DNA of 64,000 bases from Escherichia coli (GTDB lineage: Bacteria > Pseudomonadota > Gammaproteobacteria > Enterobacterales > Enterobacteriaceae). Under the pieces are notes generated by a model, which did not search any database, was not told the origin of the DNA, and saw nothing but the letters and a program-made list of their open reading frames with translations. This document shows positions 1 to 64,000 of the stretch, piece after piece. Each line of letters starts with the position of its first letter. Positions within the stretch are counted from its first letter, which is position 1. Location of the stretch: NCBI RefSeq assembly GCF_011045215.1, contig NZ_CP049201.1. The stretch is one strand, 5' to 3'. The position numbers were made by a program, and so were the translations under genes.

Positions 1-155
1 ATACATGGAATATCCCCGCCCCGGCAATACTCAATTTTTGCAGCAAGATGAGTGTCACGCGGATAGAACTCCAGACGATACATATCCCCCAGGACATGCA
101 CTTCCTCAACCTGACGGCCATCTTTAGTTACCGTTATTTTTTTCAGTGCGTACAT
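1..155 (-). CDS. hypothetical phage protein, partial (runs off window start)
   Basis: Minus-strand ATG at 153-155 preceded by GGAGG with 5-nt spacer; open to position 1 (MYALKKITVTKDGRQVEEVHVLGDMYRLEFYPRD...); under 60 aa inside window so absent from ORF track. Confidence 0.3.
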   Translation of the reverse strand, partial: MYALKKITVTKDGRQVEEVHVLGDMYRLEFYPRDTHLAAKIEYCRGGDIPC

Positions 156-222
156 ACGTACCTCCGTTCTTTCGTTTTTTGAGTAATAAAAAAGGCCGCC
201 ACAGCGACCTTTGCCAGTACGT

Positions 223-768
223 TTACAAACCAACGCGCGCTTTCATCCAGCCATAGACAAACGACTCATTGGCCTCGCGTTTCTCTGCCAGCTCCAGATA
301 ACGCTCGCCCTGCGTACAGTTCAGGGCTTTCACCAGTACCAGTTCACCATCCCTGCTGCGATTTTTCAGATATGCCCGTAACGCATTAAGAGTACGCGGT
401 CCGATGCGTCCATCTGCATCCATATCCGGATAGAGTTTCCCGCGCAGGTTAAAAACATTCAGCCAGCGCTGAAGCATTCTGGACGCCACGGCTGGTCCCA
501 TGTTCACGCCCGTGTCGCACAACTCTGCGGCAATATCCGGAGACAGATTCTCAACCTGGTCGAATCGTGGTCCGTACCAGTAGTCCGCCTCGAGTATTTC
601 CAGCGCCTGCCCACGCGTCAGGTCACGCATATCGCCCTGATAACCGTGTGCACGGGCAACTTTTTCAGTGATGCCCCATTTAGTCGGACCACCTTTATCA
701 TCCGGGTGATTGACGTAACCGCCCTCTTTTCCCAGAATTTCGTCAAAAATTTCATCTTTCGACTTCAT
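223..768 (-). CDS. phage endolysin, GH108-like lysozyme with peptidoglycan-binding C-terminal region
   Basis: ORF-track protein carries the IFDEILGKEGGYVNHPDDKGGPTKWGIT motif typical of GH108 lysozymes; start placed at internal ATG 766-768 preceded by GAAGG; last gene of lysis cassette. Confidence 0.75.
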   Translation of the reverse strand: MKSKDEIFDEILGKEGGYVNHPDDKGGPTKWGITEKVARAHGYQGDMRDLTRGQALEILEADYWYGPRFDQVENLSPDIAAELCDTGVNMGPAVASRMLQRWLNVFNLRGKLYPDMDADGRIGPRTLNALRAYLKNRSRDGELVLVKALNCTQGERYLELAEKREANESFVYGWMKARVGL

Positions 769-769
769 A

Positions 770-1060
770 TCAGCGCCTTCGTAATACAAGGATTTTTGAT
801 ACGTTCCCGCGTGCTCGTATCACCAGCACGCAGAACACCAGGTTAATCAGGACGACCAGCCAGTTACCGGGTGGAAAGCGACCACACAGATAACAAAGCG
901 GCGCAAAGGCATAAAGCAGCATCAGCAGCCAGGCCAGCCACGACATCAGCGGTTTATGTCTCGACTCACCACGACGATAAAAAAAGAGCGTCAGCACGAT
1001 AACCGTGCTTAACACCACATTCAGTAATCCGGGAAGGTTACTTAACATTACCGCCTCCAC
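770..1060 (-). CDS. small hydrophobic lysis-cassette membrane protein (holin/antiholin-like accessory)
   Basis: 96-aa ORF with two long hydrophobic stretches, wedged between the putative holin and the endolysin with short overlaps. Confidence 0.45.
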   Translation of the reverse strand: MEAVMLSNLPGLLNVVLSTVIVLTLFFYRRGESRHKPLMSWLAWLLMLLYAFAPLCYLCGRFPPGNWLVVLINLVFCVLVIRARGNVSKILVLRRR

Positions 1061-1427
1061 CCCGCAGACGGGAGAACAGCCCGGATACCAGCGATGCGAT
1101 ATCCTGCTGGTGGATGAATGAGAGAATCTTCACTGACACCACCGATACCAGTACCGCACAAAGCGCGTCGAGAGATGTGCTGTGGAGATTCAGTTTTTCA
1201 ACCAGGTAAGACGCCATCACATCCGCCCCCAGCACGCCAACAATGAACGACACCAGAAAATGCGCTGCCACACGCCAGACAGAAATCTTCTGTGGTATCG
1301 TGGCCACAAACAGCGCCCCTGCGAATGCACCAAACACAATCCCGAAATCCGTTCCGGTAAACAGCCCGAATACCGTCGCCCCGCCGAGCGCCGCAGCCGT
1401 GCCGGAACCGGATAAGGGTTCAGACAT
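1038..1427 (-). CDS. putative phage holin
   Basis: Track ORF 1038..1640 trimmed to ATG at 1425-1427 preceded by AGGAGA; 129 aa, glycine-rich hydrophobic segments (GTAAALGGATVFGLFTG...), directly upstream of endolysin. Confidence 0.6.
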   Translation of the reverse strand: MSEPLSGSGTAAALGGATVFGLFTGTDFGIVFGAFAGALFVATIPQKISVWRVAAHFLVSFIVGVLGADVMASYLVEKLNLHSTSLDALCAVLVSVVSVKILSFIHQQDIASLVSGLFSRLRGGGGNVK

Positions 1428-1443
1428 ACTTTTTCTCCTGTAA

Positions 1444-1468
1444 ATAAAAAAGGGCCGCTGTCGGCCCG
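1444..1468 (-). terminator. hairpin plus T-run on minus strand, immediately upstream of holin (tR'-like)
   Basis: GGGCCG-ctgt-CGGCCC stem at 1453-1468 flanked by A-runs on plus strand, so T-run follows hairpin on minus strand. Confidence 0.4.
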
Positions 1469-1597
1469 TAAAAAAACACCCCGTCAAAGGCACCCGCAGA
1501 TGCCTTTTGTGTGGTGTTATCTGGTGTTTTCTGATGTGGTGTGTGCAGGACACAGATGTGAAAAAGGTCCGCCGGTACGAACCCTGTGTATGGATAA

Positions 1598-1625
1598 AAA
1601 AATGCCCGTCATGAGACGGGCTAAC
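1598..1625 (-). terminator. second hairpin plus T-run on minus strand
   Basis: GCCCGTC-atga-GACGGGC preceded on plus strand by AAAAAAA (T-run after hairpin on minus strand). Confidence 0.35.
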
Positions 1626-1675
1626 GCATTCATCATGCAAGAGTTAAGCAGGATTACCTGTATCGAATTATCGGT

Positions 1676-1751
1676 ATCAGAATGAGTCGTCAACCTGCAA
1701 CGCAATTCTGACGAATCGTAGACCCCGGTTCAGGCGACGACTCATTCTGAT
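1676..1751. repeat. 16-bp perfect inverted repeat with 44-nt spacer
   Basis: ATCAGAATGAGTCGTC at 1676-1691 and GACGACTCATTCTGAT at 1736-1751 are exact reverse complements. Confidence 0.7.
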
Positions 1752-1906
1752 AACGCATACCATTAACAATGTAAAAAACACAGCACTGAAACTGTAACCG
1801 GCCAGGCATTACAGAATGAAGAAAATAAAGTGTCCGCAACCAGATTCTTCACGAAAATTCGTCAGTGCTGATAAAGCTATGACTCATCAGTTTTACTGGA
1901 GAACGG

Positions 1907-1982
1907 TGGCGGGAATCGAACCCACATCATCAGCCTGGAAAGCTGAGGTAATAGCCATTATACGATACCCGCATACTGTGCT
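1907..1982 (-). tRNA. tRNA-Gly(UCC)-like pseudo-tRNA; acceptor 3' strand not complementary
   Basis: Minus strand reads GCGGGTATCGTATAATGGCTATTACCTCAGCTTTCCAGGCTGATGATGTGGGTTCGATTCCCGC, near-identical to E. coli glyT through D, anticodon (loop TTTCCAG) and T arms, but then continues CACCGTTCTCCA, which cannot pair with the 5' GCGGGTA. Confidence 0.4.
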
Positions 1983-2190
1983 GGCTTCCGGAATCACACG
2001 AATTACCGGGAAAGCCAGCACTGGTCTTTCCGGTGGCAAGCAACACCCCTGTGAACATAAAGACAACCACCTTCCGGACCAGTCAGAATACTAACGACAG
2101 TTTTTCAGACATCAAAAATATATTTGGTGTTCAGTTTTAAATATGTGTATACATCTGTATCAGAAATATACAACTTATATCATCACTGAA

Positions 2191-3237
2191 TTAAAAATCT
2201 TTCGTTATTTCTCTGACCGTCTGATTAAAACGTTCCTCTTCCAGTTCCACGCCAATCGCCCTGCGTCCCAGCAACAGTGCCGCTTTTATCGTGGAACCTG
2301 ACCCCATAAAAAAATCTGCGACCAAATCGCCTGGACGGCTGCTGGCAGTAATTATCTGACGCAACATATCCGCCGGTTTTTCACAGGGATGTTTGCCCGG
2401 ATAATACTGCACGGGCTTGTGCGTCCAGACATCCGTATAAGGAACGACAGCCGATACGGAAAAATAACGCCGCAGTGATTTGTATTCCTCCAGCAGGCTG
2501 ACATATTGCCGGTTCAGTTCGCTGTATGTGCTGACCAGCTGGTGATGTGGCTGCTCCAGTTCACCGCGCTGGTGTTTTTCTGCCGCCACACGTGCAAACA
2601 GCGCCTGCAGTTTACTGTAATCGGCCTCATTCGGTAACTGCCACTGACTGGTACCAAACCAGTGCGAAACCATGTTTTTCTTTCCGGTGGCTTCAGCTAT
2701 CTGTTTTGACGTTATCCCCAGTGATTCACGCGCATCACGGAAGTAAGAAATCAGCGGGGCCATCACGTGCTGTTTAAGCTCGCGCCCCTTTGCCGCATAG
2801 CCGTCATTTTTTGGCTGGTATGGCCCCTGATAATGTTCAGCAAACAGAATGCGCTCTGTTGCCGGGAAATACGCCCGCAGGCTTTCCTTGTTGCACCCGT
2901 TCCAGCGTCCGGACGGCTTCGCCCAGATAATGTGGTTCAGCACATTAAAGCGCTCACGCATCATGATTTCGGTGTCAGATGCCAGGCGATGACCACAGAA
3001 CAGGTAAAGACTTCCGGCAGGCTTCAGTACCCGCCAGAACTGCGCCAGACATCGGTCCAGCCATTGCAGGTAATCATCGTCGCCCTTCCACTGGTTATCC
3101 CAGCCCTCGGGCTTCACTTTAAAGTATGGCGGGTCTGTGACTATCAGATCGACAGAGTTTTCCGGTAATGTCCGGATAAATTCCAGGCAATCCGCGTTGA
3201 TTAACTCACAACTGGATATTTTTACAGTATTAGCCAT
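2191..3237 (-). CDS. DNA methyltransferase (N6-adenine or N4-cytosine type), orphan
   Basis: 348 aa with DPPY motif near N-terminus (LIVTDPPYF) and FxGxG AdoMet motif near C-terminus (FFMGSGST); no nuclease recognised alongside. Confidence 0.85.
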   Translation of the reverse strand: MANTVKISSCELINADCLEFIRTLPENSVDLIVTDPPYFKVKPEGWDNQWKGDDDYLQWLDRCLAQFWRVLKPAGSLYLFCGHRLASDTEIMMRERFNVLNHIIWAKPSGRWNGCNKESLRAYFPATERILFAEHYQGPYQPKNDGYAAKGRELKQHVMAPLISYFRDARESLGITSKQIAEATGKKNMVSHWFGTSQWQLPNEADYSKLQALFARVAAEKHQRGELEQPHHQLVSTYSELNRQYVSLLEEYKSLRRYFSVSAVVPYTDVWTHKPVQYYPGKHPCEKPADMLRQIITASSRPGDLVADFFMGSGSTIKAALLLGRRAIGVELEEERFNQTVREITKDF

Positions 3238-3387
3238 AGATCAATAAGCACTTCTCTGATAGGCTCATACCGCTTTTGCGCAAAGCAGATGGGCCTGAGG
3301 TTTGCTTGTGACCCCAACGCATGAGCAGATGGCTGGCAGGTGCCGCTAACACCCACCAGCCGCCCATTACCACAAATTAAAAAGCCT

Positions 3388-3585
3388 TCACTGCGAAAGG
3401 CGTCTGTAACAACCGAACTGATAATCTGCCAGACCCGCCATAACAAGCTGGGTCAGTATTAACTGGCAGCGTTCGCGTGAAAGGTAAGTATTCTGCGCAA
3501 TTTCCCCGACGGTCGCCGGTTCGGTGACGCTTAATTCATTAAACACCACTCTGGCGGTTTTGGTCATATCCTGCTGTTTTAGCAT
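3388..3585 (-). CDS. small putative DNA-binding protein (winged-helix-like)
   Basis: Track ORF 3388..3807 trimmed to internal ATG 3583-3585 (AGGGA upstream); the N-terminal extension looks non-coding; residues TVGEIAQNTYLSRERCQLILTQL resemble an HTH recognition helix. Confidence 0.35.
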   Translation of the reverse strand: MLKQQDMTKTARVVFNELSVTEPATVGEIAQNTYLSRERCQLILTQLVMAGLADYQFGCYRRLSQ

Positions 3586-3902
3586 GTCTTTTTCCCTATT
3601 CCGGTTAACGTGACATACCAATAACTCTTGTCTGAAAAGCCAGCAAGCTGAAAAACCGGTATTCGTAACCACCAGCGCGTTTAACGTACTGCACCACTTT
3701 TCGGGCACAAAAAACCCGCCTAACGGCGAGCTTAAGCTGTGTAGCGAAGTAACCACTCTTAACACACTAAGCGAAAAAATGCGGACCGCGTTAGTGATTT
3801 TTAGCAAGTTTTGCTTTATTTTTCCTACGTACAGTAAAAATAAGAAATCAATTCCAGCCAGGCTGGCTGAGTTAACACAGGTCTTAGAATGAGGGAACTT
3901 CT

Positions 3903-4913
3903 TTGTACGAAATACATTACGACGTTGAGTCTGAACAGCAAGCTTTTGAATTACTTGAACGTTACCTAAACGGACAAGCTTTACCCGAAAAAATTAGTTT
4001 CAATGGTTGGCCAAGTCTAACCATCAGGTTGACTGGTGAAAAATTCAACAAATCACTCACACCTTCAGTTATGAAAGGATTTGTTGAAATGCAATCGCAA
4101 CTCAATAAGTCTTATGCGCTAGCAAAGTTCGGAACTCCTGATGTCCGCAGGCTAACAAAAGAAGAACTTGATGCTTTAGAAATTGAAGTTACAGTAGAGC
4201 AAGGTTCATCTCTTGTAGAGATTAACATTGATGGCTTCCTAAGCAAGCTTACGCACGAACTGGTAGGGAAAATGAACGCCACAGAGATTGTATTTACGGT
4301 TCTCGGTGCTGCCGTTATATGGGGCGGTGTAACCGTCTTCAAACGCTATCTGGATAACCGTAAAGATACTCGGTTGGCTGAAATTGCTAAAGAAGGCGAC
4401 AAAGAACACCTACGCGCAATGCAAGTGATGACACAGGAGGAAACAAAACGCCTCCAAATCATCTCAGAAATGGTGGCTAAAAAACCTCTACTCGACAATA
4501 TGGATCGAATGTCTTATGACGCTAAAACCACCATGGTTAAATCTTTCGTGCGTTCAGATTCAGCAGAAATTGACGGTGTCACAATAGATTCAGAAACGGC
4601 AAAAGAGCTAGTAACAAATGCTCGTCGACGCTCAGTTGAAATGAGAATAGACGGTATATACCGTATCGAAGAAGTGAATAATACCGACCCCGAAAGCTTC
4701 AAAGTTAAGGTTCGAAAGGTCGATTCTGATCAACGTTTGACCTGCGTTGTTCAGGATATATTCCTTGATGAATCAGGGAACAAAGAAGCCTTACAGCGAG
4801 CTGAATGGGAAAGAAAGCCTGTGCATTTAAGCATCAATGCCAAACACATTGATGGAGATATCAAGTCCGCCGTAATTTTACATGTGAAAGATGTTGAAGA
4901 TAAGCCCGAGTAA
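3903..4913 (+). CDS. hypothetical protein with one central hydrophobic segment; AT-rich cargo gene, family not recognised
   Basis: 1011-nt ORF opposite to the late genes; TTG start 6 nt after GAGGGA (in-frame TAG at 3885-3887 excludes an upstream ATG); 36 G+C in first 100 nt by hand count; hydrophobic stretch EIVFTVLGAAVIWGGVTVF. Confidence 0.7.
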   Translation: MYEIHYDVESEQQAFELLERYLNGQALPEKISFNGWPSLTIRLTGEKFNKSLTPSVMKGFVEMQSQLNKSYALAKFGTPDVRRLTKEELDALEIEVTVEQGSSLVEINIDGFLSKLTHELVGKMNATEIVFTVLGAAVIWGGVTVFKRYLDNRKDTRLAEIAKEGDKEHLRAMQVMTQEETKRLQIISEMVAKKPLLDNMDRMSYDAKTTMVKSFVRSDSAEIDGVTIDSETAKELVTNARRRSVEMRIDGIYRIEEVNNTDPESFKVKVRKVDSDQRLTCVVQDIFLDESGNKEALQRAEWERKPVHLSINAKHIDGDIKSAVILHVKDVEDKPE

Positions 4914-4928
4914 TCGGGCTGTCTGGTT

Positions 4929-5309
4929 TCAAGATTCCACTTCGGCATCCATTTCTAAACTTACATCCAACATACTCAGGCAACCGTCGATAAACCCTTC
5001 AGCCATCTGTATCTCTATACGTATCAATTTCTCATCCTTCCAACGCGCCTTTGCAATCTTGCGCTTGGATATCCTGTATAAATAATGTGCCACAAGAAGC
5101 GAATGCTCATAAGGCCTTTTTTGCTTTAAACAAGCAAGACAACCTTCAATAATTAATGCGTCACTATCTGAACAAGCCAGGCGTTTCTTACTGGTATAGG
5201 GCAGAAGTCCCTTAAACCCGGCAGCTATAGGTGAATAGTCCACACCCGAGCTATCACTAGCCGCCCATGCCCCCCAACGCTCAAGAACCATCTGAATATC
5301 ACGCGCCAT
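4929..5309 (-). CDS. late-gene antiterminator Q (QuuD/DLP12-type)
   Basis: MARDIQMVLERWGAWAA...IAAGFKGL...LEMD matches the remembered QuuD sequence; sits after rusA as in lambdoid nin-Q regions. Confidence 0.75.
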   Translation of the reverse strand: MARDIQMVLERWGAWAASDSSGVDYSPIAAGFKGLLPYTSKKRLACSDSDALIIEGCLACLKQKRPYEHSLLVAHYLYRISKRKIAKARWKDEKLIRIEIQMAEGFIDGCLSMLDVSLEMDAEVES

Positions 5310-5670
5310 CGTTACCACCTGTAATTTCGTAAATCTTCACACCCAGCCGACCACCAGGTACGCGCTGACCGCGCACAATATTAATTTCATCAAACTGCTC
5401 GTCGTCGATAAGCAACCCCGCATGTGTCAGTGCATCCAGTGGTGCTTTCAGAATATTGTCCAGGTCACGACGGCGCTTATCCGGTGGCTCTGCAGTAATT
5501 TTTATTGCCAGCCTTCCGGACAGATTTAATTTCAGCCGCTGCTGGCGAACAATGAGCGCCACATCACGGCGATAACGCTCACCGGCTTTTGATACAAAAT
5601 ATGTGCTGCCACGACGTCGCCAGTAGGTGTTTACCGTCGGCGGGTAAGGCAAAACAAACTCTATACGCAT
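5299..5670 (-). CDS. rusA: RusA-family Holliday junction resolvase
   Basis: 123 aa; PPTVNTYWRRRGSTY and RRRDLDN motifs match RusA. Confidence 0.85.
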   Translation of the reverse strand: MRIEFVLPYPPTVNTYWRRRGSTYFVSKAGERYRRDVALIVRQQRLKLNLSGRLAIKITAEPPDKRRRDLDNILKAPLDALTHAGLLIDDEQFDEINIVRGQRVPGGRLGVKIYEITGGNDGA

Positions 5671-5682
5671 CAGTAACCTCTT

Positions 5683-6732
5683 TTACCCGAGCACGCCGGT
5701 TGCAAAGGCGTGATCAAGAAAACGAAAAATTAAATCAACCTGGGAACCATGCTTTTCTTCGAACGCCAGCGGATCCGCATGAAGTTCGTTGTGATGTTCC
5801 CGGCATAACGGTAGCGTGAAAATATCGTGGGATTTTGTTCCCATTCCGCCCTGACCATGACCAATCAGGTGATGGGGATCGTCGGCTGGCTTACCACAGC
5901 ACGCACACGGCTGTGTCTTTACCCAGCGTGTATATTTCTCATTTATCCAACGGCGACGTTTAGGTCGCTTCATGAAAGATTCCGGAGACTCCGGATCTAC
6001 GGCAATGCTGACCACCGTCTTTTCCTGTGGTGCGTTCTGTTGCTGGTGGGCGTGAGGTGGTAGCGCAATATTTTTTGTGCGCTGCTTCAGTATGCTGGTA
6101 GCTGTCTGCTCTCCCGGTACGATGTCGCTTTCGCGGTATACTGAGTGGATTTTTTCACCCGGAAGCTTCAGGATTCGACGCGCCATATTTTCGGTCATGG
6201 CATCCACTACATCATTTACAGCAGCCCAGCAGTACAGTTCAGCCAGCGATAATTCCCGCTCCTGTGTACCGCTTATTGCGTGACGTATGACGTCAATCAT
6301 CCAGGCTGTCAGATTTTGTTGAGCAAGCTGCCCGAGTGATTCGGAGGTCTGGTCACGCAGCTGGTTGTCGCAGTGCCAGCACAACACCATCGCGCCGGTG
6401 CCGTAACGATGTATGACGGTTTCACTGTGATGATAGTCACCATGAGGCCACTGGCAGGATTTGACATGACGCAACAGCCAGTCAGACAGTGCGCCAGCGC
6501 CGCCAGCAGCACGAATCACCCGCTCATCGCTGAAAAATGGCAGTAATGATTTATCTTCCGCCAGCGGCTGGCGAACAGCAGGAACAACTCCGAACGGCAG
6601 ACCGCGCATGCTTTTCGGTTCCGGTTCCACCAGCACTCGAGGGTTATGAAATACCTGCATGGATTCACGACCAGGCTTAAGGACCACCAGCCCGAGTTCC
6701 GGTACCGGAACAGGTCGAAGTAATACCCGCAC
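5683..6732 (-). CDS. DUF968/YdfU-like protein with C-terminal HNH-type motif
   Basis: 349 aa, same length as Qin YdfU; C-terminal CACCGKPADDPHHLIGHGQGGMGTKSHDIFTLPLCREHHNELH. Confidence 0.75.
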   Translation of the reverse strand: MRVLLRPVPVPELGLVVLKPGRESMQVFHNPRVLVEPEPKSMRGLPFGVVPAVRQPLAEDKSLLPFFSDERVIRAAGGAGALSDWLLRHVKSCQWPHGDYHHSETVIHRYGTGAMVLCWHCDNQLRDQTSESLGQLAQQNLTAWMIDVIRHAISGTQERELSLAELYCWAAVNDVVDAMTENMARRILKLPGEKIHSVYRESDIVPGEQTATSILKQRTKNIALPPHAHQQQNAPQEKTVVSIAVDPESPESFMKRPKRRRWINEKYTRWVKTQPCACCGKPADDPHHLIGHGQGGMGTKSHDIFTLPLCREHHNELHADPLAFEEKHGSQVDLIFRFLDHAFATGVLG

Positions 6733-6733
6733 G

Positions 6734-7006
6734 TTACCTCCAGATGCGTTGCTGGAATGTGCGGGATGGACGCGGTGGGCGTTCGGAATAAGGGAGCCTG
6801 ACTGAAATTATCCAGTGTCGGAAGTCAGGGCTGAGGTCTTTCTGAAACTCGTACCCACGTCTGCGGTAGTTCTGTATCAGCCATTCGGCCTGTTCTTCAG
6901 TGCAGGGGTCATGCTGATACCAGTCATATTTGAATGTGTGAGAACGCCGCCCGTATCTGCTGGCAGGGGCGGCATCAGAATTGTTAATTTTCTTGTAATG
7001 CACCAC
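6734..7006 (-). CDS. hypothetical nin-region protein
   Basis: 90-aa ORF abutting the DUF968 gene on the same strand. Confidence 0.4.
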   Translation of the reverse strand: MVHYKKINNSDAAPASRYGRRSHTFKYDWYQHDPCTEEQAEWLIQNYRRRGYEFQKDLSPDFRHWIISVRLPYSERPPRPSRTFQQRIWR

Positions 7007-7072
7007 TACTATCCTCGTAATGGTGCGACAGACGCCAGTTGTTCAGGCTGGCTTTAACTACAACATTATAAT

Positions 7073-7267
7073 CTAGTCTTTCTTAATGCTGAAGTGACTG
7101 ACCGAATCCGCATGTGATTCTTTGGTGATCAGAATAACATCGGATGGCAATGGCATTACGATAAACTCACCATTCTCAAGAACTATTACTTCATAATTAC
7201 CTGGTATAGAAAGCGCAGCAATTAATTCCTTATCGTTCATAACCAAAATCCCGTGAACTTTAAACAC
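7073..7267 (-). CDS. hypothetical small protein
   Basis: 64-aa ORF co-oriented with the early-right operon. Confidence 0.35.
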   Translation of the reverse strand: MFKVHGILVMNDKELIAALSIPGNYEVIVLENGEFIVMPLPSDVILITKESHADSVSHFSIKKD

Positions 7268-7400
7268 CTCCCCTTAAGGGGACCATCCTTCTTCTCCCTG
7301 CGCGCCAATCAAGTAATGAGATTCTATTTCCCCCGTAATTAGCCTCAAGAACAACAAATCACAAAAACACAAAAAGCCTGTTTGATTAAAAATAATCGTA

Positions 7401-7424
7401 ACAAAAAACCCGCCGAAGCGGGTT
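7401..7424 (-). terminator. rho-independent terminator downstream of hok
   Basis: AACCCGC-cgaa-GCGGGTT hairpin at 7407-7424 preceded on plus strand by AAAAAA, so T-run follows on minus strand. Confidence 0.45.
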
Positions 7425-7492
7425 AAGTGCGGGTGCGTTGAGGATGCCTGACACATCAGAGGTGGCGAGGGATTTCTCCCCCGCCAGGTCTC

Positions 7493-7648
7493 TTACTCCT
7501 CAGATTCGTAAGCTGTGAAGACAGCGACCTCCGTCTGGCCGGTTCGGATTCGTACCTCGCAGAGGTCTTTCCTCATTACCAGTGCCGTCACTATGACGGT
7601 TAAACAGATGACGATCAGGGCGATTAACATCGCCTTTTGCTGCTTCAT
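7493..7648 (-). CDS. hok: Hok/Gef-family type I toxin
   Basis: MKQQKAMLIALIVICLTVIVTALVMRKDLCEVRIRTGQTEVAVFTAYESEE is near-identical to remembered HokD; AAGGAG 7 nt upstream. Confidence 0.85.
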   Translation of the reverse strand: MKQQKAMLIALIVICLTVIVTALVMRKDLCEVRIRTGQTEVAVFTAYESEE

Positions 7649-7705
7649 AGCCTGCTTCTCCTTGCCTTTCGGCACGTAAGAGGCTAACCTACGTTTGTGT
7701 AGCAT
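7493..7705 (-). CDS. mok-like overlapping reading frame
   Basis: In-frame N-terminal extension (MLHKRRLASYVPKGKEKQA) upstream of the hok ATG, as in hok/mok/sok loci. Confidence 0.45.
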   Translation of the reverse strand: MLHKRRLASYVPKGKEKQAMKQQKAMLIALIVICLTVIVTALVMRKDLCEVRIRTGQTEVAVFTAYESEE

Positions 7706-8102
7706 AGATTGGGCCTCAGATTAATGTTAAGCGTCTTGCCGGACGCGTAATGTTAACTGGGGCTTTTCTCTGTCTGCCTTACAGTGGCATGCCCGAGGCA
7801 GACAGCCTCAGGCACCCGCAACAATCTTACCGACACCGATAAGAAAACGCTATTTTTTATTGCCAGAACCTTCTGCCCAGGCTAATGTATCCGCGTCAGA
7901 ACGGCGCAATGCGCTCGCCTGAGATACGTTTACTTGTCATTGGTGGCAACAGATAACGGCAATTGTTGTTTCTGTTTGTTTCCTTCAAAAACCCCGGACC
8001 ATCAATCCGGGGTTTTTGTTTGTTATCCCCAGCGGCAAATCGAATACACCATCAGCGCCACCGCCATCGCAATTCCTGCCGTTGTGAATGCTTCAGGCCA
8101 GG

Positions 8103-8465
8103 TCATCGTAAAATATCCTCCACGCTTATCAGTCCGTTTCGCTCCAGGTAGTCCATCACCTTATCCGGCAGTTTGCAGTCCGGCTTCGCTTTCCTCAGTT
8201 GCCAGGTTAACTGCTTTACCTGCATGGTTAACTCGTCGACCAGACGCTGATACCCCACTGGTTTGTATTCATAAAATTTACCAACTGGCGCTGCTGCCAG
8301 CGATTGCAGTGCAATTTCCAGAACAGCAATATCCATCTTATATGCGCGAATGAGGTCATGGTCGATTGTACCTGGTATGCACAGTCTCTGTGATTCAATA
8401 GTCTCCTCTGCGTGGGCTATTAACTGCTCTTTGGTAAACCGTTCTTCTTTGGTCAAAGTCGCCAT
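8103..8465 (-). CDS. hypothetical phage protein
   Basis: 120-aa ORF in early-right operon; starts 1 nt after stop of upstream small ORF. Confidence 0.5.
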
Positions 8466-8466
8466 T

Positions 8467-8640
8467 TTATTCTTCCTCTTCGTCTTTTATTTCGTGATAT
8501 GAGTAATTGCAGTGATTAAAGAAAACATCAATTGCCTCGTTTTCTATTTCCTCAGGAATCGCGTCATCATCCACTTCAAATACATCTTCACGCACGCCAC
8601 CAACAATCCTCGTTTCGATAACTATTTTGAATTTTCGCAT
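8467..8640 (-). CDS. small acidic hypothetical protein
   Basis: Hand-translated 57-aa ORF ([57 protein letters not shown]), GGTGG upstream, tightly coupled to next gene; below ORF-track cutoff. Confidence 0.35.
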
Positions 8641-8730
8641 TGTCTTACCACCATTTCTGGCAGTCTCCTGATGTTCTGAGGGTGCAGAAATCCCTCCGGT
8701 TAAGGATTTTATTTTCGATAATAATATTGG

Positions 8731-9087
8731 TTATTCTGGTCTGGTTTTTGTCGCCCTGCGTATCCGCGCTTTCACATTGCGCTCAATCTGAATTAGCTTT
8801 TCTATATTTTTACGTCTTTCCCGTTCCTCCTGACGCAATTGTTTTACATCATCTGCCAGTCTGGTTTCTCTTTTCGCCACAGAGAGCATCCAGTCAAATG
8901 GCTCCACAACTGCACCGCAGATTTTACAACGGACCTGACGCTCTTTTTCATCAACCCTGACAGAGGCGTGATGGCAATATGGTTTCTCCGATGACTCATA
9001 AAGAAAATTAACCTGATTACGTGGGTCATCCTCTTTTACCGGAAATAAAACAATATTACTTAACTCATCTTCTGGTTTTATTTCCAC
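8731..9087 (-). CDS. hypothetical zinc-ribbon protein with basic coiled-coil tail
   Basis: Track ORF trimmed to GTG at 9085-9087 with AAGGAG 6 nt upstream, overlapping upstream TGA; contains CHH...CKIC. Confidence 0.45.
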   Translation of the reverse strand: MEIKPEDELSNIVLFPVKEDDPRNQVNFLYESSEKPYCHHASVRVDEKERQVRCKICGAVVEPFDWMLSVAKRETRLADDVKQLRQEERERRKNIEKLIQIERNVKARIRRATKTRPE

Positions 9088-9088
9088 G

Positions 9089-9418
9089 TCACTCTCCTTT
9101 GATGCGAATACCTGCCACACGTAGTGCATGCTCCAAATCAGCCAGATAAAGCCAGCGTCCATGCTCTCTGGGCATCATGACATATTGCTCATCGGCATTT
9201 ATCGGATGACCCCTTCGAAGGTCATAGCAAGTCGGTAACTGCACTGTCCTTGCTTCCAGCTCTGCAATGCGTTTATCTCTGGCTTCCAGTTCGTCCAGTA
9301 ACGCCAGCACAACCTGCGGTGTGACTTTCATGCGAAACGCCAGCAGTTTCTGAGGTGTGGACACTGTTTTTATTGCCTCTGCCACATCACGCAACGCCTG
9401 GTTGTTAATCTGATTCAC
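9089..9418 (-). CDS. hypothetical phage protein
   Basis: 109-aa ORF, start overlaps stop of upstream gene. Confidence 0.5.
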   Translation of the reverse strand: MNQINNQALRDVAEAIKTVSTPQKLLAFRMKVTPQVVLALLDELEARDKRIAELEARTVQLPTCYDLRRGHPINADEQYVMMPREHGRWLYLADLEHALRVAGIRIKGE

Positions 9419-9756
9419 TGCATCACCTCACGATTCCTCAACCAGATACAAACCGGTCCATCCTCGGTGTCATGAATGGAGCCAATAAACCAGCCCTCAC
9501 CCTCTGGTCGTTCAGGTTCCCATGCGGAAATATCGGGACCATCTGCATCCGGGTTAAAATCATCTTCATCCATACTGCGAATAGTCCACTGAAGATTATT
9601 TACCTTCATCCAGGCGTTAAATTCTTCCGTCGAAATATACTCCCGGCCATCACAAAATTTTTCATATTCAGGATGCGTCCAGCAGCCATATTCATCACGT
9701 TCTACCGGCAGTTCTTTGATTTCAATCAAAACATTAACTCCATTAAGATAATGCAA
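9415..9756 (-). CDS. hypothetical phage protein (acidic)
   Basis: 113-aa ORF in operon register. Confidence 0.5.
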   Translation of the reverse strand: MHYLNGVNVLIEIKELPVERDEYGCWTHPEYEKFCDGREYISTEEFNAWMKVNNLQWTIRSMDEDDFNPDADGPDISAWEPERPEGEGWFIGSIHDTEDGPVCIWLRNREVMQ

Positions 9757-9925
9757 AACAAATTAACCACACCACGACAACCGATGCTATTAACACCCTG
9801 ATTGCAAACAGCGGGCTGATATGTCGAAAAGGATTTTCCCAGATAATAAAAGCCGCTGCCAGAAATGCACTGATAAGTAAAACAATAACAAACAGCTCAA
9901 TTTTGATTATCCAGAACATATTCAC
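9743..9925 (-). CDS. small hydrophobic membrane protein
   Basis: 60-aa ORF, almost entirely hydrophobic. Confidence 0.35.
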   Translation of the reverse strand: MNMFWIIKIELFVIVLLISAFLAAAFIIWENPFRHISPLFAIRVLIASVVVVWLICFALS

Positions 9926-10212
9926 TGCATCGCCTTCTGTAAAATAACCGCATGCCCCAGCTTCTCCGCCAGCGCCAGTTCTGCCTTAGCACCCGCCGAC
10001 CGCTGCCAGCCATTCAGCATGTAAATCGCATCCACGCAACGTATCATCGCCATGCAGATATCCATGTACTGCGACTGAGTCAGTCCGTCCGGAAGTACTG
10101 CCGGGTTTAAGACGGTATGCCCTTCCCGTTTCAGTTCCTCTTCCGCTTTGTGAAACGCCTCACGGTTGAAGTTTTCATGGCCAGTCATCGGCCCTGCGAC
10201 ATAAACCTTCAT
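9922..10212 (-). CDS. DUF4406-like protein (nucleoside 2-deoxyribosyltransferase-like fold)
   Basis: N-terminus MKVYVAGPMTG is characteristic of this family. Confidence 0.55.
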   Translation of the reverse strand: MKVYVAGPMTGHENFNREAFHKAEEELKREGHTVLNPAVLPDGLTQSQYMDICMAMIRCVDAIYMLNGWQRSAGAKAELALAEKLGHAVILQKAMQ

Positions 10213-10658
10213 ATCGTTTTTACTGTCCCTTTATTGTCCCTGTAAAACATCAAAACCCGCTGCATAACATCGCTATTCCGGCACTCACGACAGATTATGT
10301 TCTGACGCCTGTCATAGCGGCGTATTTCTCCATCTGGTAATGAATAAATCAGGTCTGGGTCGCTCTTTTTCTTCGCTCTGTTTTTCTTCACTCCCCCTTT
10401 CGCGATCTTTTGGTGAGCCCTTTCCCAGTCCCTGTGCGCCTGCTCAGACGGAAATACCCCGTAGTCAGAGTTGTACACCTCACCGCTGGCAGCAAGCTCT
10501 CTGGATAAGCGACCGGTAGTGACTCTGCTGACACCCGTTTTATCTGCCAACTGCTGATGTGTTTCTCGCCCACTCTGGCGTACGAGCTCCACAATGCGCG
10601 CCTTCACTTCTTCCCGTTGTTCGTGTGTGAAAGGTTTTGCCATAAGCGCCTCCGGCAA
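10209..10658 (-). CDS. hypothetical phage protein, possible DNA-binding
   Basis: 149-aa ORF, basic, overlaps neighbours by 4 nt. Confidence 0.5.
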   Translation of the reverse strand: MPEALMAKPFTHEQREEVKARIVELVRQSGRETHQQLADKTGVSRVTTGRLSRELAASGEVYNSDYGVFPSEQAHRDWERAHQKIAKGGVKKNRAKKKSDPDLIYSLPDGEIRRYDRRQNIICRECRNSDVMQRVLMFYRDNKGTVKTI

Positions 10659-11429
10659 TCACTTTTCTGATGCAACACGGCGGGAAGAATCAGTCATCTG
10701 CCGGAAAATATCCCGGTGCTTGTTCAGCTCCCGCAGCGCAGCGCAGACACGTTCCCACTTCCGGATATGACTTTTTGCCCGGCGCAGTTCACGGTTTGCC
10801 ATATGTAGCGATGGCAGCATTACATAGTCGGTATGTTTTTCGGTGAACAATGGCAGTGACTGCACAATATCCGCCACCGTTTCTGTTTTAATTTCTTCCT
10901 GTGTTGCAACCTCCTGTACTGGTAACGCAACCCCCGCTGGCTGAGGAAAGGCTTTACCATCAGTTTCCGCTACCGATGCGGCTTTCAGTTCTGCTGGTAA
11001 ATTCTCGCCTGGCATGCAGTAACGAAATTTACCGTTCTGATTAACGCGTGCCAGTCGCCCTGTTGAGGTTACTACCGCCAGCGTGGAAGCAACCTTGCGA
11101 ATGCTGACACCGAACTTACCCGCCAGTTCCTCACACGTTTTAGCCCCCTCCTGGCCGATAAACTCAATCATCATGTCAGCGGTAACTTTTTGTTCGCCCA
11201 CCCCGGTTAGCACATCCGGTGCTTCAGATTGTACTGGCTGCTCTTCGGTTACCCCGGATTCACCTTCGCCAGCCAGAAACCAGGTGTGGCCAGTTTTATC
11301 AACGACGCCATTTCTTTTGAGTTCCCACAGCTCGTTCAGAACTTCTTCACGACTGATTTCAAGTCGTGCGACCAGTTCCACCGACGTGGCTTTTCCCATT
11401 GCTTTCAGTGCATCAAAAACGGTCTCCAT
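10659..11429 (-). CDS. hypothetical phage protein (DUF1627-like)
   Basis: 256-aa ORF following the helicase loader. Confidence 0.5.
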
Positions 11430-11468
11430 TAAAATTTCCTCCCGGTAAAATTATTTCTCAATTCCTGG

Positions 11469-12197
11469 CTAACCAACATTTGAACGCCAGCTCTCCCAGT
11501 TAAAATTCACCCAGCGACCACCGTTCATGGTCATGCGGTCCATCACGCGCTCGCCAAGCAGCGTATTCATTGCCGTATGGTTCAGGTTCGTCAGCATCCC
11601 GACGCTGTGCATCGAGGCTGTTCTGCGATCGACTATCTGGTTCAGTGTGACCTGTTCGTTACGCGTATCCCGCTGCATACCAATTTCATCCAGGACAAGC
11701 AGGTCAACTTCACACAACCCCTGCAAAAATTTTTCGCCCGAGTTTTTGTTGTCGTAGTTGCCGTGTAACGCCAGCATCACATCCGCCACCGTCACCACAA
11801 TCACGCTGCGACCTTTCGCCAGAAGATGGTTGCCAATGGCTGCTGCCAGATGATTCTTTCCGGTACCCGGCTTACCGCTGAACACGAAATTTGTGCATCC
11901 GGTCATCATTTCTTCCGCGATGGATTTTGCCTGGCTCAGCGCGTGGCGTTGGCCATCGTTCTTCACCTGGTAATTCGCAAACGAACACTTCTGGTGCAAC
12001 AGTTGGATACCGGAACGCTTCATAATTTTCTCCACCCGGATCTGGCGATTCTGGCGGTTAATTTCCTCACTACGCTTTCGCCCTTCTGCAAGCTGCCACT
12101 CTCGCCACTCGTCCACTGTCCGGTACGGCGCGGTTACATGCTGCGGGGCCAGCTTACGGATACGCTCAAGAACACCACCTGCCGCAATATTTTTCAT
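11469..12197 (-). CDS. DnaC/IstB-like replicative helicase loader
   Basis: Walker A FSGKPGTGKNHLAAAIG and Walker B LLVLDEIG; position equivalent to lambda P / Rac YdaV. Confidence 0.85.
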   Translation of the reverse strand: MKNIAAGGVLERIRKLAPQHVTAPYRTVDEWREWQLAEGRKRSEEINRQNRQIRVEKIMKRSGIQLLHQKCSFANYQVKNDGQRHALSQAKSIAEEMMTGCTNFVFSGKPGTGKNHLAAAIGNHLLAKGRSVIVVTVADVMLALHGNYDNKNSGEKFLQGLCEVDLLVLDEIGMQRDTRNEQVTLNQIVDRRTASMHSVGMLTNLNHTAMNTLLGERVMDRMTMNGGRWVNFNWESWRSNVG

Positions 12198-12203
12198 AAC
12201 CCG

Positions 12204-13313
12204 TTACCCCCTGAATCCCGGCGGAATTTCGGTATCCGGTTCAGAAATATGATTCACACAACGCTGGTTGTTCGTGCCGCTTACCGGGAGCAACCAGGGG
12301 TTTTCAAAATTCCGGTCCGGTCCAAAAAACGTCGTCGCTCGCTGAACAAATTCCGTTCCCGCTTTCCCGGTCGCCGCCAGGTATCTCGCGTAACGCCTCA
12401 CACCATCCAGCATGGTCTCTGGTGGCACCCCCTCGCGCAATCTGGCCTTCCAGGCACTGAATGCGGATTTCTTCGGGTTTGCCCCGGCACGCAACGGGTA
12501 TTCCCGCCAGACCTGTTCGAACACATCCGGATAATCCACTCGTCCCACAGGCCGCCCGGTGTTTTCCGGGACTACCCGATCGGCTTCCCGCTGAATGGCG
12601 GAATCGGCTTCAGGCTGCTGCAGTTGGTGTGATTGCTCCGACCCTGCGGTCATCACCTGCTGCACAGCGCCCGAATCGGTTTTCAGCGCATACGCCGAAT
12701 CGGCTTCCGGTGTCGTGCCTGCTGGCTGACCAGAATTTACGGTCTGAACATCCCCTGCCTGGTTCGTGGTGTTTTTTTCGCCATGAGCTATAGTGTTTTT
12801 GTCCTGTTCTTTCTCCTGCTCCTGTTCCTGTTCTTGGCTTCGAAGCCCCTTAAAAGCCCCTTCGAAGCCCCTTACCGAATTTCGGCTATTATTCCGCCTC
12901 ACATCCAGATGGAAATCCGTTTTATATCTGTCGTAAAACGCTGACAGAAAAGCGTTTTCAGGTAATGATGCATACTCATTCCTGACACCTGCACAACGGT
13001 TATCGCCAGGCTTCAACGTTTCCCCAACCTGCCAGGCTGCCATTTCATGGACCCAGACCATCTCGGCATCATGGTCATAGCTACAAAAACCAGCTTCAAC
13101 AGCCCTTTTAAGCCCCTTTGAAGCCCCTTCCAGACCAAGCCCGGTTTCATGAGCAAGGTATAAAACTGGCAGGTAATACAAACCCAGCATATTTGCGTGA
13201 GGGGATGTCATCAGGTAAAAAGCAACAACTTGCGCTTCTGCACCCGCCTTTCTAAGTTCTCTCCCCGTTTCTCCCAGCCAGAATCGCGGAGAAACTTTTG
13301 CGTAATCACGCAT
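12204..13313 (-). CDS. replication initiator (O-like / YdaU-like) with internal iterons
   Basis: Track ORF trimmed to ATG 13311-13313 preceded by GAGG; immediately upstream of the helicase loader; contains iteron-like repeats and an acidic QEQEQEQEKEQ linker. Confidence 0.65.
   Translation of the reverse strand: MRDYAKVSPRFWLGETGRELRKAGAEAQVVAFYLMTSPHANMLGLYYLPVLYLAHETGLGLEGASKGLKRAVEAGFCSYDHDAEMVWVHEMAAWQVGETLKPGDNRCAGVRNEYASLPENAFLSAFYDRYKTDFHLDVRRNNSRNSVRGFEGAFKGLRSQEQEQEQEKEQDKNTIAHGEKNTTNQAGDVQTVNSGQPAGTTPEADSAYALKTDSGAVQQVMTAGSEQSHQLQQPEADSAIQREADRVVPENTGRPVGRVDYPDVFEQVWREYPLRAGANPKKSAFSAWKARLREGVPPETMLDGVRRYARYLAATGKAGTEFVQRATTFFGPDRNFENPWLLPVSGTNNQRCVNHISEPDTEIPPGFRG
12843..12873. 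repeat. iteron-like direct repeats, three AAGCCCCTT copies at 11-bp period
   Basis: Copies at 12843-12851, 12854-12862, 12865-12873 inside the O-like gene. Confidence 0.6.
13101..13129. repeat. second iteron cluster (AAGCCCCTT x2 plus a degenerate copy)
   Basis: AGCCCTTTT at 13101-13109, then AAGCCCCTT at 13110-13118 and 13121-13129. Confidence 0.5.
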
Positions 13314-13530
13314 GGCTACCTCATCTGGTGCCGAACCTTCCTCCGGATATAATCTGTGGTTCCCAATCGACAGAACCAGAGGAGGTTCGACATGTATTTT
13401 TTGAAAAGCCTTTATCAGGCTCATGTATTAAATGTTGCAGCAACAAACCGCTGGTGTAACAGCCCCGAAATGCTCCCGGATTACAGAGCCTGGCTGCGCG
13501 CCGAAACATACCTTCGTCTCGACATATTGA

Positions 13531-14040
13531 TTAGCGAACTTCAAAAAGAGACTGCATCCATTCATAACCTTCAGGGTATCGACGCTGTTCGCATTCTGGT
13601 ATCGCGCCATAGTGCTCTCTCAATAATTGAAGTGCGTCATCTCTCTTTTTCTGAACTGATTTTCTTGCTTCAACCAGCTCTGGAATCAGCGAATATCCCA
13701 CCGAAAGTGATCCAATACCCACCTCATGTTGACGAGCAGTTACAAGATGTGCCATACAACCAGCGTGCTGGATTGACTCCCTGCTCAGAGGCTGAATGGG
13801 ATCACTCTCTGCTGAAGAAATACCAAGATTTGTATAATCCTCAATAAGCCCGGCACACGCTTCTGCATCAGCCAGCTTTATTCTGGTTTCCTTGCGCTGC
13901 TCTCTGGCTGACAAACGCCAGAGCAGCGCATTAGCTTTATGTATCAACCACTCTGCCAGCTCCACATCAGATAAACCGCCACGCCAGATGTGCGGACTGT
14001 TTTCGTAAACGCTCAGTGTCAATTTTTTGTCATTACTCAT
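13531..14040 (-). CDS. hypothetical protein between YdaT-like and O-like genes (strand ambiguous)
   Basis: 169-aa ORF from ATG 14038-14040, 13 nt after the YdaT-like stop, weak RBS; overlaps a plus-strand ORF that has a strong SD. Confidence 0.4.
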   Translation of the reverse strand: MSNDKKLTLSVYENSPHIWRGGLSDVELAEWLIHKANALLWRLSAREQRKETRIKLADAEACAGLIEDYTNLGISSAESDPIQPLSRESIQHAGCMAHLVTARQHEVGIGSLSVGYSLIPELVEARKSVQKKRDDALQLLREHYGAIPECEQRRYPEGYEWMQSLFEVR

Positions 14041-14053
14041 ATTTATTACCCAA

Positions 14054-14479
14054 TTAATGCACAGCCAGAGTGTTTCCTGCCGGGCCACCACGATTCATCT
14101 GATCGAACAGAACGATCGCTGATGCAACGAAATCATCAATATCTTTCACCAGCCGTTCCTTCGTCTCTACCAACTCCCGAAAATAAGCGGAACTGTGGCT
14201 GCGCATTCGGGCCACCAGCGGAGGCGGCATTGCTTTTTCGATCGCTGGTAACAACGCCTGAATTTTTTTAACCGCATCAGGGGTGTCTTTATCCAGCCAA
14301 CGGAAAATTTTCTGGGTATTACGAGCCAGCGCTTCCGGATGCCTGTCGTCATATAGCTCCGGGAACGTCATACCCAGCTCAAAATAAGCCTGGGTTATTT
14401 CAGCTGCCGGAACTTTTTCACCGTCCGGATGCGCCCAGGCATTCATCGCCATACGGATGTGTTCATGCTTGATTTTCAT
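14054..14479 (-). CDS. YdaT-like regulator (CII-like position)
   Basis: 141 aa; N-terminus MKIKHEHI and length match remembered Rac YdaT; follows the Cro-like gene with a 17-nt overlap. Confidence 0.7.
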   Translation of the reverse strand: MKIKHEHIRMAMNAWAHPDGEKVPAAEITQAYFELGMTFPELYDDRHPEALARNTQKIFRWLDKDTPDAVKKIQALLPAIEKAMPPPLVARMRSHSSAYFRELVETKERLVKDIDDFVASAIVLFDQMNRGGPAGNTLAVH

Positions 14480-14738
14480 GAATCAACTCCGGTGTATTTG
14501 GTGTGTTAGCCTTATCTCCAGCAGGCAACCCGTCAGTTGGATTCGGGTATAAATCTGGTCGCAATTCATGAGGAGTCACCCCAGTTGCAATATAAATTTG
14601 ACGAACCCGTTCCCCCGTCGGAACTCGACCATTGTATTCATTTGCCCATTTGTGTATTTGAGATGGCCAAGCCCCTATTGCACGCCCTAGTGGACGAATA
14701 CCACCAGCAATCTTTATTGCTTTGTCCAATGCTGTCAT
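14463..14738 (-). CDS. Cro/YdaS-like HTH regulator
   Basis: 91-aa ORF divergent from the repressor gene; GGAGG upstream; helix-turn-helix-like segment GIRPLGRAIGAWPSQIHKW. Confidence 0.65.
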   Translation of the reverse strand: MTALDKAIKIAGGIRPLGRAIGAWPSQIHKWANEYNGRVPTGERVRQIYIATGVTPHELRPDLYPNPTDGLPAGDKANTPNTPELIHENQA

Positions 14739-14807
14739 ACAACCTCCAGTTCAACTAATCATAACAATTGTTCACTTAAAACGAACATAAGTCAACACCT
14801 CGAGGAA

Positions 14808-14835
14808 TTGTTAGTGTTCACTGAACGGTTATAAT
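14808..14835 (+). promoter_or_regulatory. sigma70-like promoter for the repressor gene; transcript probably leaderless
   Basis: TTGTTA (14808-14813), 16-nt spacer, TATAAT (14830-14835); ATG at 14842, only 6 nt after the -10; palindrome GTTCAcTGAAC (14816-14826) in the spacer. Confidence 0.4.
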
Positions 14836-14841
14836 TGCTAA

Positions 14842-15231
14842 ATGGACATGAGAAAAAAGCAATACGACACCCCGCTAGCAGAAAGGTTAGATGCGATCTC
14901 TCAACAGCATCATTTAAGTGGTTCAGATTTAGCGCGTATCGCTGGTGTAGGTCGTTCATCAGTCAACGCATGGAAAAAAAGAGGAACAATCAGTAAAGAT
15001 TCCGCAGCCAAAATTGCAGAAGCCACAAACGTTTCCCTTTCTTGGCTACTGACAGGGAAAGAAGAGACAAATAGAGAAGCGCTTGATGATGACGAGAAGG
15101 CCCTGCTTGATGTTTACAGAAACCTGCCACCTGTAGAACGTAGAAATATGCTGGCAGCTTTTCAAATGCGACTTCAAAAACTGACCGAATTTTACTCAGA
15201 ATACGTCGACCCAATAACACGACAAAAATAA
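14842..15231 (+). CDS. prophage repressor-like HTH protein (XRE family, no peptidase domain)
   Basis: 129 aa; HTH segment LSGSDLARIAGVGRSSVNAWKK; divergent from the Cro-like gene across a 103-bp operator region. Confidence 0.65.
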   Translation: MDMRKKQYDTPLAERLDAISQQHHLSGSDLARIAGVGRSSVNAWKKRGTISKDSAAKIAEATNVSLSWLLTGKEETNREALDDDEKALLDVYRNLPPVERRNMLAAFQMRLQKLTEFYSEYVDPITRQK

Positions 15232-15399
15232 TTCTTTATTTTACAGAATCATACCGCCGCAAGGCGGTTTTTTTTACCTTTTACGTATTCATAATGTTGA
15301 CTTTTGTTCACCCAAAGAGAACAATGTATTCCATCAAAGCACAACGGTGCGACAGGTCTTAGTTCCGCTACCCCGGCGTTAAGGGGAAATGAGGTCAAC

Positions 15400-15555
15400 A
15401 TGGATACTATCGATCTTGGCAACAACGAATCTCTGGTATACGGCGTGTTCCCCAACCAGGACGGCACGTTCACCGCCATGACGTATACCAAAAGCAAAAC
15501 GTTTAAAACCGAATCTGGCGCGCGTCGCTGGCTGGAAAGAAACTCAGGTGAGTGA
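15400..15555 (+). CDS. small protein, YdaF-like
   Basis: 51 aa from internal ATG of the track ORF; resembles remembered Rac YdaF and occupies the same position next to the repressor. Confidence 0.45.
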   Translation: MDTIDLGNNESLVYGVFPNQDGTFTAMTYTKSKTFKTESGARRWLERNSGE

Positions 15556-15556
15556 T

Positions 15557-15685
15557 ATGGATTTCGACACAATCATGGAAAAGGCTTACGAAGAATACTT
15601 CGAAGGCCTTGCCGAAGGCGAAGAAGCTCTCAGCTTCAGCGAATTTAAACAGGCGCTTTCCAGTTCGGTAAAATCTAACGGCTGA
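15557..15685 (+). CDS. small acidic protein, YdaG-like
   Basis: Hand-translated 42 aa (MDFDTIMEKAYEEYFEGLAEGEEALSFSEFKQALSSSVKSNG); ATG 2 nt after the upstream stop. Confidence 0.45.
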   Translation: MDFDTIMEKAYEEYFEGLAEGEEALSFSEFKQALSSSVKSNG

Positions 15686-15714
15686 TAAGCGAAGCGGCAC
15701 CGCGAGGAATCAGT

Positions 15715-15933
15715 ATGCAGAAACGAGAACCCCTCATCATCGCACCAGACTATACCGATGATGAACTTTATGAGTGGATGCGCGGGAAGATACGCGCCAT
15801 TAATGACCTGAAGCAGGCCACTGACCACAAAGAGCGCCTCTCTGAAACACTGACGTCAGTGACGCAGGATATTATCGCTCTGGCAAAAAGCGCGGCATTA
15901 AACGTTTCGCGACCGGTAAAAACAACTGACTAA
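15715..15933 (+). CDS. hypothetical early-left protein
   Basis: 72-aa ORF with GAGGAA upstream. Confidence 0.4.
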   Translation: MQKREPLIIAPDYTDDELYEWMRGKIRAINDLKQATDHKERLSETLTSVTQDIIALAKSAALNVSRPVKTTD

Positions 15934-15944
15934 TGAGGTTAACC

Positions 15945-16103
15945 ATGAATGAGGCAGAACTGAGACACGTTATAGCATTGCTTCTGGAAGATGCAAAACG
16001 TCTACATGAACTGGAACCAAATGCAGGCACAGGGGCCCGTATTTTGTTAGCAAAAAAATGTCTTGCTTCACAAGTGGTAAAAGCAACTGAACAGCGAGGT
16101 TAA
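15945..16103 (+). CDS. hypothetical small protein
   Basis: Hand-translated 52 aa; TGAGG 7 nt upstream; stop overlaps next start (TAATGATG). Confidence 0.35.
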   Translation: MNEAELRHVIALLLEDAKRLHELEPNAGTGARILLAKKCLASQVVKATEQRG

Positions 16104-16741
16104 TGATGGAATTTAAAGATTTACCGCTATCAATCCAGGGGATTGCAGCACACACACTACGTCAACGTCTGAACGAAGCTATGGCTGAATCTGCAACGAA
16201 AGAAACCATTGATAACATGGCTCGTAATGTGCACGATGCGTTTACCGGATTGTATTTCTGTGCGTCTGTAAATAAACACGACCCAGAGAGTGTGGCAAAG
16301 AAAATTGCAGAAACGACAGTGCAAAACATCAATACGAAACCAACCGAAGACGAAATTGACCAGCCTGCCAGTGAACAAAAGAAAGAAAAATCGCCATATG
16401 CGGGGAACATGTTTGTTTATGACAAACTTATCCGAATTCGTGGCGAAATTCCGACTGAATACCTGGCAAAAATTCACCAGGCATTACTTAAAAATCTGGA
16501 AACGGAAGTATTTGATGGCAACACCAACGGCTCCTTCGTGGTGTCAGCCCTCACAAAAGAATGGGATACAGATAATCGCCGGAATGTTGCTACATGGTTA
16601 TTCAGCAACAAAGCTGCTGCCCTGGAAGCTGCGGCCTGTATTTGCGACCTGCTAAGGACAGACCGCAAATACAACCTGGATGTGTATAGCTATATTTATG
16701 CTGAACACTATCCACTCTGGATTGACTGGTTTAAAGGGTAA
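16103..16741 (+). CDS. hypothetical early-left protein, family not recognised
   Basis: 212-aa ORF translationally coupled to upstream small ORF. Confidence 0.55.
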   Translation: MMEFKDLPLSIQGIAAHTLRQRLNEAMAESATKETIDNMARNVHDAFTGLYFCASVNKHDPESVAKKIAETTVQNINTKPTEDEIDQPASEQKKEKSPYAGNMFVYDKLIRIRGEIPTEYLAKIHQALLKNLETEVFDGNTNGSFVVSALTKEWDTDNRRNVATWLFSNKAAALEAAACICDLLRTDRKYNLDVYSYIYAEHYPLWIDWFKG

Positions 16742-16903
16742 CACCTGCGGGACCGAGCCGACCAGCACCACGATTATTTTATCCTCCATTAAGGGGTGAA
16801 TTAAAAATGGAGACCAACACGCTGCTACGTGTGGTCGTGCGCCGGACACGGATAACCTTCCGGCATGCTCTTTAACAATCTGGATATCCACAACAGCAAT
16901 AAC

Positions 16904-17539
16904 CTACGGATTGCTGCTCAATGCTCTACCTATCTCTTCTTCAGATGGGGGCGGTATATAGTCATCATTGCGTTCAAATTTAAAGCGCGAATCACATTTC
17001 AGGCATTTAGAAATATGGAACTTATCATGCTCACCAATTTCAACAGGTTGAAGTATTGCTATTACACCATGCTGATAGCAATTGGGACAGGCATAGTGAA
17101 AACATGTGTCTTCTTCGTCGAGGCTGTTCCTGAAAGCATAGACAAAATGCCCAAAACCAGTTTTGTGTATCGTATAGCATTCAAGTTTTCGATTACGCTC
17201 GTCAATTTCATGACATTTTTACTTAAGCAAGAGTATTTCCTCGTACTGAAGCGCGAGCGTTTTCGCTAGCTCTGCGTTCTGTATTTGTAAGTCTGCCAGT
17301 TGGCGACGCATTTCGTAGACAGCCTTTTCACGTTCAGATTGGCTTTTTGCATCAAGTATTACCTGTAATAAATCAATCGAGACTTTAATTGCCGTTATTG
17401 ATGAAGTTATTCCAGATAGCATTCTTAACTCTCTTTGTTGTTGGGGTATCCGGATTATACAAAATTCTTGTTGTTGGGGAACAACAGGAACCACCTCGCC
17501 TGATGTGGTTAAAAGCAGGCACACAACACGAAAGCGCAC
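16904..17539 (-). pseudogene. coiled-coil/zinc-ribbon gene interrupted by an in-frame TAA
   Basis: Track ORF 17219..17539 ends at TAA (17219-17221); the same frame continues 104 codons to TAG at 16904-16906 with no ATG/GTG start and CPNC...CLKC zinc-ribbon motifs. Confidence 0.4.
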
Positions 17540-17984
17540 GGCGAAGGTTTCTTTTCCTTAGAAGGCTTGTCGTTAGATTTCTTCGGCCGTGCGCTTCCGG
17601 TTGTGGCAATCCGCGAAATGGCGCGGCGGTAAGTATGGCGGGGTTATCCTTACCCCCACTGGTAGCACCGGGTTGTCAGGTTGACCATACGCTTAAGTGA
17701 CAACCCCGCTACAACATCTCCATGTTGAGGCTTGTGTGAGACCTTTGGCGGCATCAGTTTAATTGCTGGCTGATGTCCGCCCTTTTTAAAGTGAATTTTG
17801 TGATGTGGTGAATGCGGCTAAGCGCACGCGGAACAGTTAAAAGACCATTTGTTCTCCGTATCAATACTTATGGGTAGGTACTTGCAGGCGGGTCCCTGTA
17901 TTCCGGCGTTAATTGTTAACTGGTTAACGTCACCTGGAGGCACCAGGCACCGCATCACAAAATTCATTGTTGAGGACGCGATAA

Positions 17985-18172
17985 TGGAAACGTTATTACT
18001 CAATTCCACTACGCCTGAGACTCGTTTTGAAATTGGCGTTATCACTGGCGATAAAAACTTTATTGAGGATGCCATTAATCAGATAAAGCATGAGCCAGAT
18101 TCATCAAATGAGATATGCATTGCTTCAATGCTGGCCCGTTTACGCCCGACGCAAAAAGGATGCTGGCAATGA
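17985..18172 (+). CDS. hypothetical small protein
   Basis: 62-aa ORF from internal ATG with GAGGA 7 nt upstream. Confidence 0.35.
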
Positions 18173-18372
18173 ATACCACATTTGCACTTGTTCTGACGGT
18201 TTTTCTTGTTTCCGGTGAACCAGTTGACATGGTTATTGGCGTATACAGCTCAATGAAAGAATGCATGGCTGCCGCAGATGAACAGAAAATTCCCGGTAAC
18301 TGTTATCCGGTCGATAAAGTTATTCACCAGGATAATAACGAAATCCCGGCAGGACTTAAAACAGCGCCGTAA
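18169..18372 (+). CDS. small protein with N-terminal signal/lipoprotein-like segment
   Basis: 67 aa (MNTTFALVLTVFLVSGEP...); ATG overlaps upstream TGA. Confidence 0.4.
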   Translation: MNTTFALVLTVFLVSGEPVDMVIGVYSSMKECMAAADEQKIPGNCYPVDKVIHQDNNEIPAGLKTAP

Positions 18373-18449
18373 TTGATATTCGGTTTCATTTTTATATGTC
18401 AGCAATGACAGGGATTTGTTCACCCTTAAATCTGTAATGAGGTTTATCA

Positions 18450-20885
18450 ATGAGCACTGATAAAGAAGAATTTGCATTATATTGTGAAGCAAAAAATGAC
18501 AAAGTCAGAAAACGCCTTGGAATTAAAGGTGGTTTTTACTGGACTACAGCAAAAAAATTATCTGTTGCCATCTCCCGCTGCATTACCGCAATGGATGACA
18601 ACGATTATGATGAAGACGACTTTAAAAAACCCGTCCGCGTCCATTTACCCGTTGTGAATGACCTTCCACCTGAAGGCGTGTTTGATACTGAATTCTGTAA
18701 CCGTTACGAAAAAGGCGGGGAAGATGGCATCACAATGGTATTTATCGCGCCCTCACCCTCTGCGCAGGACAAACCAGCCAACATTGACAATACCAACGTC
18801 AACGGCGAAGACATGACTGAGATTGAGGAGAACATGCTCCTGCCGGTTTCAGGTCAGATTCTGCCTGTTCGATGGCTGGCACAGCACGGCAGCAAAAAAC
18901 CGATCACACACGTTTCGCGGGACGAACTGCGCGCATTACATAACGCACAGGATGAAAAACTTCCCGCCGTTACCGCGCTGGCTATCTCAAATAAAGCAGC
19001 GCAACTCGAACCGCTGGAGATTCGCGATCTCCACAAACTGGTGCGAGACACTGACAAAGTTTTCCCCGCCCCCGTAAATTCGGACCTGGGACTGATAACC
19101 TCTTTTATCGAAGCATACCTAGACGCCGACTACACCGATCGCGGTCTGCTGACAAAAGAGTGGATGAAAGGAAATCGTGTTTCGCGTATCACCCGTACGG
19201 CTTCCGGTGCAAATGCCGGTGGCGGGAACAAAACCGATCGCAATCCGAATTTAGTACACACCTTCGATACGCTGGATGTGGAGATTGCAACAGCCACACT
19301 TCCGATGGATTTTAATATTTATGAAATTCCGGGCAGCGTTTATCGTCGCGCAAAAGAAATCGTCCTGAAAAGAGAAAGTCCGTTCAAAGAATGGTCCGCA
19401 GCACTTCGCGCAACCCCGGGTATTCTGGATTATTCCCGCGCCGCTATTTTTGCACTTATCCGGAGCGCTCACCCTGAGTTTTATCACTACCCGGGACGCC
19501 TTCAGGGGTATATCAACGCCCACTTAACGGAGACTGATCACGAGAACCCCAGCAAGGAAACTCTCACTGCTGCACGACATACACCGGAAAAAGACATCCT
19601 GGAAGAAGTTAACCGCGAACTGGCTGCTGAACGCGAAACAGAAGAAGAAAAAAATAATGAGGAAAAATCACAACCGTCTGACGCAATGGCAGATGAACAG
19701 GCAACGACTGAAGCAATGGGACAGGATACAACTGAATATCGCCAGGACACACAATCGCTGGATACTCAGGCACAGATAAATCCGGTTAATCAGGTAAAAG
19801 TTACCGCTGACGAAGTAAACAAAATTATGCAGGCAGCCAATATCAACCAGCCTGATGCCGACAAAATACTGGCAGTCCATCGCGGTGAATTCGTTGACGG
19901 AATTAGCGACCCGAATGATCCGAAATGGGTTAAGGGGATTGAAACCCGCGATTCTGTGAACCAGAACCAGCCCGAATCGGAACAAAACAGCCAAAATGCG
20001 TTACAAAACGAGCCAGAAACGAAACAGCCTGAACCAGAAGAGCAACAAGAACCGGAAAAAGTCTGCACCGCCTGCGGTCAGACCGGCGGCGGCAACTGTC
20101 CTGACTGTGGCGCGGTGATGGGCGACGCAACATACCAGGAAACATTCGATGAAAAAAATCAGGCTGAAGTTCAGGAAGATGATCCGGAGGAAATGGAAGG
20201 CGCTGAACATCCGAACAATGAGAATGCTGGTAACGATCAGTATCACGCCAGCGATAGTGAAACTGGCGAGGCGACAGATCCCTTAATTAATGTGAACGGT
20301 CATCACGAAATCACATCCACCAGCAGTACGTGTGACCATCTAATGATCGACCTTGAAACCATGGGAAAAAATCCTGATGCCCCGATTATCTCAATAGGTG
20401 CAATATTTTTCGATCCGCAAACCGGAGATATGGGACCGGAATTTAGTAAGACTATAGATCTGGAAACAGCTGGCGGAGTCATTGATCGTGACACCATTAA
20501 ATGGTGGCTTAAGCAATCACGCGAGGCGCAATCTGCCATTCTGACCGATGAAATCCCGTTAGATGATGCACTGTTGCAATTGCGGGAATTTATCGACGAA
20601 AACTCCGGCGAATTTTTTGTTCGTGTCTGGGGAAATGGAGCCAGCTTCGACAACGTAATTTTACGCCGTTCATATGAACGGCAGGGGATCCCCTGCCCGT
20701 GGCGTTACTACAACGATCGCGATGTACGCACAATTCTTGAACTGGGAAAAGCCATAGACTTCGATGCCAGAACGGCTATTCCATTCGAAGGCGTACCCCA
20801 CAATGCGCTGGACGATGCCCGTCACCAGGCAAAACAAGTTTCAGCTATCTGGCAAAACCTGATCCCGAGTCAGGCTGATTTTTAA
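18450..20885 (+). CDS. large phage exonuclease-like protein (C-terminal DnaQ/DEDDh-like 3'-5' exonuclease, acidic linker, zinc ribbon)
   Basis: 811 aa; C-terminus LMIDLETMG...WGNGASFDN...HNALDDARH fits DEDDh motifs; CTACGQTGGGNCPDCG zinc ribbon; E/Q-rich low-complexity centre. Confidence 0.7.
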   Translation: MSTDKEEFALYCEAKNDKVRKRLGIKGGFYWTTAKKLSVAISRCITAMDDNDYDEDDFKKPVRVHLPVVNDLPPEGVFDTEFCNRYEKGGEDGITMVFIAPSPSAQDKPANIDNTNVNGEDMTEIEENMLLPVSGQILPVRWLAQHGSKKPITHVSRDELRALHNAQDEKLPAVTALAISNKAAQLEPLEIRDLHKLVRDTDKVFPAPVNSDLGLITSFIEAYLDADYTDRGLLTKEWMKGNRVSRITRTASGANAGGGNKTDRNPNLVHTFDTLDVEIATATLPMDFNIYEIPGSVYRRAKEIVLKRESPFKEWSAALRATPGILDYSRAAIFALIRSAHPEFYHYPGRLQGYINAHLTETDHENPSKETLTAARHTPEKDILEEVNRELAAERETEEEKNNEEKSQPSDAMADEQATTEAMGQDTTEYRQDTQSLDTQAQINPVNQVKVTADEVNKIMQAANINQPDADKILAVHRGEFVDGISDPNDPKWVKGIETRDSVNQNQPESEQNSQNALQNEPETKQPEPEEQQEPEKVCTACGQTGGGNCPDCGAVMGDATYQETFDEKNQAEVQEDDPEEMEGAEHPNNENAGNDQYHASDSETGEATDPLINVNGHHEITSTSSTCDHLMIDLETMGKNPDAPIISIGAIFFDPQTGDMGPEFSKTIDLETAGGVIDRDTIKWWLKQSREAQSAILTDEIPLDDALLQLREFIDENSGEFFVRVWGNGASFDNVILRRSYERQGIPCPWRYYNDRDVRTILELGKAIDFDARTAIPFEGVPHNALDDARHQAKQVSAIWQNLIPSQADF

Positions 20886-20949
20886 TGTTCAACCCCGGTC
20901 GTCGCCCACTAGCTATAGTGGTGGCGACCATGATTAGCGAACGACGCTC

Positions 20950-21198
20950 ATGGCAAGACTTATTCTGCTCACTGAGTGGGCAAAAGAGGAATTCAGCGAT
21001 CCGGTCCCTACTCCGGGCACGTTAAGTAAATACGCTAAAGCCGGAATGATATTTCCTCTCCCCAAAAAAGTTGGAAGACACTGGCGAGTGGATCCACGAG
21101 CTCGCTTTGTCGGAATGGTAAACAAGCCGGAGGTGATCGCCACAGATCACCCTGCTTTGAAGAGGATACTGGAAGATGGCGCGCCCGCGAAAATATAA
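20950..21198 (+). CDS. xis: excisionase (lambda Xis-like)
   Basis: 82 aa, overlaps int start as in lambda; GMIFPLPKKVGRHWRVDPRARFVG resembles lambda Xis. Confidence 0.7.
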   Translation: MARLILLTEWAKEEFSDPVPTPGTLSKYAKAGMIFPLPKKVGRHWRVDPRARFVGMVNKPEVIATDHPALKRILEDGAPAKI

Positions 21199-22306
21199 AA
21201 CCGAAGTTCCGGGACTATCTCCGTATTTTGACAAAAGAAATAACAAAGTTTACTGGCGTTACAGGCATCCCATAACAGGCAAAAATCACGGTCTCGGCAG
21301 TATTGACCAGAAACTGGCAGAAACTATTGCAGCAGAAGCGAACAGCCGTCTTGCCAGGCAGCAAATGGAACAAATGCTCAGTCTGCAGGAGAAAATTATT
21401 AATGATACCGGCGGTTCATCAACCGTTTCCATTTTTCTGAATAATTACAGAAAAATTCAACAGGAAAGATATGAAAACGGAGAGATCAAACTCAACACGC
21501 TGAAACAAAAAGCGGCCCCTCTCAGGGTATTTGATGAACGTTTTGGCACCAGACCGTTAGATGCCATAACTGTAAAAGATGTGGTATCGGTGCTGGAAGA
21601 GTACAAGGCCAGAGGACATAACAGAATGGGGCAAATTTTCAGGAAGGTACTGATCGATGTTTTCCGGGAAGCTCAGCAAACAGGCGATGTTCCGCCAGGC
21701 TTTAACCCTGCAGAATCGGCAAAAAAACCGCAGGTGCGGATATCAAGACAGCGACTGACTTTTGATGAGTGGATGATGATTTATAACGCAGCGGAAAAGG
21801 ATGGTTACTTTTTACAGCGCGGCATGCTGCTGGCACTGATGACAGGCCAGCGCCTTTCAGATATTTGCAAAATGCAATTTTCGGATATCCGGGATGGTTA
21901 TCTTCATGTCGAACAGCAAAAAACAGGAACCCGGATTGCCATCCCTCTTGCTCTGCGTTGCAATAAATTAAATCTCACCCTGGATGATGTGGTGTCATCC
22001 TGTCGCGATTGCGTTCTTAGTCCGTGGCTATTGCACCACCATCATGCGAAAGGGACAGCCAAGCGCGGCGGGATGGTTAAGCCAGCAACGTTAACAGTTG
22101 CATTTAAAAAAGCGCGGGATTCTGTGGATTACAACTGGCGTGCTAATGGCACCCCACCCTCTTTCCATGAGCAGAGATCTTTATCAGAGCGATTGTTCAG
22201 AGAGCAGGGAATTGATACCCAAATTTTGCTGGGTCATTCGAATCAAAAAATGACCGATATTTACAACGATGCACGCGGCAAGGAGTGGAAAAAACTGGTC
22301 ATTTGA
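21176..22306 (+). CDS. int: tyrosine integrase (lambda Int family)
   Basis: 376 aa; LTFDEWMMIYNAA...LALMTGQRLSDICKMQFSDIRDGYLHVEQQKTGTRIAIPLAL aligns with remembered lambda Int catalytic region. Confidence 0.9.
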   Translation: MARPRKYKTEVPGLSPYFDKRNNKVYWRYRHPITGKNHGLGSIDQKLAETIAAEANSRLARQQMEQMLSLQEKIINDTGGSSTVSIFLNNYRKIQQERYENGEIKLNTLKQKAAPLRVFDERFGTRPLDAITVKDVVSVLEEYKARGHNRMGQIFRKVLIDVFREAQQTGDVPPGFNPAESAKKPQVRISRQRLTFDEWMMIYNAAEKDGYFLQRGMLLALMTGQRLSDICKMQFSDIRDGYLHVEQQKTGTRIAIPLALRCNKLNLTLDDVVSSCRDCVLSPWLLHHHHAKGTAKRGGMVKPATLTVAFKKARDSVDYNWRANGTPPSFHEQRSLSERLFREQGIDTQILLGHSNQKMTDIYNDARGKEWKKLVI

Positions 22307-22313
22307 TGACCAG

Positions 22314-22347
22314 TTTTGCAGAGGAGTTTTGCAGAGATTTTGCAGAG
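22314..22347. repeat. three direct TTTTGCAGAG repeats between int stop and ompW stop (att arm region)
   Basis: Copies at 22314-22323, 22327-22336, 22338-22347. Confidence 0.6.
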
Positions 22348-22351
22348 AAAA

Positions 22352-22990
22352 TTAAAAGCGGTACCCGGCAGAGAACATAAACACCCACGGATCCAGTCGT
22401 ACCGCGTCTTTCACGGGTGTTCCGTTAGATTTATAGCTGGCTGTGGTATCGATATCCATGTACCACACTGACATGTTAACCAACCAGTCACGGTTAATCA
22501 GATAATCAACCCCCACCTGCCCGGCAGCTCCCCAGGAATCTTTCAGACTGAGATCGGAAAGCCCCGCCTCTTTGCCATGATCGTTAAATCCATTATCAAA
22601 GAAGGTGGTGTAGTTAATACCTGCCCCAACATAAGGACGGAATTTGCTGCTGGCATCACCAAAATACCACTGCGCCATCAGTGTTGGCGGCAGATGATGA
22701 ACGGTTGCAATATCGCCGGTCGCCCGGGTGCCGATTTTATGGCGGAACGGCGTCGCTGCCAGTAATTCCACACCAATGTTGTCGGTCGCCATATAAGTAA
22801 ACGTCAGGCCCAGTTGAGTGTTATTGGTCACGCTGAATCCACCCAGACTTCCTAACGTACCACCAGCACCTTCTGTTGGACGTACGGTTGCAGAACCTGC
22901 ACGCATAAAAAATTCGCCTGCTTCATGCGCAAAGGCACTGCCAGAGAGAAGAGTTGTTACTGCCAAAGCCGCCACTGTTAACTTTTTCAT
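22352..22990 (-). CDS. ompW: outer membrane protein W
   Basis: 212 aa with signal peptide; matches E. coli OmpW. Confidence 0.95.
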   Translation of the reverse strand: MKKLTVAALAVTTLLSGSAFAHEAGEFFMRAGSATVRPTEGAGGTLGSLGGFSVTNNTQLGLTFTYMATDNIGVELLAATPFRHKIGTRATGDIATVHHLPPTLMAQWYFGDASSKFRPYVGAGINYTTFFDNGFNDHGKEAGLSDLSLKDSWGAAGQVGVDYLINRDWLVNMSVWYMDIDTTASYKSNGTPVKDAVRLDPWVFMFSAGYRF

Positions 22991-23346
22991 ATCCGCTCCG
23001 TCGTTATGGTTATAAAAACGTGACGAATATACCTACATTGGAGTAACAAATGATCCTACATAGATCACATTACATATGATAATTCACCATTTATTGATCT
23101 GGATTAATTTAGAAGTTGCATTGAGAATCCTGGTTAACGTGATTTAAATCAATTTTTAAATATTTTCGCTACGCAAATATTAACTCGTTCGCCACTTGCC
23201 GCGGTTTGCCCACGCCTGAAGGCCAGCAATTACCTCCGCTTTACAAAGATATGCTTTTCCATACAAGACCTGATGCTGCCACCCGAGGCTTAACCAGGGT
23301 ACAATTGCCCGCTAATTAACACCTGCATAAAACTCAAGGAGAGTGC

Positions 23347-24090
23347 ATGTCTATCACGGCGCAGTCCGTATACCGTGACACCGGAAATTTCTTCCGTAAT
23401 CAATTTATGACCATTCTGTTGGTATCGTTGCTATGTGCGTTTATCACAGTGGTGTTAGGGCATGTTTTCTCACCCAGTGATGCACAGCTTGCGCAGCTCA
23501 ATGACGGCGTGCCCGTTAGCGGCAGTAGTGGGTTGTTCGACCTGGTTCAGAATATGTCACCGGAACAGCAACAAATTTTGCTGCAGGCTTCAGCGGCGTC
23601 CACTTTTTCAGGATTAATCGGTAACGCCATTCTCGCCGGAGGCGTAATATTAATTATCCAGCTGGTGTCTGCGGGTCAGAGAGTCAGTGCGCTGCGAGCT
23701 ATTGGTGCCAGTGCGCCGATATTGCCAAAGTTATTTATTCTGATTTTTCTGACTACCCTTTTAGTACAGATTGGCATCATGCTGGTGGTCGTTCCGGGAA
23801 TTATCATGGCCATATTACTGGCCCTGGCACCGGTGATGTTGGTACAGGACAAAATGGGCGTTTTTGCCTCGATGCGTAGCAGTATGCGGCTGACTTGGGC
23901 GAATATGCGTCTGGTGGCACCCGCAGTACTGAGCTGGTTGCTGGCAAAAACACTGTTGCTGCTTTTTGCCTCTTCTTTTGCCGCATTAACCCCGGAAATT
24001 GGTGCCGTACTGGCGAACACCTTGAGCAACCTGATTTCAGCCATATTGCTCATCTATCTGTTCCGCCTGTATATGTTGATTCGCCAATAA
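23347..24090 (+). CDS. yciC: UPF0259 inner membrane protein YciC
   Basis: 247-aa polytopic membrane ORF in conserved position. Confidence 0.9.
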
Positions 24091-24119
24091 CCTTAAGCAT
24101 TTGATTACGGAATCGTAAA

Positions 24120-24659
24120 ATGAAGCAGTTTCTTGATTTTTTACCGCTGGTTGTCTTTTTCGCGTTTTACAAGATTTATGACATCTATGCGGCTACTGCG
24201 GCGCTGATCGTCGCCACGGCGATTGTGCTTATCTATAGCTGGGTTCGCTTTCGTAAGGTTGAGAAGATGGCCCTGATCACTTTTGTTCTGGTGGTCGTCT
24301 TCGGTGGCTTGACGCTGTTCTTCCACAATGATGAGTTTATAAAATGGAAGGTTACTGTCATTTATGCCCTGTTTGCGGGTGCCCTGTTAGTCAGCCAATG
24401 GGTGATGAAAAAGCCGCTAATTCAGCGGATGCTGGGTAAAGAACTCACGCTGCCGCAACCGGTATGGTCGAAGCTGAATCTGGCCTGGGCTGTTTTCTTT
24501 ATCCTTTGCGGTCTGGCAAACATCTACATCGCATTCTGGCTGCCGCAAAATATTTGGGTCAACTTTAAAGTCTTTGGCCTGACCGCCCTTACCTTAATCT
24601 TCACATTGTTAAGCGGTATCTATATCTACCGCCACATGCCGCAGGAAGATAAATCCTAA
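24120..24659 (+). CDS. yciB: inner membrane protein YciB (intracellular septation protein A family)
   Basis: 179-aa membrane ORF in conserved synteny. Confidence 0.9.
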
Positions 24660-24763
24660 CCAGACTGCCAGTCCTTCGGGGCTGGCGCTGTATCTCCTCT
24701 GTTCTCCTCAGGAAAATCATAGTAGCATCGCGCCTGTGATTTTCCTTTTAAGTCGGTTTTACC

Positions 24764-25162
24764 ATGTCTACAACACATAACGTCCCTCAGGGCGATCTTG
24801 TTTTACGTACTTTAGCCATGCCCGCCGATACCAATGCCAATGGTGACATCTTTGGTGGTTGGTTAATGTCACAAATGGATATTGGCGGCGCTATTCTGGC
24901 GAAAGAAATTGCCCACGGTCGCGTAGTGACTGTGCGGGTTGAAGGAATGACTTTCTTACGGCCGGTTGCGGTCGGCGATGTGGTGTGCTGCTATGCACGC
25001 TGTGTCCAGAAAGGGACGACATCGGTCAGCATTAATATTGAAGTGTGGGTGAAAAAAGTAGCGTCTGAACCAATCGGGCAACGCTATAAAGCGACAGAAG
25101 CATTATTTAAGTATGTCGCGGTTGATCCTGAAGGAAAACCTCGCGCCTTACCTGTTGAGTAA
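24764..25162 (+). CDS. yciA: acyl-CoA thioesterase YciA
   Basis: 132-aa hotdog-fold thioesterase in conserved position. Confidence 0.9.
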   Translation: MSTTHNVPQGDLVLRTLAMPADTNANGDIFGGWLMSQMDIGGAILAKEIAHGRVVTVRVEGMTFLRPVAVGDVVCCYARCVQKGTTSVSINIEVWVKKVASEPIGQRYKATEALFKYVAVDPEGKPRALPVE

Positions 25163-25201
25163 TAGTCAAAAGCCTCCGGTCGGAGGCTTTTGACTTTCTG
25201 C

Positions 25202-25921
25202 TTACTGAATTTCGGTGGTGCCGTTAATTTTAAACAGGATATTCACCACAATCCCACTGCCTGGCTTACCCGGCTCATAACGCCATCTGCGCATCGCATT
25301 TTTCACCTCACGCTCAAACATGTTCGCAGGCTTGGCTGAGAGGATTTGTACGTTATCCACGCGACCATCCGGCGTGACGTCAAATTTAACTTTAACCTGC
25401 CCTTCAATGCGCAATGCCTGTGCTCGTGCCGGATACTGCGGCTGATTACGGCTTAATGCGCGTGGTCCTGAAGCCACACTGGTAACCGGCTTGCTGGTTG
25501 CAGCCGTTGCTGTACTTGATGTCGGGCGTGCCGGTGTCGTATTTTCAAACGGTGATGCCGGACGCGACTCTACGGGTTTGACATCGCGTTTTGGCTGCTC
25601 CTGTACCTTTTTCACCGGCTTCGGTTTTGGCTTAGGTTTCGGCTTCGGCTTTTCAATGACCACCGGTGCTTCTTTTGGCGGTTCAGGAATCGGCTCAGGT
25701 TCCGGTTCTGGCTCTACCACCGGCTCCGGTGGCGGCTGAACGGCTTGTGGCGGTTCGAGATCAGCAGGCGCAACCATCGTGACAGAAATCGGCTGCGCAG
25801 GCGCAGGTAGTTCAATAACCTGATGTACCGAGGTATAGAGCAGACCCGCCACAACAGCACCATGAATGCAGACCGAAAGTAACGTCGGCCAGGGGAAGCG
25901 GCGAGGTAAATCAAGGGTCAT
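25202..25921 (-). CDS. tonB: TonB energy transducer
   Basis: Track ORF trimmed to [11 protein letters not shown] start; (EP)n and (KP)n proline-rich repeats. Confidence 0.9.
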
Positions 25922-26144
25922 TGAAGTCATAATCATTTCAGTAGAAAAACCAGGTCTCGATTTTAAATGCAAATAGCAATCATATTCAATAAGGCAAGAC
26001 GATCAGGATCAGTGAAAATGTCATTTTTGGCGTAATTGACCTTACTTTATGCATGGTCTTAACAAAGACATCATCTTTCCGTTGCAGATCTTCGCCCTTT
26101 CAAATAACGTACTTTACAACTTTCCCGAACAAGGAGTTGTGCCC

Positions 26145-26441
26145 GTGTTGTATGTTATTTACGCTCAAGACAAAGCTGATAGCCTCGAAAAACGCCTTTC
26201 CGTTCGTCCGGCACATTTAGCACGTTTACAGTTACTGCATGATGAAGGTCGTTTGTTGACAGCTGGTCCAATGCCAGCGGTAGACAGTAACGATCCAGGG
26301 GCTGCGGGATTTACTGGCTCAACCGTTATTGCTGAATTTGAATCGCTGGAAGCAGCTCAGGCCTGGGCCGATGCTGACCCGTACGTAGCGGCAGGAGTCT
26401 ATGAACACGTTTCAGTGAAACCATTTAAGAAAGTGTTCTGA
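26145..26441 (+). CDS. yciI: YciI-like protein
   Basis: GTG start 8 nt after AAGGAG gives the expected 98-aa product. Confidence 0.8.
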
Positions 26442-26741
26442 GTAGAGATCCAATATTTAAGGGCACGGTTTTTGCAACCGTGTTCTTGTTTGGCCTTTCC
26501 TTATAGGTCGGTCATTGCATTCACCACCACAAGCAGATAATAACTTTATCTGTATTTCTTTATATGATGTGAGCATGTTCAGGAAAAATGCCCTTTCCTG
26601 ACGCAGAGTTGCTCACTCAAAACCTTTGATTACTGCAGATAAAGTCATCTACTATTGTTTAACACATTCACGTGTCGCATGTATGTTCAGAAAATGTGCA
26701 CGTTAAGATAATTAAACAAAATTGTGGTTACAGAGGTATCA

Positions 26742-27995
26742 GTGAGTCACTGGGCTACATTCAAACAAACAGCAACAAATTTATGGGTGACCCTACGGCA
26801 CGACATTCTCGCGCTGGCCGTCTTTTTAAATGGGTTGCTTATTTTTAAAACAATCTATGGTATGTCGGTCAATTTGCTTGATATTTTCCATATCAAAGCA
26901 TTTTCAGAGTTGGATCTCTCCTTGCTGGCAAACGCCCCACTATTTATGCTCGGCGTCTTTCTTGTCCTGAACTCCATTGGCTTACTGTTCCGGGCAAAGC
27001 TCGCATGGGCAATCAGTATCATTTTGTTGTTGATAGCGCTAATTTACACCCTGCATTTTTATCCCTGGCTGAAATTTAGTATTGGATTTTGCATTTTTAC
27101 GCTGGTGTTTTTACTGATACTGCGCAAAGACTTCTCCCACAGTAGCGCCGCAGCCGGGACAATTTTTGCATTTATTAGTTTCACGACATTACTGTTTTAC
27201 TCAACCTACGGTGCGCTTTATTTAAGCGAAGGTTTTAATCCGCGAATAGAAAGTTTGATGACCGCGTTCTATTTTTCGATAGAAACCATGTCAACCGTCG
27301 GCTATGGAGATATTGTCCCTGTTTCTGAATCAGCACGATTGTTCACTATTTCGGTCATTATTTCCGGCATTACCGTTTTTGCCACATCTATGACCTCAAT
27401 TTTTGGTCCGCTTATCCGCGGGGGATTCAACAAACTTGTAAAAGGAAACAATCATACAATGCATCGTAAAGATCATTTTATTGTTTGCGGACATTCGATT
27501 CTCGCTATCAATACGATCCTGCAACTGAATCAACGCGGACAAAACGTAACGGTTATCAGCAACTTGCCTGAAGATGATATCAAGCAACTTGAGCAACGCT
27601 TAGGCGATAACGCTGATGTTATCCCCGGTGACAGTAATGACAGTTCAGTATTAAAGAAAGCGGGAATCGATCGTTGCCGGGCCATTCTGGCGCTGAGTGA
27701 TAACGATGCAGATAACGCGTTTGTTGTACTCTCGGCAAAAGATATGAGCAGTGATGTCAAAACAGTTCTCGCCGTCAGTGATAGCAAAAACCTGAATAAG
27801 ATTAAGATGGTACATCCGGATATCATTCTCTCACCGCAACTGTTTGGCAGCGAAATTCTGGCGCGAGTTTTAAATGGTGAAGAGATTAATAATGATATGC
27901 TCGTTTCAATGTTGTTGAACTCAGGTCATGGTATTTTCAGCGATAACGATGAACAAGAAACGAAAGCTGACAGTAAAGAATCGGCGCAAAAATAG
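26742..27995 (+). CDS. kch: voltage-gated potassium channel Kch
   Basis: GTG start (..SHWATFKQ) after GAGGT; pore motif TVGYGD. Confidence 0.9.
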   Translation: MSHWATFKQTATNLWVTLRHDILALAVFLNGLLIFKTIYGMSVNLLDIFHIKAFSELDLSLLANAPLFMLGVFLVLNSIGLLFRAKLAWAISIILLLIALIYTLHFYPWLKFSIGFCIFTLVFLLILRKDFSHSSAAAGTIFAFISFTTLLFYSTYGALYLSEGFNPRIESLMTAFYFSIETMSTVGYGDIVPVSESARLFTISVIISGITVFATSMTSIFGPLIRGGFNKLVKGNNHTMHRKDHFIVCGHSILAINTILQLNQRGQNVTVISNLPEDDIKQLEQRLGDNADVIPGDSNDSSVLKKAGIDRCRAILALSDNDADNAFVVLSAKDMSSDVKTVLAVSDSKNLNKIKMVHPDIILSPQLFGSEILARVLNGEEINNDMLVSMLLNSGHGIFSDNDEQETKADSKESAQK

Positions 27996-28049
27996 AGTTT
28001 AAAGACGGAAGAGTAAACTTATTGGGCACCGCAATGGTGCCCAGTACAT

Positions 28050-28223
28050 TTAGATATTGTAGATCGCAAACAATAACGAGTTACGCTGTTTGTTTAGAAT
28101 GCACTTCCTGATGCTGTGGATACGCATATTTCGGCGCGATTGCCCCTCAAGCCAACGCGATTTACGTCGGCTAGCCTGACGCTGCATGCGCCAGCGCCCC
28201 ACTTCCGTTCTACTCCGCTTCAT
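28050..28223 (-). CDS. yciY: small protein YciY
   Basis: 57-aa internal-start version (MKRSRTEV...) of track ORF. Confidence 0.5.
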   Translation of the reverse strand: MKRSRTEVGRWRMQRQASRRKSRWLEGQSRRNMRIHSIRKCILNKQRNSLLFAIYNI

Positions 28224-28365
28224 GTTAACTACTCTATGCAATAACAGAATGGTCATTATACCCCCGCCCCCGACGCTGACCAGTGGTTTTCCCGCGTTTT
28301 TATTTGCCAGATGAATCCATATGCGTAAACTCATAACAATGCGCTTTCAAAAGGATTTCTAATCT

Positions 28366-30190
<1,825 letters not shown>

Positions 30191-30242
30191 ATAATCACTT
30201 TCGGCGTGAAAAAGGGCTGACAACTGTCAGCCCTTTTTGTGT

Positions 30243-31247
30243 TTAAAGCGGATCGACTTTCAGGCAAGAAACGGCGTGTCTGAAACTCCCCTCCAGCACA
30301 GGACGTGTTTTGGCACACTCCGGACCGGCAATCGGGCAACGGGTACGGAAAACACAACCGGAAGGCGGGTTGATCGGCGACGGTAATTCTCCTTCCAGTA
30401 ACTGGATGGTTTTGTTCTTCTCCAGATCCGGATCAGGTATGGGGACTGCCGACATCAATGCCCTGGTGTAAGGATGTAGTGGATTGTGGTAGACCTCATC
30501 ATAGGTCCCCAGTTCTACCGCATGGCCGAGATACATCACTAACACACGATCGGAAATGTGTTTTACCACGGCCAGGTCGTGAGCGATAAAAATTAATGAC
30601 AATCCCATCTCACGTTGTAACTGCTGGAGCAGGTTGACCACCTGCGCCTGAATTGACACGTCCAGCGCCGACACCGGCTCATCACAGATAATCAGCTTCG
30701 GTTCAAGAATAAGAGCACGAGCAATCCCGATACGCTGGCACTGCCCACCGGAGAACTCATGCGGATAGCGGTTAATCAGGTTAGGCAATAACCCGACTTT
30801 CAGCATCATCGCCTTCACGCGCTCGCGAACTTCCTGGCGTGACATTTTCGGATGATAGGTACGCAGCGGTTCAGCGATAATCTCGCCGATGGTCATACGC
30901 GGGTTTAGCGATGCCAACGGATCCTGGAAAATCATCTGAATATCACTGCGAACGGCACGCCATTCATCGGGCTTCATGCCCAGCAACTCTTTACCTAACC
31001 AGGCAACATGACCGTCGGTCGCCTTGACCAAACCGATGATGGCGCGAGCAAAGGTGGACTTACCGCATCCCGATTCCCCTACCACACCTAATGTTTCCCC
31101 TTCATACAGGCGAAGAGTTACACCATCGACGGCTTTGAGAGTTTTCGGCGGTTGCCAGAACCACTGTTTGCCATCTTTGATTTCAAAGTGCACTTTCAGA
31201 TCGGCGATTTCGAGGAGGACTTTTCTTCCTTCGGTTACAGCATTCAT
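30243..31247 (-). CDS. oppF: oligopeptide ABC transporter ATP-binding protein OppF
   Basis: Walker A GESGCGKST, ABC signature; opp operon order. Confidence 0.95.
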   Translation of the reverse strand: MNAVTEGRKVLLEIADLKVHFEIKDGKQWFWQPPKTLKAVDGVTLRLYEGETLGVVGESGCGKSTFARAIIGLVKATDGHVAWLGKELLGMKPDEWRAVRSDIQMIFQDPLASLNPRMTIGEIIAEPLRTYHPKMSRQEVRERVKAMMLKVGLLPNLINRYPHEFSGGQCQRIGIARALILEPKLIICDEPVSALDVSIQAQVVNLLQQLQREMGLSLIFIAHDLAVVKHISDRVLVMYLGHAVELGTYDEVYHNPLHPYTRALMSAVPIPDPDLEKNKTIQLLEGELPSPINPPSGCVFRTRCPIAGPECAKTRPVLEGSFRHAVSCLKVDPL

Positions 31248-32257
31248 AACAGTTCCTCCACCGGTTTAAAGCAAGCACGCAGACGGCCAGGCGTAAACTC
31301 TTCCAGCGGCGGTGCGCTACTACAAATTTCCATCGCATGCGGACAACGTGGCTGGAACGGGCAACCTTTCGGTAATCGCAGCAAGTTTGGCGGATTACCC
31401 GGGATGGTCAACATTGTTTCACCTTCCGCATCAAGACGCGGCACCGCGTTGAGCAAACCGATAGAATAAGGATGAACGGGTTGATAAAAGACATCGCGCG
31501 CATTGCCATATTCCATCGTGCGCCCGGCGTACATTACCAGCACTTTGTCGCAGATCCCCGCCACCACGCCAAGATCGTGGGTGATCATAATGATGGCGGT
31601 ATTAAATTCCCGCTTCAGTTCATTCAATAGCGTCATGATCTGCGCCTGTACGGTGACGTCCAGCGCAGTAGTGGGTTCATCTGCAATCAGCAGCTTAGGT
31701 CGACATAGCAATGCCATCGCAATCATGACTCGCTGACGCATGCCGCCAGAAAATTCGTGCGGGTACATTTTCATGCGTTTACGCGCTTCCGGCATTTTAA
31801 CCGCATCGAGCATCCGCACCGACTCTTCAAACGCCTCAGCTTTGCTCATGTTCTTATGCAGCCTCAGCACTTCCATCAACTGCTCACCGACGCGCATATA
31901 GGGATTCAACGAAGTCATTGGGTCCTGAAAAATCATTGAGATTTGTTCAGCGCGCAGTTTATTGAGTTCACGCTCTGGCAAATTGAGGATTTCACGCCCA
32001 TTGAAGGTTGCCGATCCGCCAATGCGTCCGTTGGCAGCCAACAGGCCCATCAACGCAAATGCAGTTTGCGATTTACCCGAACCAGACTCACCTACAATGC
32101 CCAGCGTTTCTCCGGCACGTAGGGAAAAATTTAAATCATTGACCGCCGTGACGTCGCCGTCCGGGGTACTAAAGGTGACACGCAAATCTTTCACGTTCAG
32201 CAGTGCGTCAGCCTGTTGTTGTGCGAGCGGCACAGTTGCAGTTTCAATTACGCTCAT
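31244..32257 (-). CDS. oppD: oligopeptide ABC transporter ATP-binding protein OppD
   Basis: Walker A GESGSGKSQ; overlaps oppF start. Confidence 0.95.
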   Translation of the reverse strand: MSVIETATVPLAQQQADALLNVKDLRVTFSTPDGDVTAVNDLNFSLRAGETLGIVGESGSGKSQTAFALMGLLAANGRIGGSATFNGREILNLPERELNKLRAEQISMIFQDPMTSLNPYMRVGEQLMEVLRLHKNMSKAEAFEESVRMLDAVKMPEARKRMKMYPHEFSGGMRQRVMIAMALLCRPKLLIADEPTTALDVTVQAQIMTLLNELKREFNTAIIMITHDLGVVAGICDKVLVMYAGRTMEYGNARDVFYQPVHPYSIGLLNAVPRLDAEGETMLTIPGNPPNLLRLPKGCPFQPRCPHAMEICSSAPPLEEFTPGRLRACFKPVEELL

Positions 32258-32268
32258 GGCTGCACTCC

Positions 32269-33177
32269 TTAACGATCTTTCGGGTCGAGGGCATCACGCA
32301 AGCCATCGCCGATAAAGTTGAAACAAAACAGCGTCACCACGAGGAATCCCGCTGGGAACAACAGTAACCATGGAGAGACTTCCATCGAGTTCGCGCCATC
32401 ACTCAGCAATGCACCCCAGCTGCTTAACGGCTCTTGCGTACCCAACCCCAGGAAGCTAAGGAAAGATTCAAAGAGGATCATGCTGGGCACCAGTAGCGAT
32501 GCGTAGACCACCACCACACCGAGTACGTTCGGCACAATGTGGCGAATAACAATGCCCGGCGTCGATACACCGCCAACTTGTGCCGCCTCAATAAACTCTT
32601 TGCGCTTCAGACTCAGGGTTTGCCCACGCACAATACGAGCCATATCCAGCCAGGAAACCATGCCAATCGCCACGAAAATCAGCAGAATGTTTTGGCCGAA
32701 AAAGGTCACCAGCAAAATGACGAAGAACATGAATGGGAAGGAGTTGAGGATTTCCAGCAGACGCATCATTACCGAATCCACTTTACCGCCCAGATAACCG
32801 GAAAGCGAACCATAAAGTGTCCCCACGACCACTGCCACCAGTGCCGCAGCAACACCGACCATGAGTGAGATACGCCCGCCAATCGCAACGCGCACAAGCA
32901 GGTCGCGACCGGATGAGTCAGTACCAAAGTAGTGACCGGACTCCATATCCGGGGCGCTGGACATCATCGCCCAGTCAGTATCGTCATAGGCAAACTGCGA
33001 AAGCATCGGTGCCAGGATTACAAATAACGCGATCAGCACCAGCACTATCAGACTGGCAACCGCCGCACGGTTATGCATAAAACGTCGACGTGCGTCCTGC
33101 CACAAGCTGCGCCCTTCGACCTCCAGCTTTTCACTGAAATTTTCCAGCGTCTCGCTGTTTTTCTTACTTAACATCAT
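32269..33177 (-). CDS. oppC: oligopeptide ABC transporter permease OppC
   Basis: 302-aa permease in operon. Confidence 0.95.
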   Translation of the reverse strand: MMLSKKNSETLENFSEKLEVEGRSLWQDARRRFMHNRAAVASLIVLVLIALFVILAPMLSQFAYDDTDWAMMSSAPDMESGHYFGTDSSGRDLLVRVAIGGRISLMVGVAAALVAVVVGTLYGSLSGYLGGKVDSVMMRLLEILNSFPFMFFVILLVTFFGQNILLIFVAIGMVSWLDMARIVRGQTLSLKRKEFIEAAQVGGVSTPGIVIRHIVPNVLGVVVVYASLLVPSMILFESFLSFLGLGTQEPLSSWGALLSDGANSMEVSPWLLLFPAGFLVVTLFCFNFIGDGLRDALDPKDR

Positions 33178-33191
33178 CGCGAGCTCCAGTA

Positions 33192-34112
33192 TCAGTAACG
33201 GATTTTCGGGTCGATAACCGCATATAGCACATCGACAATGGCATTAAACAAAATGGTTAAAGCACCAACCAGGATGGTCAGGCTTAACACTAAGGAATAG
33301 TCACGGTTCAATGCGCCATTAACGAACAGTTGTCCAATCCCCGGCAAACCATAAATGGTTTCGATAACCATAGAACCGGTAATAATGCCGACAAATGCGG
33401 GGCCCATATAAGAGAGCACGGGTAACAGAGCAGGTTTTAATGCGTGACGTAAAATGATCCGCCGCATAGGTAACCCTTTCGCCCGGGCAGTACGAATAAA
33501 ATTGGAGTGTAATACTTCAATCATAGAGCCACGGGTAATACGCGCAATACTGGCGATATAGGCGAGTGACAACGCCACCATCGGCAATATCATGAATTTA
33601 AGCGCCCCACCATTCCAGCCACCGCCCGGCAGCCAATGCAAAATGATCGCAAATATCATGACTAATAATGGCGCAACCACAAAACTGGGGATAACAACCC
33701 CGGTCATTGCCAGCCCCATCACGGTATAGTCCCATTTGGTGTTTTGTTTTAATGCGGCAATAACGCCAGCACTAACACCCAGTATTACCGCAAGGAAAAA
33801 TGCTGCGGCTCCCAGTTTGGCAGAAACGGGAAAACTGGATGCAACCAGGTCATTGACCGAATAATCTTTATATTTAAACGATGGACCGAAATCGCCATGC
33901 GCCAGTTGTTTCAGGTAGCTGAAATACTGTGTCATGATCGGATCATTAAGATGATATTTCGCTTCGATATTGGCCATTACTTCCGGCGGTAAAGTACGTT
34001 CGCCGGTAAAAGGGCTTCCCGGCGCGAGGCGCATCATAAAGAACGAAATAGTAATAAGAATAAATAGCGTCGGAATCGCTTCCAGACAGCGACGTAGAAT
34101 AAATTTTAACAT
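33192..34112 (-). CDS. oppB: oligopeptide ABC transporter permease OppB
   Basis: 306-aa permease in operon. Confidence 0.95.
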   Translation of the reverse strand: MLKFILRRCLEAIPTLFILITISFFMMRLAPGSPFTGERTLPPEVMANIEAKYHLNDPIMTQYFSYLKQLAHGDFGPSFKYKDYSVNDLVASSFPVSAKLGAAAFFLAVILGVSAGVIAALKQNTKWDYTVMGLAMTGVVIPSFVVAPLLVMIFAIILHWLPGGGWNGGALKFMILPMVALSLAYIASIARITRGSMIEVLHSNFIRTARAKGLPMRRIILRHALKPALLPVLSYMGPAFVGIITGSMVIETIYGLPGIGQLFVNGALNRDYSLVLSLTILVGALTILFNAIVDVLYAVIDPKIRY

Positions 34113-34197
34113 TGCCCTACCTTCTGGCCTGTGCCTTCTGTAATGCGATAAAAATCAGACACCGTGGAGCAGGACACTCCTGCCCCACGTATTGCCA

Positions 34198-35829
34198 TTA
34201 GTGCTTCACAATGTACATATTCCGGGTATAGGTATTATCCAGCGGATCTTTGCCGGTATAGCCACCAACCCACGGTTTCACCAGACGCGCATTCACGTAG
34301 TAATAAACAGGAACAATGGCCGAATCCTTATCCAGCTGTTGTTCTGCTTTAGTGTACAGAGCTGTGCGCTGCGCCTCGTCAGTCACTTTCAGCGTTTCCG
34401 CCATAATGCTGTCAAAGGCCGGGCTCTTATAATGCGCCGTATTCATCGAGCTGTTCGACAGCATGGTGTTCAGGAAGGAAGTTGGTTCGTTGTAGTCTGC
34501 ACACCAGCCTGCACGGGCCACATCAAAAGTGCCCTGGTGACGGGTGTCGAGGAACGTTTTCCACTCCTGGTTAACCAGTTTGACGTTTACACCAATGTTT
34601 TTCTTCCACAATGAAGAGGCTGCAATCGCCAACTTTTTATGCAGATCGGAGGTGTTATACAACAGGTTGATGGTCAACGGTTTGTCTGCGGTATAACCCG
34701 CTTCAGCCAGCAGTTTTTTTGCTTCTTCGTTACGTTTTTCCTGGCTCCAGCCAAACCATTCCGGCTGAGTCAATTTTGCGCCATCAGTATACGGTGGAGT
34801 GTAACCATAGGCGGGCATGTCGCCCTGCGCTTTCACTTTATTAACAATGATATCGCGGTCCATACCTAGTTTCAGTGCGGTACGCACACGCACATCGTTG
34901 AATGGCGGTTTCTGGTTGTTAATTTCGTAATAGTAAGTGCACAGGTATGGATCAACGTGAACTTCGTCCGGGATCTCTTTTTTCAGCTTCTGGAACAATT
35001 CGATCGGCATATTGTTATACGTCATGTCGATTTCACCACTACGGTAGCGGTTGACATCGGTAACTTCAGAAGCAATAGGCAAATAGGTTACCTGGTTAAT
35101 AACGGTTTTCGCGTTGTTCCAGTAGGTCGGGCTGCGTTCAAGAACGATTCGTTCGTTTACGACCCAATCTTTTAAGGTATAGGCACCGTTGGTGACGATA
35201 TTACCAGGCTGGGTCCATTTTTCGCCGAATTTCTCGATAGCGGCTTTTGGCACCGGTGAAGTTGATGGGTGAACAAGTAATTTATAGAAGTACGGAACGG
35301 GTTCACTTAAGGTGACTTCTAATGTGTGATCATCAATAGCTTTCACGCCGAGATCGGTAATCGGTTTTTTCCCTTCAAGAATTTCATCAATACCGGCGAT
35401 ATGCCCATATTGCAGATAACTGGCATACGGAGAAGCAGTGTTCGGATCAACAGAACGTTGCCAGCTATACACAAAGTCTTGTGCTGTGACTGGCGTGCCA
35501 TCAGACCATTTCGCATCTTTACGCAAATGGAAGGTCCAGACTTTCGCGTCTTTATTATCCCAGGATTCAGCGACGCCAGGTGCTGGATGACCGTCAAGAT
35601 CGCTGACCAGTAAGCCTTCAAACAGGTCTCGGCTGATATTAGACTCCGGAACACCTTCAATTTTGTGCGGATCTAATGACTGAACTTCTGAACCATTGTT
35701 ACGTACCAGCGTTTGTTTTTCCGCCAGTGTGACGCCTGCGGGTACATCAGCTGCCAGCGCGACATTCCCTGCCATTAGCGCAGCCAGAACGCCAGCTGCT
35801 ACTAAACTTCTCTTGGTGATGTTGGTCAT
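34198..35829 (-). CDS. oppA: periplasmic oligopeptide-binding protein OppA
   Basis: 543 aa with signal peptide. Confidence 0.95.
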   Translation of the reverse strand: MTNITKRSLVAAGVLAALMAGNVALAADVPAGVTLAEKQTLVRNNGSEVQSLDPHKIEGVPESNISRDLFEGLLVSDLDGHPAPGVAESWDNKDAKVWTFHLRKDAKWSDGTPVTAQDFVYSWQRSVDPNTASPYASYLQYGHIAGIDEILEGKKPITDLGVKAIDDHTLEVTLSEPVPYFYKLLVHPSTSPVPKAAIEKFGEKWTQPGNIVTNGAYTLKDWVVNERIVLERSPTYWNNAKTVINQVTYLPIASEVTDVNRYRSGEIDMTYNNMPIELFQKLKKEIPDEVHVDPYLCTYYYEINNQKPPFNDVRVRTALKLGMDRDIIVNKVKAQGDMPAYGYTPPYTDGAKLTQPEWFGWSQEKRNEEAKKLLAEAGYTADKPLTINLLYNTSDLHKKLAIAASSLWKKNIGVNVKLVNQEWKTFLDTRHQGTFDVARAGWCADYNEPTSFLNTMLSNSSMNTAHYKSPAFDSIMAETLKVTDEAQRTALYTKAEQQLDKDSAIVPVYYYVNARLVKPWVGGYTGKDPLDNTYTRNMYIVKH

Positions 35830-36565
35830 TGTTTTTGGACTCCCTCATTATAATTACTGGTATTAACCAGCATGTGTAATCCCGGATTGGGACCCTGCAC
35901 AGGCTCGGAGACTTTCTGCTGTCAGGTTACTTTATCGTTACGGATTGCTATCACCGACTTTATTTATTCTGGTGATTCAGACGATCACCTTATGTCGATT
36001 CGTACTGTGTCTCCCCTGTCGAGACACATTATTCTTTCGCGACGCTCTTTAATTGTTAATTATTCTCATTACCAATAAAGAATCGCCTGACGGTTGCCCG
36101 GAAAGTACCAAATGCGGTTCTTACTCGCCAATACATTTTGCAAAATTGTTAAGCAATTCTCTTTTATTGACCGTATCAGAATCTATAGCTTGCATCCATG
36201 TCTTAACAAACATCTTTAAATTCAATCAAATAGAGATTGGTTAAGCATGTCTATCTTTTCTGATTACAGTTCCAGTAGTGAAATGCACAATAATTTAACA
36301 ATTGATTATTATTTAGCACTTTCCTCTACCAAAGGCAGTGGAATTACTAATATCATTTCAATTATTCTTCAGCAAGCCCAGGATTATGATGTGGCGAAAA
36401 TAACATGATGGTGAGGAGAAGCAGTTAAGGAAATCCTTATAACTAACTGTAATTTGAGAAGAATATTTTTACCTATTCCTTTTGCTTTTGATAACTGCGC
36501 GGGAACAAAGTAAAAATAATGACGAAGTAAACGGAGCATGGCAGCTCCGTTTCATTTGAAAGGAA

Positions 36566-37213
36566 TTAATTAAGCAGGCCGGGGAAAATCCCCTTAATAC
36601 CAGTAACGATAAATTCAATCCCCAATGCCATCAGCAATAGCCCCATAATACGCGTAATCACGTTGATGCCGGTCTGGCGTAAAACCCGTACCAGCCACGG
36701 TGCCATGCGGAACAATCCCCAACAACATAAAGCGAACAATGCAATAGCCACAAAGAAACCAAACAGATAGCTAATGCTGTGATAACGCGTACCCCAGACG
36801 ATGGTAGAACTGATCGCCCCTGGCCCCGCCATCAACGGCAACGCCAGTGGCACCACACCAATGCTTTCACGTACCGCGGTTTCTGATTTTTCTTGCTTGT
36901 TCTGTTTATCCTCTCCAAGCTTGCCGCTGATCATCGACATCGCTATCGTCACCACCAGGATGCCCCCGGCGATACGGAACGAATCAATTGATATACCAAA
37001 AAGTTGTAGAATCGTGTCGCCGAGAAAAAGCGAGATCCACAAGATAATGGCCACAGACAGGTTGGCTGTAAGGTTAGTTTTGTTTCGCGCTGCCGCTGTC
37101 TGATAACTGGTCATGCTGATAAAGACGGGAATAATCCCTACCGGGTTGACCAGCGCAAATAACCCGATGAAAAATTTGAAGTAAACGGGAAAATCAAAAA
37201 GGGTCTGAATCAC
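36566..37213 (-). CDS. ychE: MarC-family inner membrane protein YchE
   Basis: 215-aa polytopic membrane ORF upstream of opp. Confidence 0.9.
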   Translation of the reverse strand: MIQTLFDFPVYFKFFIGLFALVNPVGIIPVFISMTSYQTAAARNKTNLTANLSVAIILWISLFLGDTILQLFGISIDSFRIAGGILVVTIAMSMISGKLGEDKQNKQEKSETAVRESIGVVPLALPLMAGPGAISSTIVWGTRYHSISYLFGFFVAIALFALCCWGLFRMAPWLVRVLRQTGINVITRIMGLLLMALGIEFIVTGIKGIFPGLLN

Positions 37214-37689
37214 GGTTAGCTCCGAAGCAAAAGCCGGATAATGTTAGCCATAAATAAGGTTGAAAAGACGCGCTGACAATACGCCTTTTGACAGCATTTT
37301 TCACCTCCTAACTACTTAAAATTGCTATCATTCGTTATTGTTATCTAGTTGTGCAAAACATGCTAATGTAGCCACCAAATCATACTACAATTTATTAACT
37401 GTTAGCTATAATGGCGAAAAGCGATGCTGAAAGGTGTCAGCTTTGCAAAAATTTGATTTGGATCACGTAATCAGTACCCAGAAGTGAGTAATCTTGCTTA
37501 CGCCACCTGGAAGTGACGCATTAGAGATAATAACTCTAATGTTTAAACTCTTTTAGTAAATCACAGTGAGTGTGAGCGCGAGTAAGCTTTTGATTTTCAT
37601 CGGTTAAGCAAATCATCACCGCACTGACTATACTCTCGTATTCGAGCAGATGATTTACTAAAAAAGTTTAACATTATCAGGAGAGCATT

Positions 37690-40365
37690 ATGGCTGTTAC
37701 TAATGTCGCTGAACTTAACGCACTCGTAGAGCGTGTAAAAAAAGCCCAGCGTGAATATGCCAGTTTCACTCAAGAGCAAGTAGACAAAATCTTCCGCGCC
37801 GCCGCTCTGGCTGCTGCAGATGCTCGAATCCCACTCGCGAAAATGGCCGTTGCCGAATCCGGCATGGGTATCGTCGAAGATAAAGTGATCAAAAACCACT
37901 TTGCTTCTGAATATATCTACAACGCCTATAAAGATGAAAAAACCTGTGGTGTTCTGTCTGAAGACGACACTTTTGGTACCATCACTATCGCTGAACCAAT
38001 CGGTATTATTTGCGGTATCGTTCCGACCACTAACCCGACTTCAACTGCTATCTTCAAATCGCTGATCAGTCTGAAGACCCGTAACGCCATTATCTTCTCC
38101 CCGCACCCGCGTGCAAAAGATGCCACCAACAAAGCGGCTGATATCGTTCTGCAGGCTGCTATCGCTGCCGGTGCTCCGAAAGATCTGATCGGCTGGATCG
38201 ATCAACCTTCTGTTGAACTGTCTAACGCACTGATGCACCACCCAGACATCAACCTGATCCTCGCGACTGGTGGTCCGGGCATGGTTAAAGCCGCATACAG
38301 CTCCGGTAAACCAGCTATCGGTGTAGGCGCGGGTAACACTCCAGTTGTTATTGATGAAACTGCTGATATCAAACGTGCAGTTGCATCTGTACTGATGTCC
38401 AAAACCTTTGACAACGGCGTAATCTGTGCTTCTGAACAGTCTGTTGTTGTTGTTGACTCTGTTTATGACGCAGTACGTGAACGTTTCGCAACCCACGGCG
38501 GCTATCTGTTGCAGGGTAAAGAGCTGAAAGCTGTTCAGGACGTTATCCTGAAAAACGGTGCGCTGAACGCGGCTATCGTTGGTCAGCCAGCCTATAAAAT
38601 TGCTGAACTGGCAGGCTTCTCTGTACCAGAAAACACCAAGATTCTGATCGGTGAAGTGACCGTTGTTGATGAAAGCGAACCGTTCGCACATGAAAAACTG
38701 TCCCCGACTCTGGCAATGTACCGCGCTAAAGATTTCGAAGACGCGGTAGAAAAAGCAGAGAAACTGGTTGCTATGGGTGGTATCGGTCATACCTCTTGCC
38801 TGTACACTGACCAGGATAACCAACCGGCTCGCGTTTCTTACTTCGGTCAGAAAATGAAAACGGCTCGTATCCTGATTAACACCCCGGCTTCTCAGGGTGG
38901 TATCGGTGACCTGTATAACTTCAAACTCGCACCTTCCCTGACTCTGGGTTGTGGTTCCTGGGGTGGTAACTCCATCTCTGAAAACGTTGGTCCGAAACAC
39001 CTGATCAACAAGAAAACCGTTGCTAAGCGAGCTGAAAACATGTTGTGGCACAAACTTCCGAAATCTATCTACTTCCGCCGTGGCTCCCTGCCAATCGCGC
39101 TGGATGAAGTGATTACTGATGGCCACAAACGTGCGCTCATCGTGACTGACCGCTTCCTGTTCAACAATGGTTATGCTGATCAGATCACTTCCGTACTGAA
39201 AGCAGCAGGTGTTGAAACTGAAGTCTTCTTCGAAGTAGAAGCGGACCCGACCCTGAGCATCGTTCGTAAAGGTGCAGAACTGGCAAACTCCTTCAAACCA
39301 GACGTGATTATCGCGCTGGGTGGTGGTTCCCCGATGGACGCCGCGAAGATCATGTGGGTTATGTACGAACATCCGGAAACTCACTTCGAAGAGCTGGCGC
39401 TGCGCTTTATGGATATCCGTAAACGTATCTACAAGTTCCCGAAAATGGGCGTGAAAGCGAAAATGATTGCTGTCACCACCACTTCTGGTACAGGTTCTGA
39501 AGTCACTCCGTTTGCGGTTGTAACTGACGACGCTACTGGTCAGAAATACCCGCTGGCGGACTATGCGCTGACCCCGGATATGGCGATTGTCGATGCCAAC
39601 CTGGTTATGGACATGCCGAAGTCCCTGTGTGCTTTCGGTGGTCTGGACGCAGTAACTCACGCCATGGAAGCTTATGTTTCTGTACTGGCATCTGAGTTCT
39701 CTGATGGTCAGGCTCTGCAGGCACTGAAACTGCTGAAAGAATATCTGCCAGCGTCCTACCACGAAGGGTCTAAAAATCCGGTAGCGCGTGAACGTGTTCA
39801 CAGTGCAGCGACTATCGCGGGTATCGCGTTTGCGAACGCCTTCCTGGGTGTATGTCACTCAATGGCGCACAAACTGGGTTCCCAGTTCCATATTCCGCAC
39901 GGTCTGGCAAACGCCCTGCTGATTTGTAACGTTATTCGCTACAATGCGAACGACAACCCGACCAAGCAGACTGCATTCAGCCAGTATGACCGTCCGCAGG
40001 CTCGCCGTCGTTATGCTGAAATTGCCGACCACCTGGGTCTGAGCGCACCGGGCGACCGTACTGCTGCTAAGATCGAGAAACTGCTGGCATGGCTGGAAAC
40101 GCTGAAGGCTGAACTGGGTATTCCGAAATCTATCCGTGAAGCTGGCGTTCAGGAAGCAGACTTCCTGGCGAACGTGGATAAACTGTCTGAAGATGCATTC
40201 GATGACCAGTGCACCGGCGCTAACCCGCGTTACCCGCTGATCTCCGAGCTGAAACAGATTCTGCTGGATACCTACTACGGTCGTGATTATGTAGAAGGTG
40301 AAACTGCAGCGAAAAAAGAAGCCGCTCCGGCTAAAGCTGAGAAAAAAGCGAAAAAATCCGCTTAA
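37690..40365 (+). CDS. adhE: bifunctional aldehyde/alcohol dehydrogenase AdhE
   Basis: 891 aa; ALDH and Fe-ADH domains. Confidence 0.97.
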
Positions 40366-40390
40366 TCAGTAGCGCTGTCTGGCAACATAA

Positions 40391-40417
40391 ACGGCCCCTT
40401 CTGGGGCCGTTTTTTTG
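40391..40417 (+). terminator. rho-independent terminator of adhE
   Basis: ACGGCCCC-ttct-GGGGCCGT followed by TTTTTTT. Confidence 0.7.
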
Positions 40418-40665
40418 TTTTCCTAATGCAACTATTCCATAAACCGACAGCATTAGCCTTCATCATAATTGCAGCGATGTATAACGCCTACACACAGGGA
40501 TATTGTACTTTACAGGTCACAAGTCAACGTCGGTGCTTAAGCGCTCTGTGAGGCGTATAGCGGCGTTAAAAACTACCGCGAAGGGTGTATAACCCAGAAG
40601 AAGTGCGTAAAACGAACTGACAGGATAAAAACGCCCTGCTCACCCTGTCAGTAAAGAAATTCTTA

Positions 40666-41283
40666 TTAATCGTGGCGATGCCTTTCCTGAATAGCCGTTA
40701 ATGAGCCGACTTCTAACGCCTCTTTATAGTGTTTACGGCATACAGAAACGTAGCGTTCATTACCACCAATAACCACCTGCTCACCTTCGTTATAAGGTCT
40801 GCCTGCTTGATCAAGACGCAGCACCATGCTTGCTTTACGGCCACAAAAACAGATGGTTTTTAATTCAACCAGTTTGTCGGACCATGCCAGTAAGTATTGG
40901 CTGCCAATAAATAATTCACCTCGAAAATCGGTACGTAAACCATAACAAAGTACGGGTATATCGAGTTGATCGACAACCTCCGATAATTCATATACTTGTT
41001 GTCTGGTTAAAAACTGGCATTCATCAACCAGTACGCAATGAATTGCCTGCTGTTCATGTTCCGCACGAATCTCATCAAATAATGATGAATTTTGGTTAAA
41101 TAATTTTGCAGGCGATGACAAACCTATACGCGAACTGACTTTCCCGGCACCAAAGCGATCATCAATTTCTGCCGTATATACGACAGTGCGCATGCCGCGT
41201 TCCTGGTAATTGTATGAAGATTGCAACAATGCTGTAGACTTACCCGCATTCATTGCGGAATAGTAGAAATATAGCTGTGCCAT
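40666..41283 (-). CDS. tdk: thymidine kinase
   Basis: 205 aa, P-loop MNAGKST. Confidence 0.95.
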
Positions 41284-41886
41284 CAGCCACAGGCCCTCAA
41301 TGATATGAAATAAAGTTGGCTGGAGTTTATCATAATTCGTCAGTTTTTCAGCTCAACAGTATGCACAGAAGTGGTATATGCGTTCTCCCTTACGAAGCCT
41401 TGCATAATCCTTCTGAGCTATCATTACAACTGCCTCGCTTGTTATAAGCGGGTAAATGACTGCTGGTAACTATTCACAATCTTTAACCTGTTGCGCAAGT
41501 AATAGCCCTCTGTTGACCTCCAGGAGATAGTGCAATACTAAGTCCCTGCTCTTATTGCGACTGTTCTACTTTTCATCATTCGCTTAATAGGGAATTCTCG
41601 TAAACACGACTAATACAGAAGACTGAAAGGTCGTCAGCCTACGATGATCTCCCCATAAAATGTGACATGAATCAGGAAGTTTTAACCTCACGTGCTGCGA
41701 AATCATCGGTGCAAATAGGGCTATATGCCGCGTCTTTTCTGGCTAATTTTATGAAAAGATATTTATTGGCGGCACAAAATAAAGAACAATTTTGAATTCC
41801 TTACATTCCTGGCTATTGCACAACTGAATTTAAGGCTCTATTATTACCTCAACAAACCACCCCAATATAAGTTTGAGATTACTACA

Positions 41887-42300
41887 ATGAGCGAAGCACT
41901 TAAAATTCTGAACAACATCCGTACTCTTCGTGCGCAGGCAAGAGAATGTACACTTGAAACGCTGGAAGAAATGCTGGAAAAATTAGAAGTTGTTGTTAAC
42001 GAACGTCGCGAAGAAGAAAGCGCGGCTGCTGCTGAAGTTGAAGAGCGCACTCGTAAACTGCAGCAATATCGCGAAATGCTGATCGCTGACGGTATTGACC
42101 CGAACGAGCTGCTGAATAGCCTTGCCGCCGTTAAATCTGGCACCAAAGCTAAACGTGCTCAGCGTCCGGCAAAATATAGCTACGTTGACGAAAACGGCGA
42201 AACTAAAACCTGGACTGGCCAGGGCCGTACTCCAGCTGTAATCAAAAAAGCGATGGATGAGCAAGGTAAATCCCTCGACGATTTCCTGATCAAGCAATAA
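41887..42300 (+). CDS. hns: nucleoid-associated protein H-NS
   Basis: 137 aa, [20 protein letters not shown]... Confidence 0.97.
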
Positions 42301-42326
42301 TCTTTTGTAGATTGCACTTGCTTAAA

Positions 42327-42351
42327 ATCCCGCCATCGGCGGGATTTTTTA
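42327..42351 (+). terminator. rho-independent terminator of hns
   Basis: ATCCCGCC-atc-GGCGGGAT followed by TTTTTT. Confidence 0.7.
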
Positions 42352-42387
42352 TTGTCCGGTTTAAGACAATTTAATAAGAATAAGCTA

Positions 42388-42418
42388 TAAAAAAACGGCG
42401 TCGATTGCTCAACGCCGT
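42388..42418 (-). terminator. rho-independent terminator of galU
   Basis: ACGGCGT...ACGCCGT hairpin with T-run on minus strand just downstream of galU stop. Confidence 0.55.
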
Positions 42419-42443
42419 TTCGTGGATAACACCGATACGGATG

Positions 42444-43352
42444 TTACTTCTTAATGCCCATCTCTTCTTCAAGCCAGGCTTTAAATTCCGTGCCAAGGGT
42501 GTTATGACGAATACCGTATTCAACGAAGGCCTGCATGTAACCTAATTTATTACCGCAGTCATGGCTCTTCCCTTTCATATGATAGGCTTCAACCGTTTCT
42601 TTTTCGATTAGCATATCAATTGCGTCGGTGAGCTGAATTTCATCACCAGCTCCCGGAGGGGTTTTTGCCAGCAACGGCCAAATATCCGCACTAAGTACGT
42701 AACGACCCACAATAGCGAGATTAGACGGCGCAACATCCGCTTTTGGTTTTTCAACCACGCCAACCATCGGTACGCTTTCACCCGGCGCTAATTCAACGCC
42801 TTTGCAATCCACAACGCCATATGCGGTCACATCAGCAACCGGTTCAACCATGATCTGGCTATGACCCGTTTCATCGAAGCGGCGGATCATCTCTGCCAGG
42901 TTATCCTGTGACAAATCGGATTCATATTCATCCAGAATAACGTCAGGCAAAATAACAGCCACAGGTTCATCACCCACTACCGGGTGAGCACACAATACCG
43001 CGTGTCCCAGGCCTTTCGCCAGCCCCTGACGAACTTGCATAATAGTTACGTGCGGCGGACAAATAGACTGCACTTCATCAAGCAGTTGACGTTTTACACG
43101 TTTTTCCAGCATTGCTTCCAGTTCAAAACTGGTATCAAAGTGGTTTTCAATAGAGTTTTTAGATGAGTGTGTAACCAGCACAATTTCAGTAATGCCAGCC
43201 GCAATACATTCATTCACGACGTATTGAATTAAAGGCTTATCGACAAGTGGCAGCATCTCTTTCGGGATGGCTTTCGTCGCCGGCAACATCCTGGTTCCTA
43301 ATCCCGCAACGGGGATAACGGCTTTTTTGACTTTCGTATTAATGGCAGCCAT
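42444..43352 (-). CDS. galU: UTP--glucose-1-phosphate uridylyltransferase
   Basis: 302 aa, nucleotidyltransferase motif [15 protein letters not shown]. Confidence 0.95.
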
Positions 43353-43553
43353 TTAAATTCTCCTGGACTGTTCGTGTTTTGAACGTGTTCATATTTCTGT
43401 ATCGCATCCCAGTATATCAGCACCCCAGAGGGGCTAAGTTCTGAAAAGGATGCGAGTTAGCATAATTAAGACAATTACTTATACGAATGGCGACGATAGT
43501 ACCACCAGCCGACATTAGCTGGTAATGCAAATTTAGCCCGCGTTATCGTTTGC

Positions 43554-44567
43554 TCATTCTGCAGACAACATCAAGCGCAGCCGACCACCGGTTCCCCATA
43601 TTTGGCATTGCCAGGCATCGCATCGCTGGCTCAATTGATTCAAATAAGCGTTACCTAAAGTGCCTAACGGAACACCATTACTGATTTGCACCTGGTGTTC
43701 GCCGGTATTTAACGTCGCATTCAGACCCGCAGAAACCAGAATGAGATTTTTCAGTTCGCGATGATAATAGCCAACTAATAGCGGAAACTGCCCCGGCAGA
43801 TTGGCCTGACGGAGTAAATGGTTTACCTGCTTCAATAACGCGCCCAACTCTGGCAACCGTTGATTTTGGTGTGCAAGCTGTTCCTGTAATAATCCGTTAA
43901 ACAATGCGCGTAATAACAAGGCAGCAAGTACGCCATTATGTCCAGCTCGGGTTACATCAAGGCAATAAAATGCCAGATCGTTTTCCGAAAGTGCGGCAAT
44001 ATCAAGCACCAGGCCGGGTTTGTCCGCGGCAACCAATTGACGATAATTAACCCGGCAATGGGAAATCACCTGCTGAACCGGCGGTTGTAGTTCCTGTAAT
44101 AATTTCGCCGCTGCGGCAGGGTTATCAACCATTGCATCCCAGTCGCGAAAAAGCCTTTCCTCTTCCTCAACGCGCGAATTAAACATGCTGGGATAGAGAC
44201 AGGCAAAAACCATCTCGCGCAAGCGATTCAGATCTTTAACTGGTTTCAGCAAAACATCTTCAACGCCCAGACGTAACGCTTTGGCAATATCTGCCATATT
44301 TTCAGTGGCAGATATCACCAGAACTGGGGTCTGGTCGCCTCTGTTACGTATATGCTCCAGCAGTTTAAGCCCGTTCATTCGTGGCATCGCGATATCACAT
44401 ATCATCAGGTCTGGAGTGAAACCTCCCAGCAACTCAAGGGCATCCACCCCATCAGCCGCCAGTACCGTTGTCGCTCCCAATGAGGAAAACCACGAATCCA
44501 GAAGCGAGCGAAATACCTGCTCATCTTCAACAATGAGAATCTGTTTTCCGACCAATGGCTGCGTCAT
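43554..44567 (-). CDS. rssB: RpoS-degradation adaptor response regulator RssB
   Basis: 337 aa with receiver domain (ILIVEDE...). Confidence 0.95.
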   Translation of the reverse strand: MTQPLVGKQILIVEDEQVFRSLLDSWFSSLGATTVLAADGVDALELLGGFTPDLMICDIAMPRMNGLKLLEHIRNRGDQTPVLVISATENMADIAKALRLGVEDVLLKPVKDLNRLREMVFACLYPSMFNSRVEEEERLFRDWDAMVDNPAAAAKLLQELQPPVQQVISHCRVNYRQLVAADKPGLVLDIAALSENDLAFYCLDVTRAGHNGVLAALLLRALFNGLLQEQLAHQNQRLPELGALLKQVNHLLRQANLPGQFPLLVGYYHRELKNLILVSAGLNATLNTGEHQVQISNGVPLGTLGNAYLNQLSQRCDAWQCQIWGTGGRLRLMLSAE

Positions 44568-44658
44568 GTTCTCTCCCCTGACTGGCTTTACTCAATAGTG
44601 GCATGCTATTGCCACCTGCGCCTGTCAGAATTAACTTAAGTGTAGATAAAAATTCTGG

Positions 44659-45564
44659 TCAAATGTTGGTGCGTACCAACGGCAAAAGTTCGTCCATTTT
44701 CTTTTCCACTGCCAGCTGCCCGGCCGCAATGGCAGCGTGCGCGCGATGGAAATCAAGCGTAGATATTTGCGGGCAAACAGGTTGAATCAGAATATCGGGC
44801 GGATCACCTGCCATGCGGTTCCTTTTAAGGCGGTTCTCCAGCACCTGGATAGAAGTGGTCATAATCTCTGTTGCCGTTGGTGCTGTCACCGCCCGACGTG
44901 TCGTTATGCTGCCTAACCTTTCTTTCAGACGCGCATGCCACGGCAGAGAATCACCATTCTCGCTATTTTCTTCACTGACATTAAAGGAGAGCAAATCTTG
45001 TTGCATCAAATGAGCATCGTGCTGCAGGTCGACCGCTATCACAATGTCAGCACCCAATGCACGCGTGAGCGAAATAGGAATTGGGTTAACGACTGCCCCA
45101 TCAACCAGCCAGTAGCCGTTATGCGCAACGGGTGCCATTAGTCCTGGAATACTGCATGATGCGCGAATAGCAAGATGGAGATCGCCTTCAGTAAACCATA
45201 ATTCACGCCCCGTACTTAAATTGGTGGCAACAGCCGCGAAGCGACGGGAACAATTTTCGATCTCTGTTTCCGGCATTATTTCGCGGTATTGATTGAAGAC
45301 ACGCTCGCCGCGCAGTAACCCACCGCGCTGCCAGGAGAGATCCATCAGGCGTAAAACATCCCAATAACTGAAAGAGGTTACCCAATCTTCCAGCGCAGAT
45401 AATCGATCGCATGCATAGGCCGCGCCCACCAGCGAACCAATTGAACATCCTGCAACGATATCAATTTCAATACCCACTTTTTTTAGCGCATTAATAACGC
45501 CAATATGCGACCAACCTCTCGCCGCGCCAGATCCCAGCGCCAGCCCTATTTTTATCTTTCTCAT
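44659..45564 (-). CDS. rssA: patatin-like phospholipase RssA
   Basis: Trimmed to MRKIKIGLALGSGAARGWSHIGV start; GxSxG motif. Confidence 0.85.
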   Translation of the reverse strand: MRKIKIGLALGSGAARGWSHIGVINALKKVGIEIDIVAGCSIGSLVGAAYACDRLSALEDWVTSFSYWDVLRLMDLSWQRGGLLRGERVFNQYREIMPETEIENCSRRFAAVATNLSTGRELWFTEGDLHLAIRASCSIPGLMAPVAHNGYWLVDGAVVNPIPISLTRALGADIVIAVDLQHDAHLMQQDLLSFNVSEENSENGDSLPWHARLKERLGSITTRRAVTAPTATEIMTTSIQVLENRLKRNRMAGDPPDILIQPVCPQISTLDFHRAHAAIAAGQLAVEKKMDELLPLVRTNI

Positions 45565-45676
45565 TATTCCCGCAAGATTCCCCTGGAATGCAATCGTAGC
45601 CACATCGCTACTGCTCGGTTAACATAGTGCTACTCAGGCGGTTAATACGCCGTTATTGTTTCCAGGGAGATTATTT

Positions 45677-46135
45677 GTGTCTCAGCTTTGTCCCTGTGGT
45701 AGTGCTGTCGAGTATAGCCTATGTTGCCACCCTTATGTGTCTGGTGAAAAGGTTGCACCTGATCCAGAACATCTCATGCGTTCGCGTTACTGCGCTTTTG
45801 TGATGCAAGACGCAGATTATTTAATAAAGACCTGGCATCCATCTTGTGGGGCAGCGGCGTTACGTGCCGAATTGATTGCCGGATTTGCGCATACTGAATG
45901 GTTGGGATTGACCGTATTTGAACATTGTTGGCAGGACGTCGACAATATCGGATTTGTCAGTTTTGTTGCTCGATTTACCGAAGGTGGCAAAACAGGTGCA
46001 ATAATTGAACGTTCGCGATTTTTGAAAGAAAACGGTCAATGGTACTATATTGACGGTACACGTCCGCAGTTTGGCCGCAACGATCCCTGCCCTTGTGGTT
46101 CAGGTAAAAAATTTAAAAAGTGCTGCGGCCAATAA
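45677..46135 (+). CDS. ychJ: SEC-C motif protein YchJ
   Basis: GTG start after GGGAGA; two CPCGS-type metal-binding motifs. Confidence 0.85.
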
Positions 46136-46184
46136 TGGTTGACGGTACGGTTTAGCAAACACTCTCAACAAGGTTTTTCCAGCA

Positions 46185-47027
46185 ATGCATTCACTCCAAC
46201 GTAAAGTTCTGCGTACTATTTGTCCGGACCAAAAAGGTCTGATCGCACGTATTACCAATATTTGCTACAAGCACGAGTTAAATATCGTACAGAACAATGA
46301 ATTTGTTGATCACCGTACCGGGCGCTTTTTTATGCGCACGGAACTGGAAGGGATTTTTAATGATTCCACCCTGCTGGCGGATCTCGATAGCGCATTGCCA
46401 GAAGGCTCCGTGCGTGAGCTGAATCCTGCCGGTCGTCGCCGGATAGTGATTCTGGTCACTAAAGAAGCGCATTGCCTTGGCGATTTGTTGATGAAAGCCA
46501 ATTACGGCGGCCTGGATGTCGAAATCGCGGCAGTTATTGGTAACCACGATACTTTACGTTCTCTGGTTGAGCGTTTTGATATACCGTTTGAGCTGGTAAG
46601 CCATGAAGGGTTAAGCCGCAACGAGCACGATCAAAAGATGGCGGATGCCATTGATGCTTATCAACCTGACTACGTGGTGCTGGCGAAGTATATGCGGGTA
46701 TTAACACCGGAATTTGTGGCACGCTTCCCGAATAAAATCATCAATATTCACCATTCATTCCTGCCAGCGTTTATCGGCGCACGTCCTTATCACCAGGCCT
46801 ATGAACGTGGCGTGAAGATTATTGGCGCAACAGCTCACTATGTGAATGACAATCTGGACGAAGGCCCAATCATCATGCAGGACGTTATTCATGTCGATCA
46901 TACCTACACAGCTGAAGATATGATGCGCGCAGGTCGTGACGTCGAGAAAAACGTCTTAAGTCGCGCGCTCTACAAAGTACTGGCGCAGCGCGTCTTTGTT
47001 TACGGTAATCGGACGATTATTCTTTAA
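46185..47027 (+). CDS. purU: formyltetrahydrofolate deformylase
   Basis: 280 aa, ACT domain plus formyltransferase core. Confidence 0.95.
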   Translation: MHSLQRKVLRTICPDQKGLIARITNICYKHELNIVQNNEFVDHRTGRFFMRTELEGIFNDSTLLADLDSALPEGSVRELNPAGRRRIVILVTKEAHCLGDLLMKANYGGLDVEIAAVIGNHDTLRSLVERFDIPFELVSHEGLSRNEHDQKMADAIDAYQPDYVVLAKYMRVLTPEFVARFPNKIINIHHSFLPAFIGARPYHQAYERGVKIIGATAHYVNDNLDEGPIIMQDVIHVDHTYTAEDMMRAGRDVEKNVLSRALYKVLAQRVFVYGNRTIIL

Positions 47028-47186
47028 TCGCCAGCAAAAATAACTGGTTACCTTTAATCCGTTACGGATGAAAATTACGCAACCAGTTCATTTTTCTCAA
47101 CGTAACACTTTACAGCGGCGCGTCATTTGATATGATGCGCCCCGCTTCCCGATAAGGGAGCAGGCCAGTAAAAAGCATTACCCCGT

Positions 47187-47271
<85 letters not shown>

Positions 47272-47430
47272 TCACTTTCAAAAGTACCTGAACTCTCAAG
47301 CGAATCCGTAAATAAATATTCTGCCCAAGCGGGGAAGGACGAGAAGCTTCGACCAAGGTTCGACTCGAGCGCCAGCGAGAGAGCGTTGCCGCAGGCAACG
47401 ACCCGAAGGGCGAAGCGCGCAGCGCTGAGT

Positions 47431-47449
47431 AATCCTTCCTCCACCACCA
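47431..47449 (+). repeat. direct repeat of the tRNA-Tyr 3' end (tyrT downstream repeat unit)
   Basis: AATCCTTCCTCCACCACCA matches the tRNA 3' terminus with one mismatch; an AAGGTTCGAcTC partial copy lies at about 47357. Confidence 0.6.
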
Positions 47450-47632
47450 TTTCTTCCTGAAATACTCAAAACCTGTTACTCCGAGCTAATTTTGCCCGAT
47501 GGCACCGCGTTTACCGGACCTACAATATCCTCCCCTGTAGGTCGGATAAGCGAAGCGCATCCGACAACTCACCCCGCACCGTGCCCATAAAAAAACCCCG
47601 CCGAAGCAGGGTCTATGTGAACTAAAATTCGC

Positions 47633-48310
47633 TTAGTGACGAGCGCGCACCAGCTGGTACTTACGTGTCAGATACTCCACCGGTACGCTCCAGATGTGTA
47701 CCAGACGCGAGAACGGGAACAGCAGGAATAACGTCATCCCCAGCACCAGGTGTAGACGGAAGATAAACGCCACACCATCGAGGTGTTGAGAAGCGCCACC
47801 GTGGAAGGTCACCACCGACTGCGCCCAGCCAACCAGTTTCATCATCTCGCTACCGTCCATATGTTGGGCGGAGAACGGAATGGTCAACAGGCCCAGCGCG
47901 CACTGGATAACGAGCAGCGACAGGATCAGGATATCCGCTCCGGTAGTGGTTGCACGCACGCGTGGGCTGAACAGACGACGCTTAAGCAACAGTAGGCCGC
48001 CAATCAGACACAGCACGCCGCTGGCACCACCAGCAAACATCGCCATTTTCTGTTTCACTTCAATCGGCAGCCAGGCTTCATACATCCAGTGCGGCGTCAG
48101 CATACCGAAGAAGTGACCGACAAAAATCCCCAGAATACCGATATGGAACAGGTTCGACGCCAGGTTCATCCCTTTGCGATCCAGCATCTGGCTGGACGCC
48201 GCGCGCCAGGTGTACTGCCCGTAGTCATAACGCAGCCAGCTACCAATCAGGAAGACCGCCCCGGCTATGTACGGGTAGATATCAAAGAAGAACATATTCA
48301 GGAATTGCAT
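47633..48310 (-). CDS. narI: respiratory nitrate reductase gamma subunit
   Basis: 225-aa membrane cytochrome b; last gene of narGHJI. Confidence 0.95.
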
Positions 48311-49020
48311 TAGTGCTGTCCTCCGGTGGTGATATTCAGATATTGCGGCGCGACGGCACCGGCAAAGCGACGCTGATGAGCAGTGATTGCTGAATCACCG
48401 CAGCCTTTGTCAGCAAAGAATTTAACCTGCTCTTCTTCCCAAACAGCATCCAGCGCCTGCGGCGTATCATCGCGCGCTTCGTCGGCAATTTTTTCCGCCA
48501 CTTTGTCGCTGTCGATAGCGGTATTGGCCAATTTCAGCAGCAGATCAAACAGCACGGCATAACGGCTTTCACGCTGTTGCAGACGCGCGCTCAGCAATGC
48601 CAGAATTGGCGCGATATCTTTCAAACCTTCCACGGCTTCGCTTTGCGGCAGCTGCGACAGGTACTCCAGATACAGCGGCAGATGATCCGGCAATTCGCGG
48701 CTGTTTAACTGCAAGCCGTGCTGCTCGTACTGCGCCAGCAGGTCCACCATCGCCTGGCCGCGGTCGCGGGATTCGCCGTGCACATGTTCAAACAGCAACA
48801 GTGACGTGGCGCGGCCACGGTCGAACAGTTCGCTGTACTGCGCCTGGGCATCGAGCGGATCCATCGTCGTTAAATCGCGCAGGAAAATGCCCAGCGCATG
48901 GGCATCCTCTTTTGGCAGATTTTTCGACGCGGCAATCGCCTCAAACATCTCTTGTTGATGCTGCCATAAGGCAGCATCCGGATATTCAAGGAGACGCGAT
49001 ACAATCACGAGTTCGATCAT
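48310..49020 (-). CDS. narJ: nitrate reductase molybdenum cofactor assembly chaperone
   Basis: 236 aa, operon position. Confidence 0.95.
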
Positions 49021-50555
49021 GGATGCGGCTCCGTTTTGCTGGTCACATCGATGGCATCGATACGACGGCTGTTGAACAGATTGAATTTGGTATCTGAACC
49101 GTGGCAGCCATCACCAAAGGTAAAGCCGCAGCCATTTTTCTCCGGGAAGGCTTCCCGTGCCAGTTCACGATGACTACTCGGCACCACAAAGCGATCTTCG
49201 TAGTTAGCAATCGCCAGATAACGGTACATCTCCTGTGCCTGGGCTTCGGTCAGACCGACCTCTTCCAGCGCACGGGTATCAACTTTACCGTCAACGGTTT
49301 CAGCACGTTTGTAATGACGCATCGCCAGCATACGTTTCAGCGCGCGCAGTACCGGTTTGGTATCACCGGCGGTCAGCAGATTCGCCAGATACTGTACCGG
49401 AATACGCAGGCTTTCGACGTCTGGCAGAATGCCGTTGCTACCCAGCTCACCCGCGTCTGCTGCAGACTGAATCGGAGACAGAGGCGGCACGTACCAGACC
49501 ATCGGCAGTGTGCGATATTCTGGATGCAGCGGCAGCGCCAGTTTCCATTCCATTGCCATTTTATAAACCGGCGACTGCTGTGCAGCTTCAATAACGCTCA
49601 GCGGAATACCGTCTTTAATCGCCTGCTCGATGACTTTCGGATCGTTCGGATCGAGGAACACCTCCAGCTGACGCTGGTAGAGATCTTTCTCGTTCTCGGT
49701 GCTGGCTGCACGTTCAATCGCGTCGGCATCATACAGCAGCACGCCAAGATAACGGATACGACCGACACAGGTTTCTGAGCACACGGTCGGCTGACCCGCT
49801 TCAATACGCGGATAGCAGAAGATGCACTTCTCAGACTTACCGCTCTTCCAGTTGAAGTAGATTTTTTTGTACGGGCATCCGGTGATGCACATACGCCAGC
49901 CACGGCATTTATCCTGGTCGATCAGGACGATGCCATCTTCTTCACGCTTGTAAATCGCACCGCTCGGGCAGGTCGCCACACATGCCGGGTTCAGGCAGTG
50001 TTCGCACAGGCGCGGCAAATACATCATGAAGGTGTTTTCGAACTGGCTATACATCGCCTTCTGGATGTTGTCGAAGTTCTTGTCTTTCGCCAGCTTGTCA
50101 AACTCACCGCCCAGGTCATCTTCCCAGTTCGGCCCTTTTTCGATTTTCGCCATCCGTTCCCCGGTAATCAGCGAACGCGGACGGGCAATCGGCTGCGATT
50201 TGCTGCCTTCCGGCGCGGTATGCAGGTTCTGATAGTCAAAATCGAACGGCTCGTAATAATCGTCGATCCCCGGCAGATGCGGGTTAGCGAAGATTTTACC
50301 CAGCAGCATGGCACGGTTACCCATGCGCGGTTGCAGTTTGCCGTTGATTTTACGGATCCAGCCGCCTTTGTATTTTTCCTGGTTTTCCCAGTCAGTCGGG
50401 AAGCCCTGGCCCGGCTTGGTTTCCACGTTGTTGAACCACGCGTATTCCACGCCTTCACGGCTGGTCCAGACGTTTTTACAGGTAACTGAACAGGTGTGGC
50501 AGCCGATGCACTTATCGAGATTCAGCACCATGCCGACTTGTGAACGAATTTTCAT
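49017..50555 (-). CDS. narH: respiratory nitrate reductase beta subunit
   Basis: 512 aa with Cys clusters for Fe-S. Confidence 0.95.
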   Translation of the reverse strand: MKIRSQVGMVLNLDKCIGCHTCSVTCKNVWTSREGVEYAWFNNVETKPGQGFPTDWENQEKYKGGWIRKINGKLQPRMGNRAMLLGKIFANPHLPGIDDYYEPFDFDYQNLHTAPEGSKSQPIARPRSLITGERMAKIEKGPNWEDDLGGEFDKLAKDKNFDNIQKAMYSQFENTFMMYLPRLCEHCLNPACVATCPSGAIYKREEDGIVLIDQDKCRGWRMCITGCPYKKIYFNWKSGKSEKCIFCYPRIEAGQPTVCSETCVGRIRYLGVLLYDADAIERAASTENEKDLYQRQLEVFLDPNDPKVIEQAIKDGIPLSVIEAAQQSPVYKMAMEWKLALPLHPEYRTLPMVWYVPPLSPIQSAADAGELGSNGILPDVESLRIPVQYLANLLTAGDTKPVLRALKRMLAMRHYKRAETVDGKVDTRALEEVGLTEAQAQEMYRYLAIANYEDRFVVPSSHRELAREAFPEKNGCGFTFGDGCHGSDTKFNLFNSRRIDAIDVTSKTEPHP

Positions 50556-53500
50556 TTTACGCTCTCCTGTACCTGGTCATTGCCTTCGCCATCTAACCAG
50601 TCAATGTTCTTCATCTTACGCACTACAACAAACTCATCGCGGTTAGAACCTACGGTGCCGTAGTAGTTAAAGCCGTATGCCAGATGGGCATAGCCGCCGA
50701 TCATATGCGTCGGTTTCGGTGTGATGCGGGTGACCGAGTTATGGATACCACCACGCTGTTGGGTAATTTCCGAACCAGGCAGGTTAACGATACGTTCCTG
50801 CGCGTGGTACATCATGGTCATCCCTGCCGGAACACGCTGGCTGACAACCGCACGGGCAGTCAGCGCACCGTTGCTGTTGAAGACTTCAATCCAGTCGTTA
50901 TCGGCGATACCCAGATCTTTGGCATCGGCTTCGCTCAACCAGACTACCGGACCACCGCGACCTAAAGTCAGCATCAGCAGGTTGTCGCTGTAGGTGGAGT
51001 GGATACCCCACTTCTGGTGCGGCGTCAGGAAGTTGAGCGCTTTTTCCGGGTTGCCGTTGGATTTCTGGCCTATCACTTCTTTCACCGAACGGGTGTCGAT
51101 CGGCGGACGATAAACCAGCAGGCTTTCACCGAAATCACGCATCCACTGGTGATCCTGATACAGTTGCTGACGACCAGAGAGCGTACGCCATGGGATCAGC
51201 TCGTGAACGTTGGTGTAACCGGCGTTGTAAGAAACGTGTTCATCTTCCAGACCAGACCAGGTCGGGCTGGAGATAATTTTGCGCGGCTGTGCCTGAATAT
51301 CGCGGAAGCGGATCTTCTCGTCTTCTTTATTCAGCGCCAGATGCGTATGGTCACGACCGGTAAATTCGCTCAGGGCAGCCCAGGCTTTCACGGCTACCTG
51401 ACCGTTGGTTTCCGGTGCCAGTGTCAGGATCATCTCTGCCGCATCAATTGCGGTGTTCAGCATCGGCTGGCCTTTCGCCGGACCTTCCGCTTTGGTGTAG
51501 TTGAGCTTACGCAGCAGATCCATCTCGCTCTGGGTGTTCCAGGCAATCCCTTTACCGCCGTTACCGATTTTCTCCATCAGCGGGCCGATAGAGGTAAAGC
51601 GTTCGTAAGTTGCCGGATAATCGCGCTCTACGACCATAATGTGCGGTGCAGTTTTGCCTGGGATCAGGTCGCATTCGCCTTTTTTCCAGTCTTTCACATC
51701 CAGCGGCTGCGCCAGTTCAGCGGCAGAGTCGTGCTGGATAGGCAGCGTGACGATGTCGGTTTCTTTACCCAGATGGCCGACGCACACTTCGGAGAATTTC
51801 TTCGCGATGGCTTTGTAGATTTCCCAGTCGCTTTTCGCTTCCCAGGCCGGATCGACCGCCGCAGACAGCGGGTGAATAAACGGATGCATATCCGAAGTAT
51901 TCATGTCGTCTTTTTCGTACCAGGTCGCCGTCGGCAAAATGATGTCGGAATAGAGACAGGTACTCGACAGACGGAAGTCCAGCGTAACCACCAGATCCAG
52001 CTTGCCTTCCAGACCATTGTCCTGCCAGTCCACTTCTTCCGGCTTCACGCCGCCCTGCTGCCCCAGATCTTTACCCTGGATACCGTGCTCCGTCCCCAGC
52101 AGGTACTTGAGCATAAACTCATGACCTTTACCGGAAGAACCGAGCAGGTTAGAACGCCAGATGAACAGGTTGCGCGGGTGGTTTTTGCCGTTTTCCGGCT
52201 GTTCCGCAGCGAAACGGATAGAACCCTCTTTCAGGGATTTCACCGTATAGTCCACCGGATTCATCCCGGCTTTTTCTGCTTCGCCAGCGATAGTCAGCGG
52301 GTTAGTGCCTAACTGCGGCGCAGACGGCAGCCAGCCCATGCGTTCTGCACGGACGTTAAAGTCGATCAGATGTCCGGTATAGCGGGATTTATCCGCCATC
52401 GGCGACAGCAGTTCTTCCGCAGTCACGGTTTCATAACGCCACTGGCTGGAGTGGTTATAGAAATAAGAGGTGCTGTTCATGTGACGCGCCGGACGCTGCC
52501 AGTCGAGGGCAAACGCCAGCGGCTGCCAGCCGGTTTGCGGACGCAGTTTTTCCTGACCTACATAGTGCGCCCAGCCGCCCCCGCTCTGACCGACACAGCC
52601 GCAGAAAATCAGCATGTTGATCAGACCACGATAGTTCATATCGAGGTGATACCAGTGGTTCAGCCCCGCACCGACGATAATCATCGAACGACCGTGCGTT
52701 TTATCAGCGTTATCGGCAAATTCACGGGCGATGCGAATAATCTGGCTGCGAGAAACGCCGGTAATCTGCTCGGCCCAGGCCGGGGTATAAGCTTTCACAT
52801 CGTCATAGCTGGTTGCACAGTTAACGTCGTTCAGGCCACGTTCCAGACCGTAGTTTGCCAGCGTCAGATCATAAACGGTGGTCACCAGGGCGGTGCTGCC
52901 ATCAGCCAGTTGCAGGCGTTTCACCGGCAGTTTGTGCAGCAGCACGTTTTCCAGTTCCACTTTGTTGAAGTGTTCCGTGCCGTCGCCACCAAAGTACGGG
53001 AAGCCTACCTCAGCGATCTCATCCTGGCTACCCAGCAGGCTCAGTTGCAGCTCGGTTTCTTCGCCAGTTTTGCCGTCGCGCTGCTCAAGATTCCATTTGC
53101 CCTTCTCGCCCCAGCGGAAGCCAATAGAACCGTTCGGCGCAACCATTTCGCCATTGGTATTAAAGGCGACAGTTTTCCATTCCGGATTGTTTTCCTGGCC
53201 CAGCGCATCAACCAGATCAGCAGCGCGCAGCATACGACCTGCAGCGTAGTAACCGTCGCGTTCTTCCAACATCACCAGCATCGGCATGTCGGTGTAGCGA
53301 CGCACATAGTCGGTGAAATACTGGCTTGGGTTGTCGAGATGGAATTCACGCAGCATTACGTGGCCCATCGCCAGCGCCATTGCCGCATCGGTGCCCTGTT
53401 TCGGTGCCAGCCACAGATCGCACAGTTTGGCGATTTCAGCGTAGTCTGGTGTGACGGCAACAGTTTTGGTGCCTTTGTAACGCACTTCAGTAAAGAAGTG

Positions 53501-54295
53501 AGCATCTGGGGTACGCGTCTGCGGCACGTTTGAACCCCAGGCGATGATGTAGCTGGAGTTGTACCAGTCAGCAGATTCCGGTACGTCAGTCTGCTCGCCC
53601 CAGGTTTGCGGCGACGCAGGAGGCAGGTCGCAGTACCAGTCGTAGAAGCTTAAGCAAGTACCGCCAATCAGCGAGAGATAGCGTGCACCCGATGCGTAAG
53701 AAACCATCGACATTGCCGGAATTGGCGAGAAACCAGCAACACGGTCCGGGCCGTAGTTTTTGATGGTGTAAACGTTAGATGCGGCGATCAGTTCGTTCAC
53801 CTCCTGCCAGGAAGAACGAACAAAACCACCGCGTCCACGCGCCTGCTTAAAGCTTTTCGCTTTATCGGCGTCTTCAATGATAGAAGCCCATGCCTCAACC
53901 GGATCGCTATGCAGCGCCTTCGCTTCACGCCACATTTTCATCAGGCGTTTGCGCATCATCGGGTATTTCAGGCGGTTGGCACTGTAAAGATACCAGGAGT
54001 AGCTGGCACCGCGCGGGCAGCCGCGAGGTTCATGGTTTGGCAGATCCGGACGGGTACGCGGATAGTCAGTCTGCTGGGTTTCCCAGGTGACCAGACCGTT
54101 TTTGACGTAGATTTTCCAGCTGCAGGAGCCGGTGCAGTTTACCCCGTGGGTAGAGCGGACGATTTTGTCATGCTGCCAACGCTGGCGATATCCATCCTCC
54201 CAGTCACGGTTGGTATTGAGAAGCTGGCCATGCCCATCGGCAAAGGTTTCACCCTTCTGTTTGAAGTAGCGAAACCGGTCCAGGAATTTACTCAT
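50552..54295 (-). CDS. narG: respiratory nitrate reductase alpha subunit
   Basis: 1247 aa molybdopterin oxidoreductase. Confidence 0.97.
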   Translation of the reverse strand: MSKFLDRFRYFKQKGETFADGHGQLLNTNRDWEDGYRQRWQHDKIVRSTHGVNCTGSCSWKIYVKNGLVTWETQQTDYPRTRPDLPNHEPRGCPRGASYSWYLYSANRLKYPMMRKRLMKMWREAKALHSDPVEAWASIIEDADKAKSFKQARGRGGFVRSSWQEVNELIAASNVYTIKNYGPDRVAGFSPIPAMSMVSYASGARYLSLIGGTCLSFYDWYCDLPPASPQTWGEQTDVPESADWYNSSYIIAWGSNVPQTRTPDAHFFTEVRYKGTKTVAVTPDYAEIAKLCDLWLAPKQGTDAAMALAMGHVMLREFHLDNPSQYFTDYVRRYTDMPMLVMLEERDGYYAAGRMLRAADLVDALGQENNPEWKTVAFNTNGEMVAPNGSIGFRWGEKGKWNLEQRDGKTGEETELQLSLLGSQDEIAEVGFPYFGGDGTEHFNKVELENVLLHKLPVKRLQLADGSTALVTTVYDLTLANYGLERGLNDVNCATSYDDVKAYTPAWAEQITGVSRSQIIRIAREFADNADKTHGRSMIIVGAGLNHWYHLDMNYRGLINMLIFCGCVGQSGGGWAHYVGQEKLRPQTGWQPLAFALDWQRPARHMNSTSYFYNHSSQWRYETVTAEELLSPMADKSRYTGHLIDFNVRAERMGWLPSAPQLGTNPLTIAGEAEKAGMNPVDYTVKSLKEGSIRFAAEQPENGKNHPRNLFIWRSNLLGSSGKGHEFMLKYLLGTEHGIQGKDLGQQGGVKPEEVDWQDNGLEGKLDLVVTLDFRLSSTCLYSDIILPTATWYEKDDMNTSDMHPFIHPLSAAVDPAWEAKSDWEIYKAIAKKFSEVCVGHLGKETDIVTLPIQHDSAAELAQPLDVKDWKKGECDLIPGKTAPHIMVVERDYPATYERFTSIGPLMEKIGNGGKGIAWNTQSEMDLLRKLNYTKAEGPAKGQPMLNTAIDAAEMILTLAPETNGQVAVKAWAALSEFTGRDHTHLALNKEDEKIRFRDIQAQPRKIISSPTWSGLEDEHVSYNAGYTNVHELIPWRTLSGRQQLYQDHQWMRDFGESLLVYRPPIDTRSVKEVIGQKSNGNPEKALNFLTPHQKWGIHSTYSDNLLMLTLGRGGPVVWLSEADAKDLGIADNDWIEVFNSNGALTARAVVSQRVPAGMTMMYHAQERIVNLPGSEITQQRGGIHNSVTRITPKPTHMIGGYAHLAYGFNYYGTVGSNRDEFVVVRKMKNIDWLDGEGNDQVQESVK

Positions 54296-54638
54296 CGGTT
54301 TTCTCCTGTGGGAGCCTGTCGGCCCTCTGATAAATCGACATTGCTAATGTTTAAGGGCAAGGTAACGCTCTGAAACAGCGTGGGAATTGATAACGATCAA
54401 GAGTGATGGGGATGAAAAATAAAGTAAATTCCTAAGATACCCCTTTAGGATAATTAACAGTTACAGCATAACATGCTGTAAATTAAGACGTTTTATACCT
54501 GTAGTTATTTAAACTATTAAGATTTTTATGCAAATGGGTATTAAGGAGTATTCCCCATGGGTAACATATTAATGGCTCTTAATGAAATCCGGCGAAATAA
54601 ACCATATAACATTAGTATGTTGTAACTAAATGACGCAT

Positions 54639-54665
54639 AAAAAAAGCGCGACATCATGCCGCGCA
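54639..54665 (-). terminator. rho-independent terminator of narK
   Basis: GCGCG...CGCGC hairpin with T-run on minus strand about 25 nt downstream of narK stop. Confidence 0.5.
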
Positions 54666-54687
54666 AAGGATAATCAAATATTAAGAT

Positions 54688-56079
54688 TTATTTTTTAGAA
54701 TGCCGACCATATACCGCCCAGGTAATCACTACGCAGGCGATATAGAAAATCAAAAATACCTTCATTGCGCCGACTGGCGAACCCGTTAATGCCAGCGAGC
54801 TACCAAATGCTTTCGGGATAAAGAAGCCACCAATCGCGCCAATCGCAGAGATGAAACCCAGGGCCGCCGCCGTGTCGGTTGCCGCTTCACGCATCGCACG
54901 CTCGTCAGAACCCCCTTCTGCTTTCACGCGATCCATTGTCAGTTTACGGAAGATCACTGAAATCATCTGGAAAGTGGAACCACTACCCAGCCCAGCTGTC
55001 AGGAACAGCGCCAGGAAGACCGCGAAGAACGCCATGAAGCTTCCGCCCTGCCCGTCAGTCGGTAAGGTCAGGAACAGCAGGCCGCTGAAAATCGCCATCA
55101 GAATAAAGTTCACCAGCGTGACACGAGTTCCGCCCAGACGGTCAGATAATGCACCACCTGCAGAACGCGCCAGCGCACCAATAAACGGCCCGAAGAAAGC
55201 GTATTGCAGAATCTGAACATCCGGGAACTGCGTTTTTGACAGCATCGCAAAGCCCGCGGAGAAGCCGATAAAGGAGCCGAAGGTTGCCAGATACAGCAGG
55301 CTCATAATCCACAGATGACCCCGTTTGAGTACCGGCAACTGCTCCTTGATGGAGGCTTTCGAGGTAGCAAGATCGTTCATGCCAAACCACGCCGCAATGG
55401 TGAAGATGGCAAGGAACGGCACCCATATCCAGGACGCATTCGCCAGATACAGCTCAGTCCCATCCGGCTGTTTGACGCCCTGGCTACCAAATACTGCGAA
55501 AATCGACAGTGATACCACCAGCGGAGCAACCAACTGCATGACGCTGACGCCCATGTTGCCCAGACCACCATTCAGACCCAGCGCGCCACCCTGCTTCTGT
55601 TTCGGAAAGAAGAAGCTGATGTTTGCCATACTGGAAGCGAAGTTCGCGCCAGCAAAGCCGCACAGCAGAGAGATGATGATGAAGACGCTATAAGGCGTGG
55701 AGGTATCCTGCACGGCAAAACCCAGCCAGACACAAGGAATAATCAGAATACCGGTGCTGAACGCCGTCCAGCGACGACCACCGAAGATAGGAACCATAAA
55801 GGAGTATGGAACACGTAATAACGCGCCAGAAACCGAAGGCAGCGCAGTCAACATAAATAGCTGATCGGTCGTAAAATTAAAACCGACTTTCGGTAAGTTC
55901 ACCGCAACAGCGCTGAACAACATCCATACGCAAAACGCCAGCAGCAGACAGGGAACGGAAATCCACAGGTTGCGGCTGGCAATACGTTGACCGCGTTGTT
56001 GCCAGAACGCAGGATCTTCCGGTCGCCAATCTGTAATGACAGCTCCAGTAGCCCTTTCGGGGGCGGATGAGTGACTCAT
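54688..56079 (-). CDS. narK: nitrate/nitrite transporter NarK
   Basis: MFS transporter; ATG at 56077-56079 preceded by GAGGTG gives the 463-aa product; track ORF begins two codons earlier at GTG. Confidence 0.9.
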   Translation of the reverse strand: MSHSSAPERATGAVITDWRPEDPAFWQQRGQRIASRNLWISVPCLLLAFCVWMLFSAVAVNLPKVGFNFTTDQLFMLTALPSVSGALLRVPYSFMVPIFGGRRWTAFSTGILIIPCVWLGFAVQDTSTPYSVFIIISLLCGFAGANFASSMANISFFFPKQKQGGALGLNGGLGNMGVSVMQLVAPLVVSLSIFAVFGSQGVKQPDGTELYLANASWIWVPFLAIFTIAAWFGMNDLATSKASIKEQLPVLKRGHLWIMSLLYLATFGSFIGFSAGFAMLSKTQFPDVQILQYAFFGPFIGALARSAGGALSDRLGGTRVTLVNFILMAIFSGLLFLTLPTDGQGGSFMAFFAVFLALFLTAGLGSGSTFQMISVIFRKLTMDRVKAEGGSDERAMREAATDTAAALGFISAIGAIGGFFIPKAFGSSLALTGSPVGAMKVFLIFYIACVVITWAVYGRHSKK

Positions 56080-56417
56080 AGACACCTCTGATACTCGTTT
56101 CGATGTCTGCCACCTTAGTGTCTGTAGCTAAAGGCAATTTGATGTAAATCAAACGATAAGATAACTTTATCTATCATTGATATTTATCATTACCCATAGT
56201 GAGTACAGTGATTTCATAAAAATTATGAGATTTTTCACGGTGCTGTAGAATCCCTACCCTTACCGATGTAAAGCGACTAACCACACGGCAAATAAGGAGT
56301 AACTCTTTCCGGGTATGGGTATACTTCAGCCAATAGCCGAGAATACTGCCATTCCAGAATGTATCGTCACATTCATTAAGGTTATTGCTCATTTAAAGCC
56401 TGAAGGAAGAGGTTTAC

Positions 56418-58214
56418 ATGCTTAAACGTTGTCTCTCTCCGCTCACCCTGGTTAATCAGGTTGCGCTTATTGTGTTGCTTTCTACTGCTATTGGACTGGC
56501 AGGGATGGCGGTTTCTGGCTGGCTGGTGCAAGGCGTTCAGGGCAGCGCCCATGCGATCAACAAAGCGGGATCGCTGCGCATGCAAAGTTACCGTCTGTTG
56601 GCGGCAGTTCCATTAAGCGAGAAAGACAAGCCCTTAATTAAAGAGATGGAACAAACGGCATTTAGCGCCGAGTTGACTCGAGCAGCAGAACGAGACGGAC
56701 AACTGGCGCAATTACAAGGTTTACAAGATTACTGGCGTAATGAACTGATCCCTGCGCTGATGCGTGCACAAAACCGAGAAACGGTGTCAGCGGATGTCAG
56801 CCAGTTTGTTGCCGGGCTTGATCAGCTGGTATCTGGTTTTGACCGCACCACGGAAATGCGCATTGAGACAGTGGTACTGGTCCATCGGGTAATGGCGGTA
56901 TTTATGGCACTTTTACTGGTGTTCACTATTATCTGGTTGCGGGCGCGACTGCTACAACCGTGGCGGCAACTGCTGGCAATGGCGAGTGCCGTCAGCCATC
57001 GCGATTTTACCCAACGCGCAAACATCAGCGGGCGCAACGAAATGGCGATGCTTGGAACTGCGTTGAACAATATGTCTGCAGAACTGGCCGAAAGTTATGC
57101 CGTACTTGAGCAGCGGGTTCAGGAGAAAACCGCCGGGCTGGAGCATAAAAATCAGATCCTCTCTTTTTTATGGCAGGCTAACCGCCGTTTGCATTCCCGC
57201 GCCCCGCTGTGTGAACGCCTGTCACCTGTACTCAACGGCTTACAGAATTTAACCCTGCTACGTGATATCGAACTGCGGGTGTATGACACTGATGATGAAG
57301 AGAATCATCAGGAGTTTACCTGCCAGCCAGATATGACTTGTGATGATAAAGGCTGCCAGCTCTGCCCGCGCGGCGTATTACCCGTTGGTGATCGCGGCAC
57401 GACCCTGAAGTGGCGGCTGGCTGACTCTCATACGCAGTACGGTATTTTGCTGGCGACCCTGCCGCAGGGGCGTCATCTTAGCCATGATCAACAACAACTG
57501 GTGGATACCCTGGTTGAACAACTCACCGCCACGCTGGCGCTGGATCGGCATCAGGAACGTCAGCAACAGTTGATCGTGATGGAAGAGCGTGCCACCATTG
57601 CGCGCGAACTGCATGATTCTATTGCCCAATCTCTCTCTTGCATGAAGATGCAGGTGAGTTGTTTACAGATGCAGGGCGATGCGCTGCCAGAAAGCAGCCG
57701 CGAACTGTTAAGTCAGATCCGTAACGAACTGAATGCATCCTGGGCGCAGTTGCGTGAATTGCTCACCACATTCCGCTTGCAGCTCACCGAGCCTGGATTA
57801 CGTCCGGCGCTGGAGGCGAGTTGCGAAGAGTACAGCGCCAAATTTGGCTTCCCGGTGAAGCTGGATTATCAATTGCCGCCTCGTCTGGTGCCTTCGCATC
57901 AGGCAATCCACTTGTTGCAAATTGCCCGTGAGGCATTAAGTAACGCCCTCAAACATTCGCAAGCGAGTGAAGTCGTGGTGACGGTGGCGCAAAACGATAA
58001 TCAGGTCAAACTGACCGTCCAGGATAACGGCTGCGGCGTGCCTGAAAATGCCATCCGCAGCAATCACTACGGCATGATAATAATGCGCGACCGTGCGCAA
58101 AGTTTACGAGGCGATTGCCGCGTCCGCCGTCGTGAATCAGGTGGCACCGAAGTGGTGGTCACCTTTATTCCCGAAAAAACTTTCACAGACGTCCAAGGAG
58201 ATACCCATGAGTAA
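56418..58214 (+). CDS. narX: nitrate/nitrite sensor histidine kinase NarX
   Basis: 598 aa, HAMP and histidine kinase regions. Confidence 0.95.
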
Positions 58215-58857
58215 TCAGGAACCGGCTACTATCCTGCTGATTGACGATCACCCGATGCTGCGAACTGGCGTAAAACAGCTTATCAGTATGGCACCAGATA
58301 TCACCGTGGTTGGCGAAGCGAGTAATGGCGAACAGGGTATTGAACTGGCGGAGTCTCTTGATCCCGATCTGATCCTGTTAGATCTCAATATGCCCGGCAT
58401 GAACGGTCTGGAAACGCTGGATAAACTGCGCGAAAAGTCCCTCTCAGGGCGCATTGTGGTATTCAGCGTCTCTAACCATGAAGAAGATGTGGTCACCGCA
58501 CTGAAACGCGGCGCGGATGGCTATCTGTTAAAAGATATGGAACCGGAAGATCTGCTGAAAGCATTGCATCAGGCAGCTGCTGGCGAAATGGTATTAAGCG
58601 AAGCATTAACGCCTGTTCTGGCCGCCAGCTTGCGCGCTAACCGTGCCACGACTGAGCGCGATGTTAACCAGTTAACCCCACGCGAGCGCGATATTCTCAA
58701 GCTGATTGCCCAGGGTTTGCCGAACAAGATGATTGCCCGCCGCCTGGACATCACCGAAAGCACAGTAAAAGTGCACGTCAAGCACATGCTGAAGAAAATG
58801 AAGCTCAAGTCTCGCGTGGAAGCAGCGGTATGGGTGCATCAGGAGCGCATTTTCTGA
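58207..58857 (+). CDS. narL: nitrate/nitrite response regulator NarL
   Basis: 216 aa from internal ATG ([19 protein letters not shown]), overlaps narX stop. Confidence 0.95.
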
Positions 58858-60252
58858 TTACGGTTCCCAGCGCAGTTCGTCGTTTGACAATGCGTCGAAC
58901 GGTTCGACAAGCGTTAGCGTGATCTCATTGGAGGAGACACGCTGCCCCTGGTTATCTTCCACCACCACCGACAATCGCCAGTGATTGCTCGCCCCTTCCC
59001 CGTTCTGCCAGTCAGGCATGATCAGCGTCCAGCCCTCCGCGCTGTTGGCTTGTGCGCCCGGCGTCAAACTTAATATCTGCGTATCGCCCTGCCAAATCAG
59101 TTGCCGAATACCGTAACGACTGCGGATTTGTAATTTCAGCGGCACTGTTTCGCCAGGTTTTAAATCCCACGGCGGTGTCGCCAGAAACACCGTTAACGTT
59201 TTTCGCTGTCGGTACTCAAGAGTCGGTAGATTATTTCGCTGCGGATTATCATAGCGACTACCACGTAACGACTGACTTTCGGCAACCTCGCCCGCAGAAA
59301 GTTGTTTTTTGAGCGGTACACCAAAGCGGTAATTAAGATTCAGCCCGAGGTTATTTTGATTCTCGCCACTTTCACCCTGTTTATGCTGGGCCGTCACAGT
59401 GACTAATGGCACAGGGGTGTAATTTAATCCCAGACTCAACGCGACGGGATTGTGATAACCCGTACCAGAGTTAAACAAATCAACACGATCACCAAAATAC
59501 TGTTCTACGCTGACACTGGTATTGAGGTGTTGATAGAACGGCATGCGCATCCGGGCTGTCAGGTCGTACCCGCGCGCCATCCGTTGTTCCTGCGTGGCTG
59601 TCTGTTCATGCCATGCAGCAAATGGCTGATAAAAGTTTGCCGATAGTCGCAAATATTCGCCCCACGCTTCGGCACCAAAGCCCGCTCGCTGAAGATTTTC
59701 GTCCATCAAGTTGTCATAAAAAGTGTTATAACCCACCAGCCAGTTGCCGCGCGCCCAGCGTTGCCCAACGCCCACATTGCTCACCAACCCATCATCCTGC
59801 TGAGTAAGACCAAGCTGGCTCCAGGTGAGATAACGATCATTATCTTGTAACGGCACAAACCAGCTTCCACGACTGCCGGTAAAATGACCTTCGTTATCCA
59901 CTTTGACGTCAACACTGGCATTTCCCCACGGTGATAGCCAGGACTCTACGTGCTGATTAACCTGTTGACTAAGCGCGTCGCGGACTTTTCCCAATGCGAA
60001 AGCTTTTGCCTGCTCGCCAGTATCCAGCCCGTTATCATTCATACTGGTTTCGCCGAAATCTTTCACAATTTCAGCAAAGTGTTTTTCCCCATCATGATTT
60101 TCAGGTGCCATGCCTAAATCCGGCAGACCATCATTGTTATTATCAAAGGGATTTGCCGCTTTTTGCTCGAAGGTAGATTGTGCGTTAGCTGTACCGCCTG
60201 CCGCCAGCAAGAGTAAATAAAACGGAATAATGCGAGGAACGAAACGGCTCAA
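58858..60252 (-). CDS. ychO: invasin/intimin-like outer membrane protein YchO
   Basis: 464-aa ORF with signal peptide, conserved position beside narL. Confidence 0.8.
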   Translation of the reverse strand: MSRFVPRIIPFYLLLLAAGGTANAQSTFEQKAANPFDNNNDGLPDLGMAPENHDGEKHFAEIVKDFGETSMNDNGLDTGEQAKAFALGKVRDALSQQVNQHVESWLSPWGNASVDVKVDNEGHFTGSRGSWFVPLQDNDRYLTWSQLGLTQQDDGLVSNVGVGQRWARGNWLVGYNTFYDNLMDENLQRAGFGAEAWGEYLRLSANFYQPFAAWHEQTATQEQRMARGYDLTARMRMPFYQHLNTSVSVEQYFGDRVDLFNSGTGYHNPVALSLGLNYTPVPLVTVTAQHKQGESGENQNNLGLNLNYRFGVPLKKQLSAGEVAESQSLRGSRYDNPQRNNLPTLEYRQRKTLTVFLATPPWDLKPGETVPLKLQIRSRYGIRQLIWQGDTQILSLTPGAQANSAEGWTLIMPDWQNGEGASNHWRLSVVVEDNQGQRVSSNEITLTLVEPFDALSNDELRWEP

Positions 60253-60274
60253 AACGTCGGTAACTTCCGGTAAT

Positions 60275-60314
<40 letters not shown>

Positions 60315-60315
60315 A

Positions 60316-60419
<104 letters not shown>

Positions 60420-60436
60420 GAATACAGGAGTAAATA

Positions 60437-60790
60437 ATGCAAAAAATCGTGATCGTTGCCAATGGCGCACCTTACGGGAGCGAATCCTTGTTTAACAGCT
60501 TGCGGCTGGCCATTGCGTTACGAGAGCAGGAGAGCAATCTGGATCTGCGTCTCTTCCTGATGTCTGATGCGGTCACAGCCGGGTTGCGCGGGCAAAAACC
60601 AGGGGAAGGCTACAACATTCAGCAAATGCTGGAGATCCTTACCGCTCAGAATGTACCGGTGAAATTGTGCAAAACCTGTACCGACGGGCGCGGGATTAGT
60701 ACACTTCCTCTGATTGATGGGGTGGAAATCGGTACTCTTGTGGAACTGGCGCAATGGACGCTGTCAGCCGATAAAGTGCTCACATTTTAA
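60437..60790 (+). CDS. ychN: DsrE/DsrF-family protein YchN
   Basis: 117 aa. Confidence 0.9.
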   Translation: MQKIVIVANGAPYGSESLFNSLRLAIALREQESNLDLRLFLMSDAVTAGLRGQKPGEGYNIQQMLEILTAQNVPVKLCKTCTDGRGISTLPLIDGVEIGTLVELAQWTLSADKVLTF

Positions 60791-60833
60791 TGTTTGAGGG
60801 GGCGTCTGACGCCCCACGATGAGGGAAGTTTAC

Positions 60834-61529
60834 TCAGGCGAATCCCGGCCGTAACACACCATCCGGAAAATTCTCCGCCAGCAGTTTTTTTACCGATACC
60901 AGCAAATCATTCAGCCCATCGTCCTGCATTCCCAGTTTGATAAGCTCCTGTTCCAGTGAAAACAGGTATTGTGCGTTGGTTCCCAGCGGACCGCTCGCCG
61001 CCGCAATCAACGGCGCGATGACCTGAGCGCGAGTGTCAGATTCATATTCTGGATGTCGCGGGTCCATAATAAACACAATGGCGTTTACTGTGCGTCCATC
61101 ATCAAGATCAAGCTGACACCAGGTTGGCAGATAACAGCCGGTAATCATCTCGCGCTTCCACAACAGGGTTAGTTCCTGCTCCAGCGTCTCTTCTGGCAGT
61201 CGATAGGCGACGCCTGTGGTACGTCCGCCCTCTTTCAGTGCAAGCATCCGTCCCGGCTGGTGCGCAGTCCCGCGCCCAGCGGTCAGGCGCAGGCAAAACG
61301 CGCGATGCCATCCAACCAGTGTACCGGTGCACGACTCGGTAAACTCCAGTGCCGGATTCCACATCAACGATCCATAACCGAAGATCCACACCGGTCCCTC
61401 ATCAGGTCGACAAGCCAGCGTCGCCGCCAGCGAAGCCGCCCGTTGTTCTGCTGACCATAAGAGTGATTCTTCAATGGCACCAAATGCCGTTTTACAATCG
61501 GCATTCATCAAGAAATCACGCGTTATCAC
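60834..61529 (-). CDS. chaC: glutathione-specific gamma-glutamylcyclotransferase ChaC
   Basis: GTG start (..ITRDFLMNADCK) gives the expected 231-aa product. Confidence 0.85.
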   Translation of the reverse strand: MITRDFLMNADCKTAFGAIEESLLWSAEQRAASLAATLACRPDEGPVWIFGYGSLMWNPALEFTESCTGTLVGWHRAFCLRLTAGRGTAHQPGRMLALKEGGRTTGVAYRLPEETLEQELTLLWKREMITGCYLPTWCQLDLDDGRTVNAIVFIMDPRHPEYESDTRAQVIAPLIAAASGPLGTNAQYLFSLEQELIKLGMQDDGLNDLLVSVKKLLAENFPDGVLRPGFA

Positions 61530-61686
61530 CTTACACCTCCGCCACTGCATACTTCCCTGCGACAACTATTTGGTGTCTTCCGGACATTTTTACTGCTCAT
61601 TTTGAAACCACTAACGGGACAATATGCAATCCGCGGACCACTTGCAAGGCAACACCGCACGAATAGCTTTAACTAAGCTACCGGTT

Positions 61687-61917
61687 TTACGATTTTTTAT
61701 GCCATTTATCATCATCCCCTTTGGCATATTCATGCTTCACAGCAGCCCAGGCCACTTTATGCGCGGTTTCTTCGCGACTGGCGTCATCACGCCGATCTTC
61801 TTTATCTTTATATTGATCCCATGCGCTGTTGAACGCTTCTTTATAGATATCCTGGGCATGAGACGGTAGAACGTGCTTTACGCTTTCCGGCAGGTCGCTT
61901 TTCGTTTTATACGGCAT
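61687..61917 (-). CDS. chaB: cation transport regulator ChaB
   Basis: 76 aa. Confidence 0.9.
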   Translation of the reverse strand: MPYKTKSDLPESVKHVLPSHAQDIYKEAFNSAWDQYKDKEDRRDDASREETAHKVAWAAVKHEYAKGDDDKWHKKS

Positions 61918-62186
61918 CGTTGACTCCTTTTACAAAGTTGAACATTAAGTGTGGTCAACAATATCTACTCTTGCCAAAACATAAGAATTTTCGTGTCAGA
62001 CTGTTCTTAAGAAACGCTAAAACAAACATTGTCTAAACGTATTACTTATTTTTATGCCCCAATGAGTAAAAAATCGACAGCGGGGTAAAATTTCGTAAAA
62101 TGTTACCGATATCCAGACACTTTCTGTTATTTTTCCTACCTATTTTTTACATTTTCGACAAATTCATCTGCAAAGGGATAACCATA

Positions 62187-63287
62187 ATGTCAAATGCTCA
62201 AGAGGCGGTGAAAACCCGCCACAAGGAGACTTCGCTTATTTTCCCGGTTCTGGCGCTGGTAGTGCTGTTCCTGTGGGGAAGCAGCCAGACACTACCAGTG
62301 GTCATTGCCATCAATCTTCTTGCGCTTATTGGTATTTTAAGTAGCGCCTTTAGTGTTGTCCGTCATGCGGACGTATTAGCCCATCGCCTGGGAGAACCTT
62401 ACGGTTCGCTTATTCTTAGCCTTTCAGTGGTTATTCTTGAAGTCAGTTTGATTTCAGCTTTAATGGCAACCGGCGACGCCGCGCCAACGCTAATGCGTGA
62501 TACGCTCTATTCAATCATTATGATTGTTACCGGTGGGCTGGTTGGCTTTTCATTATTGTTGGGCGGTCGTAAGTTTGCCACCCAATATATGAATCTGTTT
62601 GGTATCAAGCAGTATTTAATTGCGCTGTTCCCCCTGGCGATAATCGTACTGGTATTTCCAATGGCTCTGCCTGCGGCGAATTTTTCAACCGGTCAGGCGT
62701 TACTGGTAGCATTAATTTCTGCGGCAATGTATGGCGTATTTTTGCTGATCCAGACCAAAACGCATCAAAGTTTGTTTGTCTACGAGCACGAAGATGACAG
62801 TGATGACGACGACCCGCACCACGGTAAACCGTCTGCCCATAGCAGCCTGTGGCATGCTATCTGGTTGATTATCCACCTGATTGCCGTTATTGCAGTCACC
62901 AAAATGAACGCCAGCCCGCTGGAGACTTTGCTCGACAGCATGAATGCCCCTGTCGCCTTTACTGGCTTCCTGGTGGCACTGTTGATTCTGTCGCCGGAAG
63001 GTTTAGGTGCATTAAAAGCAGTGTTGAACAACCAGGTCCAGCGCGCGATGAATCTGTTCTTTGGTTCAGTGTTAGCAACAATTTCGCTTACCGTACCTGT
63101 CGTCACGCTAATTGCATTTATGACGGGTAACGAATTGCAGTTTGCACTTGGTGCGCCAGAAATGGTGGTGATGGTGGCCTCTTTAGTGCTGTGCCATATC
63201 TCCTTCTCCACCGGACGTACTAACGTGCTCAATGGCGCAGCGCATCTGGCACTGTTTGCCGCCTATTTGATGACGATATTTGCCTGA
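62187..63287 (+). CDS. chaA: Na+(K+)/H+ and Ca2+/H+ antiporter ChaA
   Basis: 366-aa product from internal ATG (MSNAQEAVKTRHK); polytopic. Confidence 0.9.
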   Translation: MSNAQEAVKTRHKETSLIFPVLALVVLFLWGSSQTLPVVIAINLLALIGILSSAFSVVRHADVLAHRLGEPYGSLILSLSVVILEVSLISALMATGDAAPTLMRDTLYSIIMIVTGGLVGFSLLLGGRKFATQYMNLFGIKQYLIALFPLAIIVLVFPMALPAANFSTGQALLVALISAAMYGVFLLIQTKTHQSLFVYEHEDDSDDDDPHHGKPSAHSSLWHAIWLIIHLIAVIAVTKMNASPLETLLDSMNAPVAFTGFLVALLILSPEGLGALKAVLNNQVQRAMNLFFGSVLATISLTVPVVTLIAFMTGNELQFALGAPEMVVMVASLVLCHISFSTGRTNVLNGAAHLALFAAYLMTIFA

Positions 63288-63691
63288 CAGTTATATCTCC
63301 TCCGATGACGGAAATCGGGGGAGATAATATAAATTCCTGCTTATTGTATTTCTTCATACTACCTGGACAGGTCGTTAATCAGAATTGCGAGCCTGTACCA
63401 CAACCTGCACGAATCCACTGCAACAGCTGTTGAAAAGCCGGAATGTACTCTTCATTGCAAACATTTCAGGGATGAAGTGAAGATGAATTGAGACGTAGTA
63501 TCCACACCAAGCCGGCGTTATCCGGTGAGGCGCAATGTTGCGGGGGCTTTATCCCTGGTGGCATTGGTTGCTGGAAAGAGAAAACCCCCGCACGTTGAGA
63601 GGTAAAACCTGACAACAGAACGGGGGCTAATCTTGAAACCAGACACTTCAAGAATAGCCGCAAAATGTTGTCATTACAACAAGGCGGCTAT

Positions 63692-63799
63692 ATGACGCTC
63701 GCGCAGTTTGCCATGACTTTCTGGCACGACCTGGCGGCACCGATCCTGGCGGGAATTATTACCGCAGCGATTGTCGGCTGGTGGCGTAACCGGAAGTAA
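63692..63799 (+). CDS. ldr: Ldr-family type I toxin peptide (35 aa)
   Basis: Hand-translated MTLAQFAMTFWHDLAAPILAGIITAAIVGWWRNRK; AAGG 7 nt upstream; sits inside a long direct repeat. Confidence 0.85.
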   Translation: MTLAQFAMTFWHDLAAPILAGIITAAIVGWWRNRK

Positions 63800-63957
63800 G
63801 GTGAAAACGGGCGTCAGGCTGCCGTGATGGCAATATGCGCCCGAAACCGGCCGCAGGGGTAACAGCCTGCGGCCATTTTTGTCTTTATCACTTCCACAAG
63901 TAAATATTGGCAACCCGAGCTGGAAGCATCATCCAGAGCACTCATGAAACGACTGTA

Positions 63958-64000
63958 ACAGCTGTTGAAAAACCGGAATGCACTCTTCATTGCAAACATT
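63958..64000. repeat. start of next long-direct-repeat (LDR) unit
   Basis: ACAGCTGTTGAAAAaCCGGAATGcACTCTTCATTGCAAACATT repeats 63424-63466 with 2 mismatches at a 534-bp offset. Confidence 0.7.

Follow-up and report, generated by a model that had tools for sequence, protein, structure and literature searches.

The run of small genes from 9418 to 8023 on the minus strand of the window (the whole 64,000-nucleotide stretch of Escherichia coli DNA that was analysed) is very probably a polycistronic block of accessory genes in the nin-equivalent region of a Rac/lambdoid-type Escherichia prophage, in which a zinc-ribbon protein is translated from GTG 9087..9085 and a 57-codon ORF is a real gene of the DUF7167 family; the layout of the block further suggests translational coupling at several junctions and a split ribosome-binding site in its one long spacer. 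Both small genes are real prophage genes and are already catalogued; what is less ordinary is the 62-base leader between them, which bears hairpins, is widespread and carries no annotation.

Organization and prophage context of the block

The genes of the block, as read from the sequence, all lie on the minus strand. In the direction of transcription, the block and the element that closes it comprise:

9089..9418, minus strand: ead/Ea22-like gene, 109 aa; GTG start 9418..9416, stop TGA 9091..9089
9094..9099, minus strand: Shine-Dalgarno sequence AAGGAG, within the last codons (K-G-E) of the ead/Ea22-like gene, 6 nt (AGTGAC, 9093..9088) before the GTG of the next gene
8731..9087, minus strand: zinc-ribbon gene, 118 aa (phrog_1621, 84 loci); GTG start 9087..9085, stop TAA 8733..8731
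8647..8708, minus strand: conserved intergenic cassette, 62 nt
8467..8640, minus strand: DUF7167 gene, 57 aa (PF23768, phrog_1997); ATG start 8640..8638, stop TAA 8469..8467
8103..8465, minus strand: 120-aa gene (phrog_660); ATG start 8465..8463, preceded by GAGGAA
8023..8106, minus strand: 27-codon hydrophobic ORF; ATG 8106..8104, GGAGGA 9 nt upstream
7986..8018, no strand assigned: terminator-like hairpin with a 13-bp stem and A and T runs on either side, closing the block

The block is flanked by a DnaC/IstB-like replication gene and a Ren-like/DUF977 gene on one side, and by RusA and the antiterminator Q on the other:

11469-12197, minus strand: IstB/DnaC-like gene, on the replication side
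5299-5670, minus strand: RusA, on the Q side
4929-5318, minus strand: Phage_antitermQ, the late antiterminator Q

In its original genetic definition the nin region contains transcription terminators that are bypassed by antitermination, and the order in lambda is P-ren-nin genes-Q. The initial annotation had placed these genes in a nin region, and by position the label is right, the block lying on one strand between the replication genes and Q. As in lambda, a Ren-like gene follows the replication genes, a Holliday-junction resolvase (RusA here) precedes Q, and the small ORFs are densely packed, the stop of one overlapping or abutting the start of the next. In other respects the gene content departs from that of lambda, with ead/Ea22-like, DUF4406, DUF1627, hok/sok and DUF968 genes. 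A terminator/promoter scan of 7400-10400 returned a single terminator-like site, the one at 7986-8018.

The first gene of the block scores 40.1 bits against the Pfam Ead_Ea22 profile (cut-off 27). In E. coli C7 the ead/Ea22-like, zinc-ribbon, DUF7167 and 120-aa genes follow each other in the same order, with identical starts and 1-nt junctions; the DNA is 93% identical, and PGAP uses there the same models for the ead/Ea22-like and the 120-aa genes. The Rac prophage of K-12 lacks the zinc-ribbon gene, the DUF7167 gene and the cassette, and hence no K-12 gene name applies. None of five proteins of the block matched a defence system in PADLOC, and a search of NCBIfam returned nothing useful.

Start codon and product of the zinc-ribbon gene

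Comparison of related loci shows the 118-aa protein to be translated from GTG 9087..9085, in frame with the ORF 9162..8731, by means of AAGGAG 9099..9094, as had been proposed in the initial annotation. At the homologous position the start codon is ATG in 78 of 84 loci and GTG in the other 6, AAAGGAG is kept in 82 of the 84, and the length of the product is constant (118-119 aa). Homologues from Klebsiella, Kluyvera, Erwinia, Pluralibacter, Yersinia and Salmonella, with 46-72% identity, all begin at the aligned position, as does the phrog_1621 match, which starts at residue 1. The predicted anti-Shine-Dalgarno duplex for this GTG (-8.7 kcal/mol) is the best among the four in-frame candidate starts, and the same start is picked by PGAP in E. 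coli C7 (WP_077898318.1, a 118-aa hypothetical protein); the protein of the window is identical to NCBI EJF6670144.1. A start further upstream, with which the gene would run, in another frame, over the 3' end of the ead/Ea22-like gene, could be argued from the fact that ATG 9162 opens the longest ORF (143 aa), with ATG 9129 and GTG 9120 as further candidates, and from the many GenBank entries in which the protein is longer, at 132, 137 or 143 aa, the 132-aa version representing a cluster of 3282 members. Such a start is very improbable: the upstream extension is absent from the homologues of other genera and ranges from 1 to 29 codons among the close loci, the duplex for ATG 9162 reaches only -2.9 kcal/mol, ATG 9129 has a GGAG just 0-1 nt before it, and PGAP/RefSeq uses the 118-aa model. 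The database entries of 132 to 143 aa are thus probably over-extended.

The product matches phrog_1621 over its full length (E 1.4e-55, residues 1-117 on profile positions 1-120 of 134). Its predicted layout (AF2, pLDDT 73) consists of an acidic, disordered N-terminus, a ribbon with the putative ligands C38-x-H40 and C54-x2-C57, and, over residues 63-115, a long basic helix at the C-terminus. Among 26 sequences C54 and C57 never vary, while the conservation of C38 and H40 is at least 90%, and with strands predicted at 43-46 and 51-54 the ribbon would carry four conserved zinc ligands on two beta-hairpin knuckles. The TFIIB-type zinc ribbon is its best match in both Pfam (PF08271, 21.6 bits, E 1.6e-4, below the gathering cut-off of 29) and Foldseek (PDB 1pft, probability 0.95 but E 0.17), sharing the Cys/His-x...Cys-x2-Cys ligands and the two beta-hairpins; it differs in the first ligand pair, which is C-x-H here and C-x2-C in TFIIB, and in the fusion to a 50-residue basic helix that TFIIB ribbons do not have. 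Searches of the PDB by fold and by sequence profile gave no significant relative for this protein or for the DUF7167 protein. It might be speculated, with low confidence, that the ribbon with its conserved basic helix binds nucleic acid or a partner protein, as a putative early-expressed accessory factor.

The 57-codon ORF as a DUF7167 gene

The short acidic ORF that the initial annotation had pointed to at 8467-8640 has, by comparison, been found to be a real, full-length DUF7167 gene. Its product contains 18 D+E against 6 K+R (pI 4.3), matches Pfam DUF7167 with 36.0 bits against a gathering cut-off of 24.4 (E 7.3e-9, residues 2-53 on profile positions 1-60 of 60) and aligns end to end with phrog_1997 (positions 1-57 of 57). 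The products of both ORFs are beyond chance, because of this Pfam score and of matches with E of 8e-24 to phrog_1997 and in the 1e-55 range to phrog_1621. Relatives are represented by 59 clusters in a library of 1.84 billion proteins; 28 aligned members measure 52-69 aa and nearly all start with M-R/K, and identity within the family goes down to 32% (36-42% among the full-length members aligned). The gene is under purifying selection (dN/dS 0.15-0.16 at dS ~0.8). Its AF2 model, a beta-hairpin followed by a helix (pLDDT 88), resembles proteins of phAPEC8 and of Lactococcus phage 949 with TM up to 0.88 in BFVD, where all matches are uncharacterised phage proteins.

That the ORF might be a chance open frame, unexpressed, in AT-rich spacer DNA could be suggested by its shortness and by the weakness of its proximal Shine-Dalgarno-like GGUGG, which lies inside a hairpin arm; against a Pfam score above the cut-off, a family that keeps length and start down to 32% identity, the low dN/dS and a confident model that matches proteins of unrelated phages, this is barely conceivable. 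A read-through fusion with the zinc-ribbon gene was also considered, the two sharing a frame with one TAA and 30 sense codons between them, and was dropped in view of the majority variant, which has a TAA directly before the ATG.

The protein of the window is identical to NCBI EJF6670143.1 ("DUF7167 family protein"), and the model in E. coli C7 is WP_163428211.1. With the other members of PF23768/phrog_1997 it shares a length of ~55-60 aa, the M-R/K-K start, the "FEV-DDDAT-EEIE" core and the acidic tail. Members of the family differ in what precedes the gene: the distant ones have an ordinary Shine-Dalgarno sequence and are tightly coupled to the gene before them, whereas in E. coli lambdoid prophages the 62-nt leader cassette stands in that place. 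Literature searches for "DUF7167" and for sequence strings of the cassette found no papers. As a low-confidence guess, the acidic protein could be a small inhibitor or mimic, expressed early and binding host or phage targets.

Gene junctions and probable translational coupling

At the junction of the ead/Ea22-like and zinc-ribbon genes, which reads ...AAA GGA GAG TGA C GTG GAA, the stop TGA 9091..9089 is separated from the GTG by C 9088, so that the overlap of start and stop assumed earlier does not exist there. The only true GTGA overlap nearby is found one gene upstream, where the GTG of the ead/Ea22-like gene forms GTGA (9418..9415) with the TGA 9417..9415 of the preceding ORF. Downstream, the DUF7167 and 120-aa genes meet at TAA-A-ATG (8469..8463), with the single base A 8466 between them, and the ATG of the 27-codon ORF forms ATGA (8106..8103) with the TGA 8105..8103 of the 120-aa gene. 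The genes at these junctions share a strand, their stops and starts overlap or lie within a few nt, and the AAGGAG of the zinc-ribbon gene sits in the last codons of the gene before it, an arrangement suggesting that ribosomes terminating on one cistron probably re-initiate on the next at 9091/9087, 8469/8465, 9418 and 8106. Translational coupling of this kind would also account for the tolerance of a weak GTG start in that lineage in which the preceding gene stops at this very point.

The DUF7167 gene would be the exception, being preceded by a spacer that holds the portable cassette. It had been described as filling the gap before the next gene with a 1-nt spacer, and it does stand 1 nt from the next ATG, but between the zinc-ribbon stop (TAA 8733..8731) and ATG 8640 there remain 90 nt (8730..8641) of non-coding DNA. 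Likewise, the tight packing ascribed to the block holds for the 1-nt junctions and overlaps, but the block is not seamless, this structured spacer persisting in its middle.

The 27-codon ORF and the end of the block

The hydrophobic ORF that overlaps the 120-aa gene is likely to be the last cistron before the terminator. A regex search across all loci examined recovered 62 copies in 43 distinct nucleotide variants, 60 of the 62 keeping the length, and tblastn gave 67 matches; the distinct codon changes comprise 28 synonymous and 34 non-synonymous ones, and its Shine-Dalgarno duplex is predicted at -9.3 kcal/mol. No Pfam or PHROG family was found for it. The hairpin at 7986..8018, judged by its flanking A and T runs, is potentially a bidirectional terminator.

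It had also been remarked that short genes are easily missed in this region. For the two genes in question this does not hold, both exact proteins being present in NCBI; it fits better the 27-codon ORF at 8106..8023, which PGAP/RefSeq has left unannotated in the related loci examined. On the whole, the earlier observation is partly confirmed and its interpretation supported, and as given it matters little: since both small genes are already catalogued, and annotated by PGAP in a related locus, the finding is an ordinary one.

The 62-nt intergenic cassette

The spacer before the DUF7167 gene contains the cassette followed by AAGACA (8646..8641) and ATG 8640. The elements read from its sequence are:

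8696..8692 pairing with 8682..8678, minus strand: hairpin 1, GAGGG with CCCTC
8669..8665, minus strand: AGGAG, 24 nt before ATG 8640
8664..8647, minus strand: hairpin 2, GC-rich, 18 nt, ACTGCCA-GAAA-TGGTGGT

The cassette turns up in 44% of complete E. coli genomes (2371 of 5426) and, among the matches listed, lies under no annotated feature. Identity exceeds 95% in 2342 of 2376 E. coli records, and the cassette is found between many unrelated gene pairs, with at least 10 families upstream and at least 6-7 downstream, always in the orientation of the flanking genes and, in most contexts, with the next start codon 5-8 nt after hairpin 2. AGGAG is nearly invariant; of six downstream gene families, five lack a Shine-Dalgarno sequence after hairpin 2, and in one context the gene brings its own GGAG there. 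In the window copy AGGAG is the only good Shine-Dalgarno sequence of the spacer; its 24 nt from the start exceed the ~15 nt that mark a split initiation region, and the only nearer Shine-Dalgarno-like sequence, GGUGG, is the 3' arm of hairpin 2.

The predicted energy of hairpin 2 is -8.1 kcal/mol in the window copy and -15.5 kcal/mol in the majority copy. Covariation is thin, as the copies are 93% identical on average: 96% of the cells are paired, double changes occur in only 3 cells affecting 2 pairs, and 1 of 500 shuffles reaches the score; in the window copy the stem has undergone 5 substitutions and retains all 7 of its 7 pairs (P 0.005-0.06). The covariation test for hairpin 1 is biased, its arms having been fixed by the search pattern, and the leader as a whole folds no better than shuffled sequences do (z of -0.6 in the window copy and of -1.8 in the majority copy).

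A Rfam search of 7400-9400 (E up to 1) gave no match in 8641-8730, returning only sok and weak matches elsewhere. An intrinsic terminator was rejected, the terminator/promoter scan having returned nothing in the cassette. A nut/boxB-like site was discarded as well, no boxA-like sequence being seen by eye, the loop being a tetraloop rather than a pentaloop, and the element lying far from the early promoters; so was a Chi site, the window carrying AATGGTGG and not GCTGGTGG.

It may be proposed that the cassette acts as a split ribosome-binding site, as a recombination linker, or as both. If hairpin 2 is formed, the 18 nt that it occupies between AGGAG and ATG would be looped out and the effective spacing would become 6 nt, which on geometry would make the cassette a self-contained split ribosome-binding site. 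Split initiation regions have been described for genes 38 and 25 of phage T4 (Nivinskas 1999; Malys and Nivinskas 2009; PMC3014915), in which an intervening hairpin shortens the distance between Shine-Dalgarno sequence and AUG from 22 to 5 nt in gene 38 and from 27 to 11 nt in gene 25 (PMC3014915). The T4 regions and the cassette (24 to 6 nt) have in common a Shine-Dalgarno sequence more than 20 nt from the AUG and a hairpin, a predicted one in the cassette, between them; the likeness, drawn here from sequence geometry, comes with unrelated sequences and with a cassette that is portable and precedes many genes.

A linker without any role in translation is a serious possibility, though short of probable. 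The cassette would then be a short shared joint for the exchange of gene cassettes among lambdoid prophages by homologous recombination, kept uniform through that exchange, its hairpins being incidental or acting on DNA. The many combinations of upstream and downstream families that it joins favour this reading, as does its uniformity while the flanking DUF7167 genes differ by dS ~0.8; module exchange at linker sequences has been proposed for lambdoid phages (Juhala 2000 and Hendrix 2000, as cited in PMC4546147, an indirect citation and all that literature searches on such linkers gave). The constant orientation relative to the flanking genes, the start codon mostly 5-8 nt beyond hairpin 2, the near invariance of AGGAG and the fact that all five substitutions in hairpin 2 of the window keep the pairing argue against a linker only, and the two roles can coexist.

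The minimum-free-energy fold pairs UCCU 8706..8703 with AGGA 8669..8666 of the Shine-Dalgarno sequence, around hairpin 1, a pairing that would repress rather than help initiation of DUF7167. From this fold, whose columns are invariant, and from the ability of CCCUC to pair with GGAGGG or AGGAGG, the cassette could be read as a repressor or as an element of mRNA processing or stability. Its hairpins would then either shield the 5' or 3' end of a processed transcript or mask the Shine-Dalgarno sequence, and DUF7167 expression would be uncoupled from the upstream genes. This reading appears unlikely, the outer helix having only 4 bp with no covariation and being missing from the centroid structure, and the cassette containing no terminator-like T-run and matching no Rfam family.

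A double role for 8708..8647 is a doubtful but possible reading, in which a portable split ribosome-binding site, whose GNRA-capped hairpin would bring AGGAG(G) next to a start 5-8 nt past the stem, would at the same time be the homologous joint at which accessory cassettes are swapped in E. coli lambdoid prophages.

Implications

The RefSeq models for the two small genes, 118 aa from a GTG start for the one and a DUF7167 protein of 57 aa for the other, have been confirmed as right, and a conserved 27-codon membrane-peptide ORF, which RefSeq does not annotate in the related loci examined, has come to light as a by-product. If the double role of the cassette is true, each incoming gene would bring its expression signal along or be inserted behind an existing one, and the cassette would be the lambdoid equivalent of what is seen at T4 genes 38 and 25, though a mobile one, present in ~44% of E. 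coli genomes; common and unannotated as it is, it could explain how swapped accessory genes are expressed in lambdoid prophages.

Gene layout and junctions

All genes in this part of the window are carried on the minus strand, and from position 9418 to position 8103 reading of the sequence gives the following order.

Features between 9418 and 8103
Stop TGA 9417..9415, minus strand: 113/104-aa ORF
Start GTG 9418..9416, stop TGA 9091..9089, minus strand: ead/Ea22-like gene
GTG 9087..9085 to TAA 8733..8731, minus strand: zinc-ribbon frame
8730..8641, minus strand: non-coding gap of 90 bases between the zinc-ribbon stop and the DUF7167 ATG
ATG 8640..8638 to TAA 8469..8467, minus strand: 57-codon ORF (DUF7167)
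ATG 8465..8463 to TGA 8105..8103, minus strand: 120-codon ORF

A single base separates the ead/Ea22-like TGA from the zinc-ribbon GTG (C 9088), as well as the DUF7167 TAA from the ATG of the 120-codon ORF (A 8466), and the AAGGAG at 9099..9094 lies within the final codons of the ead/Ea22-like gene, six bases 5' of the GTG (AAA GGA GAG TGA C GTG). The initial annotation was thus right in its coordinates, in the Shine-Dalgarno (SD) sequence and its spacing and in the 1-nt spacer downstream of the 57-codon ORF, and its interpretation of the GTG start and of the 57-codon gene is supported; it erred in having the zinc-ribbon GTG overlap the upstream TGA, since C 9088 intervenes, and in having the 57-codon ORF fill a gap of which 90 bases stay non-coding. 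The true GTGA overlap of the block lies at 9418..9415, where the GTG of the ead/Ea22-like gene covers the TGA of the preceding ORF (GAGGTGAT upstream), and this geometry appears to have been misassigned to the zinc-ribbon gene. Stop-1nt-start junctions and 4-nt overlaps such as these are typical of translationally coupled genes, and every SD there is located within the preceding gene; ribosomes ending on the upstream cistron would re-initiate at these sites.

The zinc-ribbon gene and its start codon

The start was compared between the window and 83 loci homologous to it, 80 of them on IMG/VR contigs and 3 in annotated E. coli genomes. At the position of 9087..9085, 78 of the 84 loci have ATG and 6 have GTG, with AAAGGAG preceding this codon in 82/84; 82 loci encode a product of 118 aa and the other 2 one of 119 aa, and the frame left open 5' of the codon varies from 1 to 29 codons. 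Homologues with 46-72% identity from Klebsiella, Kluyvera, Erwinia, Pluralibacter, Yersinia and Salmonella all start at the aligned residue, with the N-terminus M-(T/S)-T-E-T-E-x-E-L-S-N, and the phrog_1621 profile alignment begins at residue 1. Among four in-frame candidates, GTG 9087 is predicted to have the best SD pairing with the anti-SD (-8.7 kcal/mol, at a spacing of 5-6 nt); the duplex of ATG 9162 reaches only -2.9 kcal/mol, and the GGAG preceding ATG 9129 is misplaced. The same start is picked by PGAP in E. coli C7, a related annotated genome, and the exact 118-aa protein is deposited as EJF6670144.1, so that the proposed GTG start holds. In the GTG variant the upstream gene stops right there (GAGTGACGTG), whereas in the ATG variant it continues for a 23-nt overlap; the re-initiation proposed for these junctions would account for the tolerance of GTG in precisely the lineage whose upstream stop abuts it.

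Public versions of 132, 137 and 143 aa, one of them representing a 3282-member cluster, would on this evidence be over-extended. Start sites are inconsistent across databases (P0048, 132 aa; P0235, 137 aa; P0039/P0057, 143 aa), and thousands of entries carry non-conserved N-terminal extensions overlapping the upstream gene. The ribbon motif has led one JGI entry to be named 'ribosomal protein S27E'.

The predicted label 'zinc ribbon' is a fair description of the protein. Of the predicted ligands, C54 and C57 show no variation, and conservation of C38 and H40 is at least 90%; the structural model (pLDDT 73) has an acidic disordered N-terminus, a two-hairpin ribbon (43-61) and a 50-residue helix (63-115; pLDDT 80-96) with the nearly invariant motif RRxNIEKLIQIERNAKARIR. 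The TFIIB ribbon comes first both in Pfam, with 21.6 bits and so below the cut-off (29), and in Foldseek, with 1pft at E 0.17, which leaves membership of the TFIIB family unsupported. No solved structure was found among the sequence relatives.

The DUF7167 gene

The proposal that the 57-codon ORF is a genuine gene was borne out by several observations. It matches Pfam DUF7167 (36 bits, cut-off 24.4) and phrog_1997 over 57/57 positions. When 1.84 billion cluster representatives were searched exhaustively with HMMER, 59 relatives with E up to 1e-3 turned up, mostly of 52-69 aa, nearly all starting M-R/K-K and sharing the core 'FEV-(D/E)DDAT-EEIE...F-N-C-Y-G/S' and an acidic tail. Comparison of the window gene with the allele commoner in E. 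coli gives a dN/dS of 0.15-0.16, with dS about 0.8. The AlphaFold model, a beta-hairpin and a helix, is confident (pLDDT 88) and superposes on uncharacterised 57-aa phage proteins of phAPEC8 (TM 0.88) and Lactococcus phage 949; comparison with the PDB gave no match. Regarding the start, the window has no in-frame ATG, GTG or TTG between the zinc-ribbon TAA and ATG 8640, and the majority allele has a TAA immediately 5' of the ATG. The exact window protein is EJF6670143.1, 'DUF7167 family protein', whose accession adjoins that of the zinc-ribbon protein. The family matches, the dN/dS, the start evidence and the exact NCBI entry therefore establish 8640..8467 (minus strand) as a real, full-length and already annotated gene.

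The zinc-ribbon and DUF7167 ORFs share a frame, with one TAA and 30 sense codons between them (8731-8640, minus strand); a read-through fusion probably has no significance, given the second TAA in the commoner allele. In P0011 (87 aa, 139-member cluster) and P0003/P0006/P0008, database proteins of one common DUF7167 allele, the canonical ATG is altered (…GGSERRKFK…) and gene callers take an ATG 27 codons upstream, with the frame running through the intergenic cassette described below (MNFIKSLTGGISAPSEHQEAARKGG…); this allele is either a pseudogene or starts at an alternative site that extends the protein. The corresponding upstream frame of the window is open and has no start codon.

An intergenic cassette upstream of DUF7167

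The gap contains a cassette of two hairpins flanking an AGGAG, the second hairpin being GC-rich and GAAA-capped, which ends 6 nt before the DUF7167 ATG.

8708..8647, minus strand: cassette, 62 nt, AATCCTTAACC-GGAGGG-ATTTCTGCA-CCCTC-AGAACATC-AGGAG-[ACTGCCA-GAAA-TGGTGGT]-AAGACA-ATG

The window holds a single copy; copies occur at 3009 places in 2371/5426 complete E. coli genomes, never under an annotated feature among the matches listed. By BLAST of the region against phage genomes, the cassette alone matches several phages including Rac-SA53, mEp460 and phiSTEC1589-Stx1c, where it is unannotated and lies a few bases 5' of unrelated ead/eae-region genes. Pooling the hits of an IMG/VR pattern scan with the loci already compared yields 102 distinct contexts, with at least 6 unrelated downstream and at least 10 upstream gene families in many combinations, the orientation always being that of the flanking genes, and in most of them a start codon follows hairpin 2 by 5-8 nt. 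An Rfam search found no family for the cassette, and a literature search by its sequence found no paper.

The only strong SD before DUF7167 is this AGGAG (-7.4 kcal/mol), which is AGGAGG (-10.3 kcal/mol) in most copies; it lies 24 nt 5' of the ATG, a spacing that would fall to 6 nt without the 18-nt hairpin 2. The cassette may act as a split ribosome-binding site, an arrangement of SD, hairpin and AUG that has been demonstrated experimentally for T4 genes 38 and 25 (PMC3014915). Over 73 distinct variants, 96% of the cells of hairpin 2 are paired; compensatory changes are seen at two of its pairs (G-C to A-U and C-G to A-U), and the observed covariation score was reached by 1/500 shuffles. Five stem substitutions set the window copy apart from the consensus, with 7/7 pairs kept (P about 0.005-0.06 by transition bias). 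Against this reading, the copies, at 93% identity, are too alike for strong covariation; the fold of the whole leader is no better than that of shuffles; a UCCU pairs with the SD in the minimum-free-energy fold; and one downstream family has its own GGAG after the hairpin. Distant DUF7167 genes use ordinary SDs and have no cassette, which also indicates that the cassette belongs to E. coli lambdoid prophages and not to the gene. Equally compatible is a role as a recombination linker, a concept cited in PMC4546147, which fits the combinatorial flanks; the linker and split-site roles could coexist.

Prophage context and other small ORFs

The neighbourhood of the block includes the following features.

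11469-12197: IstB/DnaC-like replication gene, upstream side
9743-9925, minus strand: 60-aa ORF with two hydrophobic stretches (MNMFWIIKIELFVIV...), GTG over the DUF4406 TGA (GTGA 9925..9922)
8106..8023, minus strand: 27-codon hydrophobic ORF, ATG overlapping the TGA of the 120-aa gene (ATGA), GGAGGA 9 nt upstream
7986-8018: terminator-like hairpin, downstream side
7403-7817, minus strand: hok/sok type I toxin-antitoxin locus, Hok-like ORF 7493-7705
7643-7817, minus strand: sok RNA match, 109 bits (cut-off 59)
4929-5318: antiterminator Q, downstream side

Other upstream neighbours are DUF1627, a DUF977/Ren-like gene and DUF4406, and further downstream lie DUF968, RusA, a DNA methylase, a holin and a lysin. 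The label 'nin-region' is justified by position, with replication genes on one side and RusA and Q on the other. K-12 Rac has a similar replication module but lacks this gene block; among complete genomes, E. coli C7 comes closest (93% identity), and proteins identical to the zinc-ribbon and DUF7167 products occur together on an E. coli contig. Also at 7403-7484 (minus strand) are a terminator-like hairpin and an isrK-like match that, at 30.5 bits, stays under its cut-off of 50.

The 60-aa ORF is unannotated by PGAP in E. coli C7, has an exact hypothetical protein in NCBI, and matched no family in Pfam and PHROG searches. The 27-codon ORF gave 67 tblastn hits, kept its length in 60/62 copies across the loci compared, and is also found after a different upstream gene; its distinct codon changes number 28 synonymous vs 34 non-synonymous. 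It lacks PGAP annotation in related RefSeq loci and is a 'bacteriophage protein' in some GenBank records. The zinc-ribbon and DUF7167 genes are already known, as annotated families; what goes beyond existing annotation is only the cassette and this conserved 27-codon ORF.

Follow-up and report, generated by a model that had tools for sequence, protein, structure and literature searches.

A DUF4406 protein of a Rac-like Escherichia coli prophage is a minimal relative of nucleoside 2-deoxyribosyltransferases and a candidate deoxynucleotide N-glycosidase

The gene described here lies in a 64,000-nucleotide stretch of Escherichia coli DNA (GCF_011045215.1, NZ_CP049201.1), referred to below as the window, and encodes a 96-residue protein that is an ordinary allele of the known and abundant phage family DUF4406. 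We propose that this protein acts as a Glu78-dependent N-glycosidase on 2'-deoxynucleoside 5'-monophosphates (dNMPs) during phage replication, a reading to which we assign a probability of about 0.45. For the window alone, the gene is unremarkable: a routine allele from a family already catalogued, found in the prophages of a sizeable fraction of E. coli genomes. DUF4406 as a whole comprises more than 11,000 clusters (50% identity) and ranks among the accessory genes met most often in phage replication modules. The residue pattern—Tyr and Glu kept, Ser at the phosphate position, no conserved acid, and no C-terminal lid—yields a testable dNMP N-glycosidase hypothesis, to which links with pyrophosphohydrolases and DNA methyltransferases lend support, and it warns against copying the label 'nucleoside 2-deoxyribosyltransferase' (NDT). 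The residue-level case against that label, the glycosidase hypothesis, and the two genomic associations are new here.

The open reading frame was translated to give MKVYVAGPMTGHENFNREAFHKAEEELKREGHTVLNPAVLPDGLTQSQYMDICMAMIRCVDAIYMLNGWQRSAGAKAELALAEKLGHAVILQKAMQ, with the N-terminus MKVYVAGPMTG. The product matches Pfam DUF4406 (PF14359) with an E-value of 1.2e-37 and a score of 128.6 bits (cut-off 22), residues 1–90 aligning with positions 1–90 of the 91-position profile, and it matches PHROG 355 with an E-value of 4.7e-45; PADLOC and NCBIfam scans of the protein gave no match. An E. coli 'DUF4406 domain-containing protein' on deposit is 99% identical, and an exhaustive HMMER scan recovered 11,575 clusters (50% identity) matching at E<=1e-3. 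The family motifs Y-[IV]-A-G-P-M-[TS]-G, F-N-R, L-N-P-A and G-W-x-x-S-x-G-A-x-x-E are all found in the protein, their conservation having been gauged in sets of 49, 107 and 266 relatives, and about 95–125 residues is the normal length in the family. Set against 45 different alleles of related prophages, the gene gives dN/dS values with a median of 0.10 that reach at most 0.15; it is under strong purifying selection and is a genuine conserved gene, well beyond a chance reading frame. The initial annotation had described a DUF4406-like protein of 96 residues beginning MKVYVAGPMTG, and the reading frame and the Pfam match bear this out; its caution about function, with a nucleotide-salvage or nucleotide-modifying role given as a possibility, is apt as well.

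A lambdoid prophage occupies the leftmost 22 kb of the window and adjoins ompW-yciC-yciB of a chromosome of E. coli type. Many E. coli genomes match the junction at 98.9% identity, and an integrase is present at the ompW-side integration site in 1,708 genomes; the prophage is Rac-like and inserted beside ompW, with the DUF4406 gene in its early-right operon. The minus-strand order is cro/cII-like, O-like, DnaC-like, DUF1627/YdaW, DUF977/LygF and then DUF4406, followed by a short hydrophobic orf, a PHROG-1372 protein, an Ea22-like protein and hok/mok-sok, and further along by DUF968, RusA, Q, and then an N6/N4 DNA methylase, holin and lysozyme (Table 1). Known members of the family include rac19 of Escherichia phage Rac-SA53 (ALP46915.1) and E. 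coli entries; the deposited prophage proteins are 88–99% identical and occupy the same place after ydaW (DUF1627) and lygF (DUF977), and the gene order in Rac-SA53 is identical (ydaU, ydaV, ydaW, lygF, rac19, ead). An ATGA overlap between the DUF4406 start and the stop of the DUF977 gene suggests that the two are translationally coupled within one operon. A divergent promoter-like pair near 14.8 kb is the sole candidate fitting a PR/PRM arrangement, and no terminator-like sites were found by scanning the minus strand from about 14.8 kb to the DUF4406 gene, with counts in the promoter and terminator scan overall not above those of shuffles. Among 80 related IMG/VR loci the gene upstream of DUF4406 is of two types (DUF977-like in 54), and the gene downstream belongs to 16 unrelated clusters, a variety that marks DUF4406 as a cassette within the mosaic, accessory part of the early-right operon.

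Table 1. Coordinates of the features discussed; positions are those of the window unless another locus is named.
Feature	Position	Strand	Remarks
DUF4406 protein coding sequence	9922–10212	minus	96 aa; ATG 10210–10212, stop TGA 9922–9924 (span includes the stop codon)
ATGA overlap of DUF4406 start and upstream DUF977 stop	10209–10212	minus	from coordinates and sequence
Tyr4 codon TAT	10201–10203	minus	hhalign; DNPH1 Y24, L. leichmannii NDT Y7, DmtZ Y6
Gly-rich loop codons, G7-P-M-T-G11	10180–10194	minus	after strand 1; counterpart of DNPH1 G-S-I-R-G
Cys53 codon TGC	10054–10056	minus	third-triad position; DNPH1 D80, L. leichmannii NDT D72, DmtZ N77
Motif codons, S72-A-G-A-K-A-E78	9979–9999	minus	Ser72 (DNPH1 S98, L. 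leichmannii NDT D92, DmtZ T97), Gly74, Glu78 (DNPH1 E104, L. leichmannii NDT E98, DmtZ E103)
O-like gene	12204–13424	minus
DnaC-like gene	11469–12197	minus
DUF1627/YdaW gene	10659–11429	minus
DUF977 (LygF/Ren-like) gene	10209–10658	minus	Pfam DUF977 match
Hydrophobic orf	9743–9925	minus	58–60 aa
hok/mok-type toxin orf	7493–7705	minus	70 aa; module with sok 7493–7817
sok antitoxin RNA	7643–7817	minus	Rfam, full-length match, 109 bits
DUF968 gene	5683–6732	minus	3 kb downstream of DUF4406
N6/N4 DNA methyltransferase gene	2191–3237	minus	7 kb from DUF4406
tRNA-like match	1902–1972	minus	Rfam, 36.4 bits, E 2e-4
RecE-like exonuclease gene	18450–20885	plus	811 aa
DUF4406 with PF18909 or MazG-like gene, L189/L190	4001–4719
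DUF4406 with PF18909 or MazG-like gene, L177	2986–3698
DUF4406 with PF18909 or MazG-like gene, L002	2974–4973
DUF4406 with adjacent methyltransferase, L085	2408–3309
DUF4406 with adjacent methyltransferase, L087	1556–3528
DUF4406 with adjacent methyltransferase, L088	2354–3297
DUF4406 with adjacent methyltransferase, L184	2492–3015
DUF4406 with adjacent methyltransferase, L185	2492–3588
DUF968 gene directly after DUF4406, Vibrio phage H20 (L084)	3273–4277

An AlphaFold2 model with 107 homologues as input was confident (pLDDT 94.7, pTM 0.87) and has the four-strand topology beta-alpha-beta-alpha-beta-alpha-beta, a flavodoxin-like alpha/beta fold with a parallel sheet as in the superfamily. When the model was compared with the PDB using Foldseek, NDTs ranked top (2A0K at an E-value of 9e-5, TM 0.76 on the query), followed by the CMP N-glycosidases BcmB and MilB and then by DNPH1, with a query-normalised TM of about 0.76 for these groups. 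The family profile matched the T. brucei NDT among PDB sequences with an E-value of 1.3e-4 and with the Glu aligned; the single protein sequence returned only noise from the PDB, and a profile is needed. The protein is a minimal four-strand member of the N-(deoxy)ribosyltransferase superfamily, and the NDT-like fold ascribed to it by the initial annotation holds up in both the model and the Foldseek matches. The model also resembles Pseudomonas aeruginosa PA1492 (PDB 1T1J), a structural-genomics protein of 125 residues that is 20% identical and belongs to a separate Pfam family (DUF1937); its function is likewise uncharacterised, and therefore no function can be transferred from it. Full-text literature searches for DUF4406, DUF1937 and PA1492 returned annotation mentions and no functional study.

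The catalytic triad of the superfamily consists of Tyr, Asp (or Asn) and Glu (PMC12884076). Residues were mapped by hhalign profile alignments to human DNPH1, L. leichmannii NDT and phage DmtZ, which are of low statistical weight (E-values 0.02–0.11), together with the predicted model; the three alignments concur on all four mapped residues. The numbering of the DNPH1 and L. leichmannii NDT sequences used fits the residues given in PMC10603095 and in the NDT literature. Among 266 relatives, Tyr4 is Tyr in 91% and Phe in 8%, the loop is conserved at G7 (99%), P8 (94%), T/S10 (96%) and G11 (97%), and the second motif at S72 (100%), G74 (98%) and E78 (99%); S72, G74, A75 and E78 are invariant or near-invariant throughout the sets of relatives compared. 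Glu78, whose site also aligns in PDB chains 2A0K, 6QAI, 4JEN and 1T1J, is the predicted covalent nucleophile. The third triad residue, Asp or Asn, is absent, all three alignments placing Cys53 there, nine residues before strand 3 and in a register that agrees with DNPH1, NDT and DmtZ. Position 53 is Cys in 82% and Asp in 7% of the 266 relatives, and A, S, T, N or V in more distant lineages; the third residue thus appears, from the alignments, to be no feature of the DUF4406 family. The initial annotation had named conservation of the catalytic Glu as a check and loss of active-site residues as the opposite outcome: the Glu passes that check and the Tyr is likewise retained, but the third position has diverged and varies within the family.

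From phages of Proteobacteria to those of Actinobacteria, five polar residues of the predicted pocket (N16, N36, Y49, S72 and E78) show little or no variation. The protein has no equivalent of the C-terminal third of the canonical enzymes: the NDT alignment stops near NDT residue 111, beyond which the protein has no residues, and it ends before the counterparts of NDT Asn123/Tyr157, DNPH1 Ser128' and DmtZ Trp124', which in those enzymes are partner-subunit residues given by the C-terminal segment. In NDT structures D92 binds the 5'-OH of the sugar, and N123 and Y157 belong to the C-terminal region. The pocket may be incomplete, or another acid may serve (the near-invariant Tyr49, or Asn16/Asn36), or the substrate may be one with a good leaving group.

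The triad Tyr orients the nucleophile and disfavours ribo-substrates (PMC12884076, PMC10603095), and the reversal obtained with MilB F17Y links the strand-1 Tyr to deoxyribose preference (PMC10603095); by analogy, Tyr rather than Phe at position 4 would go with a preference for 2'-deoxyribose. DNPH1 binds the 5'-phosphate of its ligand through Ser98 (rat Ser87), a Ser from the adjoining subunit, and main-chain amides of Gly89 and the Gly-rich loop (PMC10603095, PMC3834327), the loop amides making this contact in the rat enzyme (PMC3834327); MilB retains the equivalent phosphate-binding Ser97, with E103 as nucleophile (PMC10603095). In NDTs an Asp and an Asn stabilise the 5'-OH, and small uncharged residues are found there in hydrolases (PMC12884076). 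Asp stands at −6 from the Glu in the nucleoside-specific NDTs of T. brucei, L. mexicana and L. leichmannii; Ser72 stands at −6 from Glu78, which is the spacing of DNPH1 S98/E104 and MilB S97/E103, and it aligns with DNPH1 S98 and with the Ser of the BcmB motif 'SPGTHIE'. Gly74 is the counterpart of DNPH1 Gly89. The protein therefore carries the two elements of a (d)NMP-glycosidase phosphate pocket, Ser or Thr at −6 and a Gly-rich loop. It lacks a second phosphate ligand (Ser128' in DNPH1, Arg23 in MilB), having Thr10 at the Arg position and no C-terminal helix; Arg17, which is 91% conserved, could replace it. The invariant Ser72, with Gly74 and the G-P-M-[TS]-G loop, favours a phosphorylated ligand, and these residues argue for a ligand that carries a 5'-phosphate.

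We suggest that the DUF4406 gene would be transcribed together with the replication genes of the early-right operon, and that Glu78, oriented by Tyr4, would attack C1' of a dNMP to form a covalent 2-deoxyribosyl-5-phosphate-enzyme intermediate, the 5'-phosphate being held by the G7-P-M-T-G11 loop together with Ser72 and Gly74. Resolution of the intermediate by water, or perhaps by another base, would then release the free base and deoxyribose 5-phosphate, and the result would be a reshaping or cleaning of the dNMP pool while phage DNA replicates. From the family, the fold and the observed Tyr, Ser and Glu we infer that the protein is an enzyme, that it acts on dNMPs and that it serves the phage in this way. 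Against a dNMP N-glycosidase stand Cys53 at the third triad position, with no conserved acid across the family, and the missing C-terminal lid; the pyrophosphohydrolase link described below, moreover, comes from other lineages and not from this prophage.

Comparison with characterised enzymes shows both shared and divergent features. DNPH1/Rcl and MilB/BcmB share with the DUF4406 protein the fold, the Tyr (Phe in MilB), the Gly-rich loop, and the Ser-x5-Glu spacing, whereas the DNPH1 acid Asp80 is replaced by Cys53, the DNPH1 partner-subunit helix with S128' has no counterpart, and the MilB phosphate-binding Arg23 (DNPH1 R30) is replaced by Thr10; the DUF4406 protein is also 30–60 residues shorter than these enzymes, with identities of 17–22%. 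DmtZ, a dAMP hydrolase/transferase, is a phage enzyme of the NDT superfamily with the Tyr6/Glu103 pair and an uncharged residue (Thr) at −6; as with some DUF4406 genes, it is coupled, genetically or physically, to a dNTP pyrophosphohydrolase. It differs in having 161 residues, five strands and Asn77 in its triad, and in belonging to phages with 2-aminoadenine (Z) DNA; when compared with Pfam it is not a member of DUF4406, and no PurZ-type gene was seen in the part of the prophage that was read. The NDTs of PF05014 (L. leichmannii, T. brucei and C. thermalis) are the best Foldseek matches, and their nucleophile Glu and N-terminal Tyr align, but Asp92 is replaced by Ser72, Asp72 by Cys53, and the Asn123/Tyr157 region is absent.

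All 17 of the phage records inspected have DUF4406 in an early, replication or recombination module, with neighbours that include DNA polymerase, processivity factor, helicase, DnaQ-like exonuclease, RusA and Gam-like genes. In a Bradyrhizobium prophage and a related metagenomic phage (L177), a gene of PF18909 (dATP/dGTP diphosphohydrolase) overlaps the DUF4406 stop, and a cluster in Mycobacterium phage Courthouse comprises gp159 (DUF4406), gp161 (MazG/PRA-PH-like) and gp163 (PF18909-like). Two BFVD entries, A0A6J5LQ71 and A0A6J5S4N9 (216 and 462 aa), align over the full length of the DUF4406 model at TM 0.86–0.90, implying DUF4406-PF18909 fusions; both are named 'dATP/dGTP diphosphohydrolase N-terminal domain-containing protein', and their link to PF18909 is by name only. 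The DmtZ-DutZ pair has been shown experimentally to convert dATP to dAMP and then to adenine, and by analogy the association of DUF4406 with pyrophosphohydrolases would parallel this logic.

A DNA methyltransferase gene is directly adjacent to DUF4406 in five of 16 other phage records (a raw count): MT-A70 in Aeromonas 4_D05, C5 in Pseudomonas D14E and, as a fragment, in Pseudomonas H66, and N6_N4 in Mycobacterium Brujita and Gordonia GrandSlam. The stop and start codons of the two neighbours often overlap, and a published map of a Brachyspira prophage places an N6-methylase immediately before the DUF4406 gene. Methyltransferases are also the commonest Pfam family within ±3 genes (6 hits, a raw count, across 21 lineages at 70% identity), in statistics that are indicative only, the related-locus searches having given mostly close relatives. 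A more specific form of the glycosidase proposal would make DUF4406 proteins 'epigenetic nucleotide sanitisers', DNPH1-like glycosidases that destroy modified dNMPs (5-methyl-dCMP, N6-methyl-dAMP) derived from methylated DNA and so would keep them from salvage into replicating phage DNA. If true, this would account for the adjacency and overlap with methyltransferases of three unrelated classes and for the pairing of other members with dNTP pyrophosphohydrolases, but we regard it as a long shot. The N6/N4 DNA methyltransferase gene of the window itself is flanked by the Q antiterminator region and the lysis genes.

Several other readings were weighed. The protein might be a genuine NDT (EC 2.4.2.6) that swaps bases between deoxynucleosides for salvage, as the PHROG 355 label 'nucleoside 2-deoxyribosyltransferase' at the E-value given above, the same label on many phage homologues in GenBank and PHROG, the NDTs at the head of the Foldseek matches, and the transferase activity of some phage NDTs of PF05014 would all have it. 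Its PF05014 score, however, is 17.8 bits against a cut-off of 28.8, the triad Asp is a Cys, and the labels are unverified and inconsistent. GenBank names of homologues include 'nucleoside 2-deoxyribosyltransferase', 'MazG-like pyrophosphatase', 'deoxycytidylate deaminase', 'hydrolase' and 'hypothetical protein' (KU052037, NC_023690, NC_048100, NC_026598, MK967392, KY658675 and others), none of them with an assay as its basis. Because the protein falls below the PF05014 threshold, has an invariant Ser72 in place of the 5'-OH-binding Asp92 of the L. leichmannii enzyme, and stops before counterparts of Asn123 and Tyr157, a true NDT ranks last among the enzymatic readings and is quite improbable in itself; the label is probably wrong for DUF4406. 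As to the varied names, the actinophage homologues called 'MazG-like pyrophosphatase' or 'deoxycytidylate deaminase' were considered as fusions and ruled out, being stand-alone proteins of about 125 residues. Informative fusions were likewise sought among close relatives and rejected: 49 proteins of 150–358 residues have uninformative, unannotated extensions at the N- or C-terminus, apart from one HTH and one DUF551, and some of these are probably start-codon miscalls.

The lack of a conserved general acid is what would be expected with NAD+-type substrates, whose leaving group needs none, and it leaves room for a substrate with a good leaving group or for a sponge that only binds. An anti-defence or host-interaction factor, either a TIR/SLOG-like glycosidase acting on NAD+, NMN or an ADP-ribose-derived signal or a non-catalytic nucleotide sponge, would also suit the mosaic cassette position in an accessory region with its 16 downstream gene clusters in 80 loci, the proximity of known counter-defence genes (Gam-like inhibitors, orphan methyltransferases), a size about that of known sponges, and structural similarity to TIR/SLOG proteins. 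Sequence similarity, however, is to NDT-type families only and never to TIR, Tyr4 and Ser72 suit a deoxyribose 5'-phosphate ligand, PADLOC gives no match, the family is absent from the accessory-gene and anti-defence screens that were checked, and the dNTP pyrophosphohydrolase links point to dNMP metabolism; we consider such a factor unlikely. A decayed remnant, or a purely structural protein with no ligand role, would explain 96 residues where characterised relatives have 130–160, with one triad residue and the C-terminal elements missing. The strong purifying selection, the near-invariance of the five pocket residues across phages of Proteobacteria and Actinobacteria, and the normal family length speak against it, and we hold it to be very improbable. 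The dNMP N-glycosidase reading is the one that we favour.

Other features of the prophage were noted. The orf that starts at or just past the DUF4406 stop codon encodes a strongly hydrophobic product, gave no match in Pfam, PHROG or NCBIfam, and is common to only three of the 80 related loci. The hok/mok-type toxin orf and the sok antitoxin RNA make up a type I toxin-antitoxin module within the early-right region. The tRNA-like match, between the methylase and holin genes, was not called by ARAGORN and may be a degenerate phage tRNA. The window has a DUF968 gene, and Vibrio phage H20 encodes such a protein, which has a weak HNH-like match, right after DUF4406. On the plus strand, the RecE-like protein joins an exodeoxyribonuclease VIII region to a C-terminal Rv2179c-like 3'-5' exoribonuclease domain.

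Follow-up and report, generated by a model that had tools for sequence, protein, structure and literature searches.

The 64,000-nucleotide stretch of Escherichia coli DNA analysed here (contig NZ_CP049201.1, hereafter the window) carries on its minus strand a gene for a replication initiator ('replisome organizer') and, directly downstream of it, a gene for a helicase loader. Two clusters of short repeats and a hexanucleotide tract lie inside the initiator gene. The features discussed below are the following.

11469–12197, minus strand: DnaC/IstB-like AAA+ helicase loader gene, directly downstream of the initiator gene.
12204–13313, minus strand: replication initiator ('replisome organizer') gene, 369 aa from Met38.
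12204–12799, minus strand: codons of the linker and C-terminal domain, a separate module with a presumed role in loader/helicase recruitment.
12801–12842, no strand assigned: hexanucleotide purine/pyrimidine tract, (CARGAR)n in the sense of the gene and (TCCTGT)n on the plus strand, encoding SQEQEQEQEKEQ.
12843–12873, no strand assigned: distal cluster of putative iterons, three exact units in three frames, 11-bp period.
12874–12990, no strand assigned: A+T-richer inter-cluster segment, GC 0.40–0.43, adjoining the distal cluster; candidate unwinding element.
12885–13313, minus strand: codons of the predicted N-terminal winged-helix domain, aa 1–143 from Met38, the presumed origin-binding domain.
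13099–13129, no strand assigned: proximal cluster of putative iterons, exact units at 13110 and 13121 plus a degenerate unit at 13099, 11-bp period.

The mechanically predicted open reading frame of the initiator spans 12204..13424 on the minus strand (406 aa). The RefSeq coding sequence starts 111 nt inside it, at Met38 (13313), and this start is common to RefSeq, the homologues and the PHROG profiles. RefSeq names the product 'hypothetical protein' or 'DNA-binding protein'. It matches PHROG 1701, 'DnaD-like helicase loader' (3.8e-145, covering aa 38–406), as well as several 'replication initiation protein' PHROGs including PHROG 3729, and the 406-aa frame matches no Pfam family at E ≤ 0.01. 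The product of the downstream gene, an 'ATP-binding protein' in RefSeq, matches PF01695 IstB_IS21 (5.5e-18) and PF00308 Bac_DnaA (6.8e-08). Genes resembling cII/YdaT, cro and cI are located upstream of the initiator gene, where a divergent promoter-like pair is also found near 14767–14835. The initiator and loader matches, together with the cII/YdaT-, cro- and cI-like genes, identify the locus as the replication module of a lambdoid prophage. In the initial annotation the initiator had been called 'O-like', a label that is apt for its function and gene order and not for a sequence relationship to lambda O, as there is no Pfam hit. The last ~24 residues of the initiator resemble the C-terminus of E. 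coli DnaT. An orthologue of DnaT is nevertheless ruled out, since the score for NCBIfam DnaT NF002770 is 17.7 bits, with a cut-off of 201, and the match is confined to residues 383–406, and the DnaT chains in the PDB match only the last 22–24 residues. The DnaT-like C-terminus accounts for the misleading label 'primosomal protein I' that some phage records carry. No DnaA boxes occur in the replication region; the four matches in the window are all distant from it and at chance level, and consensus matches to internal promoters and terminators are also at chance level.

The repeat unit is the 9-mer AAGCCCCTT on the plus strand, or AAGGGGCTT in the sense of the gene. It occurs at 12843–12851, 12854–12862 and 12865–12873 in the distal cluster and at 13110–13118 and 13121–13129 in the proximal cluster, with an 11-bp period in each cluster and ~255 bp between the clusters. 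These five copies, all within 287 bp, are the only exact ones on either strand of the 64-kb window, where 0.49 are expected; among 100 dinucleotide-preserving shuffles the largest count was 3 and none reached 5. One-mismatch matches in the rest of the window occur at chance level only. Tandem Repeats Finder independently returns period-11 arrays at 12843–12874 and 13103–13129 and a period-6 array, (TCCTGT)5, at 12802–12833, and searches including this program gave no other iteron-like array in the replication region. The exact matches and the Tandem Repeats Finder array agree with the earlier description of three copies at exactly 11-bp spacing in 12843–12873. The "two to three" further copies that it placed about 250 bp away are a fair account of two exact units and a degenerate third at 13099–13107 (sense AAGGGCTGT, 6 of 9 matches), and every copy falls, as it stated, inside the initiator gene, within the open reading frame 12204..13424 (minus strand). 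It erred in having the repeats flank the segment that encodes QEQEQEQEKEQ: this segment, 12801–12842, lies outside the distal cluster on the gene-3' side, and what lies between the two clusters is DNA encoding the second half of the N-terminal domain. Helical phasing between the clusters was considered separately and rejected, because the spacings (232, 255–256 and 267 bp) are not in phase with one another.

Since 11 is not divisible by three, successive units fall into different reading frames, and all three are used (2, 1 and 0 in the distal cluster, 1 and 0 in the proximal cluster). The sense strand of the proximal cluster, GAAGGGGCTTcaAAGGGGCTT, encodes EGASKGL, and the codons of the distal cluster form part of a disordered linker, RGFEGAFKGL. 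Five named phages with DNA only 67–76% identical to the window served for comparison: Klebsiella ST974-OXA48phi18.2, Shigella Stx phage POCJ13, Acinetobacter YMC/09/02/B1251, Escherichia Fraca and LMessi. Proximal GAAGGGGCTTnnAAGGGGCTT is essentially invariant across the window and all five phages. Two of them, POCJ13 and the Acinetobacter phage, have the distal units as an exact reverse complement (AAGCCCCTT in gene sense) with the register kept, and their distal peptide is EAPSEPL in place of EGAFKGL; across relatives with an inverted cluster the DNA motif is retained, and the peptide becomes EAPSEPL or APSKPH.

A wider collection of 165 loci from IMG/VR, public assemblies and phage records was reduced to 74 non-redundant genes with GC contents of 0.40–0.71. 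In these, the proximal units read AAGGGGC(T/A)T and are located +185/+196 from the ATG, followed by one to three distal units at ~+440–475. Of the distal clusters, 19 are direct, 45 are exact reverse complements, 4 are mixed and 6 have no exact unit. The density of exact 9-mers is 14.0 per kb in the two zones compared to 0.04 per kb in the other 247 kb of these loci, and the same 9-mer unit is common to hosts from Acinetobacter to those with Xanthomonas-like GC contents. The peptide under the proximal cluster is conserved as EGA[ST]KGL, and its synonymous sites are frozen. Among 58 genes, Glu is encoded by GAA in 58/58 cases compared to 57% elsewhere in the domain, and the corresponding figures are 58/58 and 25% for GGG, 58/58 and 63% for AAG, and 54/58 and 15% for CTT (Fisher p from 1e-11 to 1e-35, values that overstate independence because the sequences are phylogenetically related). 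This codon freezing persists across hosts with opposite codon biases.

The occupation of three frames, the frozen synonymous sites and the inversion of the distal cluster in most relatives establish that the repeats are selected as DNA and not as peptide. Both clusters in the window do translate to EGA(S/F)KGL, as they would if the repeats were a duplicated peptide motif, EGAxKGL, or chance low complexity with no function at the DNA level. The frames that follow from the 11-bp period, the frozen codons and the shuffle expectation rule this out, and so does a distal peptide that is not conserved although 45 of 74 relatives retain its DNA motif in inverted form; we give the idea a negligible probability. 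A conserved mRNA motif was rejected too, as it is incompatible with the distal-cluster inversion in relatives and no Rfam family matches in 11400–15400.

An AlphaFold2 model of the N-terminal domain based on a 35-sequence alignment has a pLDDT of 83 and a pTM of 0.76, with residues 5–143 confident. The domain is confidently predicted to be a winged helix, with a modelled core consisting of H1 (25–36), S1 (45–47), H2 (50–57), H3 (61–73), S2 (77–80) and S3 (85–88). Residues 144–166, which are encoded by the distal array and the QE codons, are disordered in the model. The predicted recognition helix H3 (aa 61–73), LEGASKGLKRAVE, is encoded by 13095–13133, so the proximal array overlaps the codons of this helix. 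Foldseek searches against the PDB give generic winged-helix matches only (E > 0.04). In structural comparison CRP/FNR regulators score above iteron-plasmid initiators, and a profile of the domain has no match among PDB sequences.

Across the family, the N-terminal domain and the repeats are fused to differing C-terminal domains, and the partner genes encode DnaC-like, DnaB, lambda P, primase-helicase or Prim-Pol/AAA_25 proteins. The sole constant companion of the repeats is the N-terminal domain, and it is as the only constant neighbour that this domain becomes their putative reader. By sequence comparison, domain and repeats are inherited as one module, as expected of an origin-specific initiator.

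A distant branch of the N-domain family (loci L170–L254), with a DnaC-like partner, is 31% identical to the window protein and includes Klebsiella phage ST13-OXA48phi12.4 and 80 IMG/VR loci. The unit of this branch is AAAGGGTT in both clusters, located at +176/+187 and +408/+419, 11 bp apart, and followed by (CAGGAA)n. More divergent members keep AAAGGGTT-type units, with distal arrays either direct or inverted. The helix peptide under the proximal units is ERVSKGF in this branch and EGASKGL in the window, a co-variation that is automatic because the proximal units encode the helix. Only the distal array offers independent co-variation: it encodes a non-conserved, disordered segment, yet it follows the proximal array in both classes. 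This comparison covers only two unit classes within the N-domain family, and a search of a representative library gave no further specificity classes among the matches listed (all at least 48% identical). One could regard the co-occurrence of domain and units as correlative only, with the units bound by some other factor, of the host or of the phage, instead of the initiator in whose gene they lie. The neighbouring genes vary among relatives and the N-terminal domain is always there, one unit serves hosts from Acinetobacter to Xanthomonas-like GC, and the unit changes along with the N-domain subfamily, which makes binding by another factor quite improbable.

The module boundary in the window is at 12799, just beyond the hexanucleotide tract. 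From there on, 12204–12799 is 95% identical to the phages Tritos, Evi and others with unrelated N-terminal domains. Tritos, which has this C-terminal half in common with the window, is annotated with an SPP1-type 'N-terminal phage replisome organiser' domain. Its units are GTCACG, spaced ~10–11 bp apart at +123–170, with five more at +385–435. The second group is followed by an AT-rich purine tract, (ACAGATAAAGAT)n, and then by the shared C-terminal half, the module junction falling directly after the tract. This like layout built on another unit implies that the design is general among these phage initiators.

The tract of the window begins in 11-bp register with a half-unit, AAGCC. Nearly all relatives have a (CARGAR)n tract of 18–78 nt, 15 nt after the start of the last distal unit, usually read as (QE)n, and in GC-rich relatives it takes the form (CAGGAG)n. 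Some read it otherwise: in L086 the tract is translated in another frame (PKPRAGTRARTGAGE) with an intact C-terminal domain downstream, in L251 (CAGGAA)5 is read as TGTGTG, and in L252 and L253 the reverse complement, (CCTGTT)4–5, is read as PVPVPV. Linker runs in 349 family proteins are of the QE type in 215, of the GT/GA/RT/RA type in 19, of the PV/PA type in 13 and PE in 9. The reading of the same DNA in other frames or on the opposite strand suggests that the tract is a DNA element and not merely a flexible linker, with weaker support than for the iterons. The complement of (CAGGAA)n carries CTG, the preferred start triplet of E. coli DnaG, every 6 nt. A slippage-prone repeat is free to shift its frame, and linkers of the PV/PA kind are common anyway.

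The position of the tract also bears on a recombinational role. The junction with Tritos-type genes lies right at its end, and it joins the N-terminal domain to many C-terminal domains, sometimes in another frame or orientation, so the tract and the neighbouring units might form a recombination linker for the exchange of N- and C-modules with no role in initiation. Such a linker would leave unexplained why the proximal cluster lies in a folded domain, why the period is 11 bp, why the distal cluster flips its orientation in place and why the two clusters co-vary. The Tritos tract, moreover, differs in sequence, so that the tract is not a shared homology patch between modules. We consider this role very unlikely.

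Analysis of composition and duplex stability gave no clear unwinding element, the candidates having GC contents of 0.40–0.47. A family-wide GC dip of 0.08–0.11 is found at the gene position of 12874–12990, and one of ~0.07 in the tract region. The three least stable 40-bp segments in the gene, 13155–13194, 12899–12938 and 12773–12812, all lie to one side or the other of an array; the intergenic DNA nearby has a lower stability than any candidate in the gene. The tract at 12801–12842 and the segment 12874–12990 are the candidates for the opening zone.

The two clusters are probably the iterons of the replication origin of this lambdoid prophage, located inside the initiator gene. The candidate origin that the initial annotation proposed at the repeats finds strong comparative support in the DNA-level constraint, the co-variation and the inheritance of the repeats in one module with the winged-helix N-terminal domain. 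From these we infer that the initiator is the binding protein, that the DNA is unwound near the clusters and that replication starts here. An alternative is that the units are operator-like sites by which the initiator or another regulator throttles transcription of the replication operon, with the origin elsewhere. The sites do lie in a transcribed gene downstream of a pR-like promoter, iteron-binding initiators often autoregulate, and the Acinetobacter relative L003 has an extra pair of units just upstream of the start codon. Operators normally overlap promoters, however, and the distance of these sites from the gene start is 185 and 440 nt. An origin is a better fit to the bipartite layout with its tract, which moves together with the N-terminal domain across replication partners, and the replication region holds no second array of this kind. 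A purely operator-like function is therefore unlikely.

In the origin mechanism that we propose, the N-terminal winged helix of the initiator would bind the units in its own gene, and the 11-bp spacing would align these proteins along approximately one face of the double helix. Protein at both clusters would then oligomerise and loop or wrap the ~245 bp between them. The resulting strain may open nearby DNA, either the (CAGGAA)n tract or the A+T-richer stretch between the clusters, and the C-terminal domain would recruit host DnaB through the DnaC-like loader encoded just downstream.

The best reading, by analogy, is that the locus would work like lambda ori or SPP1 oriL, where the principle is already established. 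In lambda and Stx phages, the middle of O contains the origin, composed of iterons and an AT-rich tract, on which the O protein assembles; the layout in lambda is one block of four to six iterons (PMC7466680). The window shares with lambda and oriStx the position of the presumed origin inside the initiator gene and the succession of repeats, probably bound by the initiator, and a strand-asymmetric tract, which in the window is a candidate for the opening zone. As in lambda, the N-terminal domain would bind DNA and the C-terminal domain would recruit the loader encoded by the next gene, and the region is transcribed from a pR-like promoter. The differences from lambda are considerable. The window protein has no homology to O (no PF04492 match) and its loader is DnaC/IstB-like and not P. 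The units are 9 bp long at an 11-bp period, whereas the iterons of lambda, in their single block, are ~18–19 bp long. The sites of the window form two clusters ~255 bp apart, one of them within the codons of the DNA-binding domain; in the window family the orientation of the distal cluster is free, and the (CAGGAA)n tract is not clearly AT-rich.

In the Bacillus phage SPP1, gp38 (G38P) binds direct repeats of oriL inside gene 38, beside an AT-rich unwinding element, and acts with a loader and a DnaB-type helicase; a second repeat region, oriR, lies ~13 kb away (PMC6316719). The window resembles SPP1 in having repeats within the initiator's own gene and two separated repeat regions, and a link is provided by Tritos, whose SPP1-type replisome organiser domain is joined to the C-terminal half found in the window. 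In contrast to SPP1, the N-terminal domain of the window has no Pfam match, the repeat regions are 255 bp apart compared to ~13 kb, and the hosts of the family are Proteobacteria. Relative to iteron plasmids with their winged-helix initiators (RepA, pi, RepE), the window units are half as long, the presumed origin is embedded in coding DNA, and the similarity to the initiators is a generic winged-helix match with no sequence match. A plasmid collection gave only 10 matches, mostly prophages in large replicons or mislabelled chromosomes, and thus no sign of use as a plasmid replicon.

The N-terminal module is present in 476 of 5,426 complete E. coli genomes (9%), including O157:H7, in the Stx phages POCJ13, 75/02 Stx and phiSTEC1589-Stx1c, and in phages of Klebsiella, Acinetobacter and Ralstonia. 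The family comprises at least 4,114 protein clusters at 50% identity, and the gene is usually annotated as 'hypothetical', 'DNA-binding protein' or, wrongly, 'primosomal protein I'. We found no published description of this origin family or its repeats, although an older account in subscription journals is possible. The Eru papers, which deal with non-lambdoid Stx replication regions, make no mention of iterons or of this module, a search for the 9-mer in the phage replication literature gave irrelevant papers only, and a search on replisome organizer, direct repeats and DnaC gave no match.

The principle of an origin inside its initiator gene will not surprise specialists; the family is nonetheless large, medically relevant and unannotated, and its unusual features are a tract independent of frame and a predicted recognition helix whose codons overlap its putative binding site. 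Tentatively, the window may be the type example of a large, uncharacterised family of proteobacterial phage origins in which the helix is encoded by the array it recognises and (CAGGAA)n is a functional DNA element. If so, any change of origin specificity would have to be made in nucleotides that serve the protein and its target at once, and (CAGGAA)n beside the distal array would serve unwinding, helicase loading or priming. The specificity variants AAGGGGCTT, AAAGGGTT and GTCACG would provide a natural series for studying initiator–origin co-evolution. A defined origin would yield a testable minimal replicon and sequence-only annotation of origins in thousands of phage genomes, and it points to a decoy sequence by which the initiator might be titrated away and replication of the phage blocked. 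Mechanistic knowledge of lambdoid replication comes nearly all from the lambda O/P type, and replication of lambdoid prophages sets the phage yield and, in Stx phages, also the toxin dose.

The initiator of Escherichia phage Tritos has the C-terminal half of the window gene in common with it, but its N-terminal domain is unrelated. Its repeat unit, GTCACG, also differs from that of the window, and yet the layout is alike, with two clusters of units spaced by about 10-11 bp and a purine tract after the second. The features of this locus in OV696610.1 are as follows.

726-1796: initiator gene of Escherichia phage Tritos
Gene positions +123..170 and +385..435: the two GTCACG clusters
Gene positions +436..480: AT-rich purine tract (ACAGATAAAGAT)n, after the second GTCACG cluster

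A second repeat family, consisting of four GAATCGGCTTC-like copies at 12579-12710 in the window, is found in Tritos too. The copies are spaced by 24, 72 and 24 bp, all multiples of 3. They lie in the codons for the linker of the window initiator's C-terminal module, where the encoded peptides are of the EADSA type.

Two relatives whose genes share the window-type N-terminal domain have an additional array or an early stop. In Acinetobacter phage YMC/09/02/B1251, two additional units, AAGCCCCTT and AACCCCCTT, are found at 1468-1487 with a spacing of 11 bp, directly upstream of the initiator start codon, which brings the number of arrays in this phage to three. This pair could serve autoregulation or else extend the origin. 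The other relative is a gene with an early stop.

2501-3004 of ENA ERZ1332749 tig00000002: family gene at locus L087

Here a stop codon falls within the hexanucleotide tract, and about 480 nt of uncalled sequence follow before the lambda-P-like gene that comes after this family member. The early stop is probably a frameshift, arising either from a long-read assembly error or in a pseudogene.

Directly upstream of the initiator gene in the window, two long open reading frames overlap on opposite strands, and both have database support.

13392-13847, plus strand: annotated in RefSeq as 'ECs1072 family phage-associated protein'
13531-14091, minus strand: match to PHROG 8304 (5e-119)

Elsewhere in the window, (A/G)TTTTGCAGAG occurs three times in tandem at 22312-22348, directly after a 376-aa open reading frame (21176..22306, plus strand) whose C-terminus resembles a tyrosine integrase. 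The three copies may be arm-type sites to which an integrase binds, or else belong to one arm of an attachment site.

The window initiator ends in a tail that is similar to the C-terminal end of E. coli DnaT (positions 156-179 of NCBIfam NF002770; PDB 6aep, 2ru8 and 9zbt).

12204-12275: final 24 codons of the initiator gene, coding for the C-terminal tail (…ISEPDTEIPPGFRG)

This DnaT-like tail is also retained in the class 2 relative at locus L170, class 2 being a distant branch of the N-domain family with a different unit. The tail may be a shared peptide that contacts the DnaB-DnaC machinery.

Follow-up and report, generated by a model that had tools for sequence, protein, structure and literature searches.

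Does the DNA between the ydaT-like gene and the O-like replication gene of this Escherichia coli prophage encode a protein on one strand or on both? In the 64,000-nt stretch analyzed here (NCBI assembly GCF_011045215.1, contig NZ_CP049201.1; hereafter, the window), two open reading frames (ORFs) on opposite strands, which we call P (plus) and M (minus), overlap each other, and an earlier note on the sequence had proposed that one of the two is real. The reading that we favor, and regard as probable from the comparison of related loci, is that P and M are both genuine genes and form one mobile two-gene cassette, with their 3′ halves written on the same DNA in opposite directions. The elements that carry it, namely purifying selection on the private 5′ part of each gene, constraint in both frames over the shared 317 nt and an old architecture, are on the same comparisons quite likely to hold.

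Geometry of the locus

The locus has the following layout.

13392–13847, plus strand: gene P, 151 aa (ATG at 13392, stop at 13845–13847), ECs1072 family
13531–14040, minus strand: gene M, 169 aa (ATG at 14040, stop at 13531–13533), co-oriented with the cro-like, ydaT, O-like and DnaC-like genes
13531–13847, both strands: putative dual-coding stretch, 317 nt, P codons 47–151 and M codons 65–169
13325–13391, plus strand: conserved leader of P, aligned from 19 loci
14054–14479, minus strand: CII-like YdaT gene, next to M on its upstream side in the early operon; phrog_163, CII-like activator
12204–13313, minus strand: O-like/DnaD-like replication gene, downstream of M; phrog_1701; RefSeq start at 13313

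The positions given in the earlier note proved exact for the 151-residue plus ORF, for its AGGAGG at 13380–13385 with a 6-nt spacer (TTCGAC) to the ATG, for the 169-residue minus ORF with its 317-nt overlap and for the minus ATG 13 nt after the YdaT stop. The two genes are convergent and overlap tail to tail over the ∼105 last codons of each; neither ORF is embedded in the other, and each has its own non-overlapping 5′ part. Within the overlap, P position 1 lies opposite M position 1, P2 opposite M3 and P3 opposite M2. Third-position G+C, which had been suggested as a test of the two frames, was computed and does not discriminate them, because the first positions of both frames coincide. Concerning the starts, M has a longer alternative GTG start at 14091, but the family alignments favor ATG 14040, and the longest ORF of the O-like gene starts at 13424, whereas RefSeq and the PHROG alignment, which begins at residue 38 of that longest ORF, place the start at 13313. 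The YdaT-like gene is named "toxin YdaT family protein" in RefSeq.

Homology and annotation of the two ORFs

The databases disagree on the strand, and therefore neither single-strand call is safe. P scores 104.6 bits against NCBIfam NF033230 (ECs1072 family phage-associated protein; curated cut-off 70), with residues 4–145 aligned to profile positions 3–141 of 142, and the identical ORF is present in RefSeq under the same name as WP_000273724.1. In PHROGs the call is M, which matches phrog_8304 (a family of unknown function) over residues 1–169 on 1–169 of 169 with an E value of 3.7e-119; M of the distant locus L036 matches the same family (E 3.2e-22). In hundreds of E. coli genomes, P is the one of the two that PGAP annotates, and gene callers called both ORFs, overlapping, in loci L005 and L040. 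NF033230, phrog_8304 and phrog_5286, the last of which is matched by P of clade 2, are single-protein catalog entries, and as returned none of them indicates opposite-strand coding on shared DNA. For the same DNA, pipelines that forbid long overlaps give P in one record and M in another, a systematic fault of annotation.

Both translations have full-length homologs that keep the same lengths, at 87%–49% identity for P and 96%–50% for M. Homologs for one frame only had been named in the earlier note as the result that would decide between the strands, but they exist for both, and together with the frame-specific purifying selection described below this speaks against its statement that only one ORF is real. 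A profile search places M in a family of at least 20 clusters (E < 1e-10; 136–197 aa) that have in common the motifs SPHIWxGGL..ELAxWLxxKANAIL, YxxLGxSxxxxDPIxPLSxEAI and PVGYSxLPDL. AlphaFold2 models P, its overlapped part included, with pLDDT 88.6 and pTM 0.85 from a 10-sequence alignment, and in AFDB its fold family consists of ∼150-aa uncharacterized Enterobacterales proteins; for M the confidence is only moderate to low (pLDDT 62, pTM 0.35), with long helices and low confidence at residues 100–169.

Could M be the only gene, in line with the PHROGs call on this sequence, with the plus ORF and its AGGAGG there by chance? M does fit the direction of the operon, 13 nt after ydaT, and it is matched by PHROGs over its full length while P of this window has no PHROG match. 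Nevertheless, we give this possibility hardly any credence, given that the Shine-Dalgarno (SD)/start block GGAGGTTCGAC-ATG of P is almost invariant across ∼30 loci, in lineages whose proteins are only 30%–50% identical, that the 46 codons of P outside M have a coding signature and include the conserved motif PDYRAWLRAETYLRLD, that P folds with high predicted confidence, that it lies above the NCBIfam cut-off and in clade 2 matches phrog_5286, and that P of locus L009, which lacks M, shows a normal third-position excess. The earlier note was right that accessory, inserted material is present. On this evidence, the plus ORF and its SD are not due to chance; the either/or framing of the note is what does not stand, both genes being real by our reading.

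Searches elsewhere returned little. Neither P nor M has a Pfam match even at E ≤ 10, a PADLOC hit or a match in the PDB, and Rfam over 13200–14200 gave only noise, with no match at E ≤ 1 beyond it. Among INPHARED phages there is no DNA or protein match to P, M or distant M (tblastn, 50,697 phage records), and two scans of genome contigs with M alignments gave pattern matches of which tblastn confirmed none. WP_000273724 is not mentioned in the literature searched, the relevant terms are absent from the CP-933P switch paper, and the available part of the YdaT structure paper mentions no gene downstream of ydaT. ECs1072 appears in one microarray table with a 2.1-fold change in culture, measured with a probe that may or may not be strand-specific. 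A type II toxin-antitoxin module was considered and rejected: the genes are convergent rather than co-oriented, and PADLOC, Pfam and NCBIfam give no toxin or antitoxin match.

Selection within the overlap

The non-overlapping halves of the two genes provide an internal control for the overlap. Selection was assessed by tree-based counts of changes per column; OLGenie-type ratios saturate near 1 at deep divergence. Where they are single-coded, both genes behave like ordinary coding sequence, with changes ranking position 3 > 1 > 2 in the first 46 codons of P and likewise in M, whose 193 nt outside P evolve as coding sequence in the M frame (pN/pS 0.19 over the first ∼50 codons). For P, changes per column at positions 1/2/3 are 1.60/1.02/2.53 in the single-coded part and 1.30/1.32/1.68 in the overlap; for M, the corresponding values are 1.44/1.09/2.60 and 1.25/1.65/1.33. 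Accordingly, the ratio of position-3 to position-2 changes in P, 2.48 where it is single-coded, is only 1.28 in the overlap (p = 1.4e-5), and in M it drops from 2.38 to 0.81 (p = 7e-16). At conserved four-fold codons, wobble entropy is also lower in the overlap than in the single-coded parts (0.88 versus 1.43 for P, 0.67 versus 1.27 for M), and many four-fold wobble bases are fixed there (CTG 17/17, GTG 12/12).

Pairwise comparisons point the same way. Between the window locus and L005, differences at positions 1/2/3 are 18/12/29 in the P-only part and 17/13/35 in the M-only part, whereas in the overlap they are flat across codon positions (e.g., 38/30/39). Natural variants lacking the partner show the expected change, the third-position excess of P returning in the comparison with L009, which is without M (52/41/69). 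In the E. coli clade, OLGenie-type counts in the overlap are pNN 0.103, pNS 0.166 and pSN 0.211, the last of which is 0.352 where P is single-coded; the resulting ratio is 0.49 for P (CI 0.30–0.78) and 0.62 for M (CI 0.38–1.03, touching 1). Taken together, these patterns point to each frame being under purifying selection of its own in the overlap, with a weaker signal for M, and as judged from the substitutions P imposes a somewhat stronger constraint than M does.

The frames have also stayed open. In a simulation in which one protein was fixed and its synonymous codons were redrawn (interior codons only), 1.1–5.4 stops were expected in the alternative frame per lineage, in both directions, and none is found in any of 14 lineages (summed log10 P of −24.4 and −23.8, lineages assumed independent). 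With the same frame and an overlap of 257–323 nt open in 14 diverged lineages against this expectation, the antisense overlap is far more than a coincidence, and it appears very unlikely that the openness of either frame is a by-product of the partner protein.

These data also bear on the annotation in RefSeq, by which P would be the only gene and the minus ORF a long shadow ORF. PGAP's choice of P agrees with this, P folds confidently and M does not, and P occurs without M in L009, L011/L012 and L039. We nonetheless think it very improbable, since M has its coding signature outside P, a family of its own and no stops where 1.1–5.4 per lineage were expected, since synonymous sites of P are suppressed only where M overlaps, and since L018 keeps M while its P carries a nonsense codon.

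A further alternative accepts both genes but limits the functional protein of M to its N-terminal ∼65–80 residues. Beyond these, where it runs along the back of P, the M ORF would be kept free of stops, with a largely unconstrained amino-acid sequence, so that ribosomes cover the early-operon mRNA; in this way the replication genes would escape Rho polarity, and the mRNA would be protected from the P transcript complementary to it. Several observations agree with it: the M frame is the weaker one in the overlap, with the second codon position its most variable; the close clade L021–L031 taken alone, with few substitutions, shows a P-coded pattern only; among the 23 clusters recovered, 4 are short M forms of 68–99 aa; M differs in length at its C terminus, with 148–169 aa in near lineages and as much as 197 aa across the family; and M residues 100–169 are the part modeled with low confidence. 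On the other hand, the motif positions Y69, L72, G73, S75, D80, P81, I82, E88, P113 and L122, all in the overlap, are near-invariant across 20 clusters at 25%–50% identity, third positions of P are reduced there by a third and wobble bases are fixed. By our reckoning, stop avoidance binds only NTY/NCT codons followed by A, and because such codon pairs are too few it cannot explain the frozen sites. We see this alternative as improbable and continue with the reading that both proteins are encoded over their full length.

Distribution and neighborhood

The frame relation is identical in all loci with both ORFs intact (∼30 loci, overlap 257–323 nt), the arrangement persists to about 35% protein identity and the architecture is held in 20 further loci. 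E. coli prophages carry the unit, as do those of Salmonella and further hosts, and its neighborhoods differ (Salmonella integrase/Cox islands, cro-to-cII slots, the ydaT-to-O slot here). It always lies beside a cI/cro/cII-type switch, and its orientation is constant: M is co-directional with the early genes, and P points toward the repressor. Either gene can disappear without the other. In L009, L011 and L039 it is M that is missing, frameshifted or cut short, and in L018 P has its nonsense codon. The view that this is inserted accessory material holds, in that the ydaT-to-O slot of other E. coli prophages (L014, L015) contains other cassettes behind the same leader. In a second cassette (L015, L010), the alignment between the M-like protein and the M family is weak (hhalign E 2.7e-4, probability 42%), and for the P-like protein no alignment with the P family was obtained.

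An integron-type attC cassette was considered and rejected: the inverted repeat is present only 5′ of P, where it encloses the −10 element and the SD, and in annotated or gene-called loci the neighbors are phage cI/cro/cII and replication genes or prophage-type tyrosine integrases, with no integron integrase identified among them.

The leader upstream of P

The conserved leader contains these elements, all on the plus strand.

13325–13330, plus strand: −35-like CTGGTG, 17 nt from the −10
13348–13353, plus strand: −10 TATAAT
13332–13346, plus strand: inverted-repeat arm A
13376–13389, plus strand: inverted-repeat arm B, containing the SD AGGAGG (13380–13385)
within the leader, plus strand: small hairpin GAACC/GGTTC

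Across the 19 aligned loci, TGGTG, TAnnCT and GGAGGTTC are invariant or nearly so. A simple consensus scan called no promoter at this leader; from its conserved promoter-like elements, we infer a promoter for P. The helix between arms A and B is preserved, with 84.9% of cells pairing compared with 33%–55% when the partner is slid, and three pairs changed on both sides. The folding energy is −26.3 kcal/mol (z −2.8) for the plus strand and −32.5 kcal/mol (z −3.4) for the minus strand, and G-U and A-C counts in the helix are symmetric (17 versus 18), which indicates neither RNA strand; the hairpin sits between the M stop and the start of the O-like gene. In L014 and L015 the same leader stands before unrelated cassettes, and in L009 it precedes each of the two tandem cassettes.

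The earlier note had remarked that a plus-strand gene would be transcribed against the early operon. This appears to be the case: the P start block is near-invariant across lineages, and therefore the gene is apparently read in that direction. On the plus strand, the scan gave no terminator-like site in 13100–14300 or from the P stop to about 14600, and one weak terminator-like hairpin lies at 14617–14629, before the repressor gene. Control of P by YdaT was considered and set aside, since the only perfect match to the operator motif (taken from PMC9986795) is the known operator, TTGATTTTCATGAATCAA at 14469–14486; an operator-like site with two mismatches at 13527–13544 is within chance expectation.

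Relation to known systems

In phage lambda, the oop RNA is non-coding, only 77 nt long and ended by a terminator of its own; it is transcribed from the pO promoter leftward from between cII and O and antisense into the early operon. P occupies the same slot in this window and likewise runs antisense into the early operon. An oop-type antisense RNA was nevertheless rejected, as P is a conserved 151-codon ORF with a strong SD, no terminator-like site and no Rfam match; moreover, other P/M loci sit between cro and cII, unlike the oop slot.

Whether long antisense protein-coding overlaps in bacteria and phages are real is disputed. Antisense overlapping genes of the ano/asa/pop/olo kind are usually described as evolutionarily young and of narrow distribution. 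Those of E. coli O157:H7 have been studied experimentally (PMC5960689, PMC6294744, PMC7103648, PMC9927249); according to the available parts of these papers, the ORFs were detected by RNA-seq and Ribo-seq and either lie inside an annotated gene or overlap one, the published cases rest on expression data for such single ORFs and the three olo genes are stated to lie outside phage-derived regions. To the extent that those parts allow comparison, P/M resembles them in being a long antisense protein-coding overlap in the same organism group with one partner suppressed by pipelines, and differs from them in that both genes have a private half and neither lies inside the other, both families are diverse and the evidence is evolutionary, coming from comparative sequence analysis alone.

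A closer parallel in layout is Pseudomonas phage Fc02 (B3-like), in which olg1/olg2 on the repressor strand, expressed in the lysogen, overlap gene 10 of the lytic ner operon and transcription from the distal promoter pC1 passes through the overlapping genes into the repressor; expression and exclusion data exist for this phage (PMC9936078). Here, too, a gene on the repressor strand overlaps, in antisense, a gene of the early lytic operon just after a cro/ner-type gene in the lysis-lysogeny region, and P points at the repressor gene with only the one weak terminator-like hairpin between. Unlike in Fc02, the partners are ∼150–170 aa long, overlap tail to tail over ∼105 codons and are kept in ∼30 loci; the likeness is one of layout, P and M being known from sequence.

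A proposed lysogen/lytic cassette

Given its anatomy, P/M is probably a lysogen/lytic two-gene cassette. How it would be expressed can be put forward only tentatively, at somewhat less than even chances, as an opposed scheme in which M is expressed from the lytic operon and P from its own leader, each damping the other. Translation of M would take place on the mRNA of the early lytic (pR-type) operon, in which M follows directly on the cro/cII-type genes, whereas P would be transcribed toward the repressor gene from a start ∼30 nt upstream of its ATG, using the TATAAT of the leader, and translated by means of its near-consensus SD. The two transcription units would collide head-on over ∼650 bp and their mRNAs would be complementary; we therefore propose that the repressed prophage makes P and that M appears once the phage has been induced or has infected a cell.

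As to function, it is a speculative and rather unlikely suggestion that both proteins act on the same process, P as a lysogen accessory (for example, exclusion or a defence-like activity) and M as its lytic-phase counterpart or antagonist, with dual coding keeping the pair from being separated by recombination. That the pair is a self-contained two-state module, with P and M states made mutually exclusive by convergent transcription and complementary mRNAs, and with proteins that are partners or antagonists (such as an exclusion or defence effector of the lysogen and its neutralizer in the lytic phase), is likewise a long shot, if not a negligible one. Were it true, dual coding would have been selected, since the pair is inseparable by the recombination that shuffles phage modules, and the ∼65-nt leader would serve as a movable unit of expression for lysogen-strand cassettes of a wider class in this slot.

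The P/M locus is common, being present in about 8% of complete E. coli genomes, including O157:H7, O26, O103 and O121 strains, and it is directly testable because it adjoins a CP-933P-type YdaS/YdaT switch that has already been studied experimentally.

Two Opposite-Strand ORFs Between the YdaT-like and O-like Genes

Between the YdaT-like and O-like genes, a plus-strand ORF, P, and a minus-strand ORF, M, overlap tail to tail. ORF coordinates, the Shine-Dalgarno (SD) sequence AGGAGG with its 6-nt spacer and the 13-nt gap to the YdaT stop agree with those of an earlier note, which expected one of the two to be a real gene. On the minus strand, the early operon runs cro/YdaS-like, YdaT/CII-like, M, O-like/DnaD-like, DnaC-like.

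13392-13847, plus strand: P, from its ATG at 13392 to its stop at 13847, 151 aa; AGGAGG at 13380-13385
13531-13847, both strands: P/M overlap, 317 nt
13531-14040, minus strand: M, from its ATG at 14040 to its stop at 13531, 169 aa; starts 13 nt past the YdaT-like stop
14054-14479, minus strand: YdaT or CII-like gene, phrog_163
14463-14738, minus strand: cro/YdaS-like gene, early operon
14842-15231, plus strand: DicA-like repressor gene
minus strand: O-like/DnaD-like replication gene, early operon, phrog_1701
minus strand: DnaC-like gene, early operon

A perfect YdaT operator OM (TTGATTN6AATCAA), TTGATTTTCATGAATCAA, lies at 14469-14486, at the ydaS/ydaT junction, and matches the site mapped in CP-933P (PMC9986795). 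In L001, a locus carrying a relative, a set of three genes (HTH regulator, RelB antitoxin and RelE-ParE toxin) adjoins the YdaT operator region; at this position the ORF list of the window has different small ORFs after the DicA-like repressor. The L001 set resembles the paaR2-paaA2-parE2 module of CP-933P. The longest minus-strand O-like ORF, starting at 13424, would overlap the P start by 33 nt; in RefSeq its start is at 13313, residue 38 of the longest ORF is the first to align with the PHROG, and the 37-codon extension (13313-13424) is the conserved leader of P read on the opposite strand.

Both ORFs Have Full-Length Homologues

Databases contradict each other over P and M. PHROGs has a family covering 169/169 residues of M (phrog_8304, E 3.7e-119) and yielded none for the window's P, whereas NCBIfam assigns P to NF033230, "ECs1072 family phage-associated protein" (104.6 bits against a cut-off of 70), and yielded none for M. 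RefSeq annotates only P at the locus (WP_000273724.1); records from other submitters or gene callers have M, or both overlapping ORFs. Searches of Pfam, PADLOC and PDB found no relative of either, and the fold of P recurs among many uncharacterised ~150-aa Enterobacterales proteins. Of 5,426 complete E. coli genomes, about 450 carry the P/M DNA at 99% identity or more. Neither protein matched among the 50,697 sequenced phage records of INPHARED; the carriers may mostly be cryptic or rarely isolated prophages. P and M occur frequently in prophages and in viral contigs of IMG/VR. We found no paper on the pair: the two families are already catalogued but, as far as could be found, nobody has described them as opposite-strand readings of the same DNA.

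The expectation of a single real gene did not survive homology searches with both translations, which returned full-length homologues of P (87, 76, 74, 53, 50 and 49% identity, all 151-153 aa) and of M (96-79% and 54-50%, 162-185 aa). They come from five E. coli loci (L008 and L017-L020), Salmonella islands with integrase, Cox-like, Ash and ExoVIII genes (L002-L007, L009 and L013) and two metagenomic loci (L011 and L012). In L008 and L017-L019 the cassette occupies the ydaT-to-O slot, as it does here; the L020 contig is too short for neighbours to be seen. The frame relation is constant, with P position 1 facing M position 1, P position 2 facing M position 3, and P position 3 facing M position 2.

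Searching an M profile against 1.84 billion representatives gave 20 clusters at E < 1e-10 (136-197 aa), with motifs located both outside and inside the overlap. When 19 viral-contig loci and one genome locus encoding distant M proteins were fetched, all 20 carried an opposite-strand P-family ORF of 151-157 aa, sharing the motifs PTYRAWIRAEQLLRLD, LSFxE and LPPCSExEWD. Loci with two intact ORFs keep the frame relation given above, and their overlaps span 257-323 nt; the SD/start block of P is the same in most of these loci. Their gene order is cI-like (minus), cro-like (plus), M (plus) with P (minus), CII-like (phrog_101) and replication initiator, and here P matches phrog_5286 and M phrog_8304.

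Both Frames Show Signs of Selection

In the 46 P codons outside M, differences fall at position 3 > 1 > 2 (window versus the Salmonella locus L005, 18/12/29 at positions 1/2/3), and the 63 M codons outside P show the same order in the M frame (17/13/35); pN/pS of the M N-terminus stands at 0.19 inside the E. coli clade and at 0.42 when deep lineages are compared. Because each ORF shows a coding pattern in its private part, the reading that only one is a gene is ruled out, and the comparisons indicate a real coding region on both strands. Across the overlap, the profile is flat (38/30/39), and in comparisons with L009, which has no M ORF at all and a second leader-plus-P-type cassette in its stead, the third-position excess of P is restored (52/41/69).

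Fitch counts on neighbour-joining trees (changes per column at positions 1/2/3, two clades summed)
P frame: single-coded 1.60/1.02/2.53; overlap 1.30/1.32/1.68; position-3/position-2 ratio 2.48 to 1.28; Fisher p 1.4e-5
M frame: single-coded 1.44/1.09/2.60; overlap 1.25/1.65/1.33; position-3/position-2 ratio 2.38 to 0.81; Fisher p 7e-16

OLGenie-type counts for the overlap in the E. coli clade gave pNN 0.103, pNS 0.166 and pSN 0.211. The omega proxy derived from them is 0.49 (CI 0.30-0.78) in the case of P and 0.62 (CI 0.38-1.03) in that of M. Where P is single-coded, pSN reaches 0.352, and a sham M frame there gave 0.93. When one protein was fixed, its synonymous codons redrawn and stops counted in the other frame, 1.1-5.4 stops were expected per lineage and none was observed in 14/14 lineages in both directions (summed log10 probability -24.4 and -23.8 with lineages taken as independent; synonymous sites are near saturation between deep lineages, and the window and L008 are related). 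At conserved four-fold-degenerate codons, the wobble position varies freely where a single gene is encoded (mean entropy 1.43 bits in P and 1.27 in M), and in the overlap, with entropies of 0.88 and 0.67 (p 0.023 and 0.009), it is often fixed, as for a Leu CTG in 17/17 lineages and a Pro CCC in 15/15. These patterns indicate that, in the overlap, each gene restrains change at sites that are synonymous in its partner, P exerting the stronger constraint and M the weaker.

It is improbable, if conceivable, that M functions through its N-terminal part, with the remainder of the ORF kept open but not kept in sequence. Such a reading would suit the shallow clade L021-L031, where the overlap taken alone looks P-coded (with few substitutions behind the pattern), the low-confidence structure model of M (pLDDT 62, versus 88.6 and pTM 0.85 for the good model of P) and the short forms among the M clusters, but the M motifs within the overlap are near-invariant and wobble freezing is extensive. 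Dual coding in a two-gene cassette is the reading that the data support, and by sequence comparison P/M is a well-controlled case of antisense overlapping genes.

Each gene can be lost alone. P is intact in four loci where M is absent (L009), frameshifted (L011 and L012) or truncated (L039). The frameshift (L011:3339-3835 and L012:374-870) lies near codon 50-55, in the non-overlapping part; the halves of M can still be identified, in two frames, and the split is seen in two independent assemblies. Such an M may be a pseudogene, a functional short form (one M cluster is of 83 aa) or a recoding site. Conversely, in L018 (2126-2240, minus strand, and a downstream ORF) P codon 34 is changed from TGG to TAG and M is intact at 162 aa, on a single Logan contig in which a sequencing artefact is possible.

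A Portable Leader Precedes P

About 65 nt 5' of the P ATG are conserved in all lineages, more strongly than the coding regions.

13325-13330, plus strand: -35-like CTGGTG, 17 nt before TATAAT
13332-13346: arm A of an inverted repeat, pairing with arm B
13348-13353, plus strand: -10-like TATAAT
13376-13389: arm B, with the SD inside

The hexamers suggest a promoter, which a consensus promoter scan did not call; Salmonella leaders have an extended -10, TGnTAGCCT, and those of a distant clade have TTGGTG, about 17 nt and TATTCT. In the helix, 84.9% of cells pair, against 33-55% with the partner slid, and three pairs are changed on both sides. One of these is in L018, where the SD is AGGTGG and a T-to-A change in arm A matches it, restoring pairing. 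The hairpin is stable on both strands (-26.3 kcal/mol plus, -32.5 minus), and wobble counts gave no indication of which strand uses it.

At ~90% identity, the leader stands ahead of unrelated cassettes in the ydaT-to-O slot of about 60 other complete E. coli genomes, and copies (window 13325-13391; L014:2487-2556; L015:2487-2556; L009:4486-4556) mark it as a portable element. In L014 and L015, from other E. coli prophages, it precedes unrelated cassettes in this slot, that of L014 consisting of a plus-strand gene (83 aa) and, directly adjoining it, a convergent one (98 aa); in L009/L010 it stands before both tandem cassettes. A second cassette type (L015:2554-3187; L009:4554-5187; L010:719-1174) pairs a plus ORF of ~151 aa (MSLMAVCQKIKNH.../MSMMSVYRKIEHS...) with an overlapping minus ORF of 137-138 aa. 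The annotated strand flips here too, RefSeq giving the minus ORF in L015 and callers differing between L009 and L010. The minus protein aligns weakly with the M family (hhalign E 2.7e-4); the plus protein gave no alignment with the P family.

A Possible Mode of Expression

M would be read from the early lytic operon, and P from a leftward unit of its own that runs towards the repressor gene. The earlier note's suggestion that P, if real, is transcribed against the early operon would fit such a unit; its framing of one real gene fails. On the plus strand, no terminator-like site was called before a weak hairpin at 14617-14629. The DicA-like repressor has a good promoter-like site, TTGTTA, 16 nt, TATAAT, just upstream (14808-14835, plus strand) and is closely followed by a strong terminator-like hairpin that has a T-run (15253-15268, plus strand); these sites frame the end of any repressor-strand transcript from P. 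Since the units would be convergent and the mRNAs complementary, production of P in the lysogen and of M after induction should be mutually exclusive. That the proteins are functional partners is speculative.

In lambda, oop/pO occupies the same slot as P; unlike P, oop is a short non-coding RNA. The closest analogue described so far is in Pseudomonas phage Fc02, whose repressor-strand genes olg1/olg2 overlap, in antisense, gene 10 of the ner operon; exclusion is conferred from both sides of the overlap (PMC9936078).
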